Assembly (NCBI GenBank): GCA_965116925.1
Contig: OZ220744.1
Location: 640,001-704,000 of the forward strand
Length of the DNA: 64,000 nucleotides
Direction of reading: 5' to 3'
DNA from: Candidatus Poribacteria bacterium
GTDB taxonomy: Bacteria; Poribacteria; WGA-4E; PCPOR2b
Shown here piece by piece: positions 1-64,000 of this stretch (its first letter is position 1; each line of letters begins with the position of its first letter). Position numbers and translations under genes: made by a program. The notes below the pieces were generated by a model. The model was not told where the DNA came from and did not search any database. It saw only the letters and a program-made list of their open reading frames with translations.

Positions 1-122
1 GTCGAGTTTCCGTAAATGCAGTCCCTCCCAGGAACAAAGGACGCGGCAAACACTCAATCACGTTAATTATTGCCACGTTGTACGATCTCGCCGAGTCCTC
101 GCAGCTTGTGAAGTAATTGATT

Positions 123-222
123 AGGATTTACGCAGCGCGTTCATAAGTCCCCCTGATAAGGGGGATTGAGGGGGTTAAAAATCAAAAATCTATCCCTTGT
201 GTGCTAAATTTGCGTAAGTCTT
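123..222. repeat. MITE-like element with imperfect terminal inverted repeats and an internal CCCCCTGATAAGGGGG palindrome
   Basis: AGGATTTACGCA (123-134) vs TGCGTAAGTCTT (211-222), 10/12 complementary; internal hairpin near 149-166. Confidence 0.55.
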
Positions 223-258
223 GTTGATTTGGGTTTATCACGCATCACGTTTCACGTT

Positions 259-1707
259 TCATTCTCCCGTATTCGCAATGGCATCTAGATAATCCTTAAC
301 CCGCTGTCGATACCGTACAGGAATCCGATCCCTTTCTATCGCCTCCGCGTAAGCCTGTCTGGCGTTGAGATAGGCTTTTCGGTGTGGCATATAAGTGAGT
401 TCCTCTTCACTGCTCGGAGCCTCTTGCGCTGAGGCGGTGGCGAATTCCTCCGAATTCGATGTGACCCCTCTCAGTTGTAGTGCTTCCGTAGGTTGCGTTT
501 CCAGAGGCATTGCTTCAACCTGAGTTCCCCGCGCCTCTCCTGTCCCAGATTCTTCCCCCGGTCCCCCATCGCTACCGGCTACCCCTCCTGTTTTACGTGC
601 CATTTCGATACCCGCCAATCCGATATTTTTTCGGCTCGCCTTAATCTCATCCAAAATTTCTTCCAACTGTGCCACATCTTTCGCCTGCTGGTCGATTTCC
701 AAAAGAGAACGGGCGATTTTCGCTAGCATCTCAGGACTAACCTCCTCTGTCCCAATCTCGTTCAGTTGCTCCACAAGATTCTTGGCAGCAGGGTTGCCCC
801 CAAGCCGTTGGGCAAGCTGTTTGAGTAGCGCGTCCAATTCCGTCCGTTCCGCCTCAGTCAGCCCGTCCATCTGATCCGCCAGTTTTTCTAGCTCTGAAGC
901 GATCTCCGCTGCATTCGCTCCACCGAGTAGGTTGGAGTTTTCGCCCAACGTGGAGATGGTTTCGATCGCCTGATCCAACTCATTTTCCGCCAGTTGGCTT
1001 TTCTGTGTCTGGACCTCTTCACGAAGCTTGCTGAGTTTCTCCTGAGCAGCTTGCACACCGGTGCGCTTATTTCGCAACCCTTTGACGGTTTCCTCAATCT
1101 GCTTGGAGAGTTCTGTTTCGTTGAGACCGCTAACTGTCCCTTCAAGTCTTGCTGCAGCTTCTTGAATAGCCATCTGCTCTGAGGGATTCGGAGGAGGGGG
1201 GATCTCATACATGCGCGGGATAAAAAACGAAAGCCCGACTAGCAACATAGGGATGGGAAACCATTTGAGGGGTCGTGGGACCGTGTAGGAGACCACAGTA
1301 GCAGGGGGGATCCCGTGGGCTGCCCGTGCAGCGTCACGAATCTGCAAAATGCCAAAATCACCTGCGTTCCTTCTGCCTATTGTTTCAAGAGCAGTGCCGA
1401 GACGTTCCTTCAGATTGAGACGCTGATCCACAAAACGTGCAACCTCAAACGGATCTATCTTCCGCAACAGACCCAAACCAACCGCGATGGCACTCGCAAC
1501 GGCGATCGGCAGAACAACTGCAAGTCCAATCGGTATCGGCAGCGGGAGAAATCGGTCAGCTACAAGCAATATTCCAGCAGTGAGAAGTCCCCAGAGGTTA
1601 AATGTAGCCAGATTCTGAAAAATGCTCTCAATCTGCATTCGGCGTTGGATAGCGGATAGTTTATTCTGGATAATTTGTTCAGGTTGATTTTGTATTGCGT
1701 TTCGCAT
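259..1707 (-). CDS. Membrane-anchored coiled-coil hypothetical protein (type often linked to MoxR/vWA loci)
   Basis: 482 aa; N-terminal TM helices, 'D..L.LKERL.TALE' motif, long helical region, C-terminal 'IP..YR..V..Y' motif. Confidence 0.6.
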   Translation of the reverse strand: MRNAIQNQPEQIIQNKLSAIQRRMQIESIFQNLATFNLWGLLTAGILLVADRFLPLPIPIGLAVVLPIAVASAIAVGLGLLRKIDPFEVARFVDQRLNLKERLGTALETIGRRNAGDFGILQIRDAARAAHGIPPATVVSYTVPRPLKWFPIPMLLVGLSFFIPRMYEIPPPPNPSEQMAIQEAAARLEGTVSGLNETELSKQIEETVKGLRNKRTGVQAAQEKLSKLREEVQTQKSQLAENELDQAIETISTLGENSNLLGGANAAEIASELEKLADQMDGLTEAERTELDALLKQLAQRLGGNPAAKNLVEQLNEIGTEEVSPEMLAKIARSLLEIDQQAKDVAQLEEILDEIKASRKNIGLAGIEMARKTGGVAGSDGGPGEESGTGEARGTQVEAMPLETQPTEALQLRGVTSNSEEFATASAQEAPSSEEELTYMPHRKAYLNARQAYAEAIERDRIPVRYRQRVKDYLDAIANTGE

Positions 1708-1879
1708 ATTCTATTAGACGAACTATCCTGCAAAATCGTTCATAGAGAGATCTGAAATTTTCTATTAGCAACAAGAACCGATGGTCTCGAATAAACCTAT
1801 AGGATAAGCACATCGTCGCAGAAAAACAATAACTTCGCATAGATCTGCCAACAATACTTTAGCAAAGGATGTATTCCAC

Positions 1880-3907
1880 GTGAAAACAAATCAACAACCC
1901 AAAAACTCTGCCAATCACGTTTCACGTTTCACGTTTCACGTTTCACAGCCTGTCCCGATTTATCGGGGCATCACGCATCACGCATCACGTTTCACGTTTC
2001 ACGTCATCTTGCTCATTGCGCTGCTTGTCGGCGGGGGCATTGGATGTTCAAGAGATCAAGCCCCCAAGCCCGGTCGCTGGGAAATCGTTCGGCGTGCAGA
2101 TTGGGAAGCACGATTCTACGATGTCTTCTTCATTGACGAGCACACCGGGTGGATAGTCGGCAATAACGCAGGAAGCACATTCGCGGAGGAACTCGACAGT
2201 GTGATTGCCCACACAACGGACGGCGGAGTGACATGGCATCCACAACAGAGCGGCGTTTACCATCCGTTGCGAAGAGTGCAATTTGTAGACCACCAAACCG
2301 GTTGGTGCGTCGGCGAAAATGGTGTCATCCTGCACACAACAGATGGTGGGGAAACGTGGGAAAAGCAGTTAGGAGCCACATATAATAACCTGTTCGATCT
2401 CCACTTCGTCTCAGCCCATGAGGGGTGGATCGTCGGCGATTTTGGGACGGTGCTATACACGCAGGATGGCGGACAGCATTGGATAGACCGATCAGAAGGG
2501 GTGGGCGACAACTCACTACGGGGTCTGTTTTTTCTCAATGCCCGTCAAGGTTGGACTGTCAGCCACCAGGGCAACGCCTACTATACACGCGATGGCGGAA
2601 AGCACTGGACGTACCAGAGAACAAATGTCCGCTACGAGTTGTCCGATGTCCACTTTGTTGATGAAAATCGTGGCTGGATCGTCGGTGACAGAAGGATAGT
2701 GCTTACCACACAGGATGGCGGCAGGAATTGGGAGTATCTAACGCGCGGTTCAAATAAACGTCATGAAGAACAGTATGGTCAGCAGCTAAGAACCGGAGAT
2801 GAGCCGCTACACACCTTCCTCCTATACGCACTCCATTTCCCCGATGCTCAGAACGGCTGGATCGTTGGCGACTTGGGTGCCATCTTGCACACCAACGATG
2901 GCGGGAGGACATGGAAGCATCAGCGTGGTGGGGCGACCCAACTGGTCGGAGCGGATGTCGTTCTACTCGGTGTCCATTTTGTCAATCCTCGGCTCGGTTG
3001 GACTGTCGGGGAGTTCGGAACTATCTGGCATACCAAGAACGGTGGAAGGACGTGGGAACTTCAATCCGCACCCAGCTATCTGCTCACAGACCTTCATTTC
3101 ATCAGCGATAAAGTTGGATATGCGGTGGGCGATCGCGGTGAGGTCCTCCGCACAGATGATGGTGGATTGCACTGGCAGTCGCAAGATAGCGGAACGATGG
3201 AATGTTTCGGATCAACACATTTTATCAGCAACAAGGTTGGGTGGAGCGTTGCGGAATGGGGAACGATTGTTCACACCACCGATGGTGGCAAAACGTGGTT
3301 ACAGCAGGAGGCGAATACGGAAAATGACCTGCTCGGTGTCTCCTTCGTTGATTCACAGCACGGATGGGCAATCGGCCACAGTGGGGAGATTTTGCACACC
3401 GCAGATAGCGGTAAAACGTGGACGAAACAGCGCAGCGGCGTCAACCGTCATCTCTTTGGTGTTCACTTCATTGACACTCAAACCGGATGGGTTGTAGGGC
3501 AGGGCGGCGTGATCTTACACACACGGAACGGCGGCAAAAAGTGGGAGGTACAAACCCAACTCGGAGAGGTATGGCTGTCAGGGGTTTTCTTTACAGACCA
3601 TCTAAACGGGTGGGTCGTTGGGATTGATGGGTTGGTTATCCACACAACCGATGGGGGACGCACATGGAAACGTCAAAAGAGCTACGTGGACAGTTTCCTT
3701 AATAGTGTCTTCTTTCTCAACCCGAACCTCGGTTGGGCAGTCGGCGGTGAAGGCACAGTTATCCGTACCCTTGATGGTGGCGAGAACTGGCGGCCCCAAA
3801 GGTGCGAAAGCCACTATAATCTGAACTCAATTTATATGACGGACGCTGAAAATGGTTGGATTGTCGGTGATCTTGGGGTCATGTTGAGATATGTGGTTGA
3901 TGATTAG
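1880..3907 (+). CDS. YCF48/BNR(Asp-box)-repeat beta-propeller lipoprotein
   Basis: Many 'F.D...GW.VG..G.ILHT.DGG.TW' repeats; hydrophobic stretch ending GIGC; SD AAAGGA before the GTG. Confidence 0.85.
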   Translation: MKTNQQPKNSANHVSRFTFHVSQPVPIYRGITHHASRFTFHVILLIALLVGGGIGCSRDQAPKPGRWEIVRRADWEARFYDVFFIDEHTGWIVGNNAGSTFAEELDSVIAHTTDGGVTWHPQQSGVYHPLRRVQFVDHQTGWCVGENGVILHTTDGGETWEKQLGATYNNLFDLHFVSAHEGWIVGDFGTVLYTQDGGQHWIDRSEGVGDNSLRGLFFLNARQGWTVSHQGNAYYTRDGGKHWTYQRTNVRYELSDVHFVDENRGWIVGDRRIVLTTQDGGRNWEYLTRGSNKRHEEQYGQQLRTGDEPLHTFLLYALHFPDAQNGWIVGDLGAILHTNDGGRTWKHQRGGATQLVGADVVLLGVHFVNPRLGWTVGEFGTIWHTKNGGRTWELQSAPSYLLTDLHFISDKVGYAVGDRGEVLRTDDGGLHWQSQDSGTMECFGSTHFISNKVGWSVAEWGTIVHTTDGGKTWLQQEANTENDLLGVSFVDSQHGWAIGHSGEILHTADSGKTWTKQRSGVNRHLFGVHFIDTQTGWVVGQGGVILHTRNGGKKWEVQTQLGEVWLSGVFFTDHLNGWVVGIDGLVIHTTDGGRTWKRQKSYVDSFLNSVFFLNPNLGWAVGGEGTVIRTLDGGENWRPQRCESHYNLNSIYMTDAENGWIVGDLGVMLRYVVDD

Positions 3908-4047
3908 GCAGTGCGTAGGTTAGGTTGAGCGGGAATCGTGAAACCCAACACCCAATTCTGTAGGAGGGAATTCCGATTCCCGACTATTACTAATTTGGTT
4001 CATTGGTTCACTAGTTCATTAATGAACCAATGAACTCTTGAACGTTA

Positions 4048-4830
4048 CTAGACAACCGCCGATAATCCCCCATCAATATTGATTGCTGTCCCTGTTATGT
4101 ACGAAGCCCGATCCGAGACGAGGAAAGCCACGAGATCACCGACCTCTGTCGGTTCGCCCAAGCGGCCGAGCGGATGCTCTGCTCCCCTTGCTTCCCAATA
4201 CTCCTCAATCGTGCCGGGCGAGCCATCCGCCTTCCAAGAACGTTCGCCCTGCGCGCTCTTGATCGAGGTCAAGCAAACCGTGTTGACGAGAATCTTGTCG
4301 GCGAGCAACTCTTTGGAGAGTGCTTTCGTCATCGCAATGCCCGCCGCACGACTGACAGAGGTCGGAACAGAACCGGCGTCCGGCTGTTTGCCGCCGGGGT
4401 GGGTGATATTGATAATCCGTCCCCCTCCCGTGGGTCTCATATGAGGAATAGCCAACCGGGCACAGCGTACCGCTCCCATCAGTTTGAGATCCAGATCTTC
4501 GTACCATTCTGCATCGGTGACCTGTTCAAAATTTCCGCCCGCAGACTTTCCGGCGTTGTTGACAAGAATATCGATCTTTCCATACGTATCAACCGTTTGG
4601 TTGATGAAATTTTCAAGGGTTCCGGCGATTGTCACATCGGCAGCGACTGCGAGCACTTCACCGCCCGTTGCGTCCTTAATCTCTTGTGCTGCCTCTTCTA
4701 AAACATCTTCACGACGAGCGCAGATGGCGACCTTCGCGCCCTCTTCGCAGAGTCGTTGGGCGACGCCTTTGCCAATGCCTTCACTGCCGCCTGTGATAAC
4801 GGCAACCTTTCCTGTCAATCCTAGATCCAT
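4048..4830 (-). CDS. Short-chain dehydrogenase/reductase (SDR)
   Basis: TGGSEGIG, NNAG and IDGG motifs. Confidence 0.9.
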   Translation of the reverse strand: MDLGLTGKVAVITGGSEGIGKGVAQRLCEEGAKVAICARREDVLEEAAQEIKDATGGEVLAVAADVTIAGTLENFINQTVDTYGKIDILVNNAGKSAGGNFEQVTDAEWYEDLDLKLMGAVRCARLAIPHMRPTGGGRIINITHPGGKQPDAGSVPTSVSRAAGIAMTKALSKELLADKILVNTVCLTSIKSAQGERSWKADGSPGTIEEYWEARGAEHPLGRLGEPTEVGDLVAFLVSDRASYITGTAINIDGGLSAVV

Positions 4831-4903
4831 AGTAACCTCCTATAATTGGGTTAGGGGGTCGCACGGTAAATCGTCCGATTTACACACGCTCACCCGATGT
4901 ATC

Positions 4904-7393
4904 TCAATTGGAACTTTTCTCGTAACTGTTCACCCAGAGCGGGATTGTTGCGGTTGACGGCGGGGTGCACCGATGTGCATCACACGCCTGATAGCGAACA
5001 TCTATCTTCAACGGAAACGCATTTTCGATTGTTTCACCCGGCTTCAACCTCAATTTCATTTTAACTGTGACATTTCCTTCATAGACGGAAATTGGTGCCT
5101 CGCTGAAACCCGCGTGGAATGGCTTCCCTTCGGGATATGTAACCGACAGGATTTCGGCGGAAGCATCGGGACTGACGGACACCGTTGTAGGAATCAGCAG
5201 ATCCAACGACGAGGGATTGGTGTTGATATGCCACCCTTCAGCGAGTTCAATCTTCACCTCCACATCAAATGCGTTTCCGGGAAAGATGTCATCTGTCGAG
5301 GGGATGGAAGCTGCAAGCGTCAACAGTTCGTCCTCTGAAGGTAAATCCACTGGGGCTTTTGGCAGTCCAAAGAAGTTAATCTCGCTCGTTTCTGCTGTGT
5401 TCAAGCCAAATTGATTTGACTGTTTCTGATATGTCGTCTTGATTTTGGTCCAATCCGTCGAAAGATAGCGATTAGTGGCAAAAAGCATGTGCATGAAAGC
5501 GCCGGGCGACTGTCCCATCATGCCCGCGAAGTTTTGAAGCGTCTTTTCTGCTTTATCCAGATAATCCTTTTTGCCAAAGTGTTGGGCGATGGTGAGCAGG
5601 TTATTGACTGCTACAGCATTCCCCGATGGGAGGGCAGAGTCATACGGATTCTTGGTGCGTACAACCAGATGTTTTTGGTTGGCAAGCGTGAAGTAAAAAC
5701 CACCGTTTTTGTCGTCCCAAAACAGCTGGTTCATTGTGTCGGTTAAGGACTTTGCTTCAGCCAACCAAGTTTCCTCGCCCGTTGCCTGATGCAAACCGAG
5801 CAAACCACGAACAAGAAAGGCGTAATCGTCGAGGTAGCCGTTGTATTTGGCGACACCCTCCCTATAGGTCCGCATCAGTTGTCCATCGGTTGTTCGGAGA
5901 TGTTTCAGGTTAAATCGGGCAGCTTTTTCTGCCACATCACGATACCGTTGATCGTCGAGCACTTCGTAGCCGTAGGCAAACGCATCAATCATTAAGCCGT
6001 TCCAGCTTGTTATCACTTTCGTATCGAGCAGAGGTTGCTTCCTTTGATCCCGCGCCGCGAGCAGTTTTTCCTTGAGCGGTTCAAGTTGGTTGTGAAGGTC
6101 GTCCTCCGACTTTTTGAGCGATTTCGCTACACTTGAAAGTGGGACGGGAAGGTAAAGAATATTGGTCCCGCCTTCAAAGTTGGGCCCTTCCTCCACCCCA
6201 TAAACCTGCATGAATAGCTTGGCAGCCTTTTTCCCAAGGACCTCTTGAATCTGTTCTTTTGTCCAGATGTAGGATTTGCCCTCCTCGGCATCCACTTCCG
6301 CATCGAGTGCCGAATAGAAACCGCCCTCCGCAGATGTCATCTCTCGCGAAACGAACCTGAAAATCTCCTCAGCAACCCGTCGGTGAAGCGGATTTTTTGT
6401 GAGTTGATAGGTTTGCAGGTAGACTTTCGCAAGTAGGGCATTGTCATACAGCATCTTCTCAAAATGTGGTACGAGCCATTTGGCATCAACCGAGTAACGG
6501 TGGAAACCGCCACCAATCTGATCGTACATCCCGCCATACGCCATCTTGTCGAGGGTGTTGGTGACCATCTCAAGAGTCGATTTGGAAGATTCACGTTGAT
6601 ACTCGCTCAACAACAATTCCAGATTTGTGGGGCTCGGAAACTTTGGCGCGCCACCGAAGCCTCCGTATGTAGCATCGTACCTCGATTGAAGTGATTTCAC
6701 CGCTGCTGAAATTAGCTTCCTATCCAGCGGCGTTTTCTCGACGGAAGCTGGGGCGGCAGCCGTCGCCTGTATGATGACTTCCGTTATCTTCTCCGCCTGT
6801 GCAATAACCTCCGCCTGTTGATTCGTCCACACCTCATGAAGTGCGTTCAGGACTCTCGGAAAGCCGGGACGACCCCGACTATCCTCCGGTGGGAAGTAGG
6901 TGCCTCCGAAAAAGGGAAGAAGGTCAGGCGTCAAAAAAACGGAGTTGGGCCAACCGCCAGAACCCGTCATGATTTGGGTGGCGGTCATGTAAATCTCATC
7001 TATATCCGGGCGTTCTTCCCGGTCTACCTTGATGTTAATAAACAGGGCATTCATCAGATCGGCTATCTCTGGATCTGAGAACACCTTCCGTTCCATGACA
7101 TGACACCAATAGCAGGTGGAGTAACCCACAGACAGGAAAATCGGTCTGTTCTCAGTCTTTGCCCGGTCCAACGCCTCAGGACCCCACGGATACCAGTCAA
7201 CCGGATTCTGGGCGTGTAGAAGCAGGTAAGGGCTTGTTTCACCGATAAGGGCATTTGTCCACTTCCAGGTCCCATCGGGGTTCTTGAGAGCTGCCTCATG
7301 TGGATGCGAATCCTCAGCAGCATAGACCGTGCCATCAAAACTGCTTCCAATGATACAGAAATACGCGAGGGAGAAAATTAGGATCAATCGCAT
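4904..7393 (-). CDS. YyaL/SSP411-type thioredoxin-domain protein (DUF255 plus six-hairpin glycosidase-like) with signal peptide and C-terminal DsbD-N-like domain
   Basis: [36 protein letters not shown]; tail 'GWHIN..P' ... 'YQACD...C.PP'. Confidence 0.88.
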
Positions 7394-7477
7394 ACCAACG
7401 TCTCCTCACTTTTAATCTCAGCACATCAAAACAACGGGAAAAATGGGAAATTTTCCCGTTTTCTTTCGATCTCATCT

Positions 7478-8617
7478 TCACAGATCCAGGATAGAACCAT
7501 CGACATCGAAAGCGTCCCATTTCCCGCGTGACGGATCTCCTGAAAGCGAACGGATATAATCTTCGTTCAGTGAAACACCCCACCCCGGTCCTTGCGGCAC
7601 TTGCAGATGTCCATTAACCGGCTTCTCTTCAAATCCAACGATGAGGTTCTTCCGCTCCGGATTATTTCCGTTCGGGACTTCTTGAATAAGGAAGTTTGGC
7701 ACGACGGTATCTAAGTGCAGGCAGATCACTGTTGATAGGGGACTCAGCGGATTGTGCGGTGCGATCGTGGCAAAAAAGGCATCTGCCATCGCTGCAATTT
7801 TGAACGCTTCCATGATGCCGCCACAGGTGCAGATATCCGGTTGGACAACATCCACCGCGCCTTTGACGAGATACTCGCGGAAAGGATAACGCGTATAGAG
7901 TCGCTCGCCGGTGGCGATTGGAACCCCCGCATCCCGACGCAGCGTTGCCATCGCATCGACCGATTCCGGGAGCACCGCCTCCTCGAAAAAGAGGATGCCG
8001 TAAGGTTCAATCCGTTTCGCCATCTCCATTGCGTTGACGGGGTTCAGGCGACCGTGACCATCAATTGCGATCGGGACCTCGGCACCGACCGCTTCGCGTA
8101 CCGCTTTGACTATTGCTTCCACTTTTTTACCGTGAGCGAGACTAAAGGCGGGGCCCGTCGGATCAAATGGCGTAAATTTCAGTCCGCCCCAACCATCTTC
8201 AATGCGTTGTACAGCCGCCGCCGCCCAAGATTCTGGCGTACCCCCACCAATCCAGCAGTAAACCTTCATCTTGTGCCGATACATGCCGCCTATCAACTCG
8301 TACACCGGGACGTTCAAGGCTTTACCCTTGATGTCCCAGAGCGCGTGCTCAATGCCGGACAGCGCACCGATAAGCACCGGACCGCCCCGCCAGAAAGCGT
8401 TGCGATAGATCATCTGCCAGATCTTCTCGATCTGAAATGGATCTTCACCAATCAGTACATTTTCAACATCTCGCAATGCGCCCACCAATGCGCCCTCTTT
8501 CCCTGAACAGGACGCTTCACCGATACCGATAATACCTTCATCGGTGTGCAGCTTGACATAAATATACGCCCGCCCCTGAAATGGTGCGGGGAGAATTTCG
8601 AGTTGTGTAATTTTCAT
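7478..8617 (-). CDS. Mandelate racemase/galactonate dehydratase-like enolase-superfamily enzyme
   Basis: ALWDIKGK, D.HGR, EE, GER, QPD and APHNP motifs. Confidence 0.88.
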   Translation of the reverse strand: MKITQLEILPAPFQGRAYIYVKLHTDEGIIGIGEASCSGKEGALVGALRDVENVLIGEDPFQIEKIWQMIYRNAFWRGGPVLIGALSGIEHALWDIKGKALNVPVYELIGGMYRHKMKVYCWIGGGTPESWAAAAVQRIEDGWGGLKFTPFDPTGPAFSLAHGKKVEAIVKAVREAVGAEVPIAIDGHGRLNPVNAMEMAKRIEPYGILFFEEAVLPESVDAMATLRRDAGVPIATGERLYTRYPFREYLVKGAVDVVQPDICTCGGIMEAFKIAAMADAFFATIAPHNPLSPLSTVICLHLDTVVPNFLIQEVPNGNNPERKNLIVGFEEKPVNGHLQVPQGPGWGVSLNEDYIRSLSGDPSRGKWDAFDVDGSILDL

Positions 8618-8673
8618 GTCGTTTTAATCCTTTATCTATAAATTCAAATTAGTAGGCCGTTCAGGCTTTTGCT

Positions 8674-8703
8674 TTGACAACCTTGTTAAAACTTCAGTAT
8701 GAT
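8674..8703 (+). promoter_or_regulatory. Sigma-70 promoter upstream of the aquaporin gene
   Basis: TTGACA-N18-TATGAT. Confidence 0.55.
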
Positions 8704-8774
8704 AAGATGTCCCTGCTGCAATGGGACGATTGGAATAAGCATTAGATTAACAGCAATACGAAAGGAGGTTTTAA

Positions 8775-9467
8775 GTGGCATCAAAGCAAGCAGAATATGC
8801 GATAGGTTCTCAAATTCTGAGCGAGTATTTGGGATCGCTGTTCCTCGTCATGGCAGCGATCGCGCCAATTATCCTCTTCCATCAAGTACTAGAAGCCGGG
8901 ATCGGCATGGCGGTCCTAGCCGATGCGCTTGCTGTTGGGCTTATTCTTTTCGCCCTTATTGAGATATTTGGCCCCATCAGTGGTGCCCATTTCAATCCCG
9001 CGGTAAGCCTTGCAATGGTACTAGGGGGTAAAATCGGTTGGAGACAGACGTTAATCTATATTTTAGCACAGATCGCCGGTGGATTGACAGGAACAATTTT
9101 TTCGCATCTGATGTTCTATCATAAAATTCCCGAACTGATCACTATTTCTGAAGTGGCACGCCCGGGAGGGAACTATTTTGCCGAGATTCTCGGCACCTTT
9201 ATCCTCGTTCTCACTATTTTCCTTTTGGTACACCACCAATCGGATAAACTCGCCTTGGTGGTTGGCATGTTGGTTGGAGGACAGTTGATCGCGACATCAA
9301 GTACCATGTTCGCCAACCCGCAAGTCACCTTTGCACGGATGTTCACCTACTCGGCAGCGGGTGTAATGCCCGTTGATGGAGCGGTGTTTATCCTGATGCA
9401 GATTATTGGCGCAGTGCTTGCCGTGTTGATTTTCAAAGCGGTGACGCAGAGACGAGGCGAAGAGTAA
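8775..9467 (+). CDS. MIP family channel (aquaporin, AqpS-like)
   Basis: ISGAHFNPAVS; second loop FANPQVT; six TM segments; SD AAGGAGG. Confidence 0.88.
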   Translation: MASKQAEYAIGSQILSEYLGSLFLVMAAIAPIILFHQVLEAGIGMAVLADALAVGLILFALIEIFGPISGAHFNPAVSLAMVLGGKIGWRQTLIYILAQIAGGLTGTIFSHLMFYHKIPELITISEVARPGGNYFAEILGTFILVLTIFLLVHHQSDKLALVVGMLVGGQLIATSSTMFANPQVTFARMFTYSAAGVMPVDGAVFILMQIIGAVLAVLIFKAVTQRRGEE

Positions 9468-9482
9468 CGAATTTCTACTGCT

Positions 9483-10679
9483 TTAACTATCCGCCGCATC
9501 CGGAGGCCAAGGATCTAATGTCGATCCACTCGGTTCCGGTCCCGTTGGGCGGATCGGCAGCTGCTCATAAGAACGATAAGAGAGATCTGCCAAGTGTGGT
9601 GTTTCGAGGCGGATATGTCCCTCATATCTTGAGCGCATCGCTGCGTCCAGAACGCCGGTCGTCAACAATGTCCGCTCGACAGGATATTGAGGCACACCTG
9701 TGAGGAACATCTCTTCGATGTTTAAGCTGAGATAGCTAAAATGTGCATGAGGTCCCCCGCCTTGTAGACGAAACTGGGCACCTTGGATCTCGTCGTTAAT
9801 CTGCCCCGCATAGGCGAAGTCACTGATGTAACCGTTCAGCATCAACATCGCTGACCTAAACCCATCACTGTGTTCGAGCAGGAAAACAGCGGGATTCTCG
9901 CAATGGTCTTGAGGTCCCCCTTCAGGTTTGTCGGGGATTGGCGCACATGCAGCATCCGCCAATTCGGGGGACCAACGCCCCTCCTCCCCTGCTTGCCAGA
10001 CCGCTTCCCCTTCCAAGCATTGGACGGCAACCACACCGGACTCACCACCGGCACGCCGCTCAATCATACACTGTAACGTCTCCAAGGCGTGGAAACCGTA
10101 GGACTCGATACCGCCATAGCCTATCCCGATTGCAGCCTCTAGCGGGGTATCAAGGTTATACTCAGCGAACGGATTCCGCCAACAGGTCGGCAGGGATGAA
10201 CCCGCCATAAAGGGAACATTGAGCCCCTTGGCGCGGTCATACATCCATTTAGCATCCGTCCAATTGTACGAAAGATGTTTGTCGCAGAAAACGGGGACTG
10301 AACGCCCACTCGACGCAAAGACGCCACAGATCTGCTCAAACAGATAACGGCGCGGATACATATGCTGCTCAAGTTCATTGTACGGATAATCGCCGTGCTC
10401 ACCAATCAGAAGGACACCATCAACCGCGAGTTCATTTCCACCAAGCGTCAACGCCTGACGGATACTCGGATAGATCGGGACATTGTGTGATGATGCTAGC
10501 TCACGTCCGATGTCCCGTGGGTCGATCTGATCCAGATAGATTGAAACCAGATCGACACGTGGCTGCCGAAGCCCCTCGTCGGTCGGAAATCCCTTCATAT
10601 ACTTTGTGGCAATTACATCTGCGTGAGAGAGTGGAAAGTATGTAGTAATGATGGCTGCTATCTTCTTGCGCTCAGACAT
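9483..10679 (-). CDS. Conserved hypothetical protein, Gfo/Idh/MocA-like oxidoreductase fold
   Basis: 'VDGVLLIGEHGDYP', 'VF.DKHL', 'MAGSSLP', 'YGFHALE' motifs. Confidence 0.65.
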   Translation of the reverse strand: MSERKKIAAIITTYFPLSHADVIATKYMKGFPTDEGLRQPRVDLVSIYLDQIDPRDIGRELASSHNVPIYPSIRQALTLGGNELAVDGVLLIGEHGDYPYNELEQHMYPRRYLFEQICGVFASSGRSVPVFCDKHLSYNWTDAKWMYDRAKGLNVPFMAGSSLPTCWRNPFAEYNLDTPLEAAIGIGYGGIESYGFHALETLQCMIERRAGGESGVVAVQCLEGEAVWQAGEEGRWSPELADAACAPIPDKPEGGPQDHCENPAVFLLEHSDGFRSAMLMLNGYISDFAYAGQINDEIQGAQFRLQGGGPHAHFSYLSLNIEEMFLTGVPQYPVERTLLTTGVLDAAMRSRYEGHIRLETPHLADLSYRSYEQLPIRPTGPEPSGSTLDPWPPDAADS

Positions 10680-10782
10680 TGCGGTGCCCTTTCATTCAAA
10701 AGTGAAGTGTTAGATTTAGGTGAACAGCATGAAATAATGTGCTATAATATCACACGGACTGACATAATCCGGGGAGGCTGAC

Positions 10783-11055
10783 ATGGACAAGGATACGCTG
10801 CAAATCATAATTATGGTCGCTGGTTTTGCCATCACGATTATTATCGGCCTCTTAAGATTTCCGAGTCGGGCTGAGATGAATCGGCGATTCGATGATACGA
10901 ATAAACGATTCGATGATATGAATCGGCCATTCGATGATATGAATAAACGGTTCGACGATATGAATCAAAGGCTCATTGATTTGAGTGCAGATGTGAGAAA
11001 CATCTATCACATACTCATACAGGGGAAGCTAGGAGAATCAGAGAAAGACGATTAA
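10783..11055 (+). CDS. Small TM-anchored heptad-repeat coiled-coil protein
   Basis: SD GGAGG, extended -10 TGCTATAAT at ~10740, one TM helix, (N-x-R-F-D-D-M)n repeats. Confidence 0.75.
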   Translation: MDKDTLQIIIMVAGFAITIIIGLLRFPSRAEMNRRFDDTNKRFDDMNRPFDDMNKRFDDMNQRLIDLSADVRNIYHILIQGKLGESEKDD

Positions 11056-11276
11056 TCTCCCTCCGAATCACCAGCCGCTTCGTCGTCTCACACTCTCCCA
11101 CCGAATAAGTAGTAGAAGTAAACCCCACTTGTCATGCGCTAACCCGTATCGTGCGAGTCCATCCCAAAGATTGATTTGCACGGGGAGAAACCGTAGGGGC
11201 GGGGTAACCCCGCCCGTATTTGTCGAAAACTCGGTTTCTATTGAACAATTTCTTCACATGAGCGGAAATGCTTTTA

Positions 11277-12203
11277 TCAGCCCTGAACAACCGGATTCTT
11301 CAAAACACCAATCTTCTCAATCTCGACCTCAACGACATCCCCATCGACCAATTTCTGATCGGGGTGCCCAACACCTGCGGGTGTACCTGTTGAGATAATA
11401 TCGCCCGGTTCAAGCGTGACCAGCGTTGAGGTAAATTCCACGATCTGTGCACAATCAAAGATCATGTGCCCCGTATTGGCATCCTGCTTAGTTTCACCGT
11501 TGACGCGACAGGCGATACGCAGACTGTTCGGATCCGGGATCTCATCCTTTGTTGTCATACATGGACCGACTGGCGCAAACGTGTCGAACCACTTCCCATT
11601 GAGCCAATCAAACCATTCGTCGCCGTCTCGATCTACGCGGCTGTCCTTCACCTTTAGTTCACGTTCAGAAACATCGTTGACCGCGGTGTATCCCGCAACG
11701 TAATCGTAGGCTTCATCAGCGGAGATGAATTTCCCACGCTTGCCGATAACAATACCAATCTCTGCTTCCCAGTCAGTAAAGACGCCATTCGGAGGAATGA
11801 TAATTGCTTCTTCATGGGCAACTATGGTAGTGGTTGGCGGTTTCATGAAAACGCGTGGCGTTGTCTCCAGCTGGCTCAATGCGACGCCGCCACCTTCCTC
11901 GATATGCGAGGCATAGTTCCCGGCGAGCAGCAATAGCTTCTTCGGATTAGGAATCGGTGACAGGAGTGGATCTGTGCTCCAGACCGCCTTCTCTGGATTT
12001 TCCGCTGCTACGTTAATCGCATGTGTAGCCGCGTCAAAGGCTCTCTGCCCACCTTCAAGAAATGCGATCATACCACTCAAGAGTGCGGGCAGTGCGTCAT
12101 CTGTGACCGCTGCTTGATAAGTGGCTTGCAGGTCTAAAACCTTATCATCAATTGATGCGCCTAATTTGGCACCATCAGAACTTTGGAAACTTACTAATTT
12201 CAT
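11277..12203 (-). CDS. Fumarylacetoacetate hydrolase family protein
   Basis: NYASH, DWEAE, NDVSER, GK.FDTF.P.GP, TGTP.GVG. Confidence 0.92.
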   Translation of the reverse strand: MKLVSFQSSDGAKLGASIDDKVLDLQATYQAAVTDDALPALLSGMIAFLEGGQRAFDAATHAINVAAENPEKAVWSTDPLLSPIPNPKKLLLLAGNYASHIEEGGGVALSQLETTPRVFMKPPTTTIVAHEEAIIIPPNGVFTDWEAEIGIVIGKRGKFISADEAYDYVAGYTAVNDVSERELKVKDSRVDRDGDEWFDWLNGKWFDTFAPVGPCMTTKDEIPDPNSLRIACRVNGETKQDANTGHMIFDCAQIVEFTSTLVTLEPGDIISTGTPAGVGHPDQKLVDGDVVEVEIEKIGVLKNPVVQG

Positions 12204-12312
12204 GGAATCTCCTTTGATTGTTTTTGCGGATTAAAATCACCTACAAATCTAAACTACGAAACCAAAACGCACCTGTACGGCAAAGGTGCGTGTAGATCGA
12301 TTAAAATACAGT

Positions 12313-13137
12313 CTACTTTCCTCTATTCTTCTCAAGCCAATTAACCGCGAAGTCTACGGCAGCACGTTGTGGCATCAGTTGGCAATTTGCCAACCCAACC
12401 TTGCCATGATGCACCTCGGTCCTTACATCACTGCACAGAAAGTCCTCACCAATCTGCTCAAAATCTGAACTATCCAGATCTATATTTTCAAACGTAGTCC
12501 ACCTCCTTGAATCCGCCGTTGAGATTGGTGCCCCCTCTTGGACGATATGTTTCGTTGGAAAGGTAGCACGATATTCTGCAAGGTGCATAGATGTGTTGCT
12601 GTCATGTCCCACGCCGAGGAGAAGGACGTAACCGTCCAAATCGTAGATTCTAGCAAGCGGCGAATCCTCACCCAGACCAAACTCCAATGAGTGGTTGTTC
12701 GTGATATGCGATGCTTGATGCCCATACGCACAGAACGAGTGGTGCGGATGGGCGCTGCGGAGAACCCCTTTCTGCTTTCGGAATGTTTCTGCGATAGCTC
12801 CCATTGACCGCGTAGGTGTCAGATCTGGCTGGTAGGCTGGCATTGTCGCACGTATAACCGGCCACCACGATTCGGGCACGGGCGGATTTTCCCACTGACT
12901 CGGTTCGGTCAAATCCGTTGAGTGGGTGGGCATAACAAGTGTGCCAGTTTCACCCAAGACCTCCTGAAGTGCGATGATGACTGCTACCGCTCCGCCACAT
13001 ACCCAACCTATCGCGCTCAAAGATGAATGAACCAACAATACCATTCCCGCCCTGACACCAAGTGTGCGGAGATCAGCCTGTAACGAGTTAATCGTGGCGG
13101 GGACTTCTGTGTTCTGAACAACCTCACCTTCACTCAT
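12313..13137 (-). CDS. AAC(3)/YokD family N-acetyltransferase
   Basis: VHSSLSAIGWV.GG, LVMPT, RS.HP..SF, NTSMHLAE. Confidence 0.9.
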   Translation of the reverse strand: MSEGEVVQNTEVPATINSLQADLRTLGVRAGMVLLVHSSLSAIGWVCGGAVAVIIALQEVLGETGTLVMPTHSTDLTEPSQWENPPVPESWWPVIRATMPAYQPDLTPTRSMGAIAETFRKQKGVLRSAHPHHSFCAYGHQASHITNNHSLEFGLGEDSPLARIYDLDGYVLLLGVGHDSNTSMHLAEYRATFPTKHIVQEGAPISTADSRRWTTFENIDLDSSDFEQIGEDFLCSDVRTEVHHGKVGLANCQLMPQRAAVDFAVNWLEKNRGK

Positions 13138-13265
13138 CTATTTTATACCCAAAACCTAAATTGACCCATGCAGAGAGCATCTGGGGGCGGGATAGAAAGC
13201 GATCCGCGCTATTATCACGAAGGGGATTATAGCAAATCTGTTGATTCAAGTCAACGACAATATGG

Positions 13266-13294
13266 TTGCAAAGAAGCAGTGGTTTCTGTATAAT
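13266..13294 (+). promoter_or_regulatory. Sigma-70 promoter
   Basis: TTGCAA-N17-TATAAT with TG extension. Confidence 0.55.
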
Positions 13295-13338
13295 AAACTC
13301 ACTTGAATATAAACTTTTATCATACAGGAAGGAAACAA

Positions 13339-14049
13339 GTGAAGCTAAATAATGGAATTAAACTCACGTGGCTTGGACACGGTACCTTCAAGATTGAATT
13401 TGAGGGACAGACCTTTCTAATAGATCCATGGGTAGCTAGCAATCCAGTCTGTCCAGATGACCTTAAAACGTTTGACAAGCTTGACGCTATGCTGATTACA
13501 CACGGGCACGCCGATCACACCGCCGATGCTGTTGATCTCGCGAAACAGCATTCCCCGACTGTTGTGGCAATGGTCGAAGTCAGCACTTGGCTTGCGAGTA
13601 AAGGCGTTGAAAACACAATCGGGATGAACAAAGGGGGCACTGTTTCGGTCAATGGATTAAGCGCGACTATGGTAACAGCCAACCATAGCAGCAGTTTCAC
13701 AGAGGAAGACGGCGCTATCGTCTATCTCGGTGAACCCGCAGGATATATCCTCGAATTCTCAAATGGGTATAAAATCTATCACGCAGGAGATACGAATGTG
13801 TTCGGTGATATGCGAATCATCGGTGAAATCTATCAACCGGATCTAGCCCTCTTACCAATCGGTGATCACTTCACGATGGGGCCCCGCGAGGCTGCCTATG
13901 CGGCACAGTTACTCAATGTGCCCGCTATTGTGCCGATGCATTACGGAACATTTCCGTTGCTAACCGGGACACCGGACGCACTACGCGAACTGACCAAAGA
14001 TCAAGCGGTTGAAATCGTCGAACTCCAGCCGGGCGAAACTTTGGATTGA
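13339..14049 (+). CDS. UPF0173 metal-dependent hydrolase (metallo-beta-lactamase fold)
   Basis: WLGH, THGHADH, YHAGDT, PMHYGTF; likely GTG start at 13339 after SD GGAAGG. Confidence 0.9.
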   Translation: MKLNNGIKLTWLGHGTFKIEFEGQTFLIDPWVASNPVCPDDLKTFDKLDAMLITHGHADHTADAVDLAKQHSPTVVAMVEVSTWLASKGVENTIGMNKGGTVSVNGLSATMVTANHSSSFTEEDGAIVYLGEPAGYILEFSNGYKIYHAGDTNVFGDMRIIGEIYQPDLALLPIGDHFTMGPREAAYAAQLLNVPAIVPMHYGTFPLLTGTPDALRELTKDQAVEIVELQPGETLD

Positions 14050-14215
14050 AGCGTAAGAGGTAATCTGTAAGATAACCCAAGTTGCTATATATTGAAAAGC
14101 CATCGGGGCCTTGTAGGGGCGGGGTCTCCCCGCCCGTCAGATGTTCAGTCTTTCGCTCCAGAGGAGCGCAATGTGTATAGCATTAATTTGCGAATTTTTG
14201 ATGGGAGACCTAAAA

Positions 14216-15034
14216 ATGAGAATTGCTTATGCTCGACGTGAAGAGATGGAAGAAATCAGCAGCGTCCATGGTGGCGCGAAATCAATCCTATTCAAAAGTC
14301 TTTTTGGCAGCGATGATTTTGGAACCCCATGGCGGTTTATTCATAGTGCGATTCTACTACCCGGCGGCGGCATCGGTCATCATCGGCACGACAACAATGA
14401 GGAGGTGTTCGTCACAGTTGACAACGCCGCCCAATTTACACACAATGGACGCACGGCGGAGATTGTCGGCGGTGCAGCTGTGCCATTACGTCAAGGGGAG
14501 TCTCACGCCATCTACAACCACACCGACAAAGAGACGCGATGGTTCAATTTCAACGTTGCGGCGATCGGTGTGCCTCCCGATTCAACCGATTTCGGTGATG
14601 ACCGTGCCAATGCACCTTTGGAGTCGATAGACCGCCTCCCTGTCGCTCGACTGGATCGCAATCTACTAGGCTATGGTCAGTCGCACGAAGGTAAAGGCGA
14701 AATCGGTGCCCGGACGCTATGGGAACATCAGGATTTTCGCAATAACTGGGGTTTCGTCAGCCATGCCCTGTTACCGCCTGGCACTTCTGTCGGCTATCAT
14801 CGACACGACCGGATCGAGGAGGCTTATATTGTCCTGAACGGCAGCGGTCGGATGACTGTCGATGATGAGACAGAGGAGGTCTATGAAGGCGCAGCGATTC
14901 CGAATCGGCTTGGGGGATCACACGGAATCTATAATCACACACAGGACGACCTTGAGATGCTTGTGGTCGCTGTGTGTCTGGAACGCGGCAAGACCGATGC
15001 AACCAATTTCGGCGATGATTTAACGATGCGGTAA
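14216..15034 (+). CDS. Bicupin (two cupin domains) protein
   Basis: Two 'G.HRHD..EE' ... 'HAIYN/HGIYN' motifs; upstream ORF extension runs through repeat DNA, so start placed at ATG 14216. Confidence 0.8.
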   Translation: MRIAYARREEMEEISSVHGGAKSILFKSLFGSDDFGTPWRFIHSAILLPGGGIGHHRHDNNEEVFVTVDNAAQFTHNGRTAEIVGGAAVPLRQGESHAIYNHTDKETRWFNFNVAAIGVPPDSTDFGDDRANAPLESIDRLPVARLDRNLLGYGQSHEGKGEIGARTLWEHQDFRNNWGFVSHALLPPGTSVGYHRHDRIEEAYIVLNGSGRMTVDDETEEVYEGAAIPNRLGGSHGIYNHTQDDLEMLVVAVCLERGKTDATNFGDDLTMR

Positions 15035-15042
15035 CGTAGTCG

Positions 15043-16023
15043 ATGAAAATTCCAAAATCTCTTTTTCTCATTCTGTTCAGTTGTTTCGGTCTCTGTCTCA
15101 ATACCTCGGAGGCGTCAGAAGCCAAAGTGCTTGCCGATTATCCGAATCAGGTAACGCGGGATGGGGAGTTGGTTGTCCTGCCTGACAAAGGCATCGTGTA
15201 TGTTGCAACAGACTTTCAGGCGCAGTGGAGCAATTTTAATCGATGGTTGACACAGACAAGACTGGTGGAGCGGATTGAAGCGGGGGAAGATGTATACGGT
15301 TTAATTCTCGGCGATGCAGTCGATCACAAGCCGGGCGATCCGATCTTTGAGCCTTACGGTGATGTGAAAATTGTCGATCGGATCATACAGCTTCAGGGGC
15401 AGTTGGGAGAAGAACGCTTCATCTATCTCAGAGGGAACCACGAACTGGCGTCCGCCGATGCCTATGCCATGCTCAAAAAAGCCGGTATGACCCCTGACAA
15501 CCGCCGGGATATGATTGCTCAACTTTATCAGACTAGCCACGGACCCTACTTCAAGCAGTTCAATTTCATGGAACGGATGACGGATGAGCATTACAATTAC
15601 CTAATTAACCTCCCAACAGTCGCTATCGGTAAAAACGGGTTCGTTGGTGTTCACGCAGGGACATCACGGTCTGCCAAGACCCTCGCTGACCTCGTTCAGC
15701 CAAGCAAAAAGGTACTCGATGAGCTGCTGTGGGGACGTCCTTCGATCGTGCTACGGAGTGGATATACCCCATCCCAAACGGCTGAATTCCTCAAAAGAAT
15801 TGGAGGTCGAGTGTTGGCTGTTGGACACACACCGGTGGGCTCTTTCCCTAAGAACGAGGTTGGTGATGGGGTGGCACGACACGGAAAGCATCAGGTTATC
15901 TTCTCAACCGGTTACGGTGCAGCACCGGGGGTACGATCCTATCTCGCCATCGATCTCTCCAAACGCTACGATACTGTCACTGATCTGAAATACGGGGCGG
16001 AGATCCATCCACTGCGTCCCTGA
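15043..16023 (+). CDS. Secreted calcineurin-like metallophosphoesterase
   Basis: Signal peptide; GDAVD, GNHE, HAG, GHT motifs. Confidence 0.75.
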   Translation: MKIPKSLFLILFSCFGLCLNTSEASEAKVLADYPNQVTRDGELVVLPDKGIVYVATDFQAQWSNFNRWLTQTRLVERIEAGEDVYGLILGDAVDHKPGDPIFEPYGDVKIVDRIIQLQGQLGEERFIYLRGNHELASADAYAMLKKAGMTPDNRRDMIAQLYQTSHGPYFKQFNFMERMTDEHYNYLINLPTVAIGKNGFVGVHAGTSRSAKTLADLVQPSKKVLDELLWGRPSIVLRSGYTPSQTAEFLKRIGGRVLAVGHTPVGSFPKNEVGDGVARHGKHQVIFSTGYGAAPGVRSYLAIDLSKRYDTVTDLKYGAEIHPLRP

Positions 16024-16048
16024 AGGCTCAATTCTGTTTCACAAAGGG

Positions 16049-16960
16049 TTGTCTATGTCGCGTTTATTGCTCTATGTTATGTTACCGGTGCTCATTGCTT
16101 GCGCCCTCATCGCCTCCCGGTTCGTGAGTTGGGATAGCCTGAAAGGGGAAGACCCCAAGGCACTCCAGTTTGTTGTCAAAGGGACGGAACTCCTAGGGGG
16201 ACAAACAGACCGTGATAACCGCAGCGCAGTCTCCGCCTTTACCCGTGCGATTGAAATCAATCCAAAATACGCAGAAGCCTACATTAAACGCGGACTCGCT
16301 CACTATCGTCAGGGTGAATACCGAAAAGCGATTGACGATTATACGCAGACACTGAACCTGAATCGGTATGCAGCCGATGCCTACTACAGTCGCGGAGATG
16401 CCTATCGTGCCCTAGGTGATTATCAGCACGCGCTCACAGATTACACGGCATCTTTGGAGAAACGATGGGCAGGATTTGTAACATGGAAACGAGCAGAAAC
16501 CTATCTGGAGATGGGGGATACGCAGCGCGCTCTGGCAGACTACGATACAGTCATTAAACGTAAACCCGGTGCCGCAGCCTACTATTATCGAGGACTCGCG
16601 TACGCACAGATGGGCGAATACCGACTTGCCCTTACAGACCTTGACAAGGCAATCGAGATCGAGCCTGCATTTGCGGAGGCATATCTCCGCCGGGGTGAGA
16701 CCCATCTCCGCTTAAATCAGCCGGACGCAGCGGAATCTGACTATCACAAAGTGATTCAGCTATCAACCGATGAGATTCAGGGCTGGGGTGAAGCCCATCC
16801 GACATTGGGCCCCATCTACTTCCGCAGGGCATCCGCGTACCAACGGCTCGGTCGCTACGAAGATGCGCTCGCCGATTATGAGAAGGTCATTGCACTTCAG
16901 CCGGGGTCGGAGATGGCACAAAAAGCAGCGGGGGAATTGAATATAGGGGCGGCTGAGTGA
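16049..16960 (+). CDS. TPR-repeat protein with N-terminal membrane anchor
   Basis: Repeated 'AY..RG.A....G.Y..A..DY' units. Confidence 0.88.
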   Translation: MSMSRLLLYVMLPVLIACALIASRFVSWDSLKGEDPKALQFVVKGTELLGGQTDRDNRSAVSAFTRAIEINPKYAEAYIKRGLAHYRQGEYRKAIDDYTQTLNLNRYAADAYYSRGDAYRALGDYQHALTDYTASLEKRWAGFVTWKRAETYLEMGDTQRALADYDTVIKRKPGAAAYYYRGLAYAQMGEYRLALTDLDKAIEIEPAFAEAYLRRGETHLRLNQPDAAESDYHKVIQLSTDEIQGWGEAHPTLGPIYFRRASAYQRLGRYEDALADYEKVIALQPGSEMAQKAAGELNIGAAE

Positions 16961-16976
16961 ACCGTAGATTTTAGGT

Positions 16977-17528
16977 TTGACTCAGAGTTCCCCAGAAACC
17001 GCCGAAAAGGATTTCGTCGTGAATTTAAGATACCAACTGTTTCCGAGGTCAGTAGGAATAACGGAACCAATTCAGCGAGTAATTAAGTGTTTTGAACTAA
17101 TCTACGACGAAATAAAATCGCCAGAAAACGAACTAAACAGTGACAAAGTTTTACAAATCTTGAGACCTCATCTTGAGAATATAGAATTCACAGTTGAAAA
17201 GGGAAAATCTAAGGGAAAGAAAATTCATGTGCCTGTTCTCTTTGGAGAGAATAATAGCATTGACCAATTTTTCAATGCAGATGGCATTAGCAATGATGGC
17301 AGAATTGTGCTGGAAGTTGAAGCAGGTAGAGCAGTTGCAAATTATGCGTTTCTAAAAGATATTTTTCAAGTCTGTATGATGCACGACGTTGAATTTTTGA
17401 TTTTGGCTGTTAGGAACGATTACAGAGGCAGTGACGATTTTGAAAAAGTTTATACATTTTTGGAAACCTTATACATCAGTGGTCGGTTAGTTTTGCCTCT
17501 CAAAGGTATTACTCTTATTGGTTATTGA
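16977..17528 (+). CDS. Hypothetical protein, probable restriction-endonuclease-like fold (start may be GTG 17019)
   Basis: AT-rich; 'AD-x8-LEVEAG' resembles PD-(D/E)xK/ExE catalytic motifs; adjacent to an RM system. Confidence 0.5.
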   Translation: MTQSSPETAEKDFVVNLRYQLFPRSVGITEPIQRVIKCFELIYDEIKSPENELNSDKVLQILRPHLENIEFTVEKGKSKGKKIHVPVLFGENNSIDQFFNADGISNDGRIVLEVEAGRAVANYAFLKDIFQVCMMHDVEFLILAVRNDYRGSDDFEKVYTFLETLYISGRLVLPLKGITLIGY

Positions 17529-17606
17529 TTGTCAAATGATGTCATTATCTGTCATCTTTTAAAATTCTTTGATTAGGTGCCGAACTAAGGATCGATTGAC
17601 TCCACC

Positions 17607-17846
17607 ATGCCACACAACATCATGGCAACCAACCATATCCTCCTCAAGAAATTTGGTGAACGAGTTCAGTCATTGCGAAATCAGGCGGGGATTTCTCAAG
17701 AAAAACTGGCGGAGCTGGCTAAAATGCATCGTACCTATATTAGCGGTATTGAGCGTGGAGAAAGGAATGTGTCCCTGATCAATATTATGCGGCTTGCAAG
17801 TGCGTTAGGTGTATCCATAAGCAAACTCATGGAAGGGATTAATTAA
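17607..17846 (+). CDS. XRE-family HTH controller (C) protein of the RM system
   Basis: FG.RV..LR....ISQEKLA....MHRTYISGIERGERNVSL; stop codon abuts the REase ATG. Confidence 0.88.
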   Translation: MPHNIMATNHILLKKFGERVQSLRNQAGISQEKLAELAKMHRTYISGIERGERNVSLINIMRLASALGVSISKLMEGIN

Positions 17847-18605
17847 ATGCTGTCGCCTTATAGTAACCTTGATACAGTCGACTGGGAACTGAAAACTCTA
17901 GAATTAATCGAGCAATACCCGTTAAGCTTGGAGGAGTTAAGGGATACAGCTCTTCAGACGTGGCAGATTTTATGGCAGACGAGAATCGGCACCGGAAAAT
18001 CTGCAATACGTCTTGATGAAATAGATGTGCCTGCAATGGTAGTTGGATATTTTTTTGAAAAACTATATGCCAGAGAGCTAGGAAACCGCTATCCAAACCA
18101 GTGGCGTGGTGGACAAAGCAGAGATGAGAAAGATATAGTCTGTTTAACGAATCCATTTTTCTCAACAGAAATGAAATCATCCGGCCAACTGAGTACAAAA
18201 ATATATGGTAACCGCAGTTACGCACAAAGAGCAAAACGTGACTCATCAACGTCAAAGGTTGAAAAATCAGGTTACTATATCACAGTGAACTTCTATCAAA
18301 CGACATTGACTCTGCTGCGATTTGGCTGGATAGACTATGAAGATTGGCAGCCTCAAAGGGCGGCAACCGGCCAAGCTGCTACCTTGAGAGACGAAATTTA
18401 CAAATACAAGTTGGTGGAAATTCGAGGAGATTATAGACTGAATGGGCCCATCGGTTTGCTAAACGGAGTGGGTGGGAAGCGAATCGAAATATTTGCAGCC
18501 GAAGGAATCAAAACCATTCGGGACCTATTGGCTTATAGAGGAGACAGCCAACTGATTCAAAGGTTTAGAGAAGAAGCTACAAGTCTTGAAACAACATCAG
18601 ACTAA
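17847..18605 (+). CDS. ScaI-family type II restriction endonuclease with C-terminal HhH-like extension
   Basis: 'SPY......W...T.ELI..YPL', 'EKD', 'EMKSS', 'YGNRSYAQ', 'KSGYY..VNF', 'RFGW.D..DW..Q.A.TGQ.A'. Confidence 0.8.
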   Translation: MLSPYSNLDTVDWELKTLELIEQYPLSLEELRDTALQTWQILWQTRIGTGKSAIRLDEIDVPAMVVGYFFEKLYARELGNRYPNQWRGGQSRDEKDIVCLTNPFFSTEMKSSGQLSTKIYGNRSYAQRAKRDSSTSKVEKSGYYITVNFYQTTLTLLRFGWIDYEDWQPQRAATGQAATLRDEIYKYKLVEIRGDYRLNGPIGLLNGVGGKRIEIFAAEGIKTIRDLLAYRGDSQLIQRFREEATSLETTSD

Positions 18606-19468
18606 ACCGCTTTACTTGTCCCAAACAATTCTAACTGCGCTTCTTGTACTTTTCGATGCTGGAAAAAGTTATCAATCCGGTCCGCAGCGATACGACAATA
18701 ATCTTCTTTGAGCTCAAAACCAACCGTGGGACGACCTAATTTGAGAGCAACTTCAGCAGTGGTCCCGGATCCGATAAAGGGATCTAAGACTAGTTCTCTT
18801 GAGTTAGACGAAGCTTTGATAATACGTTCTATGACAGCCATGGGAAACTGAGCCGGATGGGGGGTTCGTTCTGTAGAAGCTCGGTTCTTACCAGATGTTA
18901 CCTTCGGGAATTGCCAGACATCTGTAGGATTTTTTCCATTTGGATTTACTTTTATTTTTCCATTTTTCTTTTGGTTAGGATATTTAACATTTGGATCTCG
19001 AATGGCATCAAGATTGAAAGTATAATCATCTGGATTTTTTACATACCACAGGAATTTCTCATTTCTAGGTGAGAAGAATTTTTTTCCGGCAACCCCAGCA
19101 CCGTAGTTCCAGATGATTTCTTGAATTAAATGAAAAGGTATCCTGTCCCACAATAAATATGGAATGGGTATAGCCTTTGCGCGATCTGGTATTGAAAAAT
19201 ATCCAAGATTAAGCCAGAAGGCACCGTTGGGGCGTGTGATTCGGTAAATCTCTGCAACCCATGCCTCACACCAGTCCAGATATTCCTCCAATGCCATCGG
19301 ATTTTCATACGCTTTCCCAATGTTATAGGGGGGACTAGTTACCGTCAACCATACAACCTCTGCAGGCAGTTTTTTTAATGCCTGCAAACAGTCCATATTG
19401 TAGATAAGACAGTTATCCGTATAATAAAAAGGTTGTCCTAAGATGTCACGAATCTGATTGAGAACCAT
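18602..19468 (-). CDS. Beta-class amino (N4-C/N6-A) DNA methyltransferase, cognate of the REase
   Basis: TSPPYN (motif IV) precedes HPAQFP and DPFIGSGTT (motif I); convergent with and overlapping the REase. Confidence 0.92.
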   Translation of the reverse strand: MVLNQIRDILGQPFYYTDNCLIYNMDCLQALKKLPAEVVWLTVTSPPYNIGKAYENPMALEEYLDWCEAWVAEIYRITRPNGAFWLNLGYFSIPDRAKAIPIPYLLWDRIPFHLIQEIIWNYGAGVAGKKFFSPRNEKFLWYVKNPDDYTFNLDAIRDPNVKYPNQKKNGKIKVNPNGKNPTDVWQFPKVTSGKNRASTERTPHPAQFPMAVIERIIKASSNSRELVLDPFIGSGTTAEVALKLGRPTVGFELKEDYCRIAADRIDNFFQHRKVQEAQLELFGTSKAV

Positions 19469-19489
19469 ATGACTCTCCGCTTGTTTTGT

Positions 19490-19525
19490 TACTTATAGTA
19501 TACAAAACTTGCTTTCAATAGTCAA
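19490..19525 (-). promoter_or_regulatory. MTase sigma-70 promoter with overlapping C-box-like palindrome
   Basis: Minus strand TTGACT-N17-TATACT (19525-19497); TACT-TAT-AGTA palindrome at 19490-19500. Confidence 0.65.
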
Positions 19526-19631
19526 GTTATTTTGAGTGTTCTAAACATCTTTCTGACAGAGTTGAGGACTTTTCTGTTGTGATGATGAATTAGTCGATTA
19601 CCATACCTTAAATCTCACATTTTATAACACC

Positions 19632-20048
19632 ATGCCACACCAATACCACACCAAACGCCGAATAGAATTCTCCGACACCGACATGGCGGGCATCGTCCAC
19701 TTCGCACGGTTTTTTGTGTTTATGGAGTCCACCGAACACGAATTCCTCCGTTCATTGGGAACAAGCGTTGCCACAGAATGGGATGGAAACAAAATCGGCT
19801 GGCCCCGGTTGGCAGCCTCGTGTGAGTATCTCAGACCTGTCAAATTTGAAGAAGAACTGGAAATCCGCCTGACGGTTGCCAGAAAAGGCACGAAATCCCT
19901 CACCTATCAATTCGTTTTTATGAAAGACAACGTAGAGGTCGCTCACGGTCAGTTGACAGTGGCGTGCTGCATCTGCAACCCCGGCGAAAAGTTGAGAGCC
20001 ATCCCGATACCGGACTTTATCACGAATCAGATCGAAGCATCAGGATAA
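19632..20048 (+). CDS. Acyl-CoA thioesterase (4HBT/YbgC family)
   Basis: F.DTDMAGIVHF motif. Confidence 0.88.
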   Translation: MPHQYHTKRRIEFSDTDMAGIVHFARFFVFMESTEHEFLRSLGTSVATEWDGNKIGWPRLAASCEYLRPVKFEEELEIRLTVARKGTKSLTYQFVFMKDNVEVAHGQLTVACCICNPGEKLRAIPIPDFITNQIEASG

Positions 20049-20054
20049 GAACCC

Positions 20055-20202
20055 ACCACAGAGACGCGGAGAACGCAGAGAAAAATTAGAATAAGAAAGG
20101 GTACAAGTATGTGAGGGAACGAGAATTTCCCGCTTCCTTGCTGCCTTGTCCCTACTTTCCCTCAAGAATAAAAAAACTCTGTGTCCTCTGTGTCTCTGCG
20201 GT
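20055..20202. repeat. Inverted pair of ~26-bp CACAGAG-type repeats (REPIN-like)
   Basis: ACCACAGAGACGCGGAGAACGCAGAG (20055-20080) vs CTCTGTGTCCTCTGTGTCTCTGCGGT (20177-20202). Confidence 0.65.
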
Positions 20203-20253
20203 TGAATTTTAGTGAAATGTGAAACATCAATCAAACCTTGCATTCTTGAACTC

Positions 20254-20928
20254 ATGAACTCTCTTAAAGTATCCGACATCTATAAAAACTTTGGTGATGA
20301 AACGCGACCCGTTGAAGTGCTGCGTGGCATTTCGTTTGAAATGGCGCAAGGTGAATCCCTTGCGATCACCGGTCCGTCTGGATCTGGGAAAAGTACGCTG
20401 CTCCACCTTATCGGCACACTAGAGCGACCCTCGTCAGGACGAATTGAGATTAACGATGAAGACCCGTTTGAACTGCCAGAACCGCAACTCGCTAGATTTC
20501 GGAATCAGGGTATCGGTTTTATCTTCCAAGATCACCATCTATTGCCGCAGTATTCGGTCTGGGAGAACGTGCTAATCCCTACTATGGCTTTCAAAAACCG
20601 CGTTGGGGATGCTGAAAAACGTGCGCGAGAACTCCTTGAGCGAGTTGGACTTGCCCATCGTTTGAGCCATCGACCCGCCGAACTCTCCGGCGGCGAACGA
20701 CAACGGGTAGCAGTTGCACGTGCCCTTATCAATCAACCGGGCCTCCTCCTCTGCGATGAACCCACAGGAAATCTCGATCGCTCTACCGCCGATGAGGTCT
20801 CTTCCCTACTATTTGAGCTTCACCAAGCCGAACGGAATATTCTGATTGTGGTGACGCACAGTCTTGAACTCGCATCTCGCTTTGGGCGACGTGTTGAATT
20901 GGAGGCGGGCAGATGCGCCGAAGTTTAA
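20254..20928 (+). CDS. ABC transporter ATP-binding protein (LolD/MacB-like)
   Basis: GPSGSGKST, LSGGERQR, DEPTGNLD, VTH. Confidence 0.93.
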   Translation: MNSLKVSDIYKNFGDETRPVEVLRGISFEMAQGESLAITGPSGSGKSTLLHLIGTLERPSSGRIEINDEDPFELPEPQLARFRNQGIGFIFQDHHLLPQYSVWENVLIPTMAFKNRVGDAEKRARELLERVGLAHRLSHRPAELSGGERQRVAVARALINQPGLLLCDEPTGNLDRSTADEVSSLLFELHQAERNILIVVTHSLELASRFGRRVELEAGRCAEV

Positions 20929-23900
20929 GCTATTTTTGGCGAATTCAGCTTGCTGTGTTGTTTGGTGCTGCGGTAGCAACGGCAGTGCTGACTGGTGCAT
21001 TGCTTGTCGGTGACTCCGTCCGAGGCAGCCTCCGGGATCTCACCTTGGATCGGTTAGGGCGAATCGATTACGCGCTCGTGTCGGAGCGTTTCTTCCGCGA
21101 AGGGTTAGCAACCGATCTGTCGTACAAATTGGAAGGCGAAGCACAATTTCATCGGGAAACAGTGCCAGCAATTCTTCTGAACGGTACCGCGGTCAACCCC
21201 AAGACCAAGGCGCGTGCCTCTCAGGTCCAGATCCAAGGAATTGATGAGCGATTTACAGGTCTGTGGGATGACGCTTCCGGTCAGGACGCTCCCTCTTTGG
21301 AGAACCAGCCGGGACAACTCTTTCCATCGATCTATATCAACCAGTCCCTCCAAAACGAATTAGATATAAAAGTTGGTGAGCAGGTTCTCCTCTCCTTTGA
21401 AAGACACAGTGATGTCCATCGCGAATTTTTGCTCGGTCACCGAGATTCATCGGAGGTTCTTCAAACCCTCCGACTCACTGTCACGAACATCCTGCCGGAT
21501 CGTGGCATCGGCAGCTTTGGCTTGCGTCCTAATCAAAGCCGTCCGTTAAATGCCTACCTCCCTCTGACGGTTTTGCAGAAGGCTCTCGGAAGTGAGACAA
21601 AGGTCAACGCTATTTTTGCCTCTGCAGCATCTCCTAACCTATCCGACCCTACTCCGACTGATGCGCTTCCCGCTTTACAGAATAAGTTGCATCAGGCTTT
21701 GAAGTTAGAAGATCTCGGATTGGTATTGCGCCATGTATCTTCTGATTCTATCGGAGGCGTGGGTTACCTCTCCCTTGAAAGCACACAATTTCTGCTCAAG
21801 CCGGCTATCATTGAAGCTGCCAGAGCCGTTGCGATTGAACGGCGAACGCTGTTTCTACCAATCCTGACCTACCTAGCTAATACCATTGCCGCCAATGAAC
21901 GAACGATTCCCTATTCAACGATTACGGGACTAGATACCCAGCGTGCCTTTTCCCTTGAATTAACAGACGGATCAGCTGCACCTCTGCTCGCTGATGACGA
22001 AATTCTCCTCAACGAATGGGCAGCCATAGATTTGGGCGCAGAGGTTGGAGATGAGATTGATGTGAGTTATTACATTGTGGGTCCGAGAGAAAAATTGTTG
22101 ACACGAGGCGCGCGGTTCCGTTTGAAGGGAGTTGTTGCGATTAAGGGGTTAGCCGCTGATCGGGGATTGACGCCAGATTTTCCGGGGATTCATGAAGCGG
22201 CTGATATGTCCGAATGGAACGCGCCCTTTCCGATAGATCTTAACCGGATTCGTCCCAAAGATGAGGTGTACTGGGATCTTTTCCGTGCGACCCCCAAAGC
22301 GTTTGTATCAGACGGAATAGCACAACAGTTGTGGCGCAGCCGGTTCGGAGATTTAACTGCGGTTCAGATCCGAACAGTTTTTGGGGCCGACCTTCAAACA
22401 ACCCAAACGAACTTTCAGAGACGGCTGTTGGAGAAAATCAGGCCAGCACAGGTCGGGTTGGTGTTCCAACCCGTTAAAGCGAACGGTTTAGCGGCTGCTA
22501 CGGGGGCAACAGATTTTAGCTCTCTCTTTATCGGATTCAGTCTATTTCTCATCGTATCTGCCGCCCTTCTGGTGGGATTGCTTTTTAGACTTGGCGTCGA
22601 ACAACGGAGCAGCGAAATTGGTATTTTACTAACTGCGGGGTATACCATCTCGACCGTCCGGCACCGTTTTATGAAAGAGGGGGGGCTGATCGCTGGAATT
22701 GGGGGCTTGATTGGGTTGGGAGGAGGCGTCCTTTACGCAGGGTTACTGATGGCTGGGTTACGAACGTGGTGGTTGGCAGCGGTGGGAACACCTTTCCTAT
22801 CTTTGCATATCAACCCATTAAGTTTGGTTATAGGATATCTGACTGCGCTTATCGTAGTCCTATTTTCAATCGGTTGGACGGTGCGTCAACTCGGCAAGGT
22901 TCCTATTCCTGCGCTGATCGCGGACGGATTAAGTGCTGGTGGACCCTCCAATCGAAGTTCAGGTGCCGGCATCCAAAGTCGAATCCTTGCCTTTGCTAGT
23001 TTAGGGCTTGCCCTCGCCTTGACGGTATTCGTCCTTATCTCTGAGACTACCGCTTCGGCTGGACTATTTTTCGGTAGCGGGGTACTATTACTGATTGCCG
23101 GATTGGCTTTCTTCTCCATCTGGTTGCGGTCAGGTCGGGGAACGATGAGCTCACCGAGAGTCGCTGTAACAACGCAAATGGGGATTAGAAATAGTGGACG
23201 TCATCCGGGTCGCAGTATGTTATGTGCGGCATTGGTTGGCTGTGCCTGCTTTGTCATCGTTGCGGTGGGGGCGAACCGTCATATTGAGCAAAAACAGGAG
23301 GCCTCTCCACAAAAAGAATCCGGCACCGGCGGGTTTGCTTTGGTCGCTGAATCCGACATTCCGTTACATCATGACCTCAACTCTCAGGATGGACGATTTG
23401 AGTTGGGATTTTCTGAATCCGACTCGGACGCTACAGCTAAGACTCAAATCTTTCCGTTTCGTCTCCTTCCGGGGGAAGATGCAAGTTGCCTCAACCTTTA
23501 TCGTCCCCAAAAACCTCGAATTCTAGGGGCTTCACAGGATTTCATTAAACGAGGTGGATTCCAGTTTCAAGGTGCAACCGCGACGAAGGAGAATCCGTGG
23601 GAGTTACTGCAAGATGAACTGGAACCGGGTGTCATTCCAGCTATTGGGGATTACAATTCAGCTCAATGGATCTTACACCTTGGGCTTGGCGACGAACTGA
23701 GTATCCAAAATGAATCGGGAGAGCGATTAAAACTTCGTTTGGTGGGAGTTTTACAGCGCAGTGTCTTTCAGAGCGAGCTGCTAATCTCCGAAGCCAATTT
23801 CAAGAAACATTTCCCAAGCCAAAGTGGATATGCGTATTTCTTAATTCAGACACCCTCAGCTTCCAATCCTGCGGCATTCTCCGAAAGTACAGAACACATT

Positions 23901-24374
23901 GGGCACACGCTGGAAAGGACGTTGGAAGATTACGGCTTGGATGTCACATCGACAAGTGAAAAGCTAGACAGCTATCGCGCTGTTGAGAATACCTACCTCT
24001 CCACCTTCCAGACGCTCGGTGGGCTTGGACTGCTTCTGGGCACACTCGGTTTGGGGATTGTTCTACTGAGGAACGTCATTGAACGAAGCGGGGAGTTAGC
24101 GACGCTGCGCGCCTTCGGTTTTCGGAGAAATACGCTATCGCTGATGCTCTTGGCGGAAAACGGGTTTCTCCTATTGATCGGGATTCTGATTGGCACCGTT
24201 TCCGCGCTCATCGCTGTGGCACCACACCTGACTACCCCGGGTGCTCAGGCACCTTGGCTCTCACTTGTAATGACGTTGGTTTTAGTATTCTTGGTTGGAA
24301 TGGCTGCCAGCGCGATCGCTGTCTACTTTGCCCTGAGAAGCCCGCTGCTGCCCGCGCTCAAACACGACGCTTGA
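20913..24374 (+). CDS. FtsX-like ABC transporter permease (duplicated MacB/FtsX architecture)
   Basis: Two 'ER..E...L.A.G' FtsX motifs, large periplasmic loops; overlaps the ATPase gene. Confidence 0.88.
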   Translation: MRRSLSYFWRIQLAVLFGAAVATAVLTGALLVGDSVRGSLRDLTLDRLGRIDYALVSERFFREGLATDLSYKLEGEAQFHRETVPAILLNGTAVNPKTKARASQVQIQGIDERFTGLWDDASGQDAPSLENQPGQLFPSIYINQSLQNELDIKVGEQVLLSFERHSDVHREFLLGHRDSSEVLQTLRLTVTNILPDRGIGSFGLRPNQSRPLNAYLPLTVLQKALGSETKVNAIFASAASPNLSDPTPTDALPALQNKLHQALKLEDLGLVLRHVSSDSIGGVGYLSLESTQFLLKPAIIEAARAVAIERRTLFLPILTYLANTIAANERTIPYSTITGLDTQRAFSLELTDGSAAPLLADDEILLNEWAAIDLGAEVGDEIDVSYYIVGPREKLLTRGARFRLKGVVAIKGLAADRGLTPDFPGIHEAADMSEWNAPFPIDLNRIRPKDEVYWDLFRATPKAFVSDGIAQQLWRSRFGDLTAVQIRTVFGADLQTTQTNFQRRLLEKIRPAQVGLVFQPVKANGLAAATGATDFSSLFIGFSLFLIVSAALLVGLLFRLGVEQRSSEIGILLTAGYTISTVRHRFMKEGGLIAGIGGLIGLGGGVLYAGLLMAGLRTWWLAAVGTPFLSLHINPLSLVIGYLTALIVVLFSIGWTVRQLGKVPIPALIADGLSAGGPSNRSSGAGIQSRILAFASLGLALALTVFVLISETTASAGLFFGSGVLLLIAGLAFFSIWLRSGRGTMSSPRVAVTTQMGIRNSGRHPGRSMLCAALVGCACFVIVAVGANRHIEQKQEASPQKESGTGGFALVAESDIPLHHDLNSQDGRFELGFSESDSDATAKTQIFPFRLLPGEDASCLNLYRPQKPRILGASQDFIKRGGFQFQGATATKENPWELLQDELEPGVIPAIGDYNSAQWILHLGLGDELSIQNESGERLKLRLVGVLQRSVFQSELLISEANFKKHFPSQSGYAYFLIQTPSASNPAAFSESTEHIGHTLERTLEDYGLDVTSTSEKLDSYRAVENTYLSTFQTLGGLGLLLGTLGLGIVLLRNVIERSGELATLRAFGFRRNTLSLMLLAENGFLLLIGILIGTVSALIAVAPHLTTPGAQAPWLSLVMTLVLVFLVGMAASAIAVYFALRSPLLPALKHDA

Positions 24375-24385
24375 TCTGTAAACGC

Positions 24386-25129
24386 CTACTCCTCCTGAAC
24401 AACATCGGGTCTGCTGCCGATAGAAGGCGGTAGCAGCATCCGCTTCTGCTGCTCCGTTAGGTTGTCGAATGCATCCAGATCGTAGTAATTGTCCGACCAT
24501 GCTGAGTGCCCAGGGCTATACTTGTAGAGCAGCGATCGACGCTCATGTTTGGCGCGCCACGGCATTGTTCCGTGAATGAGTGCTTCTGTAAAAAAGAGCG
24601 CATCGCCCGCCTCGACTGCCGGCTGAACGACATAGGGTGCGGGACGTTCATAATTGCGGATATCGTCGGGTAGGCTCGACAGAAAATTGGTTTTATGGCT
24701 GCCCGGAACACACGCAAATCCGCCATCGCCTTCTGCTGCATCTGTCAGAAAGTACGTGACGACGCTCAACCCATTGCGCATCACTCCGTCCCAATACTTG
24801 TACCAGTGATCGCCGACAACTTCGGGCCCCCCGTGCAGCCTACCGCTTTGACCACCTTCGGTCATGAAGATGCAGTAGTCATGATCAAGTCTAACCTTGG
24901 GACCCATTAACTCGATTAGGTACGGCAGCACCTTGGGGTGATCTATCAGTTTTTTGAATAGCTCACCCCAGCACGAGACCCGACTTGCGCGGCGGTAACG
25001 GATGTCACCTTCAGGTGGAAAAGCGCGATCAGCGATTTCATTCATCTCCGCAACTTCATCGACGGACAGCACATTCTTGATAATTAGATAGCCTTCAAGA
25101 TCGAAAGTAAATTTTTCTTCACCAGTCAT
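24386..25129 (-). CDS. Phytanoyl-CoA dioxygenase (PhyH) family protein
   Basis: F...GY, VPGSHK, AGD..FF...L.HG. Confidence 0.88.
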   Translation of the reverse strand: MTGEEKFTFDLEGYLIIKNVLSVDEVAEMNEIADRAFPPEGDIRYRRASRVSCWGELFKKLIDHPKVLPYLIELMGPKVRLDHDYCIFMTEGGQSGRLHGGPEVVGDHWYKYWDGVMRNGLSVVTYFLTDAAEGDGGFACVPGSHKTNFLSSLPDDIRNYERPAPYVVQPAVEAGDALFFTEALIHGTMPWRAKHERRSLLYKYSPGHSAWSDNYYDLDAFDNLTEQQKRMLLPPSIGSRPDVVQEE

Positions 25130-25320
25130 AGCGTGACTCCTTGTGTGAAGTGTGGTGTGTCAATACTAATACACGAATTTTTTTCGGGTTGCAGTGTATA
25201 TTACACAGGTCGGTTGTGGTATAATATTCAGGTTTCTACCTAAAACCATAGCATTTGACAAGTCTAACACAAAAAGATATTTCTGTGAAGACGTTTTTTC
25301 TGAAAGGGAGGATGCCAAAC

Positions 25321-28239
25321 ATGTATCGAAGCAGACAGATTTTATTTCAACTCTCTATTTATGCCTTGATTTTTAGTTTAATTGCTTCCACCGGGTGGGC
25401 TGGCTATAAACGGATTAACGAACCGAACCCAGACGATCCGATGGCGGTCGAGATTTATCAGTTGGACAATCGCTTGACCGTCTACCTCACCGAAAACCGT
25501 GAAGAACCACGATTCTACGCGGAGATCTCAGTCCGCGCCGGCAGTAAGCATGATCCCTCAGATGCAACCGGCATCGCTCACTATCTGGAACACATGCTCT
25601 TTAAGGGGACCCAGAATTTCGGCACCCTCGACTACGAAAAGGAGAAGCCACATCTGGATAAGATCACAGATCTCTATGAACAGCACTTCCACGAAATCGA
25701 TCCGGAAAAGCGAAAGGAGATCTATGCTGAGATTAACGAAACCGCGCAACTCGCTACCCAATACGGCATTCCCAATGAACTCGACAAGCTGTACAAAGCG
25801 ATGGGTGGACGCGGGGTAAATGCACATACATGGGTGGAGGAAACCGTCTATAAGGTCGATCTGCCTGCTAACCGTCTGAAACAGTGGGCGGTCATCGAAT
25901 CGGATCGCTTTATTGATCCGGTTTTCCGCCTCTTCCAGACCGAGCTTGAAACCGTGTATGAAGAGAAGAACCGGTCGATGGACAGCAAGGGTCGTATCAT
26001 CAGTGAAGCAGTCAGGGATTTGCTTTATAAAAAGCACCCGTATGGGCAACAAACGACCCTCGGTTCGGTTGAACATCTGAAAAACCCGTCCCTGAAGCAG
26101 ATGTATCAGTTTTACCATACCTACTATGTGCCCAACAACATGGCAATCCATATCTCCGGCGACATTGACTGCGAGGAGACTATCGGTATTATCGACAAAC
26201 ACTTCTCCCGATGGCAACCGAAAGAACTCCCTGAAGCCAAAACATGGACAGAGGAGCCGCTTCAGGGAGCCGAGCGCCTAACGGTCAAATATCAGGGCGA
26301 GGAGTATGTCCTGCTTGCGTTTCGGACAGCTGATCGCAACCATCGTGATGCGGAAGCCTTGAAGCTTCTCGACATGATCTTAGATAACGCCACAGCCGGG
26401 CTAATTAACCTGAACCTCAATCAGGGACAAAATGTCCGCGAGGCGGGTTCCTATCCCTATCTGGACAACGATTATGGCGCGCAATATCTGTGGGGCATCC
26501 CTAAGGATGGGCAGTCTCTTGAAGAGGTTGAAGGACTCCTCCTAGAACAGATTGAACTGATCAAAAAAGGCGAGTTTGAAGAGTGGATTCTTTCGGCGGT
26601 TGTGACCGACTTTAAAAAATCTCAGAAAGCGGATTTGGAGTCGAATCGTGCGCGGGTGAGTATCATGCGTGACTCGTTCCTAGCCTATCAGGATTGGGAT
26701 ACCACAGCGGGGGAAATCTCGCGCATGGAGAAGGTGACCAAACCGGACATTGTGGAGGTAGCGAACCGATATTTTGGCGATGACTATGTGGCGGGCTATC
26801 GTATAGATGAGCAGCACGAAGTCCCCTCTATTGAAAAGCCCGCGCTAGATATAATTGAGATTGATGCCACACGGCAATCCGATTTTGCTAAGGGAGTCTT
26901 GGAAATGTCTGTGGAAGAGATTGAGCCTGTCTTTGTTGATGCCGCGGAAGACTACCAGATTGCCGACTATCACGAAGGTGTCAAACTCTATTACGCTCAA
27001 AACCCGATTAACGATCTCTTTGTCTTCACGATTTCCGTTGATATCGGCAGTCGCCACAATGACAGGTTGGCTATCGCTGCACAACTGCTCGATAAATCTG
27101 GCACGTCAAAATACAGCAGCGAAGACCTAAAGAAAGAGTGGTATAAACTAGGAACCGATTTCAGTCTCAACGTTGGAAACAATGAGACGACTATTTCCAT
27201 TTCAGGGCTTGATGAAAACTTCGGTGCGTCTTTGGCGTTGGCCATGGACTACCTGAAACAGCCCTCTGCCGATGCTGCAACGCTTGAGGAACTCGTCAAA
27301 ATTATCCTTGCCAATAGGGAGGATGCCAAGAAAAATCACCGCAGCATTCGGGGGGCATTAGTTAATTACAACCGTCACGGAAAAGATTCACGCTATCTGC
27401 GGCTGTTGCCCAGCGAAGCGGTTCAAAAATTGACGGTGGACCAACTTCACGCAGAGATTCAAGGGCTCTTGGACTACAAACATACTATCAGCTATACAGG
27501 TTCAATCCCGCTTGATGAAATGGGGGCAACTCTCAAAGCGCATCATCCCATCTCAGGAGCTTTGGTTGCACCACCACCTTACTATTTCCTCAAAACACGC
27601 GTCTCCGAAAAGACCGAGATACTGTTCTTCCACAAAGAAATGGCTCAATCGCAGGTGGATATTGAGTTTGGGGGTGAGAATTACAACGAAGCGAACAATC
27701 CTGCCATCCAACTCTATAACGCTTACTTTGCAGGGGGAATGTCCGGCATCGTCTTCCAAGAACTGCGTGAAGCTCGCGCACTCGCCTATTCCACATTTGC
27801 CAGATATGCGACGGGCAGCCGCAAGGGTGAGCAAAATCTGATGTGGGGATACATCGCCTGCCAAGCAGACAAAACGCCGGAGGCGGTGGAAGCCCTCATT
27901 GATCTCATTGATAACCTACCGGAATCTCCTGAACGATTTGATGAGGCGCGTCAATCCAGAGTCAATCGGTATCGCACGGCAAAAATCGGTTTCCGAGACG
28001 TCATTGGTGCTGTCCGTTCTTGGGAGCGTTTGGAAGTCCCAATTGATCCACGAAAGGCTCGTTATGAGTCGATTCGAGCGTCAAATATGGACCTAATGCT
28101 CCAGTTCCATAAAGCGCACGTTCAAGGACACCCGAAGCTTATCTCCATCGTTGGAGATCGTAACAAGATGGATATGGAAAGGTTGGCAGCGGTGGGTCAG
28201 GTAATAGAAATCGGTTTGGAGGATATCTTCGTTGATTGA
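25321..28239 (+). CDS. M16 (insulinase/pitrilysin) zinc peptidase, exported
   Basis: HYLEHMLFKGT (HxxEH), LRE.RALAYS; signal peptide from ATG 25321. Confidence 0.92.
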   Translation: MYRSRQILFQLSIYALIFSLIASTGWAGYKRINEPNPDDPMAVEIYQLDNRLTVYLTENREEPRFYAEISVRAGSKHDPSDATGIAHYLEHMLFKGTQNFGTLDYEKEKPHLDKITDLYEQHFHEIDPEKRKEIYAEINETAQLATQYGIPNELDKLYKAMGGRGVNAHTWVEETVYKVDLPANRLKQWAVIESDRFIDPVFRLFQTELETVYEEKNRSMDSKGRIISEAVRDLLYKKHPYGQQTTLGSVEHLKNPSLKQMYQFYHTYYVPNNMAIHISGDIDCEETIGIIDKHFSRWQPKELPEAKTWTEEPLQGAERLTVKYQGEEYVLLAFRTADRNHRDAEALKLLDMILDNATAGLINLNLNQGQNVREAGSYPYLDNDYGAQYLWGIPKDGQSLEEVEGLLLEQIELIKKGEFEEWILSAVVTDFKKSQKADLESNRARVSIMRDSFLAYQDWDTTAGEISRMEKVTKPDIVEVANRYFGDDYVAGYRIDEQHEVPSIEKPALDIIEIDATRQSDFAKGVLEMSVEEIEPVFVDAAEDYQIADYHEGVKLYYAQNPINDLFVFTISVDIGSRHNDRLAIAAQLLDKSGTSKYSSEDLKKEWYKLGTDFSLNVGNNETTISISGLDENFGASLALAMDYLKQPSADAATLEELVKIILANREDAKKNHRSIRGALVNYNRHGKDSRYLRLLPSEAVQKLTVDQLHAEIQGLLDYKHTISYTGSIPLDEMGATLKAHHPISGALVAPPPYYFLKTRVSEKTEILFFHKEMAQSQVDIEFGGENYNEANNPAIQLYNAYFAGGMSGIVFQELREARALAYSTFARYATGSRKGEQNLMWGYIACQADKTPEAVEALIDLIDNLPESPERFDEARQSRVNRYRTAKIGFRDVIGAVRSWERLEVPIDPRKARYESIRASNMDLMLQFHKAHVQGHPKLISIVGDRNKMDMERLAAVGQVIEIGLEDIFVD

Positions 28240-28249
28240 ACCTAACTGG

Positions 28250-28348
28250 TTGGGTTCATGGAAAAAGAAAGTGCAAGACACGAAGAGAAACCGAGTTTTT
28301 TCTTGAAAACTCGGTTTCTGTTGCGCGATTTCTGCACATGAGCGACTG
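28250..28348. repeat. MITE family C carrying the AGAAACCGAG...CTCGGTTTCT palindrome (relatives at 38616-38685, 47820-47915, 57004-57037, 11186-11265)
   Basis: 34-bp palindrome at 28286-28319; flanks match the reverse complement of 47820-47915. Confidence 0.75.
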
Positions 28349-28379
28349 GGTGGATTTCTATGACCAACACCTTGATATT

Positions 28380-29639
28380 ATGAACATATATCTAGTTATT
28401 ATATTAACCGCACTGATCGGTGAATTTGCGCTGCGTAGTATTGCGCGCTATCTGAACTTAAAAGCACTGGATCCAAAACTCCCTGATGAATTTGAGGGGT
28501 TTTACGATGGTGAAAAATATCGCCAATCCCAAGAATACACCAGAGCCGGTGCAAAATTTGCCTATGTTTCCTCTACGTTCAATCTGTGCCTGATTTTGGC
28601 TTTCATCTTGGTGGGCGGATTCAACGTTGTGGATGAGTTTGTCCGGGGCTTGGATCTGCCACCGATAGCGACCGGCTTAATTTTCTTCGCGATCCTATAT
28701 TTTGCAAGGGATATTATCTCTATCCCCTTTTCACTCTACAGCGACTTTGTTATTGAAGAAAAGTTCGGCTTCAATAAGATGACGGTCAAGACGTTCGTGT
28801 TGGACCATATCAAGACGTACGCATTGGCAATCGTTTTAGGGGTGCCTCTACTTGGTGGGGTGTTGTACTTCTTTGAAAAAACGGGAAATCTCGCTTGGAT
28901 TTATGCGTGGGGACTGATATCCTGTTTCATCATAATTGCGCCGCCGCTTTTTACCACACTGATCGCGCCGATGTTTAACAAATTTACGCCGTTAGGGGAG
29001 GGTGAGCTTAAAGACGCGATTCAGGAATATACAGCAAAAGTGAAGTTCCCGCTTACAGAGATCTCCATCATGGATGGCTCTAAACGTTCAACGCACTCTA
29101 ACGCGTATCTAAGCGGTTTCGGAGCGAAAAAGCGGATCGCACTTTTTGATACCTTGATCGAGAAGCATTCCGTTGGGGAACTCGTCTCGGTCATTGCGCA
29201 TGAGGTGGGGCATCACAAGAGAAAGCATGTTCTGAAAGGCACGATTTTATCGGTTCTCCATTCAGGGGTGCTACTTTTTCTGCTCTCACGCTTTGTTGAA
29301 AATAGGGTGCTCTTTGATGCTTTTCAGATGGAGCAAACTTCGATCTATGCGGGGATTGTTTTCTTCTCTATTCTTTACACCCCGATTGAACTGGTTCTCT
29401 CTATCGGTCTGAATTATATGTCTCGGAAGCATGAGTATGAAGCCGATGCCTTTGCTGCGGAAACTATCGCCTCTCCAGAACCGCTCATTACCGGGTTGAA
29501 AAACCTATCTGTTTCCAACCTTGGTAATCTAACGCCTCACCCTCTGACTGTCTTTCTCAACTACAGTCACCCGCCGATGCTTCAACGTATCGCAGCGTTA
29601 CGTCGATTCGACAACGGGTCGCACACATTTTTGGACTGA
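28380..29639 (+). CDS. M48 family (Ste24-like) membrane metallopeptidase
   Basis: DGSKRS.HSNAY, AHEVGH (HExxH), EYEAD, SHPP...RI; start at ATG 28380 because the upstream extension is MITE DNA. Confidence 0.92.
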   Translation: MNIYLVIILTALIGEFALRSIARYLNLKALDPKLPDEFEGFYDGEKYRQSQEYTRAGAKFAYVSSTFNLCLILAFILVGGFNVVDEFVRGLDLPPIATGLIFFAILYFARDIISIPFSLYSDFVIEEKFGFNKMTVKTFVLDHIKTYALAIVLGVPLLGGVLYFFEKTGNLAWIYAWGLISCFIIIAPPLFTTLIAPMFNKFTPLGEGELKDAIQEYTAKVKFPLTEISIMDGSKRSTHSNAYLSGFGAKKRIALFDTLIEKHSVGELVSVIAHEVGHHKRKHVLKGTILSVLHSGVLLFLLSRFVENRVLFDAFQMEQTSIYAGIVFFSILYTPIELVLSIGLNYMSRKHEYEADAFAAETIASPEPLITGLKNLSVSNLGNLTPHPLTVFLNYSHPPMLQRIAALRRFDNGSHTFLD

Positions 29640-29640
29640 T

Positions 29641-30696
29641 TTATTGATCCTTCCAGTTCAACGGTACAGACAATTCTTGCGCGAGTATCTCTATATCCGC
29701 TGCCAATTTGGTAGGAATTGGGATACCATGTGCCAGATATTCGGTTCGGCGGCGATAACTGCCCTCGCCGGGCCACTGCGCTTCGCCCTGTTCTTCTGCC
29801 GGCGGTGCGGCCTTCAGGTAGGATTTGAGCGACGCAGTTCTCTCGTTTAACCAGTCTCCGTGAGGCCGTATAGCGATGAAAAGCTTCGAGGAGCCTCCCG
29901 ATGTGTCCGTTGGCCGTCCCTCTATTCCGAGCTCATGGCAGAGCAAGCCACCCGCCAGGCCCGCTGTCAGCAGCTCAATCATGAACGCTAAGCCGGATCC
30001 CTTATGTTCACCCATCGGCAGAAAACGCTGCGACTCGACAATTGCTTCCGGATCCGTTGTTGGCTTCCCTGCTGCATCTAACCCCCAGCCAAGCGGAACG
30101 CGCTGCCCCGCCTCCGCCGCTTCCCGAACCCGGCCGATCGCGGTCTGCGTCATGGCGAGGTCTAGCACAACCGGCTCACCTCCATCCTCCACAGGTACTC
30201 CGATACCCATTGGATTGTTACCCAGAGAAGCTGTAGAAGTTCCCCACGCCGGAAAGTTAATGATTGCGTTGGTGAACGCCAAGCCGATCATGCCGGCGCG
30301 TGCCGCCCGTGCTGCATAACTATATCCACGTCCCCAGTGCGCCACACCCCGGATGGTGACTGCACCGATGCCATAGGTTTCGGCACGTTCTATCGCCATA
30401 TCCATCCCAACGGCAGAAACATAACGCCCGATGCCCCGGTCTGTCTCCGCGAGTACCGAAGCCGGATACTCTGCAAGAACCTTTACTTCCGGATCAGGGT
30501 TCGTCAATCCGGTTTGGATGTTCTCAACCATCACCGGCAATAGTCGAACGCCGTGTGAATGTACGCCGCAGAGATCTACCTCCGCACCAATCTCCGCCTC
30601 CACCTCTGCCACATGCGAAGGCGTACCAACAGCCATCAATGCCTCTTTGAAAAATTGAACGAGTTCACGATGTTCAATTCGCTTTGAATCTGCCAT
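29641..30696 (-). CDS. Ldh_2 family (malate/L-lactate/L-sulfolactate/DpkA-like) oxidoreductase
   Basis: G.HSHG, H.G, GNNP, D.A, G.PTTDP, HKGSGL. Confidence 0.88.
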   Translation of the reverse strand: MADSKRIEHRELVQFFKEALMAVGTPSHVAEVEAEIGAEVDLCGVHSHGVRLLPVMVENIQTGLTNPDPEVKVLAEYPASVLAETDRGIGRYVSAVGMDMAIERAETYGIGAVTIRGVAHWGRGYSYAARAARAGMIGLAFTNAIINFPAWGTSTASLGNNPMGIGVPVEDGGEPVVLDLAMTQTAIGRVREAAEAGQRVPLGWGLDAAGKPTTDPEAIVESQRFLPMGEHKGSGLAFMIELLTAGLAGGLLCHELGIEGRPTDTSGGSSKLFIAIRPHGDWLNERTASLKSYLKAAPPAEEQGEAQWPGEGSYRRRTEYLAHGIPIPTKLAADIEILAQELSVPLNWKDQ

Positions 30697-30848
30697 TATT
30701 GAAAACCTCGGTTTCAGAAATAGTTTGTGTTCAGGGGTGAGAAAGTGCTCATTTGACTCCAACTCAATTTATGCTATAATTGAGATGAAGAATATAGCTG
30801 AAATATTGACCTGTATACGACTTAGACAATGCAGAGGGGGAATCCAGC

Positions 30849-31586
30849 ATGCCATCCATTGATGAACTCGACTTCAAACTTCGCATCTTCATGAAACTCT
30901 ATCGCTATCGACGTTACGACACAACGCCGCACACCCCGCTGCAACGCCCACTAACGGAATGCCGAGTTGCTTTAGTCACCACCGCCGGTTTACATACAGC
31001 GTCTCAAGAACCGTTTGATGATCATTTCATGGCTGGCGATTATTCCTATCGTGAAATCCCCAACACCGTTGATGTGCAAGCGTTGAAGAGTGCACACAGC
31101 AGCACTGTATACGATCAGACCGCCAGTTTTGCGGATCGGAATCTGGTGTTTCCACTGGATCGCTTTCGTGAGCTAGAGCGGTCGGGCAAAATCGGGGAGC
31201 TCAACGACCGGCATTTCAGCTTTATGGGATCGCAGCCCGCCCCGGGACGTTTAATCAAGCGCACAGCTCCGGAGGTTGGGCAGCACCTTAAAGCGGATGA
31301 CGTTGATGTCGCTTTTCTGACTCCCGTCTGACCGCTGTGCAACCAGTCCGTTGGACTGATCCAACGTGCCATTGAGGAGGTGGGTATTTCAACCGTTTCG
31401 ATTACTTTGGTTCGGAGCATCACCGAGAAGGTCAAACCACCGCGCGCTCTTGTTGTGCCGTATGACTTCGGTTACCCACTGGGCGAGCCGAACAACCCCG
31501 CGCTGCATCACAAAATCATCTCAGCTGCGCTTGCTCTCTTACAGGATAACCAACCGCTTCCCCTCCTTGAGACGCTCATCCCTTAG
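30849..31586 (+). CDS. Selenoprotein of the glycine/betaine/sarcosine/D-proline reductase B (GrdB/PrdB-like) family; TGA 31329-31331 read as Sec
   Basis: VALVTTAG, D.N.VFP.DR; frame continues after the TGA as U-P-L-C-N-Q-S-V-G-L-I-Q-R-A-I-E-E-V-G-I-S-T-V...PPRAL...G.PLG; hairpin just downstream of the TGA. Confidence 0.85.
31344..31366 (+). promoter_or_regulatory. Candidate bacterial SECIS hairpin
   Basis: CAGTCC-GTT-GGACTG (31344-31358), or alternatively CGTTGGA-CTGA-TCCAACG (31349-31366); begins 12 nt after the UGA. Confidence 0.6.
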
Positions 31587-31639
31587 TCGCTTTGACGGAT
31601 TCGCTATGAATGAGTTGAAGGGAATCTCCTCCGAGTGCC

Positions 31640-33988
31640 CTACTTCAGTATAATCATTTTCTTCGCTGCCGAGTAACTCCCCGCCTGCAAGTGGTAGAAG
31701 TACGTACCACTGGACACCCATTCTCCGGTATCACTCCGTCCCTCCCAATATGCTGCTTTTTCTTGGGTGAGGTATAACCCCGGTGGCTGAGCCCCTAGCT
31801 TAAGCGTCCGCACCCGTTGTCCTTCACTATTGTAGATGGTGATGTTGACAGCCGTTTCTGTTGATAGTTGATAGGGTATCCAAGTTTCAGGGTTGAAGGG
31901 GTTGGGATAATTCTGTAGTAAACGGGTCTGTTTCACATAGCCTAACGAGGTCAACAACTTCCCTTTGGGTTCGACTGCCAATGGATCGGTGTAGGTAAAC
32001 CCACCTATAAGTGTAACTTCCTCTCCGTTGGTGTTCCTTAGGACAACATCCTTCCTACCATGGGTCGTTACCTCCGGTGTCCTGACTATCAGTTCTGTCA
32101 ATGACATGTCGGTGATAGCTGAGACAATTACGCCGCCAATAGTGACCCTCGTACTCCAGTCGCCGACGCGAAACCCTGTTCCAACGATCGTAACTTGTGT
32201 TCCACCTTTCATCGGTCCCACATTAGGGGTAATACTGGTAATATTGAGAGGGGCGTTGTAGGTAAATGCACGTTGTTGCACGGCTTGTTGACCGTCGGGA
32301 TTGATCACACGAATCTCTTTGTGTCCAAAGGGCAATGGCAACATCTTTAAGCGAATTTCGGTTGGTGAGAGACTGTCCAACTGTTCGACCTGTATCCCGC
32401 CAATGAAGACAACGCTTCCGGCGTGGAAGTTATTTCCGCTGATAACTAGCTCTGTGCCGCCGTCGATAGGTCCCTCGATGGGATAAATCTCGCGAATGAT
32501 CGGAGGAGAGAATGGATCGTAGGTATACCCTTCCTCTAAAATCCGCTCCCTTCCATCCGGGTTGGTTACGGTGACATCTACTGTGCCAGCCGTGCCGGAC
32601 GGAATTGTGAAATGAATCAGCGTCGGTGCGACGACAACATCGCTTGCTGGATTATCCCCGATTCTGACCACCACGCCAGGGACGAAAGAACTGCCGGTTA
32701 CAATACCTGTCTCTCCTCCCATCGGAGATCCATGGGCTGGGGTCATTGTTAGAGGTATTGATGGGGTGTTCGTATAAAGGAATTTTTGCCTTTCAATGAT
32801 TAAGGCACCACTATCTGGAATACGAAGCTCAATATCTGTTTCACCGATGACTCCCGGTGGTGTGAGACCCGTTATCAGCGTATTAGTCACCTCTAGGTCA
32901 GCCACTAACTTTCCGCCAATAGTAACTGTTGTCCCAGATGGAAAATCTCTGCCAAAAATCGCGATAGGTTCGCCACCTTCGACGTTGCCCTCTTGAGGGG
33001 AGATTGCTTTGACTTTAGTCAAATAGTAAATACCGTTCTCCATCGTACCCGCATAGAGCCCCGATCCATGGGATAAGAGGGAATAAACAGAACGTCCTTC
33101 TAGACCAGTAGGCGCCCAAGTTCCTGATTGTAAATCAAAGACGTAAACACCGTGTGTCTGCAATCCGGCGTATAATCGACCACCGTGAACAACAAATGTT
33201 GAAACGTACGGTGGATCATTTGGTCCATGCCGGTTGCCGATTGGAAGTCCAGTCATTGGGTATTCCCAATCTTGTGTAGTGTCGTTCCATACTCCGACAC
33301 CTGCTTGACCGGCAACGTACAGCCGCCCATTAAGCACCGCCCAATCATTTACACGACCATAATCAAAACGGCCGAGCTCTTCCCATGTCTTGCCACTGTC
33401 GGGTGAGCGAAGCATAGAACCAATTGATATTGCACTCCAAAGATAGCCATCAAACTCTGTCATTGAGTAGATACTGTTACCCTGCAACCACTCCTTTGAG
33501 ATGTCATGCCACGTCTCTCCACGGTCTGTTGATGTATAGGTGCCATTATGGTACATTATATTGATGATAGTGTTATCAGTGATAAGGATATGACGGACCT
33601 CACCGTAATAGCGTGTGCCGTCTTGAAACTCATGGACGCGCAATCCATTCCGAATCGGTTTCCAAGTCAGCCCAGCATCGTCGGACCGAAACACACCCTT
33701 GCCCCAAGTTCCTACATAAACGAGTTCTCCATTGACTGTCAGTGTGCTGACTGGATCGTTGAATGAAGTCGGAGACCAACTATTTCCTCCATCCTCAGAA
33801 ACAAAGACACCGTTGTCGCTCCCGGCGTAGAGTCGGAAGCCGTGGGCTGCAAGCGATGTAACGCTTTCCATTGCTACCCCATCGTCGAGCTGTATCCAGT
33901 TGTTCACTCCCCACGCGGATTTCAAATCCACACCCATTCCCACAACAATCACTGCAACAGCGGCTTTGATTAAACGTCGAGTTTGCAT
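31640..33988 (-). CDS. Secreted protein: BNR beta-propeller, four IPT/TIG domains and a C-terminal FlgD-Ig/T9SS-A-like domain
   Basis: Signal peptide from ATG 33988 (SD GGAGG); S.D.G.TW repeats; 'P..G...GG....I.G..F' x4; LLQNYPNPFNPETWIPYQL. Confidence 0.85.
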   Translation of the reverse strand: MQTRRLIKAAVAVIVVGMGVDLKSAWGVNNWIQLDDGVAMESVTSLAAHGFRLYAGSDNGVFVSEDGGNSWSPTSFNDPVSTLTVNGELVYVGTWGKGVFRSDDAGLTWKPIRNGLRVHEFQDGTRYYGEVRHILITDNTIINIMYHNGTYTSTDRGETWHDISKEWLQGNSIYSMTEFDGYLWSAISIGSMLRSPDSGKTWEELGRFDYGRVNDWAVLNGRLYVAGQAGVGVWNDTTQDWEYPMTGLPIGNRHGPNDPPYVSTFVVHGGRLYAGLQTHGVYVFDLQSGTWAPTGLEGRSVYSLLSHGSGLYAGTMENGIYYLTKVKAISPQEGNVEGGEPIAIFGRDFPSGTTVTIGGKLVADLEVTNTLITGLTPPGVIGETDIELRIPDSGALIIERQKFLYTNTPSIPLTMTPAHGSPMGGETGIVTGSSFVPGVVVRIGDNPASDVVVAPTLIHFTIPSGTAGTVDVTVTNPDGRERILEEGYTYDPFSPPIIREIYPIEGPIDGGTELVISGNNFHAGSVVFIGGIQVEQLDSLSPTEIRLKMLPLPFGHKEIRVINPDGQQAVQQRAFTYNAPLNITSITPNVGPMKGGTQVTIVGTGFRVGDWSTRVTIGGVIVSAITDMSLTELIVRTPEVTTHGRKDVVLRNTNGEEVTLIGGFTYTDPLAVEPKGKLLTSLGYVKQTRLLQNYPNPFNPETWIPYQLSTETAVNITIYNSEGQRVRTLKLGAQPPGLYLTQEKAAYWEGRSDTGEWVSSGTYFYHLQAGSYSAAKKMIILK

Positions 33989-34320
33989 CGTTTCCCTCCG
34001 TGTTTTTTGCGAAAAGTAATTTCCATTGCTGTGACGGAGGGCAATTTTCATGCCGAATAACGATGCCCGTATAATCTGTGGCAGCGCACGAACCTTACAA
34101 GTGAGTGTGCTGATAGTGAACGGTGGTGTTCGTTTTTTGCACGATAACGGGCATTTCATTGTAACGCAGAAAGCAAACGGGTAAAGCAAAAACCTTAATA
34201 CCTTTGTCCCTTCCTCAAAGTTGTTGACAAAGAGAGAGGCAAGATGTTATTATTGCCAACATGTAACCTATCTTGATACAATTGATACATCCCCAAACAG
34301 TGCGATTCAGAGGAATGTAA

Positions 34321-36699
34321 GTGAACCACTTAAAATTTTTCCTAGCCCTGTCATTGACCGTTGGAATTCTGACTGTCACATCTGTATCCGTTGATGCACG
34401 CCCACCCGATCCGGGATTGTTTGATGCTATTCGATCCGCCCGAAAATATATCAATCCCAAGTCGCATTATGCCCCCAGCGAAATTGAGAAGTGTTTTACG
34501 GACACCTTCAATATCCTTGCTCAAAATTGGGATCGCCTGCCAGCGGTCTATCAGCGTGAGTTTCAGGGGATTTTCCTTCGACCAGGGCAGCCGGGCAGCC
34601 CCTACAGTTCCGTCAATCTGCCAAAGAAGTTTGACACCCCCCACTTTCGATTCCACTATACCACCGTCGGTCCCCACGCGCCACCACTCGAAGATGTGAA
34701 TCCAATGAACGGTGTACCAGATTACGTTGATATTTGTGCCGAAGCACATGAACGGTCTCTCCACATTGAGGTCAACCTGATGGGCTTTAAAAAGCCCTTT
34801 GATGATTTTTGGGATGCGTACAACGGCGGCAATCATAAATATGATGTGTACCTGTTTCAGTTCCCCGCGCTCGGTTTTACAACAACGAATTGGTTCAATG
34901 GACGGGTACGACCGACGGTCGTGACTTTCGGTCCCTATTTTGCAATAAATTCCCGCCTGTATGACTATTTCGGCAAGCTAGAGGGCATCCGCTTCATCGA
35001 AACGACGACTGCCCATGAATTCATGCACGGGATTCACTTCGCCTACAATGCACGGATGCCGGGCTGGTTCATGGAAGCTTCAGCAACATGGATTGAGTCG
35101 AAGGTATACGATGGCGGACGGGTTGACGATCTCGACGATATTCCAGACCCCGATGAGATTGGTGAAACCGATGCTTACGACTACTATCCTAGACAGCTTG
35201 GCATCTTTTTGGATCAGCCTGACATTGCGCTTGACAGCCGCGTCGGTTTGCACGAATACGCAGCGGTGATCTGGGTGTTTTACATGGCGGAGCGATTCGA
35301 TGTCGATATTGTCCGCCAGATCTATGAGGATGCAACAACCGGTTCTTACCGTGAATTCGGTAACTTTGTGGAGGTCTTTACCAATCATGGTACAACGCTA
35401 GTTGAAGCGTTTAAGACATTTACCGAGTGGAACTACTTCACACATAACCGTGATGATGGAAAGCACTATCTCAATGGACACCGTTTCCCGCCGGTCGTTA
35501 TTCACCCGCACGATGTGCACAACACCTACCCTGTCCGCGTTGATTGGGATTCAGAGGCGATGCCGGAACCCTTCTCGTCACGCTATATTGTTTTTGAACC
35601 GCCTCCCGGTGTTGTGATGAACGAATTCGCGATTAAGGTCGATGGTGCCGACATCGCTCCAATTGACATCAGTTCGCTCAACGTGACGGACCGAGCTGCA
35701 ATTCAGAACGAATTGGATCGGCTCGATGTTTGGGGCTTGCGAGGCTGGGGCGCAAAGTTTATCGTTGAAAAACGGGATGGGACCCACGAAGTCCGAGAGG
35801 CATTTACCTACCAACGTTCTCAAGAAGGGCAGATTACATTCAAAGATTTCGGGGGTTATATTAAGAAAATTACACTCATCCTGATTAATCTGCGTCCGGA
35901 TGTCGAGCAGGTGGTTATCCCCGGTGGGGACTTTGGGGGTGCTGTGAGTTATATGGCAGGTCGCCCGCCCGCTGGTGCCCTTTCGACACCTACTCTGTTG
36001 CAAGAAAGAGACACCAGCGTGCGTGTACAGTGGCAGCTCGAGGATTTGACGGATATTCATGAGCTAGTTATCGTCCGAAAGCGATATACGTCGTTGATTG
36101 AAACCGATGACTCGCAGCCATTCCAGACCGCTGCGGAGGTATTGAACGCCGCAGATCGGAATGATGATGGTATTCCCAACGATGACATTAACATTGTCGG
36201 ACGGGTCAACGCAACCGATACGCACTTTGAGGACACGACGATATTTCGGGATATTGATGTGGAGAACACCAGTTTCGATCCACTGGACACCCGCTACTTT
36301 TATGCTGTTGTGCCTGTCGATGCAATTGGCATCATGGGCACACCGAGCATTGACCCGAACGGTATTACTCCCATCTTTAACCCACTGGACATCCCTGCTG
36401 CCCCAATGCAGACTCGACTCCTCCAAAGTTACCCGAATCCATTCAATCCAGACGTTTGGATCCCTTACGAGTTAGGAGAAGATTCTTCGGTTTCAGTTGA
36501 AATCTACAATATTTCGGGGCAATTGGTACGAACATTGCACGTTGGTATGAAGAAGCGTGGACAGTATGTCAGTAAGGATAAAGCAATCCACTGGGATGGA
36601 CGTACCCAGTTGGGAGAGCGCGCTACCAGCGGCGTCTACTTCTATCTGCTGAAAGCTGGCGATTATGTCTCCATGCGAAAGATGGCGATTTTGAAATAG
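34321..36699 (+). CDS. Secreted zincin-like metalloprotease with C-terminal FlgD-Ig/T9SS-A-like domain
   Basis: Signal peptide; NGVPDYVD, AHEFMHGIH, W.MEASATW.E; LLQSYPNPFNPDVWIPY. Confidence 0.78.
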   Translation: MNHLKFFLALSLTVGILTVTSVSVDARPPDPGLFDAIRSARKYINPKSHYAPSEIEKCFTDTFNILAQNWDRLPAVYQREFQGIFLRPGQPGSPYSSVNLPKKFDTPHFRFHYTTVGPHAPPLEDVNPMNGVPDYVDICAEAHERSLHIEVNLMGFKKPFDDFWDAYNGGNHKYDVYLFQFPALGFTTTNWFNGRVRPTVVTFGPYFAINSRLYDYFGKLEGIRFIETTTAHEFMHGIHFAYNARMPGWFMEASATWIESKVYDGGRVDDLDDIPDPDEIGETDAYDYYPRQLGIFLDQPDIALDSRVGLHEYAAVIWVFYMAERFDVDIVRQIYEDATTGSYREFGNFVEVFTNHGTTLVEAFKTFTEWNYFTHNRDDGKHYLNGHRFPPVVIHPHDVHNTYPVRVDWDSEAMPEPFSSRYIVFEPPPGVVMNEFAIKVDGADIAPIDISSLNVTDRAAIQNELDRLDVWGLRGWGAKFIVEKRDGTHEVREAFTYQRSQEGQITFKDFGGYIKKITLILINLRPDVEQVVIPGGDFGGAVSYMAGRPPAGALSTPTLLQERDTSVRVQWQLEDLTDIHELVIVRKRYTSLIETDDSQPFQTAAEVLNAADRNDDGIPNDDINIVGRVNATDTHFEDTTIFRDIDVENTSFDPLDTRYFYAVVPVDAIGIMGTPSIDPNGITPIFNPLDIPAAPMQTRLLQSYPNPFNPDVWIPYELGEDSSVSVEIYNISGQLVRTLHVGMKKRGQYVSKDKAIHWDGRTQLGERATSGVYFYLLKAGDYVSMRKMAILK

Positions 36700-36738
36700 A
36701 GACATAAAACGTTATTCCGTTCCTTCACGCTAGGGAGT

Positions 36739-37734
36739 GTGTTTAAGGTGATAAAAAATACAATTATTATATCTATTTTCTCTTTTCTGCTATTTTCTAT
36801 CCTCAGTTGTGGTGAGGAGGGTTTGATCGACCCACACGGCGAAGTAGAGTTTTCGCCCGCTTTCGGTGCGGGATTTCAAGCCTCTGATTTCCCCACAAAC
36901 AACGGATCCGCTTGGACCTACCTTAATGTGGGAGACGGGTTGTATAGCCCTGGGCAAGGAGAAGCTATCTCGGAACTACTAGAGGAAACGTTTACAATTA
37001 GAATTGAAAGTACACGAGATATTAGTGGGTTCACCCACCGTCAGGCGACCGTCAGCGAAGTCAGAGCAATTGTTCTCGCTGAACGTACCTCTTTCAATCA
37101 GCGTGGAGAGGAGGAAAGAGTTGTCCAACAGGAGGAGAGAATTTTCCGAGCAGCGGTAGATCATCTTTCTGCAAACGCGCTCTATTTTCGCTTTGACTCC
37201 GATTTCTTGGATGCCGATTTGCCGTTATTTGCAACCTATTTCTCAAGCACACCGCAAGCCTATATCGAATCAGCGTTCGATGTATACGTTTTCTTTCTTG
37301 ATAACCCTGTGCTACACCAGAAACATTTCCCGCCTCGCCTTCTCTGGGATTTTCCCTTGCAGATCGGAAAAGAGTGGACCGTCTTTGAAACCAAAACGTC
37401 ACCAGTACTTCGGGTGGTCCGCCGTGTTATTGATGCACACGCCTCGGTAACAGTGCCCGCAGGAAACTACAATAATGCTTACTTGGTTGAAGAGGAAATT
37501 ATCGGTTTACCGCAACTGCCAGCGTTAAAATTATCTGACGATTTCCAGACACTGGAGGTCGCCGACTACGAGCCCGCGAAATATTGGGTGGTGCCGAATA
37601 TCGGCGTTGTTAAATATCAATATTCTTATACATTAACCGAAACGGAGTTACCGAATGGAGCAGTCGTCAATATAATCGGTTATGGGGATTTTGAGTTAAG
37701 TCAGTTTGAACTCCCCGACGACCACTCACGTTAG
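36739..37734 (+). CDS. Hypothetical lipoprotein
   Basis: Lipobox ILSC; 'FP...G..WTY', 'VTVPAG.Y', 'W..P.IG.VK' motifs. Confidence 0.7.
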   Translation: MFKVIKNTIIISIFSFLLFSILSCGEEGLIDPHGEVEFSPAFGAGFQASDFPTNNGSAWTYLNVGDGLYSPGQGEAISELLEETFTIRIESTRDISGFTHRQATVSEVRAIVLAERTSFNQRGEEERVVQQEERIFRAAVDHLSANALYFRFDSDFLDADLPLFATYFSSTPQAYIESAFDVYVFFLDNPVLHQKHFPPRLLWDFPLQIGKEWTVFETKTSPVLRVVRRVIDAHASVTVPAGNYNNAYLVEEEIIGLPQLPALKLSDDFQTLEVADYEPAKYWVVPNIGVVKYQYSYTLTETELPNGAVVNIIGYGDFELSQFELPDDHSR

Positions 37735-37750
37735 TTTATATTTATCCATT

Positions 37751-38566
37751 ATGTCGCCATTACAATTCATTAAAAAGAAAATTAAGCAACTGTTCTATGC
37801 CCTTTATCAGAAACGGCTTGAGCGGGCTGCAAGTCAGTGGCAGATTCCTTATCATATCGGAATTATTTTGGATGGAAACCGTCGGTACGCAAAAACGGAA
37901 GGTTTTTTTGACGCTGCTAAACGGCAATACGGACACTCCGAAGGCGGAGATAAGCTAGAGGAGGTACTCCATTGGTGCGACGAATTGGGTGTCAAAATTG
38001 TCTCAATCTGGATCTGCTCTCTTGATAACTTTACCAATCGCAAAGAGGAGGAAGTGGCGGAAATCTTCAATGTCATTGAAACAAAGATGCGATCGCTGCT
38101 CACCATTGAAGGGCTCCACACCAATCAGATTAAGGTGCGCCCCATGGGCAAACTTGAGTTACTACCGCCGAGCCTCCAAGAAGCTATTCGTGATGTAGAG
38201 GAAGCGACAAAGAACTACGATAAATTTATCCTCAATGTTGCTGTGGCTTACGGTGGGCGCGAGGAAATCGTCGAAGCGTTCCGGCGTCACTTAAAATCGG
38301 AATTGGCAGAGGGTAAAGCGCCGGACGAAATATCAGCAGAACTGAGTGCGGATAAAATTACCACACATCTCTACACCTCCAATCTACCCGACCCAGATCT
38401 GATTATCCGCACCAGCGGCGAGATTCGGCTCAGTGGCTTCATGCTCTGGCAGAGTGCCTATTCGGAATACTACTTCTGCGATACCTATTGGCCCGGCTTC
38501 AGAAAGATCGACTTCCTCCGGGCAATCCGTGACTACAGCCATCGGGAACGGCGGTTCGGAAAGTAA
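37751..38566 (+). CDS. uppS: cis-Isoprenyl (undecaprenyl-diphosphate synthase family) transferase
   Basis: HIGIILDGNRRYA, YGGREEI, PDLIIRTSGE.RLSGF.LWQ. Confidence 0.85.
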   Translation: MSPLQFIKKKIKQLFYALYQKRLERAASQWQIPYHIGIILDGNRRYAKTEGFFDAAKRQYGHSEGGDKLEEVLHWCDELGVKIVSIWICSLDNFTNRKEEEVAEIFNVIETKMRSLLTIEGLHTNQIKVRPMGKLELLPPSLQEAIRDVEEATKNYDKFILNVAVAYGGREEIVEAFRRHLKSELAEGKAPDEISAELSADKITTHLYTSNLPDPDLIIRTSGEIRLSGFMLWQSAYSEYYFCDTYWPGFRKIDFLRAIRDYSHRERRFGK

Positions 38567-38692
38567 GATGCACGGCTAGAAAAAAGCCCCATCCAATCCA
38601 CAGCGCAAAAACGACAGAAACCGAGCTTTTCCTTGGAAACTCGGTTTCTCTTTGTGATTTGAGCTAACTCTTAACATGAGCCACTATGTTTT

Positions 38693-39012
38693 CTATACGC
38701 TAAGGGATTGGATAAACTCCAATTCCCCGGTGATGGGAGGACGTACATCAAAAGCCGGGTGACGGGTTAGGTTGCGCGGGTTACTTCCATCAGCGTCTAT
38801 CACATATACTTCAGCGTTCCCATCCCGGTAACTATGGAACGCAATTTGTTGTCCGTTGGGAGACCAAGTAGGCCATCTATCAGCTGCTTCATTGAATGTG
38901 AGCCGTATTTGGTTGTCACCATCGGAGTCCATCCTGTAGATTTTGAAATTTCCATCGCGTTTGGAATAAAACACGATTTTTGCATGAAGGGGGCTTGTGC
39001 GCTAACAGGATT
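38693..39012 (-). pseudogene. Truncated and frameshifted TolB-like (PD40 repeat) gene remnant
   Basis: 'KIVFYSKRDGN..IY.M..DG....RLT......P.WSP.G..IAF.S.RDGN.EVY'; upstream 'VSAQAP' is in another frame; no signal peptide; under two repeats. Confidence 0.7.
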
Positions 39013-39013
39013 A

Positions 39014-39532
39014 TTATTTTGATAAGAATTGATAGGGATCTATTCCCACAGATTGATAATCGACGATTCTGATTCCTGGTGGCGTTTCTCCATTATTGAG
39101 TTGATCCATGATCACACTACTATCATTCCCACCCCCTGTCAGGACATTGCTAGCATACCGATGTATGGTGCCATCCGGTTCTTGGTACTGTTCCCATTCG
39201 ATATAGGCGACATCTGGATAGAGCGGATAGAACGTTCCATTGTTAATAACCCCGCCGGTAAAATCGTGGTCCCCTTCACTCCATAACTTTACCATAACCA
39301 TACTTAATAGTTCCTGTTCTTCAAGCAGATCCTGTGGTATCTGGGCCCGTTCTGCTTCAGAGCGATGCCAAGGGACGTTATATGGATAATCATCGGGAAC
39401 TTGGGGATATGCGAAACCAGTAATAGACCTGTTCGCTTCCAACCCTAATATCGCACACCCCCATATCATGGACAAACTGGTAGTTACTATGCAGACGGTA
39501 AGAACGCCATGGAGATATTTCATATTTTTCAC
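39014..39532 (-). CDS. Lipoprotein, paralogue A of an uncharacterised tandem family
   Basis: Lipobox IWGC; shared 'YP.VPD.YP...W' and 'LW..GDHDF.G' domain. Confidence 0.75.
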   Translation of the reverse strand: MKNMKYLHGVLTVCIVTTSLSMIWGCAILGLEANRSITGFAYPQVPDDYPYNVPWHRSEAERAQIPQDLLEEQELLSMVMVKLWSEGDHDFTGGVINNGTFYPLYPDVAYIEWEQYQEPDGTIHRYASNVLTGGGNDSSVIMDQLNNGETPPGIRIVDYQSVGIDPYQFLSK

Positions 39533-39537
39533 CTTTC

Positions 39538-40062
39538 TTATTTTGACAGGAACTCATTAATATCTATACCCACATCTTCAACATCAACAATTATTATCCC
39601 CTCCGGGCTTTCCCCACTGTTGAGTTGGTCAATAATCACATCACTCCGAAGCGAACCAGAGACAATTACTCTGCTAGCATACCGATAGATTGTGCCGTCC
39701 GGCTTTTCATGCGCGTTCCAGTAGACATAGGCAACACCGGGATATTGAGGAAAGAATATCCCATTCCCAAGATGTGCACCAACAAAATCATGATCGCCAT
39801 TCTTCCATAGTTTAATCTGCGCCCGATCCAACAATACCATATTTTCAAAAATATCTTGAGGTATTTGCAATTTTTCTTCTTCAGGCAGTAGCCAAGCTAC
39901 TGGGAATGGATAGTCATCAGGCACTTCGGGATACTCAATAGGGTTGCTATCAATACCCAATTCAATATCGTCCCCCACTACCGCACAGCCCCATATCATG
40001 AACAAACCGATGGTTACTATGCAGACGGTAAGAACGCCATGGAGATATTTCATATTTTTCAC
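39538..40062 (-). CDS. Lipoprotein, paralogue B
   Basis: First 17 aa identical to A; same domain, more diverged. Confidence 0.75.
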   Translation of the reverse strand: MKNMKYLHGVLTVCIVTIGLFMIWGCAVVGDDIELGIDSNPIEYPEVPDDYPFPVAWLLPEEEKLQIPQDIFENMVLLDRAQIKLWKNGDHDFVGAHLGNGIFFPQYPGVAYVYWNAHEKPDGTIYRYASRVIVSGSLRSDVIIDQLNSGESPEGIIIVDVEDVGIDINEFLSK

Positions 40063-40070
40063 CCTTTCAT

Positions 40071-40754
40071 CTAATTGATATCGACGATTCTGATTCCTGG
40101 TGGTGTTTCTCCATTATTGAGTTGGTCCATGATCGCACTACTATCATTCCCACCCCCTGTCAGGACACCGCTAACATACCAATATGATGTGCCATCCGGT
40201 TCTTGGTACTGTTCCCATTCGACATAGGCGACATCTGGATAGAGCGGATAGAACGTTCCATTGTTAATAACTCCGCCGGTAAAATCATGGTCGCCTTTAT
40301 TCCATAGATTAATCATAGCGATACTTAAGCGTTCCTGTTCTTCAAGCTGATCTTGTGGTATCTGCGCCCGTTCTGCCTTAGAGCGCAGCCAAATTGGGGT
40401 AAATGGATAGCCATCCGGCACCGGCGGATACTTGCTGGTTTTCTCCTCTGCCTCCACAAGCAGTTCGGGGATCGTAGCATCTGTTGACAAAGAATCGAAG
40501 TCCTCCGAATCCCATTCATCCTCATCCCATTCATCGTCTGTCACGACGATTTCGCTAGAAGTCTCTGGATTACTCTCCGACGATCTGTTAGGCATTTTAG
40601 AAACGGCTGGTTTTCGTCGAAATACGATATCAGACTCCTCAATCAGCTCAGGTTCAGGATGTTGGTGTAACTGATGGAATGATACAATACTGTAGGTCAA
40701 CGCGATTAAGAAAATCATCAAACTAACAAGCAAGAAACATTTTGTCCAAGCCAT
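40071..40754 (-). CDS. Membrane-anchored paralogue C with acidic linker
   Basis: N-terminal TM, DDEWDEDEWDSED linker, C-domain nearly identical to A. Confidence 0.75.
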   Translation of the reverse strand: MAWTKCFLLVSLMIFLIALTYSIVSFHQLHQHPEPELIEESDIVFRRKPAVSKMPNRSSESNPETSSEIVVTDDEWDEDEWDSEDFDSLSTDATIPELLVEAEEKTSKYPPVPDGYPFTPIWLRSKAERAQIPQDQLEEQERLSIAMINLWNKGDHDFTGGVINNGTFYPLYPDVAYVEWEQYQEPDGTSYWYVSGVLTGGGNDSSAIMDQLNNGETPPGIRIVDIN

Positions 40755-40825
40755 AGCGGTCTTCCTTTTCAAGTGTTACGAGTATTGTGAAACACGCTAA
40801 AGTACCCAAATCGAAATAACAACAA

Positions 40826-40851
40826 GCCCCGGACAAACGACCGTCCGGGGC
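40826..40851 (-). terminator. Rho-independent terminator/attenuator after the small secreted protein gene
   Basis: GCCCCGGAC-N8-GTCCGGGGC followed on the minus strand by TTGTTGTTATTT. Confidence 0.7.
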
Positions 40852-40882
40852 AAACATTTGTGAGGTTTTAGAGTCTAACCTA

Positions 40883-41260
40883 CTAGTTTCCATATTCAGT
40901 GTCCGAATCAGAATCGCTATTATGCGGGCTGTTCGTATTGTGATCGCTGATGTAAGCACCTGCATAATTGCTAGCACTCGGAGCACCTTTAGTAGAAAGA
41001 GACTGGTTAATATCACCACTAAAATTACCACTCTGATGTTTATTGGGACCATGGGCAACCTGTACAGTCATACTATAAAAGCCAGAGCATAGACTATCTG
41101 GTGCCTTAACACTCGCCTTAGCATGTCCTTTGCCCGAGGCTACCCATACTCTAGCATCTGCCTCCACATGGTGATCAGCATAGCTACTATAAACAAAGAT
41201 AAAAGTGGCGCAAAGCAGCAAACAAACCGAGATAATCGTCAAGGTTACTTGCGTTCGCAT
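40883..41260 (-). CDS. Small secreted protein of unknown function
   Basis: 125 aa; strong SD GAGGAGG; Sec signal ending SYA; Ser/Asn/His/Ala-rich mature part. Confidence 0.75.
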   Translation of the reverse strand: MRTQVTLTIISVCLLLCATFIFVYSSYADHHVEADARVWVASGKGHAKASVKAPDSLCSGFYSMTVQVAHGPNKHQSGNFSGDINQSLSTKGAPSASNYAGAYISDHNTNSPHNSDSDSDTEYGN

Positions 41261-41377
41261 TTTTCACACCTCCTCGCTTGGTGAATGGTTATATTCACGA
41301 AACCTCTATGACTGGGTTTCCCCAGAAAGGTAGGCTTTCTCCAATTTAATCAGCACCGTGACTTCACCCTACTAAGA

Positions 41378-41393
41378 GCAAGCCCTATGCCAA
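41378..41393 (-). promoter_or_regulatory. Sigma-54 (-24/-12) promoter
   Basis: Minus strand TTGGCAT-AGGGC-TTGC matches TGGCAC-N5-TTGC with exact spacing. Confidence 0.8.
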
Positions 41394-41545
41394 CATCCCA
41401 AATTATGCCAACTCTTCAGTCGTGGCGCGGGTTTGAGGGGAGGTTCGCTATCTGTTCTTTCGAGCAAAATCGTCCAGAAACCGGACATAACGGACAGATA
41501 TGCAAACAATATCGGACAACTGAACACGTCTTTTGCCACTGCCAA

Positions 41546-42496
41546 TCATCGGAAACCATATTTTTTCAATCGGCGGTATAAAGCCTGTCGACTCAACCCA
41601 AGTTGCCGGGCGGTCTGGGTGATGTTGCCTCGATTCGTCACTAAGGTGCGTCGAATCCGTTCCTGTTCAGCAAACATCCCCTCAACTGGGGTTGGGGATG
41701 GACTTGCTACATCAGTCCCTGTTCTTGAAAAAGAAAACACATCAACGTGAGGAAAGTGAAAATGTAGGTATTCGGGTTGAATCGCTGCACCTTCGCTTAC
41801 AATTAACGCACCTTCAATGACGTTCCTCAGCTCACGCACATTACCCGGGAAGGCATATCCCTCCAAAGCCTCCACCGCTTTAGGTGTCAATTCTGGAGTC
41901 GACACTTCCAGCCGAGTCGCAAGTGTACTCAGCATGTACTCAGCAAGGGGCAGAATATCATCTTTTCGCTCACGTAAAGGTGAAATTTCAATCAGCATTA
42001 CAGCCAAGCGGAAGTAGAGATCCGACCGAAACTGTCCCACCTCAACATTAGCCTTGAGGTCTGAATTGGTGGCTGCCATCACCCGGATATCTACCTTTTT
42101 ACTCTCTTTCGCACCGATTGGCGTGATGACACTCTCGTCCAGCACACGGAGGAGTTTAATCTGGGTTTCGATTGGCATATCGCCGACTTCATCGAGAAAC
42201 AGTGTCCCACCGTCAGCACGTTCAAAGTAACCCGTTTGGTCTGCTATAGCACTAGTGAACGCGCCGCGGACATGACCAAAGAAGACAGACTCGGCTAGTT
42301 CATAAGGAATCGCTCCACAATTGAGAGCCACAAATGGTCCTGATGCCCGTGGACCTCCGGCATGAATGGCTCGTGCAACCACTTCCTTCCCGACACCGGT
42401 TTCCCCTGTAATTAAAACCGAGGTGGTATCGTTGTTACGAAGTTGGTGAATCGTCCTATGAATGATTCGCATTGCATTGCTGTCGCCAAAGAGCAT
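41546..42496 (-). CDS. Sigma-54 enhancer-binding protein lacking an N-terminal sensory domain (AAA+ and Fis HTH)
   Basis: GETGVGKE, GAFTSA, FLDEVG, FPGNVREL, C-terminal HTH; in-frame stop ~27 codons upstream. Confidence 0.88.
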   Translation of the reverse strand: MLFGDSNAMRIIHRTIHQLRNNDTTSVLITGETGVGKEVVARAIHAGGPRASGPFVALNCGAIPYELAESVFFGHVRGAFTSAIADQTGYFERADGGTLFLDEVGDMPIETQIKLLRVLDESVITPIGAKESKKVDIRVMAATNSDLKANVEVGQFRSDLYFRLAVMLIEISPLRERKDDILPLAEYMLSTLATRLEVSTPELTPKAVEALEGYAFPGNVRELRNVIEGALIVSEGAAIQPEYLHFHFPHVDVFSFSRTGTDVASPSPTPVEGMFAEQERIRRTLVTNRGNITQTARQLGLSRQALYRRLKKYGFR

Positions 42497-42793
42497 AGAA
42501 TAATCCCACTTTCTATTATTGAAAATCAGCTCTGGATCCCAAAGGATACAATAAAAGGCAAGTAGCGTGCAAATCTAAAATCGTTAGAGTCAAACTAATA
42601 GTTTAACTCTTGCAAAAATAACCCGGATCGTGTTAAAGATCGTGCAAAAAAACGAGTTTGTTCTGAAAAATCAGCTTCTCTAGACTATTCTACACTTTCT
42701 TTTTACACAAGCCAATAGCTTATATGTAAGTAAGATAACGGTATCCCGGCCATACCAAACACCCTTAAAGCATATCAACATACCCTAAGGACC

Positions 42794-43576
42794 TTACCGG
42801 CGGTGTGCAATTTCAATGAGTGTATCACCGACAATCTTGTATCTATGGGAATCCAGCCGTTCAACATCCGACCGTTTCGCTTTCGCATCAACCGCTTTTT
42901 CCTCCAGCAGCTCTGTGATAAATTCGTAAGGCGGATCGATACTGAACGGCTCAATTTCCCCAATTTTCTCCATTGCCGTTTTGCCGCCAATCTGCAAGAG
43001 TTCCCTCGCCTTTGCGGGTGCGAGCGACAACGCACTTGTCTGCGAGAGTCCCTTCTTCGTCATGACCGACACGATATTCGGCACATATTGCTGCGTTTCA
43101 GCGATGGCGGTATCGTCTCCACTGATGAATACCGTTGGGATGCCGAATGAACCTGCCATTGCGGCGTTAAACCCAATCTCCCCAATCAGTTCGCCGTTCA
43201 GCCAGCAGTTGGCAATTGCGCGCGAACTCCAGCTATGGCACAAGACACCGCGTTCCGTGTTTCCCATGGAGTGATGCCCGTAAAGCAAAAACGCATCAAA
43301 CGACGCATCCAACCCCCAAGGTGCAGAAATTGGACGACCAATAATCATCTGTGCCTCCGGGTGCATCAGTTCATAGTCGATTCCTCCTGGACCATGACCG
43401 TCCAAAAACCACACCTCCTGGGCCCCACCCTCCAACGTGCCCTCAACGAGTGCATTTACCTCCAATGTTGCGAGCCGTTTCGCCTGTTCGTAGTACTTCG
43501 CATCGCTATAAGTCTGTTGGTGGAAATCAACGACACCGGCGGTGCCTTCCAAGTCACCGAGTATAAATATTCGCAT
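42794..43576 (-). CDS. M55 family D-aminopeptidase (DppA-like)
   Basis: D.EG..G, D.HG, G.H, H, ISGDD motifs. Confidence 0.88.
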   Translation of the reverse strand: MRIFILGDLEGTAGVVDFHQQTYSDAKYYEQAKRLATLEVNALVEGTLEGGAQEVWFLDGHGPGGIDYELMHPEAQMIIGRPISAPWGLDASFDAFLLYGHHSMGNTERGVLCHSWSSRAIANCWLNGELIGEIGFNAAMAGSFGIPTVFISGDDTAIAETQQYVPNIVSVMTKKGLSQTSALSLAPAKARELLQIGGKTAMEKIGEIEPFSIDPPYEFITELLEEKAVDAKAKRSDVERLDSHRYKIVGDTLIEIAHRR

Positions 43577-43605
43577 ATCAGTCTCCCCTTAATCTCAGAA
43601 ATTCC

Positions 43606-43634
43606 TTGACAACTTCCCATATCTGTTTCATAAT
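43606..43634 (+). promoter_or_regulatory. Sigma-70 promoter
   Basis: TTGACA-N17-CATAAT. Confidence 0.5.
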
Positions 43635-43905
43635 AGATTTGTGAAACATCTACAAAGAAAACTTGGCGATTACAAGTCCGTAAAGCATTACGGTAAATTC
43701 GCAATTGGCTATTATACCCCTGTTCGTTGATTTGTCAATCTTTTCGCTGGACCTGATGGGAACCTTTAGTGCTCCCGTAGGTGCTGGCATCCCGATTTAT
43801 CGGGGAGAAATCTCCGAATCCCGACACTTCGCTCAAATAACCCTATGGATGTTAAAAAGCAGCAGTTCAAAACCAATTTGCAGATTGTATTATGGAGGAT
43901 AGATT

Positions 43906-44697
43906 ATGGGTTTCAAACTTGGTTATAGTACGTTACGTTGGCAAACACCTGACCTCGAACCGCTTCTCGTAGAACTCAAGGAAGCCGGGTGGGATGGATG
44001 GGAGATGCGCCAATCCTTTGATTGGGTCGGAACACCAAAACGAGTCCGACAGATCTGTGATAATGTCGGTATGCCTGTTGTCGTTGTCACCGCACGAGGA
44101 CTACCGATCGACAAGGATTGGGAACAGATGGAGATGAACAAACGCCGGATGGACTTCGCCGCTGAAGTCGGTGCGGACTGTTTCATGTTCATGGGAGCCG
44201 GTAAACCGCAAGACCGTCCTGTCAATGACGACGATATCGCTGCGCTGGCAGATGTTTCGGAAGAATGGGCGGAATACGCCGGACAGTACGACCTAGAGGT
44301 ATGTTACCACATTCATACCAACACGACGATCGACTCGATCGAGGACTGGGCGAAATATATGAGTCTGCTCAGAAAGTGCAAGCTGTGCATTGACGTTTCA
44401 CACTCTGCCTTATGGGGGTATGACCCCGTCGAGTCGATAAAACGCTACAAAGATCAGTTAATCTACGTTCACCTCCAAGACTACGCAAGCTTCTCCGGCG
44501 GCGATGGCGAGTCTTACGATGTGAATTGGGTTGATGTCGGCAGTGGGACCGTGATGGACTTTCCCAAAATTATGACAACCTTGGAAGATATCGGATATGA
44601 TCGCTGGGTAACAGCCTGTCCCGGTCAAATCGAAGAGCGATCTGATCAGGACCGGATGCGAGTCAATCGGGAATATCTCCAGCAGCTAGGGTATTAA
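43906..44697 (+). CDS. Sugar phosphate isomerase/epimerase (xylose-isomerase-like TIM barrel)
   Basis: G.DG.E, YH.H, D..H, VHLQD, G.G.MDF. Confidence 0.82.
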   Translation: MGFKLGYSTLRWQTPDLEPLLVELKEAGWDGWEMRQSFDWVGTPKRVRQICDNVGMPVVVVTARGLPIDKDWEQMEMNKRRMDFAAEVGADCFMFMGAGKPQDRPVNDDDIAALADVSEEWAEYAGQYDLEVCYHIHTNTTIDSIEDWAKYMSLLRKCKLCIDVSHSALWGYDPVESIKRYKDQLIYVHLQDYASFSGGDGESYDVNWVDVGSGTVMDFPKIMTTLEDIGYDRWVTACPGQIEERSDQDRMRVNREYLQQLGY

Positions 44698-45029
44698 GGC
44701 GTAAAACATAAGGATGCGAGGCTGCACGGAGACATTGAAATCCATGCAGCCCGATATTCCTATAGGATATACACACGCTTGGCTGCGAATCTCGCAAGCA
44801 GCATAAAACACCTTTGAGAACCGTATCTGCTGCTGAGTTATCTAGGTCAACGCCTCCGCTTGCTCCCGCCTATACCTTAGTCCGCTTATTGGTCCAACCC
44901 TTTCCGCTGCCTCAGTTCACAACAGGGTGCACAATCGTTTCAACGGTTTGTAACCAGTTTGGAAGATTGTTCCAACTTATGGGTCTTACGTTTCACGTTT
45001 CATACATCACGCCAAAGGGGTGAAAAACC

Positions 45030-46517
45030 GTGTCACTGGTTATGGGAATTGACCTCGGCACCTCAAATGCCAAAACGGTTTTGATGGACAAAGCAGGTCG
45101 TATCGTTGCAATGGCGAGCGCAGACTATCCGTTGTTGACGCCACACCCCGGTTGGGCGGAACAGAATCCCGACGATTGGTGGAACGCGCTGTGCGATACA
45201 AGCCGTCAGGTGCTCGCGGAACTCAAGACGAGGCATCCTGCTTATTCGATCCACGACATCAAAGGTGTATCGCTTTCGGGACAAATGAACAGCGCGATGC
45301 TCGTAGACTCCCAAGGGGTTCCAATTCGCCGCGCGATTGCTTGGTTGGACGGACGTTCAAAGCGGGAGTGCGACGAAGCGAATCAACGGGCTGGCGACCT
45401 ATTTCGCAAGCGGGTGCTGCAGGTCCTTAACCCTGTCAACACATTGGGGAAAATCCTCTGGCTACGCGACAATGAGCCGAACCTTTATAACGATGCCCGT
45501 TATGCCCTCATTCAGAAAGATTGGATACGGTTCCGACTGACCGGCAGCTTTGGGTCGGACGTTTCGGACGCCTCGATATCGGCGGCTGGGGACATCTACA
45601 CGCGGGATTGGAGCGGTGAAATCTTAGATGCACTCGAAGTGCGCCGCGATCTTTTTCCGCCCATCGTTGAATCCACTAGGGTGGTTGGCGAAATCACGGA
45701 TGCTGCTGCCGAAGAAACGGGATTGGCAGCGGGAACGCCTGTATGTGCCGGTGCGGGCGATATGGCGTGTATGGCGGTGGGCGGCGGTGTCATCAAACCG
45801 GGAATTGCCAACGTCGGAATCGGTACAGCGGGGCACGCCTTGGCTTTTGCCGAGAGGATCAGCGATGAAGGATACAATCAGCTGTGGCCCATCTGCCACG
45901 CGGTGTCGGGAAAATACTTGTGGCTCGGATGCACATATACCGGCGGGCGAAGCCTAGCATGGACCCGCGACCAGTTTGGTGAACGCTTTGAAGATTTGAC
46001 AGCGGAAGCTGAAAGCGTACCCGTGGGCAGCGACGGGCTATTTTTTATGCCTTGGTTTCAAGGAGCAGCGACACCGAATCCCGACCCCCACGCACGGGCC
46101 GGTTGGATCGGCCTGACGTTGCACCACACAAAGGGGCACATGATTCGAGCGTTGATGGAAGGGGTAGCCTTTGACCTGCGACACTCGCTCGAATGCTTCA
46201 AACGGTTGGGGTCCCCAATTAACGAGCTCCGCATCGGTGAAGGAGGGGCGAAATCCGCTCTCTGGAGTGCAATCCAAGCCGACGTTTTCGGTCAAGATGT
46301 GCGAATAATGGAAACACGGGAGGTTTCTGCTGTCGGTGCAGCCATAATTGCAGGAGTTGGCGTCGGCCTGTTTTCAGACTTTGAGTCTGCATGTAAAAAG
46401 GCAATTGTGTTGGGCGAGACAGTCAGGTGTGATGCGGATCGAGCCCAACAATATGAGGCATACTATCAGCGATATTGTGAATTGTATCCGATACTCAAAG
46501 ACTGGTTTCGCCAGTAA
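45030..46517 (+). CDS. xylB: FGGY carbohydrate kinase, xylulokinase-like
   Basis: GIDLGTS, PGWAEQNP..WW, SGQM, W.D.R, G.GD, RA.MEGVAF. Confidence 0.75.
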   Translation: MSLVMGIDLGTSNAKTVLMDKAGRIVAMASADYPLLTPHPGWAEQNPDDWWNALCDTSRQVLAELKTRHPAYSIHDIKGVSLSGQMNSAMLVDSQGVPIRRAIAWLDGRSKRECDEANQRAGDLFRKRVLQVLNPVNTLGKILWLRDNEPNLYNDARYALIQKDWIRFRLTGSFGSDVSDASISAAGDIYTRDWSGEILDALEVRRDLFPPIVESTRVVGEITDAAAEETGLAAGTPVCAGAGDMACMAVGGGVIKPGIANVGIGTAGHALAFAERISDEGYNQLWPICHAVSGKYLWLGCTYTGGRSLAWTRDQFGERFEDLTAEAESVPVGSDGLFFMPWFQGAATPNPDPHARAGWIGLTLHHTKGHMIRALMEGVAFDLRHSLECFKRLGSPINELRIGEGGAKSALWSAIQADVFGQDVRIMETREVSAVGAAIIAGVGVGLFSDFESACKKAIVLGETVRCDADRAQQYEAYYQRYCELYPILKDWFRQ

Positions 46518-46589
46518 CGACCCTTATCTTCCGCTCCAGAGGAGCGATATGTTTATAGAACGGCGATATGCCCAAACCCCGCGCTCCAG

Positions 46590-46704
46590 ATGAAGATTAA
46601 TTTATTAATTGGGTAATTTCCGAGCGATGTCCGGTGCGGTTTGCAACCGCACCTACCGGGTCTGGGGAAATATAGAATTACCCGTTTAATTTCTTAAAAC
46701 CCAT
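46590..46704. mobile_element. MITE family A (115 bp, ATGAAG..TTAA / TTAA..CAT ends, internal GTAG REP) inserted in a CGCTCCAGAGGAGCG palindrome
   Basis: Host halves CGCTCCAG (46582-46589) and GAGGAGCG (46705-46712); intact host at 46532-46546. Confidence 0.8.
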
Positions 46705-46813
46705 GAGGAGCGCAATGTGCATAGCAGAACTCAAGATAGCCTGATCTGAATACGAAAACGATTCCTAAGCGGATTAAACAACCCTAAATCGATTAACCAC
46801 AAGAGGAGACACC

Positions 46814-47815
46814 ATGAAAATTACCCAGATCGAAGCGATACCGGTCAAGGTTCCGTATCATGAGGGCATTACCGAAATGATGGTCGAGCGGAATCTGTAT
46901 CAAGGGAACACCGTCTATAAAGTCCACACCGATGGGGGAATCGTCGGTATCGGTGAAGCTGAAGGGCAACCCAATGACGAACTTCAGCAGTATGTCGGCA
47001 GAGATCCGTTTGAATTCATGAACGGACTGGCACCGACACCGCTTCAGCAGGCGGTCTATGACATCATGGGAAAATCGCTTGGCGTGCCCGTTCATCAACT
47101 AGTCGGCGAAAAGGTTCAGGATAAGGTGGCGATCGGATACTGGTCAATCGATATGCCGCCCGCAGAGTGGGCAGAGGAAGCCAAACGCGCCTATTCGCTC
47201 GGATACCGGCTCCACAAAATCAAGGCACGTCCGTGGCATGATATCATCGAACAGGTCCAAGCAATCACTGAGGTCGTTCCGTCCGATTATAAGCTGCGGA
47301 TTGACCCCAACGACTCGTTTGAGACACCAGCGAAGTCTATTGAAGTTGCGAAAAAACTCCGGGATTACAATATCGAAGCATTTGAATCACCTATTCCCCA
47401 GGGCGATATTGACGGATACCTAGAAATTCGACGTGGCTGCGATATGCCGATCACAATACATTTCGGCAACCCCGATCCCGTTGAAGCGATCAAGGCGAAT
47501 ATGAACGACTCCTTCATCATCGCGTACCCGGATTCACGCGCTGCCAACGCCAAGCGTGAAGCATCAATTTCTGAATCTGCACACTTGCCCCTCTGGATTC
47601 AGATTGTCGGAATGGGAATAACGACCACGTATCTAATCCATCTCGCTGCCACAATGCCCAACGCCACCATGTCGTCGATTACGCTGAATTGTCTGAGAGC
47701 GTTTGATATCGTCTCGCCAGCAGTCCAGATGGAGAACGGTTACGCAACCGTACCTGATGCGCCGGGGTTGGGAATTGAGCTCGATGAAGACCTGCTAGAT
47801 AACTGTCGGGCATAG
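46814..47815 (+). CDS. Mandelate racemase/muconate lactonizing enzyme family protein
   Basis: A.YD..GK..GVPV..L.G, K.K, D.N, E.P, P..PGLG.E. Confidence 0.85.
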   Translation: MKITQIEAIPVKVPYHEGITEMMVERNLYQGNTVYKVHTDGGIVGIGEAEGQPNDELQQYVGRDPFEFMNGLAPTPLQQAVYDIMGKSLGVPVHQLVGEKVQDKVAIGYWSIDMPPAEWAEEAKRAYSLGYRLHKIKARPWHDIIEQVQAITEVVPSDYKLRIDPNDSFETPAKSIEVAKKLRDYNIEAFESPIPQGDIDGYLEIRRGCDMPITIHFGNPDPVEAIKANMNDSFIIAYPDSRAANAKREASISESAHLPLWIQIVGMGITTTYLIHLAATMPNATMSSITLNCLRAFDIVSPAVQMENGYATVPDAPGLGIELDEDLLDNCRA

Positions 47816-47946
47816 ATTGGTCGCTCATGTTAAGAAATCGCGCAACAGAAACCGAGTTTTTTCTTGAAAACTCGGTTTCTCTTCATGCTTTGCGCTTTCT
47901 TTTTATATGAGCCACCAATGAACCAATGAATCAATCAACTCAATAT

Positions 47947-48031
47947 ATAATAGATTTTAGAATTAATGGGACACGCCAAACCGCACCTACCGGGGGGGCG
48001 CAAGTGTTTCTTTATTTTTTGAATTCACTAT
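47947..48031. mobile_element. MITE family B (TATA-ended, GTAG REP remnant); second copy at ~58415-58621
   Basis: Reverse complement matches 58415-58455 and 58585-58621 (GGTTTGGCGTGTCYCATTAATTCTAA.ATC.A.TATA). Confidence 0.7.
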
Positions 48032-48041
48032 AAATGAATCA

Positions 48042-48605
48042 ATGATTGTCACATTTCACAGTCTATCCCAATTTATCGGGGCATCACGTTTCACGCATCA
48101 CGTTTCACGGGTCACACTGTTTATCCTCAGTCTGCTGGTTCTTGGCTGTGGTGGAGGGGTAAAACTGATCAATCTACCTGACAGCAGCATTGCGCTTAAA
48201 CTATCGAAAGACCAGCGGGAGAGCATTGAGCCCAAGATTGTGCTCATCCGCGACATCGTTGAGGATTACGAGTTTGAAAAAGATGAGGTAGAGGCTGAAT
48301 ATCGCCTTTACTATACCCGTGCTAGCCTGCCTTCGATGAGTCGATATGAAGGAGGCCGGGACAGGAGCGTCCGGTTTGAATGGCATCAACTGAGAATGAA
48401 ACTCAGAAGCTTTGTCGCACAACGACGGGAATATGGCAAAGAAATCTCTGGACTCCTCCGCGAAATCAAAGCCGATTTGACCCCTGACCAGCGTGTTGCG
48501 TTTGAAGATATAGAGCTGCCGGAACTCCGGCTACCAGAGGTGCTCAGAAGGCGTTCCTATGATGACTTGGGGATGCGAATGAGAGGGGTGCCATTCCAGT
48601 TCTGA
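48042..48605 (+). CDS. Hypothetical helical lipoprotein
   Basis: Lipobox VLGC; 'L.LS.DQ' ... 'LTP.Q...F' Spy/CpxP-like motifs. Confidence 0.6.
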   Translation: MIVTFHSLSQFIGASRFTHHVSRVTLFILSLLVLGCGGGVKLINLPDSSIALKLSKDQRESIEPKIVLIRDIVEDYEFEKDEVEAEYRLYYTRASLPSMSRYEGGRDRSVRFEWHQLRMKLRSFVAQRREYGKEISGLLREIKADLTPDQRVAFEDIELPELRLPEVLRRRSYDDLGMRMRGVPFQF

Positions 48606-48640
48606 AGCAGCAGCCACTTAAAAGGAGATGTTTCAAACAA

Positions 48641-49477
48641 ATGAAACTTTCACTTTCTGTTCGGGTGGCAGAAGCACCCGGATCCAAAGAAGAGACCATC
48701 CGATCCTTCGACGAAATTTCTACGCTCGCCGATCAGCTCGGTTATCACGCGGTCTGTATGAGAGCATCGCAGGCGGGAACCCAGACGCCGCTCCAACAAA
48801 TCACTGCTATCCGCCAGAAAACCCGCCAACTCAATCTCGCTGTATCAATGGTTACGGGTGATTTCCCAATTCCGATCAACAACGACCAAGGTCCCGATGC
48901 CCTACGGAACATCACGCCTTATCTGGATCTGACCGACCTATTGGGTGCCAATCTAATTCGGATTGCGATGAAAAAAGAGGAAGATATCATCTGGGCGAAA
49001 CGAGCAGCCGACGAAGCCCGCGAGCGAGGGATCCGGTTGGCGCATCAGTCGCATACGCGCAGCCTATTTGAAACAGTGGAAGGTTCAGTCGATATCCTCA
49101 AACGGGTGGGAAGAAAAAACTTCGGCATCATCTACGAGCCAGCGAATCTAGATCTCTGTGGACAGGATTATGGGCCCGAAACGCTCAAGCGGTTTTCACC
49201 TTATCTGTTTAACGTTTACCTTCAAAATCATATCCGGCACCCCGATGGAAAGACACATCTTGAGACGTGGATTCGTGGGGATGTTCCACACGATCCGATT
49301 CGCTTGCAGGATGAGGGCGGGATCGACTTTTCAAATGTGTTTGAAGGACTGGCAAAGATTGATTATAACGGCTATGTGACGGTGCATCAGGCATTCACCG
49401 AAATCATGGAGCCAGAAGACGCCGCACAACAGAGCTATGATTATTTAACGCAGCTTGCGGATTTTGAAACAGGGTAG
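48641..49477 (+). CDS. Sugar phosphate isomerase/epimerase family protein
   Basis: TIM-barrel pattern 'GY..V', 'NFG..YEP.N', 'GIDF..VF..L..I.Y.GYVT'. Confidence 0.78.
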   Translation: MKLSLSVRVAEAPGSKEETIRSFDEISTLADQLGYHAVCMRASQAGTQTPLQQITAIRQKTRQLNLAVSMVTGDFPIPINNDQGPDALRNITPYLDLTDLLGANLIRIAMKKEEDIIWAKRAADEARERGIRLAHQSHTRSLFETVEGSVDILKRVGRKNFGIIYEPANLDLCGQDYGPETLKRFSPYLFNVYLQNHIRHPDGKTHLETWIRGDVPHDPIRLQDEGGIDFSNVFEGLAKIDYNGYVTVHQAFTEIMEPEDAAQQSYDYLTQLADFETG

Positions 49478-49587
49478 ATTTCGCAAACAGGTGTGGAAGG
49501 AGGGTGAAAAGATTCAGCGCATACTACGGAAACTCTGAAGCATCAGATGAACACGTTGCAAAAAGAACTTCAATGGTTATCATCGTG

Positions 49588-49854
49588 TCAATGCTCTGGT
49601 GTTTCTTCGTTTTTATTTTTCTTTTTTTGGGTATACCTCCATGCAACCAACAGGCCAACCCCAGCTCCAATAATTGATCCAGCTGTTGGAAGAACGCTAC
49701 CTATGGTGGTGCCAACAGTTGCGAGGCCTATTACAGAGGTTGCCCCCACGCTGGTAGCTGCTCCCGCTGCCGCCCCTACAGATGCCCCCAAGGCACCATC
49801 AACTACCCAGGAGATATCCTTTTCTTTCTGTTCCTTTGGATTTTTGTTTGTCAT
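49588..49854 (-). CDS. Small glycine-zipper membrane protein
   Basis: GALGASVGAAAGAA...GSIIGAGVG; ATGA overlap with the upstream gene. Confidence 0.65.
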   Translation of the reverse strand: MTNKNPKEQKEKDISWVVDGALGASVGAAAGAATSVGATSVIGLATVGTTIGSVLPTAGSIIGAGVGLLVAWRYTQKKKNKNEETPEH

Positions 49855-50228
49855 TTCAAGAGCCCCATTGTTTGACGAGTGCCAGCGACCATAATTATCG
49901 TTAAAATGGTGGTGAAGATTGAAGTGAGAGCAAGTTTCCAGTCTTTGGCTTGATCGTGGGTAACTGCTATACCATAGATGAAGGTAGAAAAGATGATGCA
50001 GAAAAGGAGACCAACTAACGGAATTTCGATTGATGTTCCTTCTTGTGCACTATTCAACATAACATCACGAATAGCCACGGCAGACAGGGCCGTGCAGTAA
50101 AAGCATAACTGCCCGTCTCTAAGCAATGAGAGAACATTTCGATTGGCTCCGATTAGCCAGGAACCAAGAAGTACAAGAGGAACTGGCAGTAACGGAATTA
50201 CCGTATTGTAGAATAGCCATACAATCAT
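49851..50228 (-). CDS. Small four-TM membrane protein
   Basis: Four hydrophobic segments; strong promoter upstream. Confidence 0.65.
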   Translation of the reverse strand: MIVWLFYNTVIPLLPVPLVLLGSWLIGANRNVLSLLRDGQLCFYCTALSAVAIRDVMLNSAQEGTSIEIPLVGLLFCIIFSTFIYGIAVTHDQAKDWKLALTSIFTTILTIIMVAGTRQTMGLLK

Positions 50229-50281
50229 CTAAATACCTTGTCTCTACTTGGTTTTTCAAGCAAGTTAGCAAAACATAGATA

Positions 50282-50310
50282 ATTATACACAAACAGTTGA
50301 ACTAAATCAA
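50282..50310 (-). promoter_or_regulatory. Sigma-70 promoter of the two-gene cassette
   Basis: Minus strand TTGATT-N17-TATAAT with TG extension. Confidence 0.65.
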
Positions 50311-50398
50311 GATATTTCTAAATGTCTGTCGTTGCTCTTACACAGCAACCTTTGAATAATCTCATCTCAAAAAATATCCAAGAGATTGGAGTGAATAT

Positions 50399-50914
50399 AT
50401 GACCGATTTTTCCAAATTTATTCGGGAGGTTCCCGATTTTCCACAACCAGGAATCCTTTTCAAGGATATTACCCCACTGCTCCAAGATCCACAAGCCTTC
50501 CGCGATGCGGTGGATGCGATGGCAGCCCACTACGAATCGAAAAATATTGATGTGGTAGTGGGCATTGATGCACGCGGCTTTATTTTCAGTAGTGCGCTTG
50601 CCTATCGCTTGGGTATTAGCTTGGTTCCCGTCCGCAAGAGCGGAAAACTCCCCTACCACACGCATGAAGCCAATTATGAACTGGAGTATGGGGTTGATAC
50701 CCTCGCAATCCATCAGGATGCTTGTTCGCCGGGAAGTCGTGTCCTCATCTGCGACGACGTGATTGCAACAGGGGGTACAATCGCTGCTTCGATTGAACTT
50801 ATTGAGAAACTTGGGAGCGAAGTTGCCGGAATTGCAGTCCTTATCGAACTGACCTTCCTCAATGGACGCGAAAAATTCCCGGATCAAGATATTTTTTCTC
50901 TAATTGAATTTTGA
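50399..50914 (+). CDS. apt: Adenine phosphoribosyltransferase
   Basis: PDFPQPGILFKDITPLL, ARGF, RK.GKLP, LEYG, DDVIATGGT. Confidence 0.96.
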   Translation: MTDFSKFIREVPDFPQPGILFKDITPLLQDPQAFRDAVDAMAAHYESKNIDVVVGIDARGFIFSSALAYRLGISLVPVRKSGKLPYHTHEANYELEYGVDTLAIHQDACSPGSRVLICDDVIATGGTIAASIELIEKLGSEVAGIAVLIELTFLNGREKFPDQDIFSLIEF

Positions 50915-50955
50915 CCCTTGATATGCTATACTATCCCGTTGTTATTAGTTGAGCT

Positions 50956-51031
50956 GCGCCTGTAGCTCAGGGGATAGAGCAGGGGCTTCCTAAGCCTCGT
51001 GTCGGGGGTTCGAATCCTCCCAGGCGCACCA
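50956..51031 (+). tRNA. tRNA-Arg (anticodon CCT)
   Basis: Acceptor GCGCCTG/CAGGCGC, D arm, anticodon arm GGGGC-TTCCTAA-GCCTC, GTTCGAATC, encoded CCA; 76 nt. Confidence 0.96.
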
Positions 51032-51054
51032 TTCTTTATTTCTAGGAGAAATGA

Positions 51055-54000
51055 ATGTACAGCGTTAGTGTATGGAAAGTAATTTTAATCATTGTGGTAC
51101 TCCTGTTTTCAGCATTGTACCTCATCCCGACCCCGGAAAACTTTTACAATCCCCTATACGGAAACCTCTCCCTCTGGATGCAAGAGAGACTCCCCAAATT
51201 TGAAGCGACCGATGAAAATTCGTTAAAGGTAAGCCTGCAAGCAGTCGAATACCCGGAGGGCATCAACTTGCAGGATGCAACAACAGAGCTCAAGGAAACC
51301 TTGGCGAGAAGGTTGGAGGCTAACGGATTTACGGAGACGGTGGATTATCAATTTGATACAACGGAAGAACGAGACTTCCTTGTCAGTTTCTTATCTCCAA
51401 AGAGCAACGCCGATCTGGAAAGGATTCTGGAAGACCTGCATCTGTACGGAAGTATCCCAGCAATCGTCCGTCGCTTGATACCCGATAATCGATTAAAGCT
51501 CGGTCTCGATCTCAGAGGCGGTGTTCACCTCGCCCTTGAAGTCGATCTTGAGGAATCAAAAATCGAATTGTTGAAGGGACGTGCCGACTCGATTCCTGAG
51601 CGATTGCGAGCAGATAAGATTCATTGCAGGGTAGCGGAACCCGTCTTGGAGGAAAATGCGCTTAACGTCGTTGTCGGTATCCCGAAACGGCTTGCGGACC
51701 CAACCGAACGGGTAGAATATCTCAAAACGGCGCAGGAAAACCTTCAGGATTTAGAGTTCTTTGATGCCCCCCAAGAAATCAATAGAACTGACACGGAGGT
51801 CACCTATCAGATTCGCTTGGATGAGTCTGGCTTGGAGCAGTATAGTGAACAAGCGATCGACCAAGTTATGGTGGTGCTACGAAACCGCATTGATGCGTTT
51901 GGCGTTGCCGAACCGTCAATTCGACGCGAAGCCAACCGTCCCCGAATCATCGTAGAATTGCCCGGCGCAAAGGATTCGTCAAAACCCCTCCAGATTGTCA
52001 AAACGATGGGACGACTCGAATTTAAGTTGGTAGAAAAGAGTCCTACCGGTACAGTCGCTTGGACCGGATCGGCGGATACTCCACCGCCTGACGATATTCC
52101 TGAAGGCACCGAAATCCGATACCATAGCGACGATGGAACAGCACTAGCGAATAGCTGGTATGTTGTCCAGAGTCCAGTGCTGCTGAGCGGTGACCGGATC
52201 AAGAATGCCCGTGAAACCCAAGGCAATACCACCTTTGAAATCGTTGTGTCTATGGGTTTTGACTCCCAAGGCACCCGGCAATTTGGACAACTGACCAGCA
52301 ACCATGTCGGTGAACTCTTAGCGATTCTGCTGGATGGCAAGATCCAATCTGCACCGCGAATCAATGAACCCATTCTCGGCGGAAACGCTCAAATTTCTGG
52401 AGACTTTACCTTTGAGGAAGCCCAGTATCTGGCGAATATCCTCAAAGCCGGGGCGTTCCCCGTCGGTGTAAAAATCGCTGAAGAGCGAACCGTAGGACCC
52501 ACCCTTGGTCAAGAAGCGATCGACGACGGCGTTCGTGCCGCAGTTATTGGCATGGGAGTCGTTCTGATTTTCATGTTAATCTACTATCGCTTTTCGGGTA
52601 TTGTTGCGATTATTGCACTGGCGTTTAATATGCTCATCATTCTGGGCGCACTTGCTGGATTTGGCGCAGCTTTGACGCTGCCCGGACTTGCAGGGCTCGT
52701 CTTGACCATTGGGATGGCGGTTGATGCAAATGTGCTTATTTTTGAGCGTATCCGTGAGGAACTACGCACCGGCAAAACTGTATGGTCCGCAATTCAGACC
52801 GGCTACCAAAAAGCGTTTTGGACAATCCTTGACGCCAACGTAACGACGTTAGCCGTTGCAGCGGTACTCTACCATTTCGGAACAGGTCCCATCAAAGGAT
52901 TCGCTATTACGTTAGGAATCGGTATCTTCGCCAGTATGTTTACCGCCATTGTTGTCACACGAGAGATTTACGGTTGGGTGCTTGGCGGTCGAAATGTCGA
53001 GAGGCTAAGTATCGGACGGGAGGCCATCAGAAACACAACCATCGGTTTTCTTAGCAGAAGTCGGATGGGATTTCTTGTTTCTGCAATCCTCATTATTATC
53101 GGTATAGTTTCACTCATTCTTCATAATGGTCCTAATTTTGGGATCGACTTTCGGGGTGGCGTCAAAGCTTATGCTAAATTTGACCGCGCAGTCACCCAAT
53201 CGGAACTCTCCTCTAAACTGACGGAACTGGGTTATGAGCGTTCAAAAATCCAAGTGGACGCAGCGAAGCAGGAAGCCTCTATCGACATCGGCTACAGCAC
53301 GGAATTTGAAAGCCAGAGAGTCGTTGTGCCGTTGATAGCTGATCCAGGCGACGCAACTGCGACGAGCATTCAAGTGAGCACCACGCAGGAGAGAGTGCGT
53401 TTCCAACCCGGAGATGCGATTCAGCTAATCGAAGGAGAGCATCGGTTAAGGAATGAGATTCGTGAGGTTATAGAAGGGGAAGACACCGTTACCTTCATGC
53501 TTACGGACGAAATTGGAGCCGATTTGACGCAAGCAGCCCAAATACAGGTCCAAGCGAGTGTCGGACAGATCCTCACCGGTGCGTTATTACAAGGAGGCAG
53601 CGACTGGCAGGCGATGCAACATGCTGTGAATGTGAGCGAGGTAGGACCCAGTGTCGGCAAAGACCTTAAATGGGCAGCGTTGTGGTCTGTCCTCTGGTCG
53701 ATTGTTATCCTACTTTTCTATATCTCTTGGCGTTTTGAATTTCGTTTCGCTATCGGTGCGATCGCTGCCTTGATTCACGATGTGTTGATTACACTCGGTG
53801 TCTTTTCGGTGCTAGTGAAGGAAATTAACCTGCCGACAGTTGCCGCATTTCTCACAATTATCGGCTACTCCTTGAACGATACAATTGTTGTGTTTGACCG
53901 TATTCGTGAGAATAGCACACTGCTCAAAGGGACCGACTTCGCTGAAGTTATCAACAGAAGCATCAATCAATCTTTGAGTCGTACGGTGGTGACCTCATTG

Positions 54001-54198
54001 ACAACGCTCTTTGTTGTTCTCGTTATTTTCCTCCAAACGGCTGCGGGGCAAGAGATTAACACCTTCGCATTGGCGTTGATTGTGGGTGTCATCGTCGGAA
54101 CCTATTCATCTGTTTTCATCGCCAGTCCGATCATATATCTCTGGCACTTAAGAAGACGAAATATAGAAATTCAAGAAGTTCAGGAAAGCACTGCATAG
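51055..54198 (+). CDS. secDF: Fused protein translocase subunit SecDF
   Basis: LGLDLRGG, GMAVDANVLIFERIREE, GIDFRGG, GYSLNDTIVVFDRIRE. Confidence 0.95.
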   Translation: MYSVSVWKVILIIVVLLFSALYLIPTPENFYNPLYGNLSLWMQERLPKFEATDENSLKVSLQAVEYPEGINLQDATTELKETLARRLEANGFTETVDYQFDTTEERDFLVSFLSPKSNADLERILEDLHLYGSIPAIVRRLIPDNRLKLGLDLRGGVHLALEVDLEESKIELLKGRADSIPERLRADKIHCRVAEPVLEENALNVVVGIPKRLADPTERVEYLKTAQENLQDLEFFDAPQEINRTDTEVTYQIRLDESGLEQYSEQAIDQVMVVLRNRIDAFGVAEPSIRREANRPRIIVELPGAKDSSKPLQIVKTMGRLEFKLVEKSPTGTVAWTGSADTPPPDDIPEGTEIRYHSDDGTALANSWYVVQSPVLLSGDRIKNARETQGNTTFEIVVSMGFDSQGTRQFGQLTSNHVGELLAILLDGKIQSAPRINEPILGGNAQISGDFTFEEAQYLANILKAGAFPVGVKIAEERTVGPTLGQEAIDDGVRAAVIGMGVVLIFMLIYYRFSGIVAIIALAFNMLIILGALAGFGAALTLPGLAGLVLTIGMAVDANVLIFERIREELRTGKTVWSAIQTGYQKAFWTILDANVTTLAVAAVLYHFGTGPIKGFAITLGIGIFASMFTAIVVTREIYGWVLGGRNVERLSIGREAIRNTTIGFLSRSRMGFLVSAILIIIGIVSLILHNGPNFGIDFRGGVKAYAKFDRAVTQSELSSKLTELGYERSKIQVDAAKQEASIDIGYSTEFESQRVVVPLIADPGDATATSIQVSTTQERVRFQPGDAIQLIEGEHRLRNEIREVIEGEDTVTFMLTDEIGADLTQAAQIQVQASVGQILTGALLQGGSDWQAMQHAVNVSEVGPSVGKDLKWAALWSVLWSIVILLFYISWRFEFRFAIGAIAALIHDVLITLGVFSVLVKEINLPTVAAFLTIIGYSLNDTIVVFDRIRENSTLLKGTDFAEVINRSINQSLSRTVVTSLTTLFVVLVIFLQTAAGQEINTFALALIVGVIVGTYSSVFIASPIIYLWHLRRRNIEIQEVQESTA

Positions 54199-54221
54199 TA
54201 GCTGATGTGTCCATCAGTGTT

Positions 54222-54247
54222 AGCCCGGAGGGGGCCCCTTCGGGCTC
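54222..54247 (+). terminator. Stem-loop downstream of secDF
   Basis: AGCCCGGAGGGG/CCCCTTCGGGCT inverted repeat; no immediate U-tract. Confidence 0.45.
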
Positions 54248-54328
54248 GCACTCATGTTTTTAACCTTTGGTATGAGTTGGTTCTGACGACATACTCCCTT
54301 TCCCTTAAAAGTTCCCCTGTCAAATCGT

Positions 54329-55162
54329 ATGAACGTCACTTGGTGGTTGGTTCCAATTGGAATCATTCTGATTCTTGCCATTGGCATTCTGAGGGTCGCA
54401 GCGCGGCGGCGGGGATACCCGCGTGCCCAAAGGCTTAATAATGAGCACTCTAAACCGACACATCCCCTCACCCGTGAATTAGTTCATGAGATCCGCAATC
54501 CGCTCAATAGCGTTAACCTCAACCTCCAAATTCTGGAAGAAGACCTATCCGCTGAGAAACCCAGTTCCGCCAGCGATCTACAGAAGCGTGTCCAGCGTAT
54601 CCGTGGGGAGGTGGAACGGCTTGATCGAATATTAACCGATTTTCGGCGTTATGCAAATCTGCCACCGGTAGCGTTTGAAACCTGTGATCTTGCTGTGCTT
54701 ATCGAAGAGGTTTTGGACTTCAATGAACCAGAAGCACAAAAGCAGAATGTTCAGATCAACCGTGAGATTCAAGCACTGCCTCCTGTTCAACTCGATCAAT
54801 CGCAGTTCAAGCAGGCATTGCTGAATCTTATTATCAATGGGGTTCAGGCGATGCAAGATGGCGGTACACTCACGGTTCGCGCCAAACCGTTAAATGAGAG
54901 CGTACAAATTGATGTGGAAGATACAGGGCAAGGTATCGAACCAGAGCAATTGGACAAAATCTTTGATCTATTCATCTCCACGAAAGCGGAGGGGACCGGA
55001 GTCGGTCTCACAATCGTAAAACAGATTATCGAAGGACATGGCGGACGTGTAAACGTGGAGAGCAACCCCGGTCATGGCACAAAATTCTCCATTCTGCTAC
55101 CCATAACGCAAGTTGCTAGTTATAAAACCCGCTCGGCTCCGACTTCGCCAATCCGTTCTTAG
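54329..55162 (+). CDS. Sensor histidine kinase with a single TM and no evident sensor domain
   Basis: HEIRNPL, NL..N, D.G.GI, GTGVGL. Confidence 0.92.
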   Translation: MNVTWWLVPIGIILILAIGILRVAARRRGYPRAQRLNNEHSKPTHPLTRELVHEIRNPLNSVNLNLQILEEDLSAEKPSSASDLQKRVQRIRGEVERLDRILTDFRRYANLPPVAFETCDLAVLIEEVLDFNEPEAQKQNVQINREIQALPPVQLDQSQFKQALLNLIINGVQAMQDGGTLTVRAKPLNESVQIDVEDTGQGIEPEQLDKIFDLFISTKAEGTGVGLTIVKQIIEGHGGRVNVESNPGHGTKFSILLPITQVASYKTRSAPTSPIRS

Positions 55163-55442
55163 GACTTCAATTTATCGTCAGTGCTTGGCTCTGGCTATAC
55201 ACATTGCGCTCCTCTGGAGCGCAGGGATTGAACATGTTACCCTTCTATAGACATATCGCTCCTCTGGAGCGAAAGACAAAGGACCTACCAGATGGTTGGG
55301 GAGGCTCTGTCCTGACAAAAAACGGTGGACTTTCAACGACTAGCAACTTAGGTTACCCATACTAAAGTAGTAGGCACACTCCGTGTGCCGTAACTCCGCA
55401 ATTGCACTAATGAACCAATGAACCAACACATCAGGTGATGAG

Positions 55443-56924
55443 ATGATCCCAAAAATCCTTGTTGTGGACGACGATTCAGCGAGCGTCGAGGCAGCCGTCG
55501 AAGTGCTTGAGCGCGAAGGCTACGACCTGTTTGCAGCATCGGGCGGACGCGAAGCATTGAATATCCTAGCCGCTGAAGATGTTGATGTCGTCATCACGGA
55601 TGAAAAGATGCCTGATCTGAGCGGACTGGATCTGCTCAAGCACATAAAAGACAACTATCCCTACACACAAGTCATCATCCTAACGGGCTACGGTTCGATT
55701 GATAGTGCGGTCGAAGCCACAAAAGCGGGCGCGGATGGCTACCTCGAAAAACCGATACAAATTAACATCTTGCGCCAAACGGCGAAAAACGCACTCGAAA
55801 AACGATCGCTCTTCCTCCAGAACGTCAATCTGCGAGAGCAGCTCGATGACAAGTTTGGGTTTGCGAACATTATCGGCACCTCAAAACCGATGCGAGAGCT
55901 TTTCCGCATGATCCGACTCGTTGCCCCGACCAATGCAACAGTCCTCATCCGTGGTGAAAGCGGTGTTGGAAAAGAGCTAATCGCGAATGCGATCCACAAC
56001 CATAGCCGTCGAAAGGACAAACCGTATCGGACAATTAACTGCGGCGCGCTCTACCGTGAACTCCTCGAAAGCGAACTGTTTGGTCATGAACGCGGCGCTT
56101 TCACCGGGGCAACTACCCGCAAACTAGGGCTGTTCGAGCAGGCAAACGGCGGCTCTCTGCTGTTAGACGAGGTTGGGGAAATGGGACCTGAAACACAGGT
56201 GAAATTCCTCCGTGTACTGGAAGGACAGGAATTTACACGCCTCGGCGGGGATAAACCGATCAAAACCGATGTCCGTATTATCGCTGCAACCAACGCGGAT
56301 CTTGAGGAGGCAGTGAAAGACGGGAAATTCCGCAACGACCTCTATCACCGTATCAACCGCTTTCCGATTCGGGTGCCCCCGCTAAGGGAACGGCGGGAGG
56401 ATATCCCGCTGCTCGCCAGTGCATTTATCAAAGAGTTTAGCAAAGAACATGACCGTCCCGTTTCAGGGATTACCCCCCAGGCGATGGATTACCTTAAAAG
56501 TGCCGCTTGGGATGGAAACATCCGTGAGTTACGCAACGCCATCGAAACCGCCATCATCTTAGCAGGGACGGAGACCCTTGATCTCGACGATTTCTCCTCC
56601 GAATTTCAAACGAGTTTCACAGATTCTGAGGTCCCTTCGGATACCGATACTCAAATGGGGATTCCTCTGAATCTTGATGCTCCGGATAGTAGGGAACGCA
56701 GATCTGCGTTCCTTACAGATATGGACGATGAAAAGGTGGGAACGGTTGGAATGACAATGGAAGATATTGAAAAAGAGGCTATCCGCAAGACATTGGCAGA
56801 AACCGGCAATAATAAAAAACGGACAGCGGAAATGCTCAAAATCGGCTTGCGAACGCTATATCGCAAACTAGAATCTTACGGCTGGCTGAACAAAAACGAT
56901 CAAGAGGATGAACTACATGATTAG
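55443..56924 (+). CDS. NtrC-family sigma-54-dependent response regulator
   Basis: Receiver (VVDDD, D..MP), GESGVGKE, GAFTGA, Fis HTH. Confidence 0.94.
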   Translation: MIPKILVVDDDSASVEAAVEVLEREGYDLFAASGGREALNILAAEDVDVVITDEKMPDLSGLDLLKHIKDNYPYTQVIILTGYGSIDSAVEATKAGADGYLEKPIQINILRQTAKNALEKRSLFLQNVNLREQLDDKFGFANIIGTSKPMRELFRMIRLVAPTNATVLIRGESGVGKELIANAIHNHSRRKDKPYRTINCGALYRELLESELFGHERGAFTGATTRKLGLFEQANGGSLLLDEVGEMGPETQVKFLRVLEGQEFTRLGGDKPIKTDVRIIAATNADLEEAVKDGKFRNDLYHRINRFPIRVPPLRERREDIPLLASAFIKEFSKEHDRPVSGITPQAMDYLKSAAWDGNIRELRNAIETAIILAGTETLDLDDFSSEFQTSFTDSEVPSDTDTQMGIPLNLDAPDSRERRSAFLTDMDDEKVGTVGMTMEDIEKEAIRKTLAETGNNKKRTAEMLKIGLRTLYRKLESYGWLNKNDQEDELHD

Positions 56925-57092
56925 GGACATTTACTTCTTCTGTAGGTGCTTGCATCCCGATCTATCGGAGAGGGATCTCCGAATCCCGACCCACCACTGC
57001 AGCAGAAACCGAGTTTTGCCGAAAAAACTCGGTTTCTCTTCGTGCGCTGCACTTTCTTTTTACATTAGTTTCGTTGAAAAAGGAGATACCAC

Positions 57093-57890
57093 ATGGCTTT
57101 AACAACCGATCAGAAAGCGTTCTTTCAGGAATACGGTTACCTGCCCTATACGCGGGTTGTGTCTGACGAAGAATTGGAAGCACTCCGGCAGCGCAGCGAG
57201 GATATCGCTGAGGGACGTGTGACCCACGTGCCATCCCGCTACATCCAGCAGGAGGCAGCATTCCGTGATGGTGGGAATACTACCGAGCCCCGCCTTGACA
57301 CCGTCCGCAAGATGACGCAACTCTGCTACTTTGACGACCTTTTCCAAGCGGTTGCAAAGAAACCTGAGATTGTGGATGTCATTGAAGATCTCATGGGTCC
57401 CAACATCAAGCTCTACACTGACCAGTTGATGATGAAACCCCGCTACAACGGCACCGTGACCGACTGGCACCAAGACTCACCCGCGTGGCCCTTCTTCGTC
57501 CCACAAGACCACGTAAGCTGTTGGGTCGCCTTAGATGACGCCACCGTCGAGAACGGTTGTATGACCGTTATCCCCGGCAGCCACAAATGGGGACCCGTCA
57601 CCCGTGAATACAAGCAGCGATTCATCGACGATCCAGAGATCGCCAAGCCGACACCTGTGGAGCTGAAGGCGGGGCACTGTATGTTCCACCACGGTCTCAA
57701 CTTCCACCGCACCGGCGCGAACACGACACCGAATCGACGGCGTGGACTAGCGTTGCACTATCTCCACGCCGAGACGAAATACCTCGGCATTGAGGATGAG
57801 GAGGCACGTCTCGGAACCGAGTGCGGGCTGCCGCGCGGAGAATTTCGCTTCATGCCCATCCGAGGCAAAGAATTCCCCGGACGGGTCTGA
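57093..57890 (+). CDS. Phytanoyl-CoA dioxygenase (PhyH) family protein
   Basis: WHQD, W.ALDDAT.ENGC...PGSH, H.T..N. Confidence 0.92.
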   Translation: MALTTDQKAFFQEYGYLPYTRVVSDEELEALRQRSEDIAEGRVTHVPSRYIQQEAAFRDGGNTTEPRLDTVRKMTQLCYFDDLFQAVAKKPEIVDVIEDLMGPNIKLYTDQLMMKPRYNGTVTDWHQDSPAWPFFVPQDHVSCWVALDDATVENGCMTVIPGSHKWGPVTREYKQRFIDDPEIAKPTPVELKAGHCMFHHGLNFHRTGANTTPNRRRGLALHYLHAETKYLGIEDEEARLGTECGLPRGEFRFMPIRGKEFPGRV

Positions 57891-57950
57891 ACCATTCAAA
57901 TATCCGTAGGGGCGGGGTTCCCCCGCCCGTCCGTTAAGTCCTCTATCTTT

Positions 57951-58383
57951 CGCTCCTCTGGAGCGAAGATATACGTCGGGTCGTTCGGATTTTTGCGTAT
58001 TTGGTGTGCTGAAGGTATGACAGTTCGGTGGCTGCTTTGTTTGCCTATTTGTGTTTTCTGCGTCATCTGTTGAAATTGGCTATATCGGCATTCTATAGAC
58101 ATATCGCTCCTCTGGAGCGAAGATATACGTCGGGTCGTTCGGATTTTTGCGTATTTGGTGTGCTGAAGGTATGACAGTTCGGTGGCTGCTTTGTTTGCCT
58201 ATTTGTGTTTTCTGCGTCATCTGTTGAAATTGGCTATATCGGCATTCTATAGACATATCGCTCCTCTGGAGCGAAGATATACGTCGGGTCGTTCGGATTT
58301 TTGCGTATTTGGTGTGCTGAAGGTACGACAGTTCGGTGGCTGCTTTGTTTGCCTATCTGTGTTTTCTGCGTCATCTGTTGAAT
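57951..58383. repeat. Tandem repeat, 154-bp unit x ~2.8
   Basis: Units start at 57951, 58105 and 58259, each beginning with the CGCTCCTCTGGAGCG palindrome. Confidence 0.92.
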
Positions 58384-58456
58384 TTGTAATTCAGACAATA
58401 ATTATGCACACCCCTCAAATAAATAGCCACTTTCGCCCCCCGGTAGGTTCGGTTTT

Positions 58457-58573
58457 ATGAAGATTAAAAAAACAGTTCGGTAATTGGCTAGCGACACCGG
58501 CGCGGTTTGAAACCGCGCCTACCGTGTGTTTCGAGGAAAATAGGGATTACCGATTTAAATACTTAAACTTCAT
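58457..58573. mobile_element. MITE family A copy (117 bp) inserted in the loop of the REP of a family B MITE
   Basis: ATGAAGATTAA...TTAAACTTCAT ends; host halves GTAGGTTCGGTTT and CCAACCGCGCC. Confidence 0.8.
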
Positions 58574-58790
58574 CCAACCGCGCCGGTTTGGCGTGTCTCA
58601 TTAATTCTAAGATCCACTATAAATGACCCTAGTGAACCTTTTTAGTCCTTGCAACACTAAAAGGGGTAGGGGGACATTGTGGCAAGGGATATCGGAGAAT
58701 ATCACGTCCAGATTGTGTAATTTGTTGATGAACTCTGTCCTGTTTACTATGAGCGCATCCATAAAAATATCAAAGGAGACATAGCACCAC

Positions 58791-61070
58791 ATGAGAAGGT
58801 TTTCAATTTTTCTTGTATTGATCTTATTTACTTATCCCTGTGCTGCATTCGGACAAGAGGTCCCAAACGGCACAGGGGAAATTTACGGTACAGTCTATCA
58901 GGGGGATCTTGAGCAGCCGGTTGCATCCGCGCTGGTCCGCATTGTAGAAACAAATCAGCGCGTCACAACCGATCAGAACGGCGAATTTCGATTCCCCAAC
59001 CTGTCACCCGGAACATATACACTTACCACAGCCGCTTCCGGTTATAATCCACCGGAGGATGTTGTTGTCACCATCGAACCGGGAGAAACAACCGAACTTA
59101 AAATTTATCTTGAACAGATTGCAGTCGAACTTGATGAGGTAGAAGTGACGGGAGAACGTGCTGCGTCACCCGTTGGCAGACAAACTTTAAGCAGCTCCGA
59201 GATCCAGCGCGTCCCCGGTTCCACAGGGGATGCCCTGCGCGCCCTACAAGCCCTACCCAGTGTCGGTGTCGCAAACGACTTTAGCGGCGCGCTCTATATC
59301 CGCGGCGGCTCCGATGAAGACAACCTCTACTACTTTGACCGGGTGCCAATCGGCTATCCCTACCATTTCGGTGGAATCGTCTCGTCCCTCAGCTCCGAAG
59401 TCATCGAGCGGATCGATGTCTACGCCGGCGGTTACGGTGCCGAATTCGGCGTCGATTCGCAGGCAGTGATCGACATCTATTCCCGTAACAAAAACACGGA
59501 CGGCTTCCGCGCAAAGTTGAATCTGAATGTCCTCTACTCCGAAGGGCTATTAGAGGGAAAAATCAGTGATCAAGGGTTCTGGTATTTTGCCGGACGCCGA
59601 AGTTACATCGACCTATTCCTTGACTCACTGGCGTTTGACAGCGGGGAAATCACCGCTTTCCCCCGGTTCTGGGATTATCAGCTCAAGGGAGGCTATGACC
59701 TCAATGATAAGCATCAACTCTCTCTGAACATATTCGCTTCTGGTGACAGTTTTGCACTCAAGCTGGATGGCGAAGATGTGGACCAGGATTTTAGAGGAAA
59801 TGTTAGCTTCGGGAGCGGCTTTGAGGGGGCTGGTATTCACCTCCGTTCTCGGTTCACAGACCGGCTGACCTCATTTTTATCTTTGACCCGATCCGATTTC
59901 CAATTTGACGTCAGGGCTGGTCCCGAAATATCTCTGACGATTGATGCACCAGATTACTTGCTTCGCGAGGACCTCACCTACACCTTAAACCCGAAACATC
60001 AACTTGAAACTGGGGTGATATTTGGATTTGAAACGGGCAGAGCGGTTGGCACGGGTAACCGTCCGCCCGATGAGGGTGAGGTCGATTACGATTTTCGGCT
60101 CGCCGAAAGGCAAACATTCGATGAATCCGTATCTAGTCGACGAATGGAAGTGTACCTACAAGACCGGTATAAAGTGTTGCCATTTTTATCAGTTGCACTC
60201 GGTTTACGCGTGGATTACTTTAGCCTTGTTGACGAGTTTTCTATCCAACCGCGTGGAAGCCTCCTGTTAGACATTATGGAAGGTTCTCAACTCCAACTCT
60301 CTTACGGCAACTATCATCAGGTGCCGGGACCACCGCGACTTACCCAAAGCGTTGGAAATCCCGACTTGACTACAAGCGAAGCCAGTCACTATGTCTTGGA
60401 ATTCACACGCCAAGTTGCAGAGGGGACAGAATTCAAATTCGCAGGCTATTACAAAGATCTTACACACCTTGTGACTAACGATGAGGATATGAAATACCTT
60501 AACCAAGGGGTTGGATTCGCACAGGGGACGGAGGTGTTCCTACGCCATCGCGCCGGAGATCGATTCTTAGGTTGGGGATCCTACACCTATGGAGTTTCTA
60601 AACGACGTGACCGACCAGAGGACCCGTATCGCTACTATTCGTTTGACCAGACACACGTTGCGACCTTGGCGGCAACTTATAGACTCACGCCGACTTGGGA
60701 GATCGGTCTAAAATGGCAGTACCGAACTGGCAATCCCTATACCCCAGAGCTAGGCGTGACCCGTGTAATTGATCGACGCAACGGCGAACCCATCTACATT
60801 CCCATTTACGGGGACATAAATTCGGAACGACTTCCACCCTACCACCGGTTGGATGTGAAAATCAGTAAAGCGTTTCGATTTAACAGTTGGGAGATGAGTC
60901 TCTTTCTTGAACTCTTGAACGCCTATAACCGTAAAAACCTACTCACCTATAGTTACAGTGACGATTATGATGATGATGAAAGAGAGGTAATCTACTATGA
61001 TGGAGATGAAAGAGAAGAAATCTACCAATTTCCGATCATCCCCTACCTAGGAATTACCACCGAGTTTTAA
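58791..61070 (+). CDS. TonB-dependent receptor with N-terminal carboxypeptidase-regulatory-like domain
   Basis: Signal peptide, plug 'LP.V......G.L.IRGG', 'RLP.YHRLD', terminal Phe. Confidence 0.92.
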   Translation: MRRFSIFLVLILFTYPCAAFGQEVPNGTGEIYGTVYQGDLEQPVASALVRIVETNQRVTTDQNGEFRFPNLSPGTYTLTTAASGYNPPEDVVVTIEPGETTELKIYLEQIAVELDEVEVTGERAASPVGRQTLSSSEIQRVPGSTGDALRALQALPSVGVANDFSGALYIRGGSDEDNLYYFDRVPIGYPYHFGGIVSSLSSEVIERIDVYAGGYGAEFGVDSQAVIDIYSRNKNTDGFRAKLNLNVLYSEGLLEGKISDQGFWYFAGRRSYIDLFLDSLAFDSGEITAFPRFWDYQLKGGYDLNDKHQLSLNIFASGDSFALKLDGEDVDQDFRGNVSFGSGFEGAGIHLRSRFTDRLTSFLSLTRSDFQFDVRAGPEISLTIDAPDYLLREDLTYTLNPKHQLETGVIFGFETGRAVGTGNRPPDEGEVDYDFRLAERQTFDESVSSRRMEVYLQDRYKVLPFLSVALGLRVDYFSLVDEFSIQPRGSLLLDIMEGSQLQLSYGNYHQVPGPPRLTQSVGNPDLTTSEASHYVLEFTRQVAEGTEFKFAGYYKDLTHLVTNDEDMKYLNQGVGFAQGTEVFLRHRAGDRFLGWGSYTYGVSKRRDRPEDPYRYYSFDQTHVATLAATYRLTPTWEIGLKWQYRTGNPYTPELGVTRVIDRRNGEPIYIPIYGDINSERLPPYHRLDVKISKAFRFNSWEMSLFLELLNAYNRKNLLTYSYSDDYDDDEREVIYYDGDEREEIYQFPIIPYLGITTEF

Positions 61071-61147
61071 TGATCATTGAGGAAATAGAACCGGAAATAA
61101 TTCCAGTTCGTATCTATCATAGAGAAACCGAATTTTCCCCAGCCCCG

Positions 61148-61171
61148 GTAGGTGCGGTTTCCAACCGCACC
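61148..61171 (+). repeat. GTAG-type REP upstream of RAYT
   Basis: GTA-GGTGCGGTT-TCC-AACCGCACC; relatives at 46633-46656, 58499-58522 and in the downstream array. Confidence 0.85.
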
Positions 61172-61211
61172 GAATTCAGTCCAACCCGATAAATAGGGAG
61201 GACAACCAAAC

Positions 61212-61685
61212 ATGAACACCGCTCCCAAACATCGAAGCCACAACCTCCGCAAAGGCAGAGCTTCCATACAAGGCACATATTACCACATCATCATCTGTAC
61301 ACACCAGCGACAGAAAATGCTAATGGACCCCACAATTGCATCAATTATCTTCAAAACATTCGATTGGCTCGAAACAGAGAACCGCCAAGAATGGGTATGT
61401 ATCTTGGTGATGCCGGATCATGTACACACGATTATTAAACTTGAACAAGGGCAGACCCTAGGACAAGTTTTGCATTCGATGAAACGCTTTACCGCCCGTG
61501 AGATTAACAAACATCTATCCCGGACGGGCTCCGTCTGGCAGCAAGGTTATAGCGATTGGGGCATTCGGGACGAGACGGTCTTAAACAAAACAATCCGCTA
61601 TTGTTATGTGAACCCTGTGAGAGCGGGTATAGTAGGGTCAGCTCGAGATTATCCGTATTGGCGGTGCAAGTTCCAGATGGAATAA
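61212..61685 (+). CDS. REP-associated tyrosine transposase (RAYT, HUH Y1 family)
   Basis: LRKGR.S, MPDHVH (HUH), VWQQGY.D, Y...NP.RAG.V....DYP.W; SD GGAGG; flanked by inverted GTAG REPs. Confidence 0.9.
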   Translation: MNTAPKHRSHNLRKGRASIQGTYYHIIICTHQRQKMLMDPTIASIIFKTFDWLETENRQEWVCILVMPDHVHTIIKLEQGQTLGQVLHSMKRFTAREINKHLSRTGSVWQQGYSDWGIRDETVLNKTIRYCYVNPVRAGIVGSARDYPYWRCKFQME

Positions 61686-62085
61686 TCGCTGTAGTATCGG
61701 TTGAAACGGCGCAGTTGAAAACAGCGCCTACCAGACAGGAGAACGGTACGGGCGGTTACAAACCGCACGGTGCAAGTTCCAGATGGAATAATCGCTGTAG
61801 TATCGGTTGAAACGGCGCAGTTGAAAACAGCGCCTACCAGACAGGAGAACGGTATGGGCGGTTACAAACCGCACGGTGCAAATTCCAGATGGAATAGTCG
61901 CCGTAATGTCAGTTGAACCGGCGCACTTGGAAACAGCGTCTACCAGACAGGAGAACGGTACGGGCGGTTACAAACCGCACGGTGCAAATTCCAGATGGAA
62001 TAATCGCTGTAGTATCGGTTGAAACGGCGCAGTTGAAAACAGCGCCTACCAGACGGGAGAACGGTACGGACGGTTACAAACCGCA
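61662..62085. repeat. Tandem array, 106-bp unit x 4, each with the RAYT 3' end and two opposed REPs
   Basis: Units start at 61662, 61768, 61874 and 61980. Confidence 0.93.
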
Positions 62086-62177
62086 CTAGGCATCGCTCGG
62101 AAATTACCGAATTAATAAATTAAACTTCATACAAAAACTCGGTTAATCGTTGAGACAATCTTCGTATCGGAGGACAC

Positions 62178-63644
62178 ATGCAACCCAATATTCTTATCTT
62201 TATGACCGATCAAGAACAAGCCGATGTGGTGCATCCAGACCATCCATGTATCACACCAAATGCTACGAGGTTAGCGCAGGAGGGGGTTCTTTTTAACCGT
62301 TCATTCTGTCCAACGGCACATTGCTGCCCCTCACGCGCAACATTTATGACAGGCGTATATCCCAGTCGGCACGGCATCTACAACAATGTCAGCAATCCGA
62401 CCGCCATCCACCACGAACTCTACGAAGGTGTCGGGATGTTCAGTGAGACACTCCGATCTTCGGGCTACAATTTGGCGTATGCCGGGAAATGGCATGTCAC
62501 CGACGCCGAGAACCCATCCGACCGCGGTTGGGAGGATCTGCACCTGACGGGGGGCAAAGGCAGCTACATGCACCGTTCAGTGGCGCAATGGCAAGAACAA
62601 GCCAAACAACCCGAATCGACAGAACGCCAGCGTGGGCAAATTCTCCGTCCCGGTTGGGGACACTACCAGTTGTATCAATCCTACCCGACCGACACACCGA
62701 AAGGCTACGAAGATCACCGAGATTATCGCGTTGTCCAATCTGGGATAGAGGCGTTGGGGCGACTGTCCCAAGCCGATGCGCCGTGGTGCCTATACATCGG
62801 ACCGAGCGGGCCCCACGACCCATTCATCGTGCCGGAGCGTTTCGCCCAAATGTATGACCCCAAAGAAATTCCGCTGCCCCCAAACTACCACGACACATTG
62901 GAAGACAAACCCCGCGCCTATCAGCGAGCGCGTCAGCAGTATTGGGATCAACTTTCGGAGGACGAAGTGCGCGAGTCCCTCCAGCACTATTGGGGATACT
63001 GCACAATGGAGGACGCGATGTTCGGTGAGGTGCTTGAGACACTGGAGGAGACAGGGCAGGCGGATAACACCCTTGTGCTACGAATGAGCGACCACGGCGA
63101 TTACTGCGGTGCACACGGCTTGTACCTCAAAGGGGTGCCGGCGTTCCGTGAGGCTTATAACATCGCCACAATTGCCCGTTGGCCCCAAGGGATCGCCAAT
63201 CCCAACCGCGAAGTCGATGACTTTGTCAGCCTCGCCGATTTCGCACCCACCTTCATCGAATTAGGGGGCGAATCCGTACCAGATGACCTGACAGGGAGGA
63301 GCCTCGTGCCATTCCTGAAAGACGAAACCCCCTCCGATTGGACGGACGCATTCTACACGCAATTCAACGGCGTTGAGCTGTATTACAGCCAGCGCGTTGT
63401 CACTACCAAAGAGTTCAAATACGTCTACAACGGCTTCGACTTCGACGAGGTATACGATCTGCGGAACGACCCGCACGAAATGGTGAACCTCAGCGACCAC
63501 CCCGATTATCAGGAGGTGAAGCGCGATTTGGTGCGTCGGATGTGGCGGTTCGCAGGACGCGAGGACGACATCATCTTCAACCCGTATGCAACGGTGGCAT
63601 TTGCGCCGTGGGGCCCCGCCGATGCCCTGCGCGATGAAGCGTAA
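62178..63644 (+). CDS. Sulfatase (formylglycine-dependent)
   Basis: PNILIFMTDQ, C.PSRA..MTG, GKWH, PH.P, SDHG, YDL..DP.E..N. Confidence 0.93.
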   Translation: MQPNILIFMTDQEQADVVHPDHPCITPNATRLAQEGVLFNRSFCPTAHCCPSRATFMTGVYPSRHGIYNNVSNPTAIHHELYEGVGMFSETLRSSGYNLAYAGKWHVTDAENPSDRGWEDLHLTGGKGSYMHRSVAQWQEQAKQPESTERQRGQILRPGWGHYQLYQSYPTDTPKGYEDHRDYRVVQSGIEALGRLSQADAPWCLYIGPSGPHDPFIVPERFAQMYDPKEIPLPPNYHDTLEDKPRAYQRARQQYWDQLSEDEVRESLQHYWGYCTMEDAMFGEVLETLEETGQADNTLVLRMSDHGDYCGAHGLYLKGVPAFREAYNIATIARWPQGIANPNREVDDFVSLADFAPTFIELGGESVPDDLTGRSLVPFLKDETPSDWTDAFYTQFNGVELYYSQRVVTTKEFKYVYNGFDFDEVYDLRNDPHEMVNLSDHPDYQEVKRDLVRRMWRFAGREDDIIFNPYATVAFAPWGPADALRDEA

Positions 63645-63658
63645 AGAGGAGTAACTTC

Positions 63659-64000
63659 ATGGCAACCCTTAAAGGTATCATTCGAGACAGCGTTTCAGGT
63701 GCCTCCGTCGAGGCGAAAGTCCATGTCCTGACCAGTAGCGGCAATTTCGTCCACCCTGCGGATAGTATTCTGAAAATTGGCCCGGGCGACCCGTTTTTCT
63801 ACTGTCCGGGGGAGTTTACTGTGGATGTGCCGCGCGGTTCAACGGACATCGTGGTTGAACGTGGCACCGAGTACGAACCTCTGCGCAAGGTCGTTTCGAT
63901 GCCCGCAAAGGGGGCAGTTGAAGTTGAGTTACATCTCAAACGGTGGGCAGATCTGCCATCGCAGGGCTGGTATCCGGGGAATACACATCTGCACTACAAT
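63659..64000 (+). CDS. 5' part of a probable CehA/McbA-like (PHP) metallohydrolase; runs off the window
   Basis: SD GAGGAG; MATLKGIIRD...VERG.EY...GWYPGNTHLHY; open to the window end. Confidence 0.7.
   Translation, partial: MATLKGIIRDSVSGASVEAKVHVLTSSGNFVHPADSILKIGPGDPFFYCPGEFTVDVPRGSTDIVVERGTEYEPLRKVVSMPAKGAVEVELHLKRWADLPSQGWYPGNTHLHYN

Follow-up and report, generated by a model that had tools for sequence, protein, structure and literature searches.

The accessible portions of 10.1101/2021.07.10.451892 and PMC3333891 give as the standing view that RAYT genes are not self-moving and that RAYT spreads REPs. In the window analysed here, a stretch of 64,000 nucleotides from a Candidatus Poribacteria bacterium (assembly GCA_965116925.1, contig OZ220744.1, positions 640,001 to 704,000), a RAYT gene lies between a TonB receptor gene and a sulfatase gene, with REP units on both sides, part of a MITE on its right and the two halves of a hairpin around the whole. 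How did the gene come to this site, and which enzyme moves the MITE? The preliminary description of the locus took RAYT and a dispersed MITE (MITE-A) for a candidate autonomous and non-autonomous pair, and offered two options: that MITE-A is a REP-to-REP deletion derivative of a mobile RAYT element, or that it is a landing site which captured RAYT.

Organisation of the locus

The features concerned are as follows, in window coordinates.

46590..46704, - strand: MITE-A, 115 bp, one GTAG REP enclosed by IS630-type ends
58457..58573, - strand: MITE-B, 117 bp, a sister family with like ends (C1:698573-698457), inserted in a REP loop
58791..61070, + strand: TonB-dependent receptor-like gene, left neighbour, with Plug and CarboxypepD_reg domains; syntenic in congeners
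61123..61136, + strand: target hairpin, left arm; its terminal T-run is fused to the REP 5' extension
61134..61194, + strand: left REP unit, consisting of 5' extension, GTAG REP (61147-61171) and 3' spacer
61212..61685, + strand: RAYT (TnpA-REP) gene, 157 aa, NF047646 above cut-off, PF01797
61662..62085, + strand: array of four tandem 106-bp units downstream of the RAYT gene
62063..62086, + strand: last forward REP, its 5' half degenerate, with GTAG lost as in the array; the MITE arm directly adjoins
62087..62130, + strand: A/C-type MITE, right arm, with a 28-bp IS630 right inverted repeat at its end (62103-62130)
62131..62144, + strand: target hairpin, right half, its first base the central one of the loop; the junction is a genuine IS630-type insertion
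62178..63644, + strand: sulfatase gene, right neighbour, PF00884; syntenic in congeners

The ORF at 61212-61685 scored 121.5 bits with NF047646 (cut-off 80) while the IS200 model remained below its cut-off, which bears out its earlier identification as a RAYT. Its HUH motif (H70, H72) and Y130-x3-N134-P135 are intact and were invariant in 14/14 aligned homologues, and the Y-x3-NP signature is that of class 2 as defined in the available text of 10.1101/279083. GTAG REPs were observed on both sides of the gene in inverted orientation, one forward on the left and four reverse on the right, and the cognate GTAG REP pattern has 366 matches in this genome (G000). The left GTAG REP forms a 9-bp stem with a 3-nt loop (hairpin z = -5.85). 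Every array unit repeats the final 24 nt of the RAYT gene and adds two REPs, a reverse one with GTAG and a forward one without it; the GTAG is lost in the right forward REP and in its three tandem sister copies. In a distant relative (L172, G136), too, the 3' end of the RAYT gene forms part of tandem repeats.

The flanks of the gene match MITE-A, as the preliminary description had noted. From 61134 the left flank matches at 36/39 (35/38 had been given), yet this match is not specific to MITE-A, since the array of a sister RAYT locus (C1:329440-329500) matches 61134-61194 better, at 56/61. The right flank matches at 60/69, including the 54/60 already given for 62071-62130, and ends at CTTCAT; its last 28 nt (62103-62130) match the end of an IS630-family element at 27/28. 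Five of the 44 positions of the right arm differ from the nearest MITE copies, so the arm is older than the MITE-A burst. The last forward REP is likely the crossover point into the MITE. The bracketing half-palindromes are also real: the right half is identical at 14/14 positions to the empty alleles of congeners G006 and G014, and 61121-61136 is identical at 15/16 positions to the intact hairpins in the alleles of G006, G014, G004 and G015. The outer left MITE end had been reported as missing or degenerate, and at the left junction the hairpin loop bases and the entire MITE left terminal repeat are indeed absent. Both junctions are crossed with 0 differences by contigs of public runs (left X1 and X17, right X15 and X16), one of which may be the source of the assembly; an assembly artefact at the left junction is ruled out by the X1 and X17 contigs.

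The IS630-type ends and their hairpin targets

A scan of the genome (6.47 Mb in one contig, C1) confirmed that MITE-A is dispersed, with 79 full-length matches, 21 of them at 94.8% identity or more. The window copy occupies the loop of a further hairpin, where one base has been duplicated. The genome also carries an IS630-family element of 1,241 bp in two copies that are 98.6% alike. Its 384-aa transposase scored 161.1 bits with NF033545 (cut-off 100) and has HTH and DDE_3 domains; D191 and D273 are invariant and E334 nearly so among 15 sequences. The right end of MITE-A matches the right inverted repeat of this element at 27/28 and the IS ends in 8 congener loci at 28/28; its left end diverges more from the IS630 end. 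The catalytic domain of the transposase (gene at L001:483-1634) exceeds the Pfam model by about 27 aa, with 165 residues spanning 138 model positions, and the insertion falls at about residues 283-317, between the second Asp and the Glu, with an invariant Pro, Trp and Lys. It is a candidate for the hairpin-reading part of the enzyme.

Scanning the genome for IS630-type ends gave 243 ends, made up of 111 pairs and 21 unpaired ends, and none at the same threshold in a reversed-genome control. The 103 insertions left after removal of 8 off-register pairs were at a hairpin centre in 97 cases (at least 6 of 8 pairs; random sites 0.48%). One base was duplicated at 81 of the 103 (permutation mean 28, maximum 41) and none at 22. 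The empty target hairpins mostly have 3-nt loops, and insertion is on the middle loop base. A consensus sequence was rejected as the target rule in favour of hairpin symmetry: stem scores averaged 6.06/8 across 16 distinct target families, against 2.40 when permuted (5,000 permutations, maximum 4.38). Autonomous homologues showed the same behaviour. The best 80 named relatives of the element were all from Poribacteria; these 80 loci came from 18 assemblies (40 from one), and after removal of 4 that were too short and 7 that were mis-registered, the remaining 69 gave 55 distinct flank pairs, of which 50 were hairpin-centred and 42 had one duplicated base. A TA target was seen in 0/103 MITE insertions and 0/55 insertions of autonomous elements. 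The element is thus a non-canonical IS630-like variant, recognised by the IS630 transposase model and lacking the TA duplication. Among the insertions that lack a duplicated base, some show self-complementary junctions (4/55 in the autonomous set); recombination between copies or repair of hairpins may have produced these.

The MITEs nest, since they contain the target of their own insertion. One copy of the IS630 element lies inside MITE-B, which lies inside MITE-A (G000:C1:4122104-4123578, L001), and the second copy (G000:C1:1430374-1431719) is also within a MITE-B REP; these nested units span 1,346-1,475 bp. Because its ends match and the target signature is common to the MITEs and the autonomous homologues, MITE-A is a passenger of the IS630 variant. 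At the level of sequence comparison, MITE-A, MITE-B and MITE-C are shown to be non-autonomous passengers of an IS630-family DDE element, each with a GTAG REP as filler.

The association of REPs with MITEs extends through the genome. Cognate REPs lie within paired MITE ends in 282/366 cases (83 ATG-type and 227 TA-type, overlapping), where TA-type pairing allowed 6 mismatches in 26, so that false pairs are possible among the 227. The TA-type MITEs are an unrelated 108-bp family with about 277 end pairs and the same REPs (for example C1:2997797-2997904), and they form chimeras with ATG-type MITEs, the exchange of arms at REPs being common: 7 of the 21 unpaired ATG-type ends face a TA-type MITE end 60-200 nt inward, and in the chimeras inspected the switch point is at or beside the REP. 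RAYT-free clusters of at least three REPs had one-sided ends in 2/4 cases and two-sided ends in 2/4, four clusters being too few to tell models apart; with most REPs located in MITEs, a share of one-sided MITE ends beside REP clusters is to be expected anyway. These DDE-type MITEs may serve as landing pads for RAYT.

Arrival of the RAYT gene at the site

The junction of TonB receptor and sulfatase genes is conserved across the genus, and RAYT was absent from all 17 same-genus alleles readable end to end. The empty alleles that the preliminary description had suggested looking for thus exist. Two further congeners stand outside this count, one in which the contig ends at the locus and one read only partly, whose genome has its sole RAYT match elsewhere. 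An intact hairpin of the bracketing family is kept in 5 of the 17 RAYT-free congeners, among them G006 and G014, which have the hairpin whose loop is split by the right junction of the window. RAYT at this site is a lineage-specific arrival. The right junction is a true IS630-type insertion, because the 14 nt after the MITE end match the G006 and G014 hairpin from the central loop base. Neither a MITE-only nor a fully framed allele was found among the congener alleles and the public-run joints listed, and the joints listed for the four public runs, whose contigs drop rare variants, also held no empty allele. Many empty alleles have a short ORF fragment 3' of the hairpin (L053, L040, L036), missing in the window (62131-62150), apparently by deletion between two CGGTT motifs. 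This fragment bears a possible resemblance to a HicB antitoxin.

RAYT itself is neither single-copy nor syntenic in this group. The genome has two full copies and one fragment at three sites, and 33 RAYT loci fall into 18 gene neighbourhoods over several genera by rough flank clustering; this set comprises the best-scoring loci (64-100% aa identity) and compares species, not strains. The closest full copy in the genome is the sister locus at C1:328915, at 91.9% nucleotide identity. The window RAYT groups with this copy and its G005 orthologue (support 95/90, about 92-93% nucleotide identity) in a tree on 471 nt that does not order the three members, and it is about 92-94% identical to all close copies. 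Amino acid identity is out of step with taxonomy, being 81-83% to loci in another family and 50-55% to some loci of the same genus. Position instability aside, the gene is typical of the RAYT family.

No inward-facing ATG-type or TA-type end pair surrounds RAYT at any of 32 other genome loci or at 4 metagenome loci. The latter are the closest of 11 loci (43-73% identical) found in a metagenome search with a RAYT alignment; with a single RAYT sequence as the query, the search gave no matches. Among the close RAYT loci in the genus, 5/8 have a one-sided MITE end and 0/8 a matched pair. At L008 (G009), the REP arrays that flank RAYT on either side contain MITE-A-like right halves in threefold repetition, which is a separate instance of a REPtron taking up MITE arms. 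The window also holds, at 3780-4041, an intergenic region that is the empty site for a distant RAYT of G011 (51% aa, different REP family; L023). The third RAYT of the genome (G000:C1:6326608-6326842, L003) is truncated to its first 49 codons and follows one REP and a degenerate ATG-type left end. The 11 congeners read at that junction had neither this fragment nor a clean empty hairpin. The window RAYT and this fragment were considered as sister copies of one cassette and rejected as such, with 0 shared private substitutions in 147 nt.

Two unrelated systems, RAYT/REP and IS630/MITE, overlap at this locus. We consider it probable that the hairpin already held a REP-carrying MITE, into which a copy of the RAYT cassette of the sister locus recombined, so that of the two options first offered the landing site is the one that we favour. 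The exactness of the right junction indicates that an older A/C-type MITE was once inserted in the TonB receptor-sulfatase hairpin, and this insertion would have come first. A copy of the cassette from the C1:328915 sister lineage would then have joined the resident MITE at its REP. Either a REP-bearing circle integrated and the left end was lost later by deletion at the T-run, or the left arm was replaced on arrival. The fourfold amplification of the gene-end and REP doublet, which is visible in the array, would have followed. The REP junction could have been made by single-strand cutting and joining by RAYT or by host recombination; our leaning is towards RAYT, given a shared homology of no more than about 25-40 nt. 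In vitro, E. coli TnpA-REP cuts single strands close to GTAG REPs and joins them again, as reported in the accessible parts of PMC3479197 and PMC3333891, and by analogy such an activity would suit joints with so little homology. The REP 5' extension is also found beside RAYT, without any unpaired terminal repeat, at four other loci (L005, L007, L028, L029). The missing left end of the window unit is a point against a landing in the MITE.

RAYT might instead have been caught between IS630-type ends elsewhere and moved by the transposase as a unit of about 1 kb into the hairpin, with the left end deleted later. The exact right junction and the hairpin halves on both sides would be expected of such cargo, and its size is compatible, since the unit does not reach the 1,241 bp of the IS and the genome has nested units of still greater length. 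A degenerate left end opens the fragment at C1:6326693, a feature that fits cargo and landing alike. We nevertheless regard transport as cargo as unlikely, given that none of the 32 other genome loci and 4 metagenome loci is enclosed by an end pair, that the fragment and the window gene have no private substitution in common and that the genome holds no near-identical RAYT copies. It is less likely still that homologous recombination in the flanking genes imported the whole allele, ready-assembled, from some relative as yet unsampled. The poor fit of RAYT similarity to taxonomy and the nucleotide identity of 92-94% to all close copies speak for it, but no relative searched has RAYT at this junction, the tree places the window RAYT with a copy from its own genome, and import would shift the question to the donor.

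The original proposal of a self-mobile RAYT element, from which MITE-A arose by REP-to-REP deletion and was then moved by RAYT, now appears very improbable. Formally, excision of the stretch that separates the two direct REPs would leave a sequence like MITE-A, and RAYT does occur at many different loci in the phylum. However, the MITE ends and target signature are those of the IS630 element, and it was just such a match to the terminal inverted repeats of a DDE transposase in the same genome that the preliminary description had named as the result to speak against its pairing. The HUH enzymes of IS200/IS605 type, in the portion of 10.1101/279083 available, use subterminal hairpins and not terminal inverted repeats; the same REP family also occurs within the unrelated TA-type MITE; and the RAYT flanks diverge more than the MITE-A copies do among themselves.

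Comparison with known systems and meaning

The locus resembles the REPtron of E. coli (RAYT yafM, PDB 4ER8; class 2 of Quentin) in its HUH and Y-x3-NP motifs, in the GTAG REPs on both sides and in inverted REP doublets amplified in tandem, as described in the accessible text of PMC3333891 and 10.1101/279083. It differs in position. The E. coli TnpA-REP gene is single-copy at one locus and, in the words of PMC3333891, 'does not appear to transpose as a unit', whereas here there are 33 loci in 18 neighbourhoods, three of the sites being in one genome. RAYTs at novel sites in three Pseudomonas strains are already noted in the available portion of PMC3686654, while PMC5581495 and 10.1101/2021.07.10.451892, as far as their accessible text goes, describe RAYTs as single-copy with mostly vertical inheritance. 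Our comparison is between species and does not contradict stability within species. REPINs, the non-autonomous partners of RAYTs, are likewise about 100 bp, REP-containing and extragenic (accessible part of 10.1101/2021.07.10.451892). A REPIN is made of two inverted REPs without DDE-type ends; MITE-A has one REP within terminal repeats of DDE (IS630) type, with near-identical copies as expected of a MITE burst.

The IS630-type element also has partial precedents. IS630 elements with MITEs, such as RUP with IS630-Spn1 and Correia-type repeats, share HTH and DDE_3 domains and the match of MITE ends to IS ends; these MITEs target TA, according to the available portion of PMC2229807, whereas here insertion is at the centre of a 3-nt loop with a one-base duplication. 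The longer catalytic domain and the MITEs containing their own target are further differences from the IS630 family. IS1272 also takes a palindrome as its target but, in the accessible text of PMC5678879, replaces part of the repeat and makes no duplication. REPs of Pseudomonas, Neisseria and Sinorhizobium are known IS targets (PMC3733652, accessible part).

A literature search, outside which lay ISfinder and the subscription reviews, returned no description of a hairpin-loop-targeting IS630 or of these Poribacteria repeats, and no report of a RAYT gene landed in a REP- or hairpin-targeting IS. The IS families known for targeting REPs are IS3, IS4, IS110 and IS1182, and IS630 is not known as one of them.

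An IS630 variant that reads hairpin shape rather than TA is unusual in itself. At this locus a filled site can be compared with its empty alleles, and the lineage is one with frequent turnover of RAYT neighbourhoods and with most cognate REPs in DDE MITEs. Two questions thereby become testable, namely which enzyme disperses the REPs and by which route a RAYT gene reaches a new site. Tentatively, and with some doubt on our part, REP-RAYT in Poribacteria might be a two-enzyme relay and no fixed domesticated locus, in which DDE transposases scatter REPs in MITE shells and RAYT, by way of these REPs, exchanges MITE arms and reinserts its own gene; at its strongest, this relay would have the RAYT gene travel between IS630 ends as well. 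If the relay is true, this is a lineage in which the relocation of RAYT can be watched and tested.
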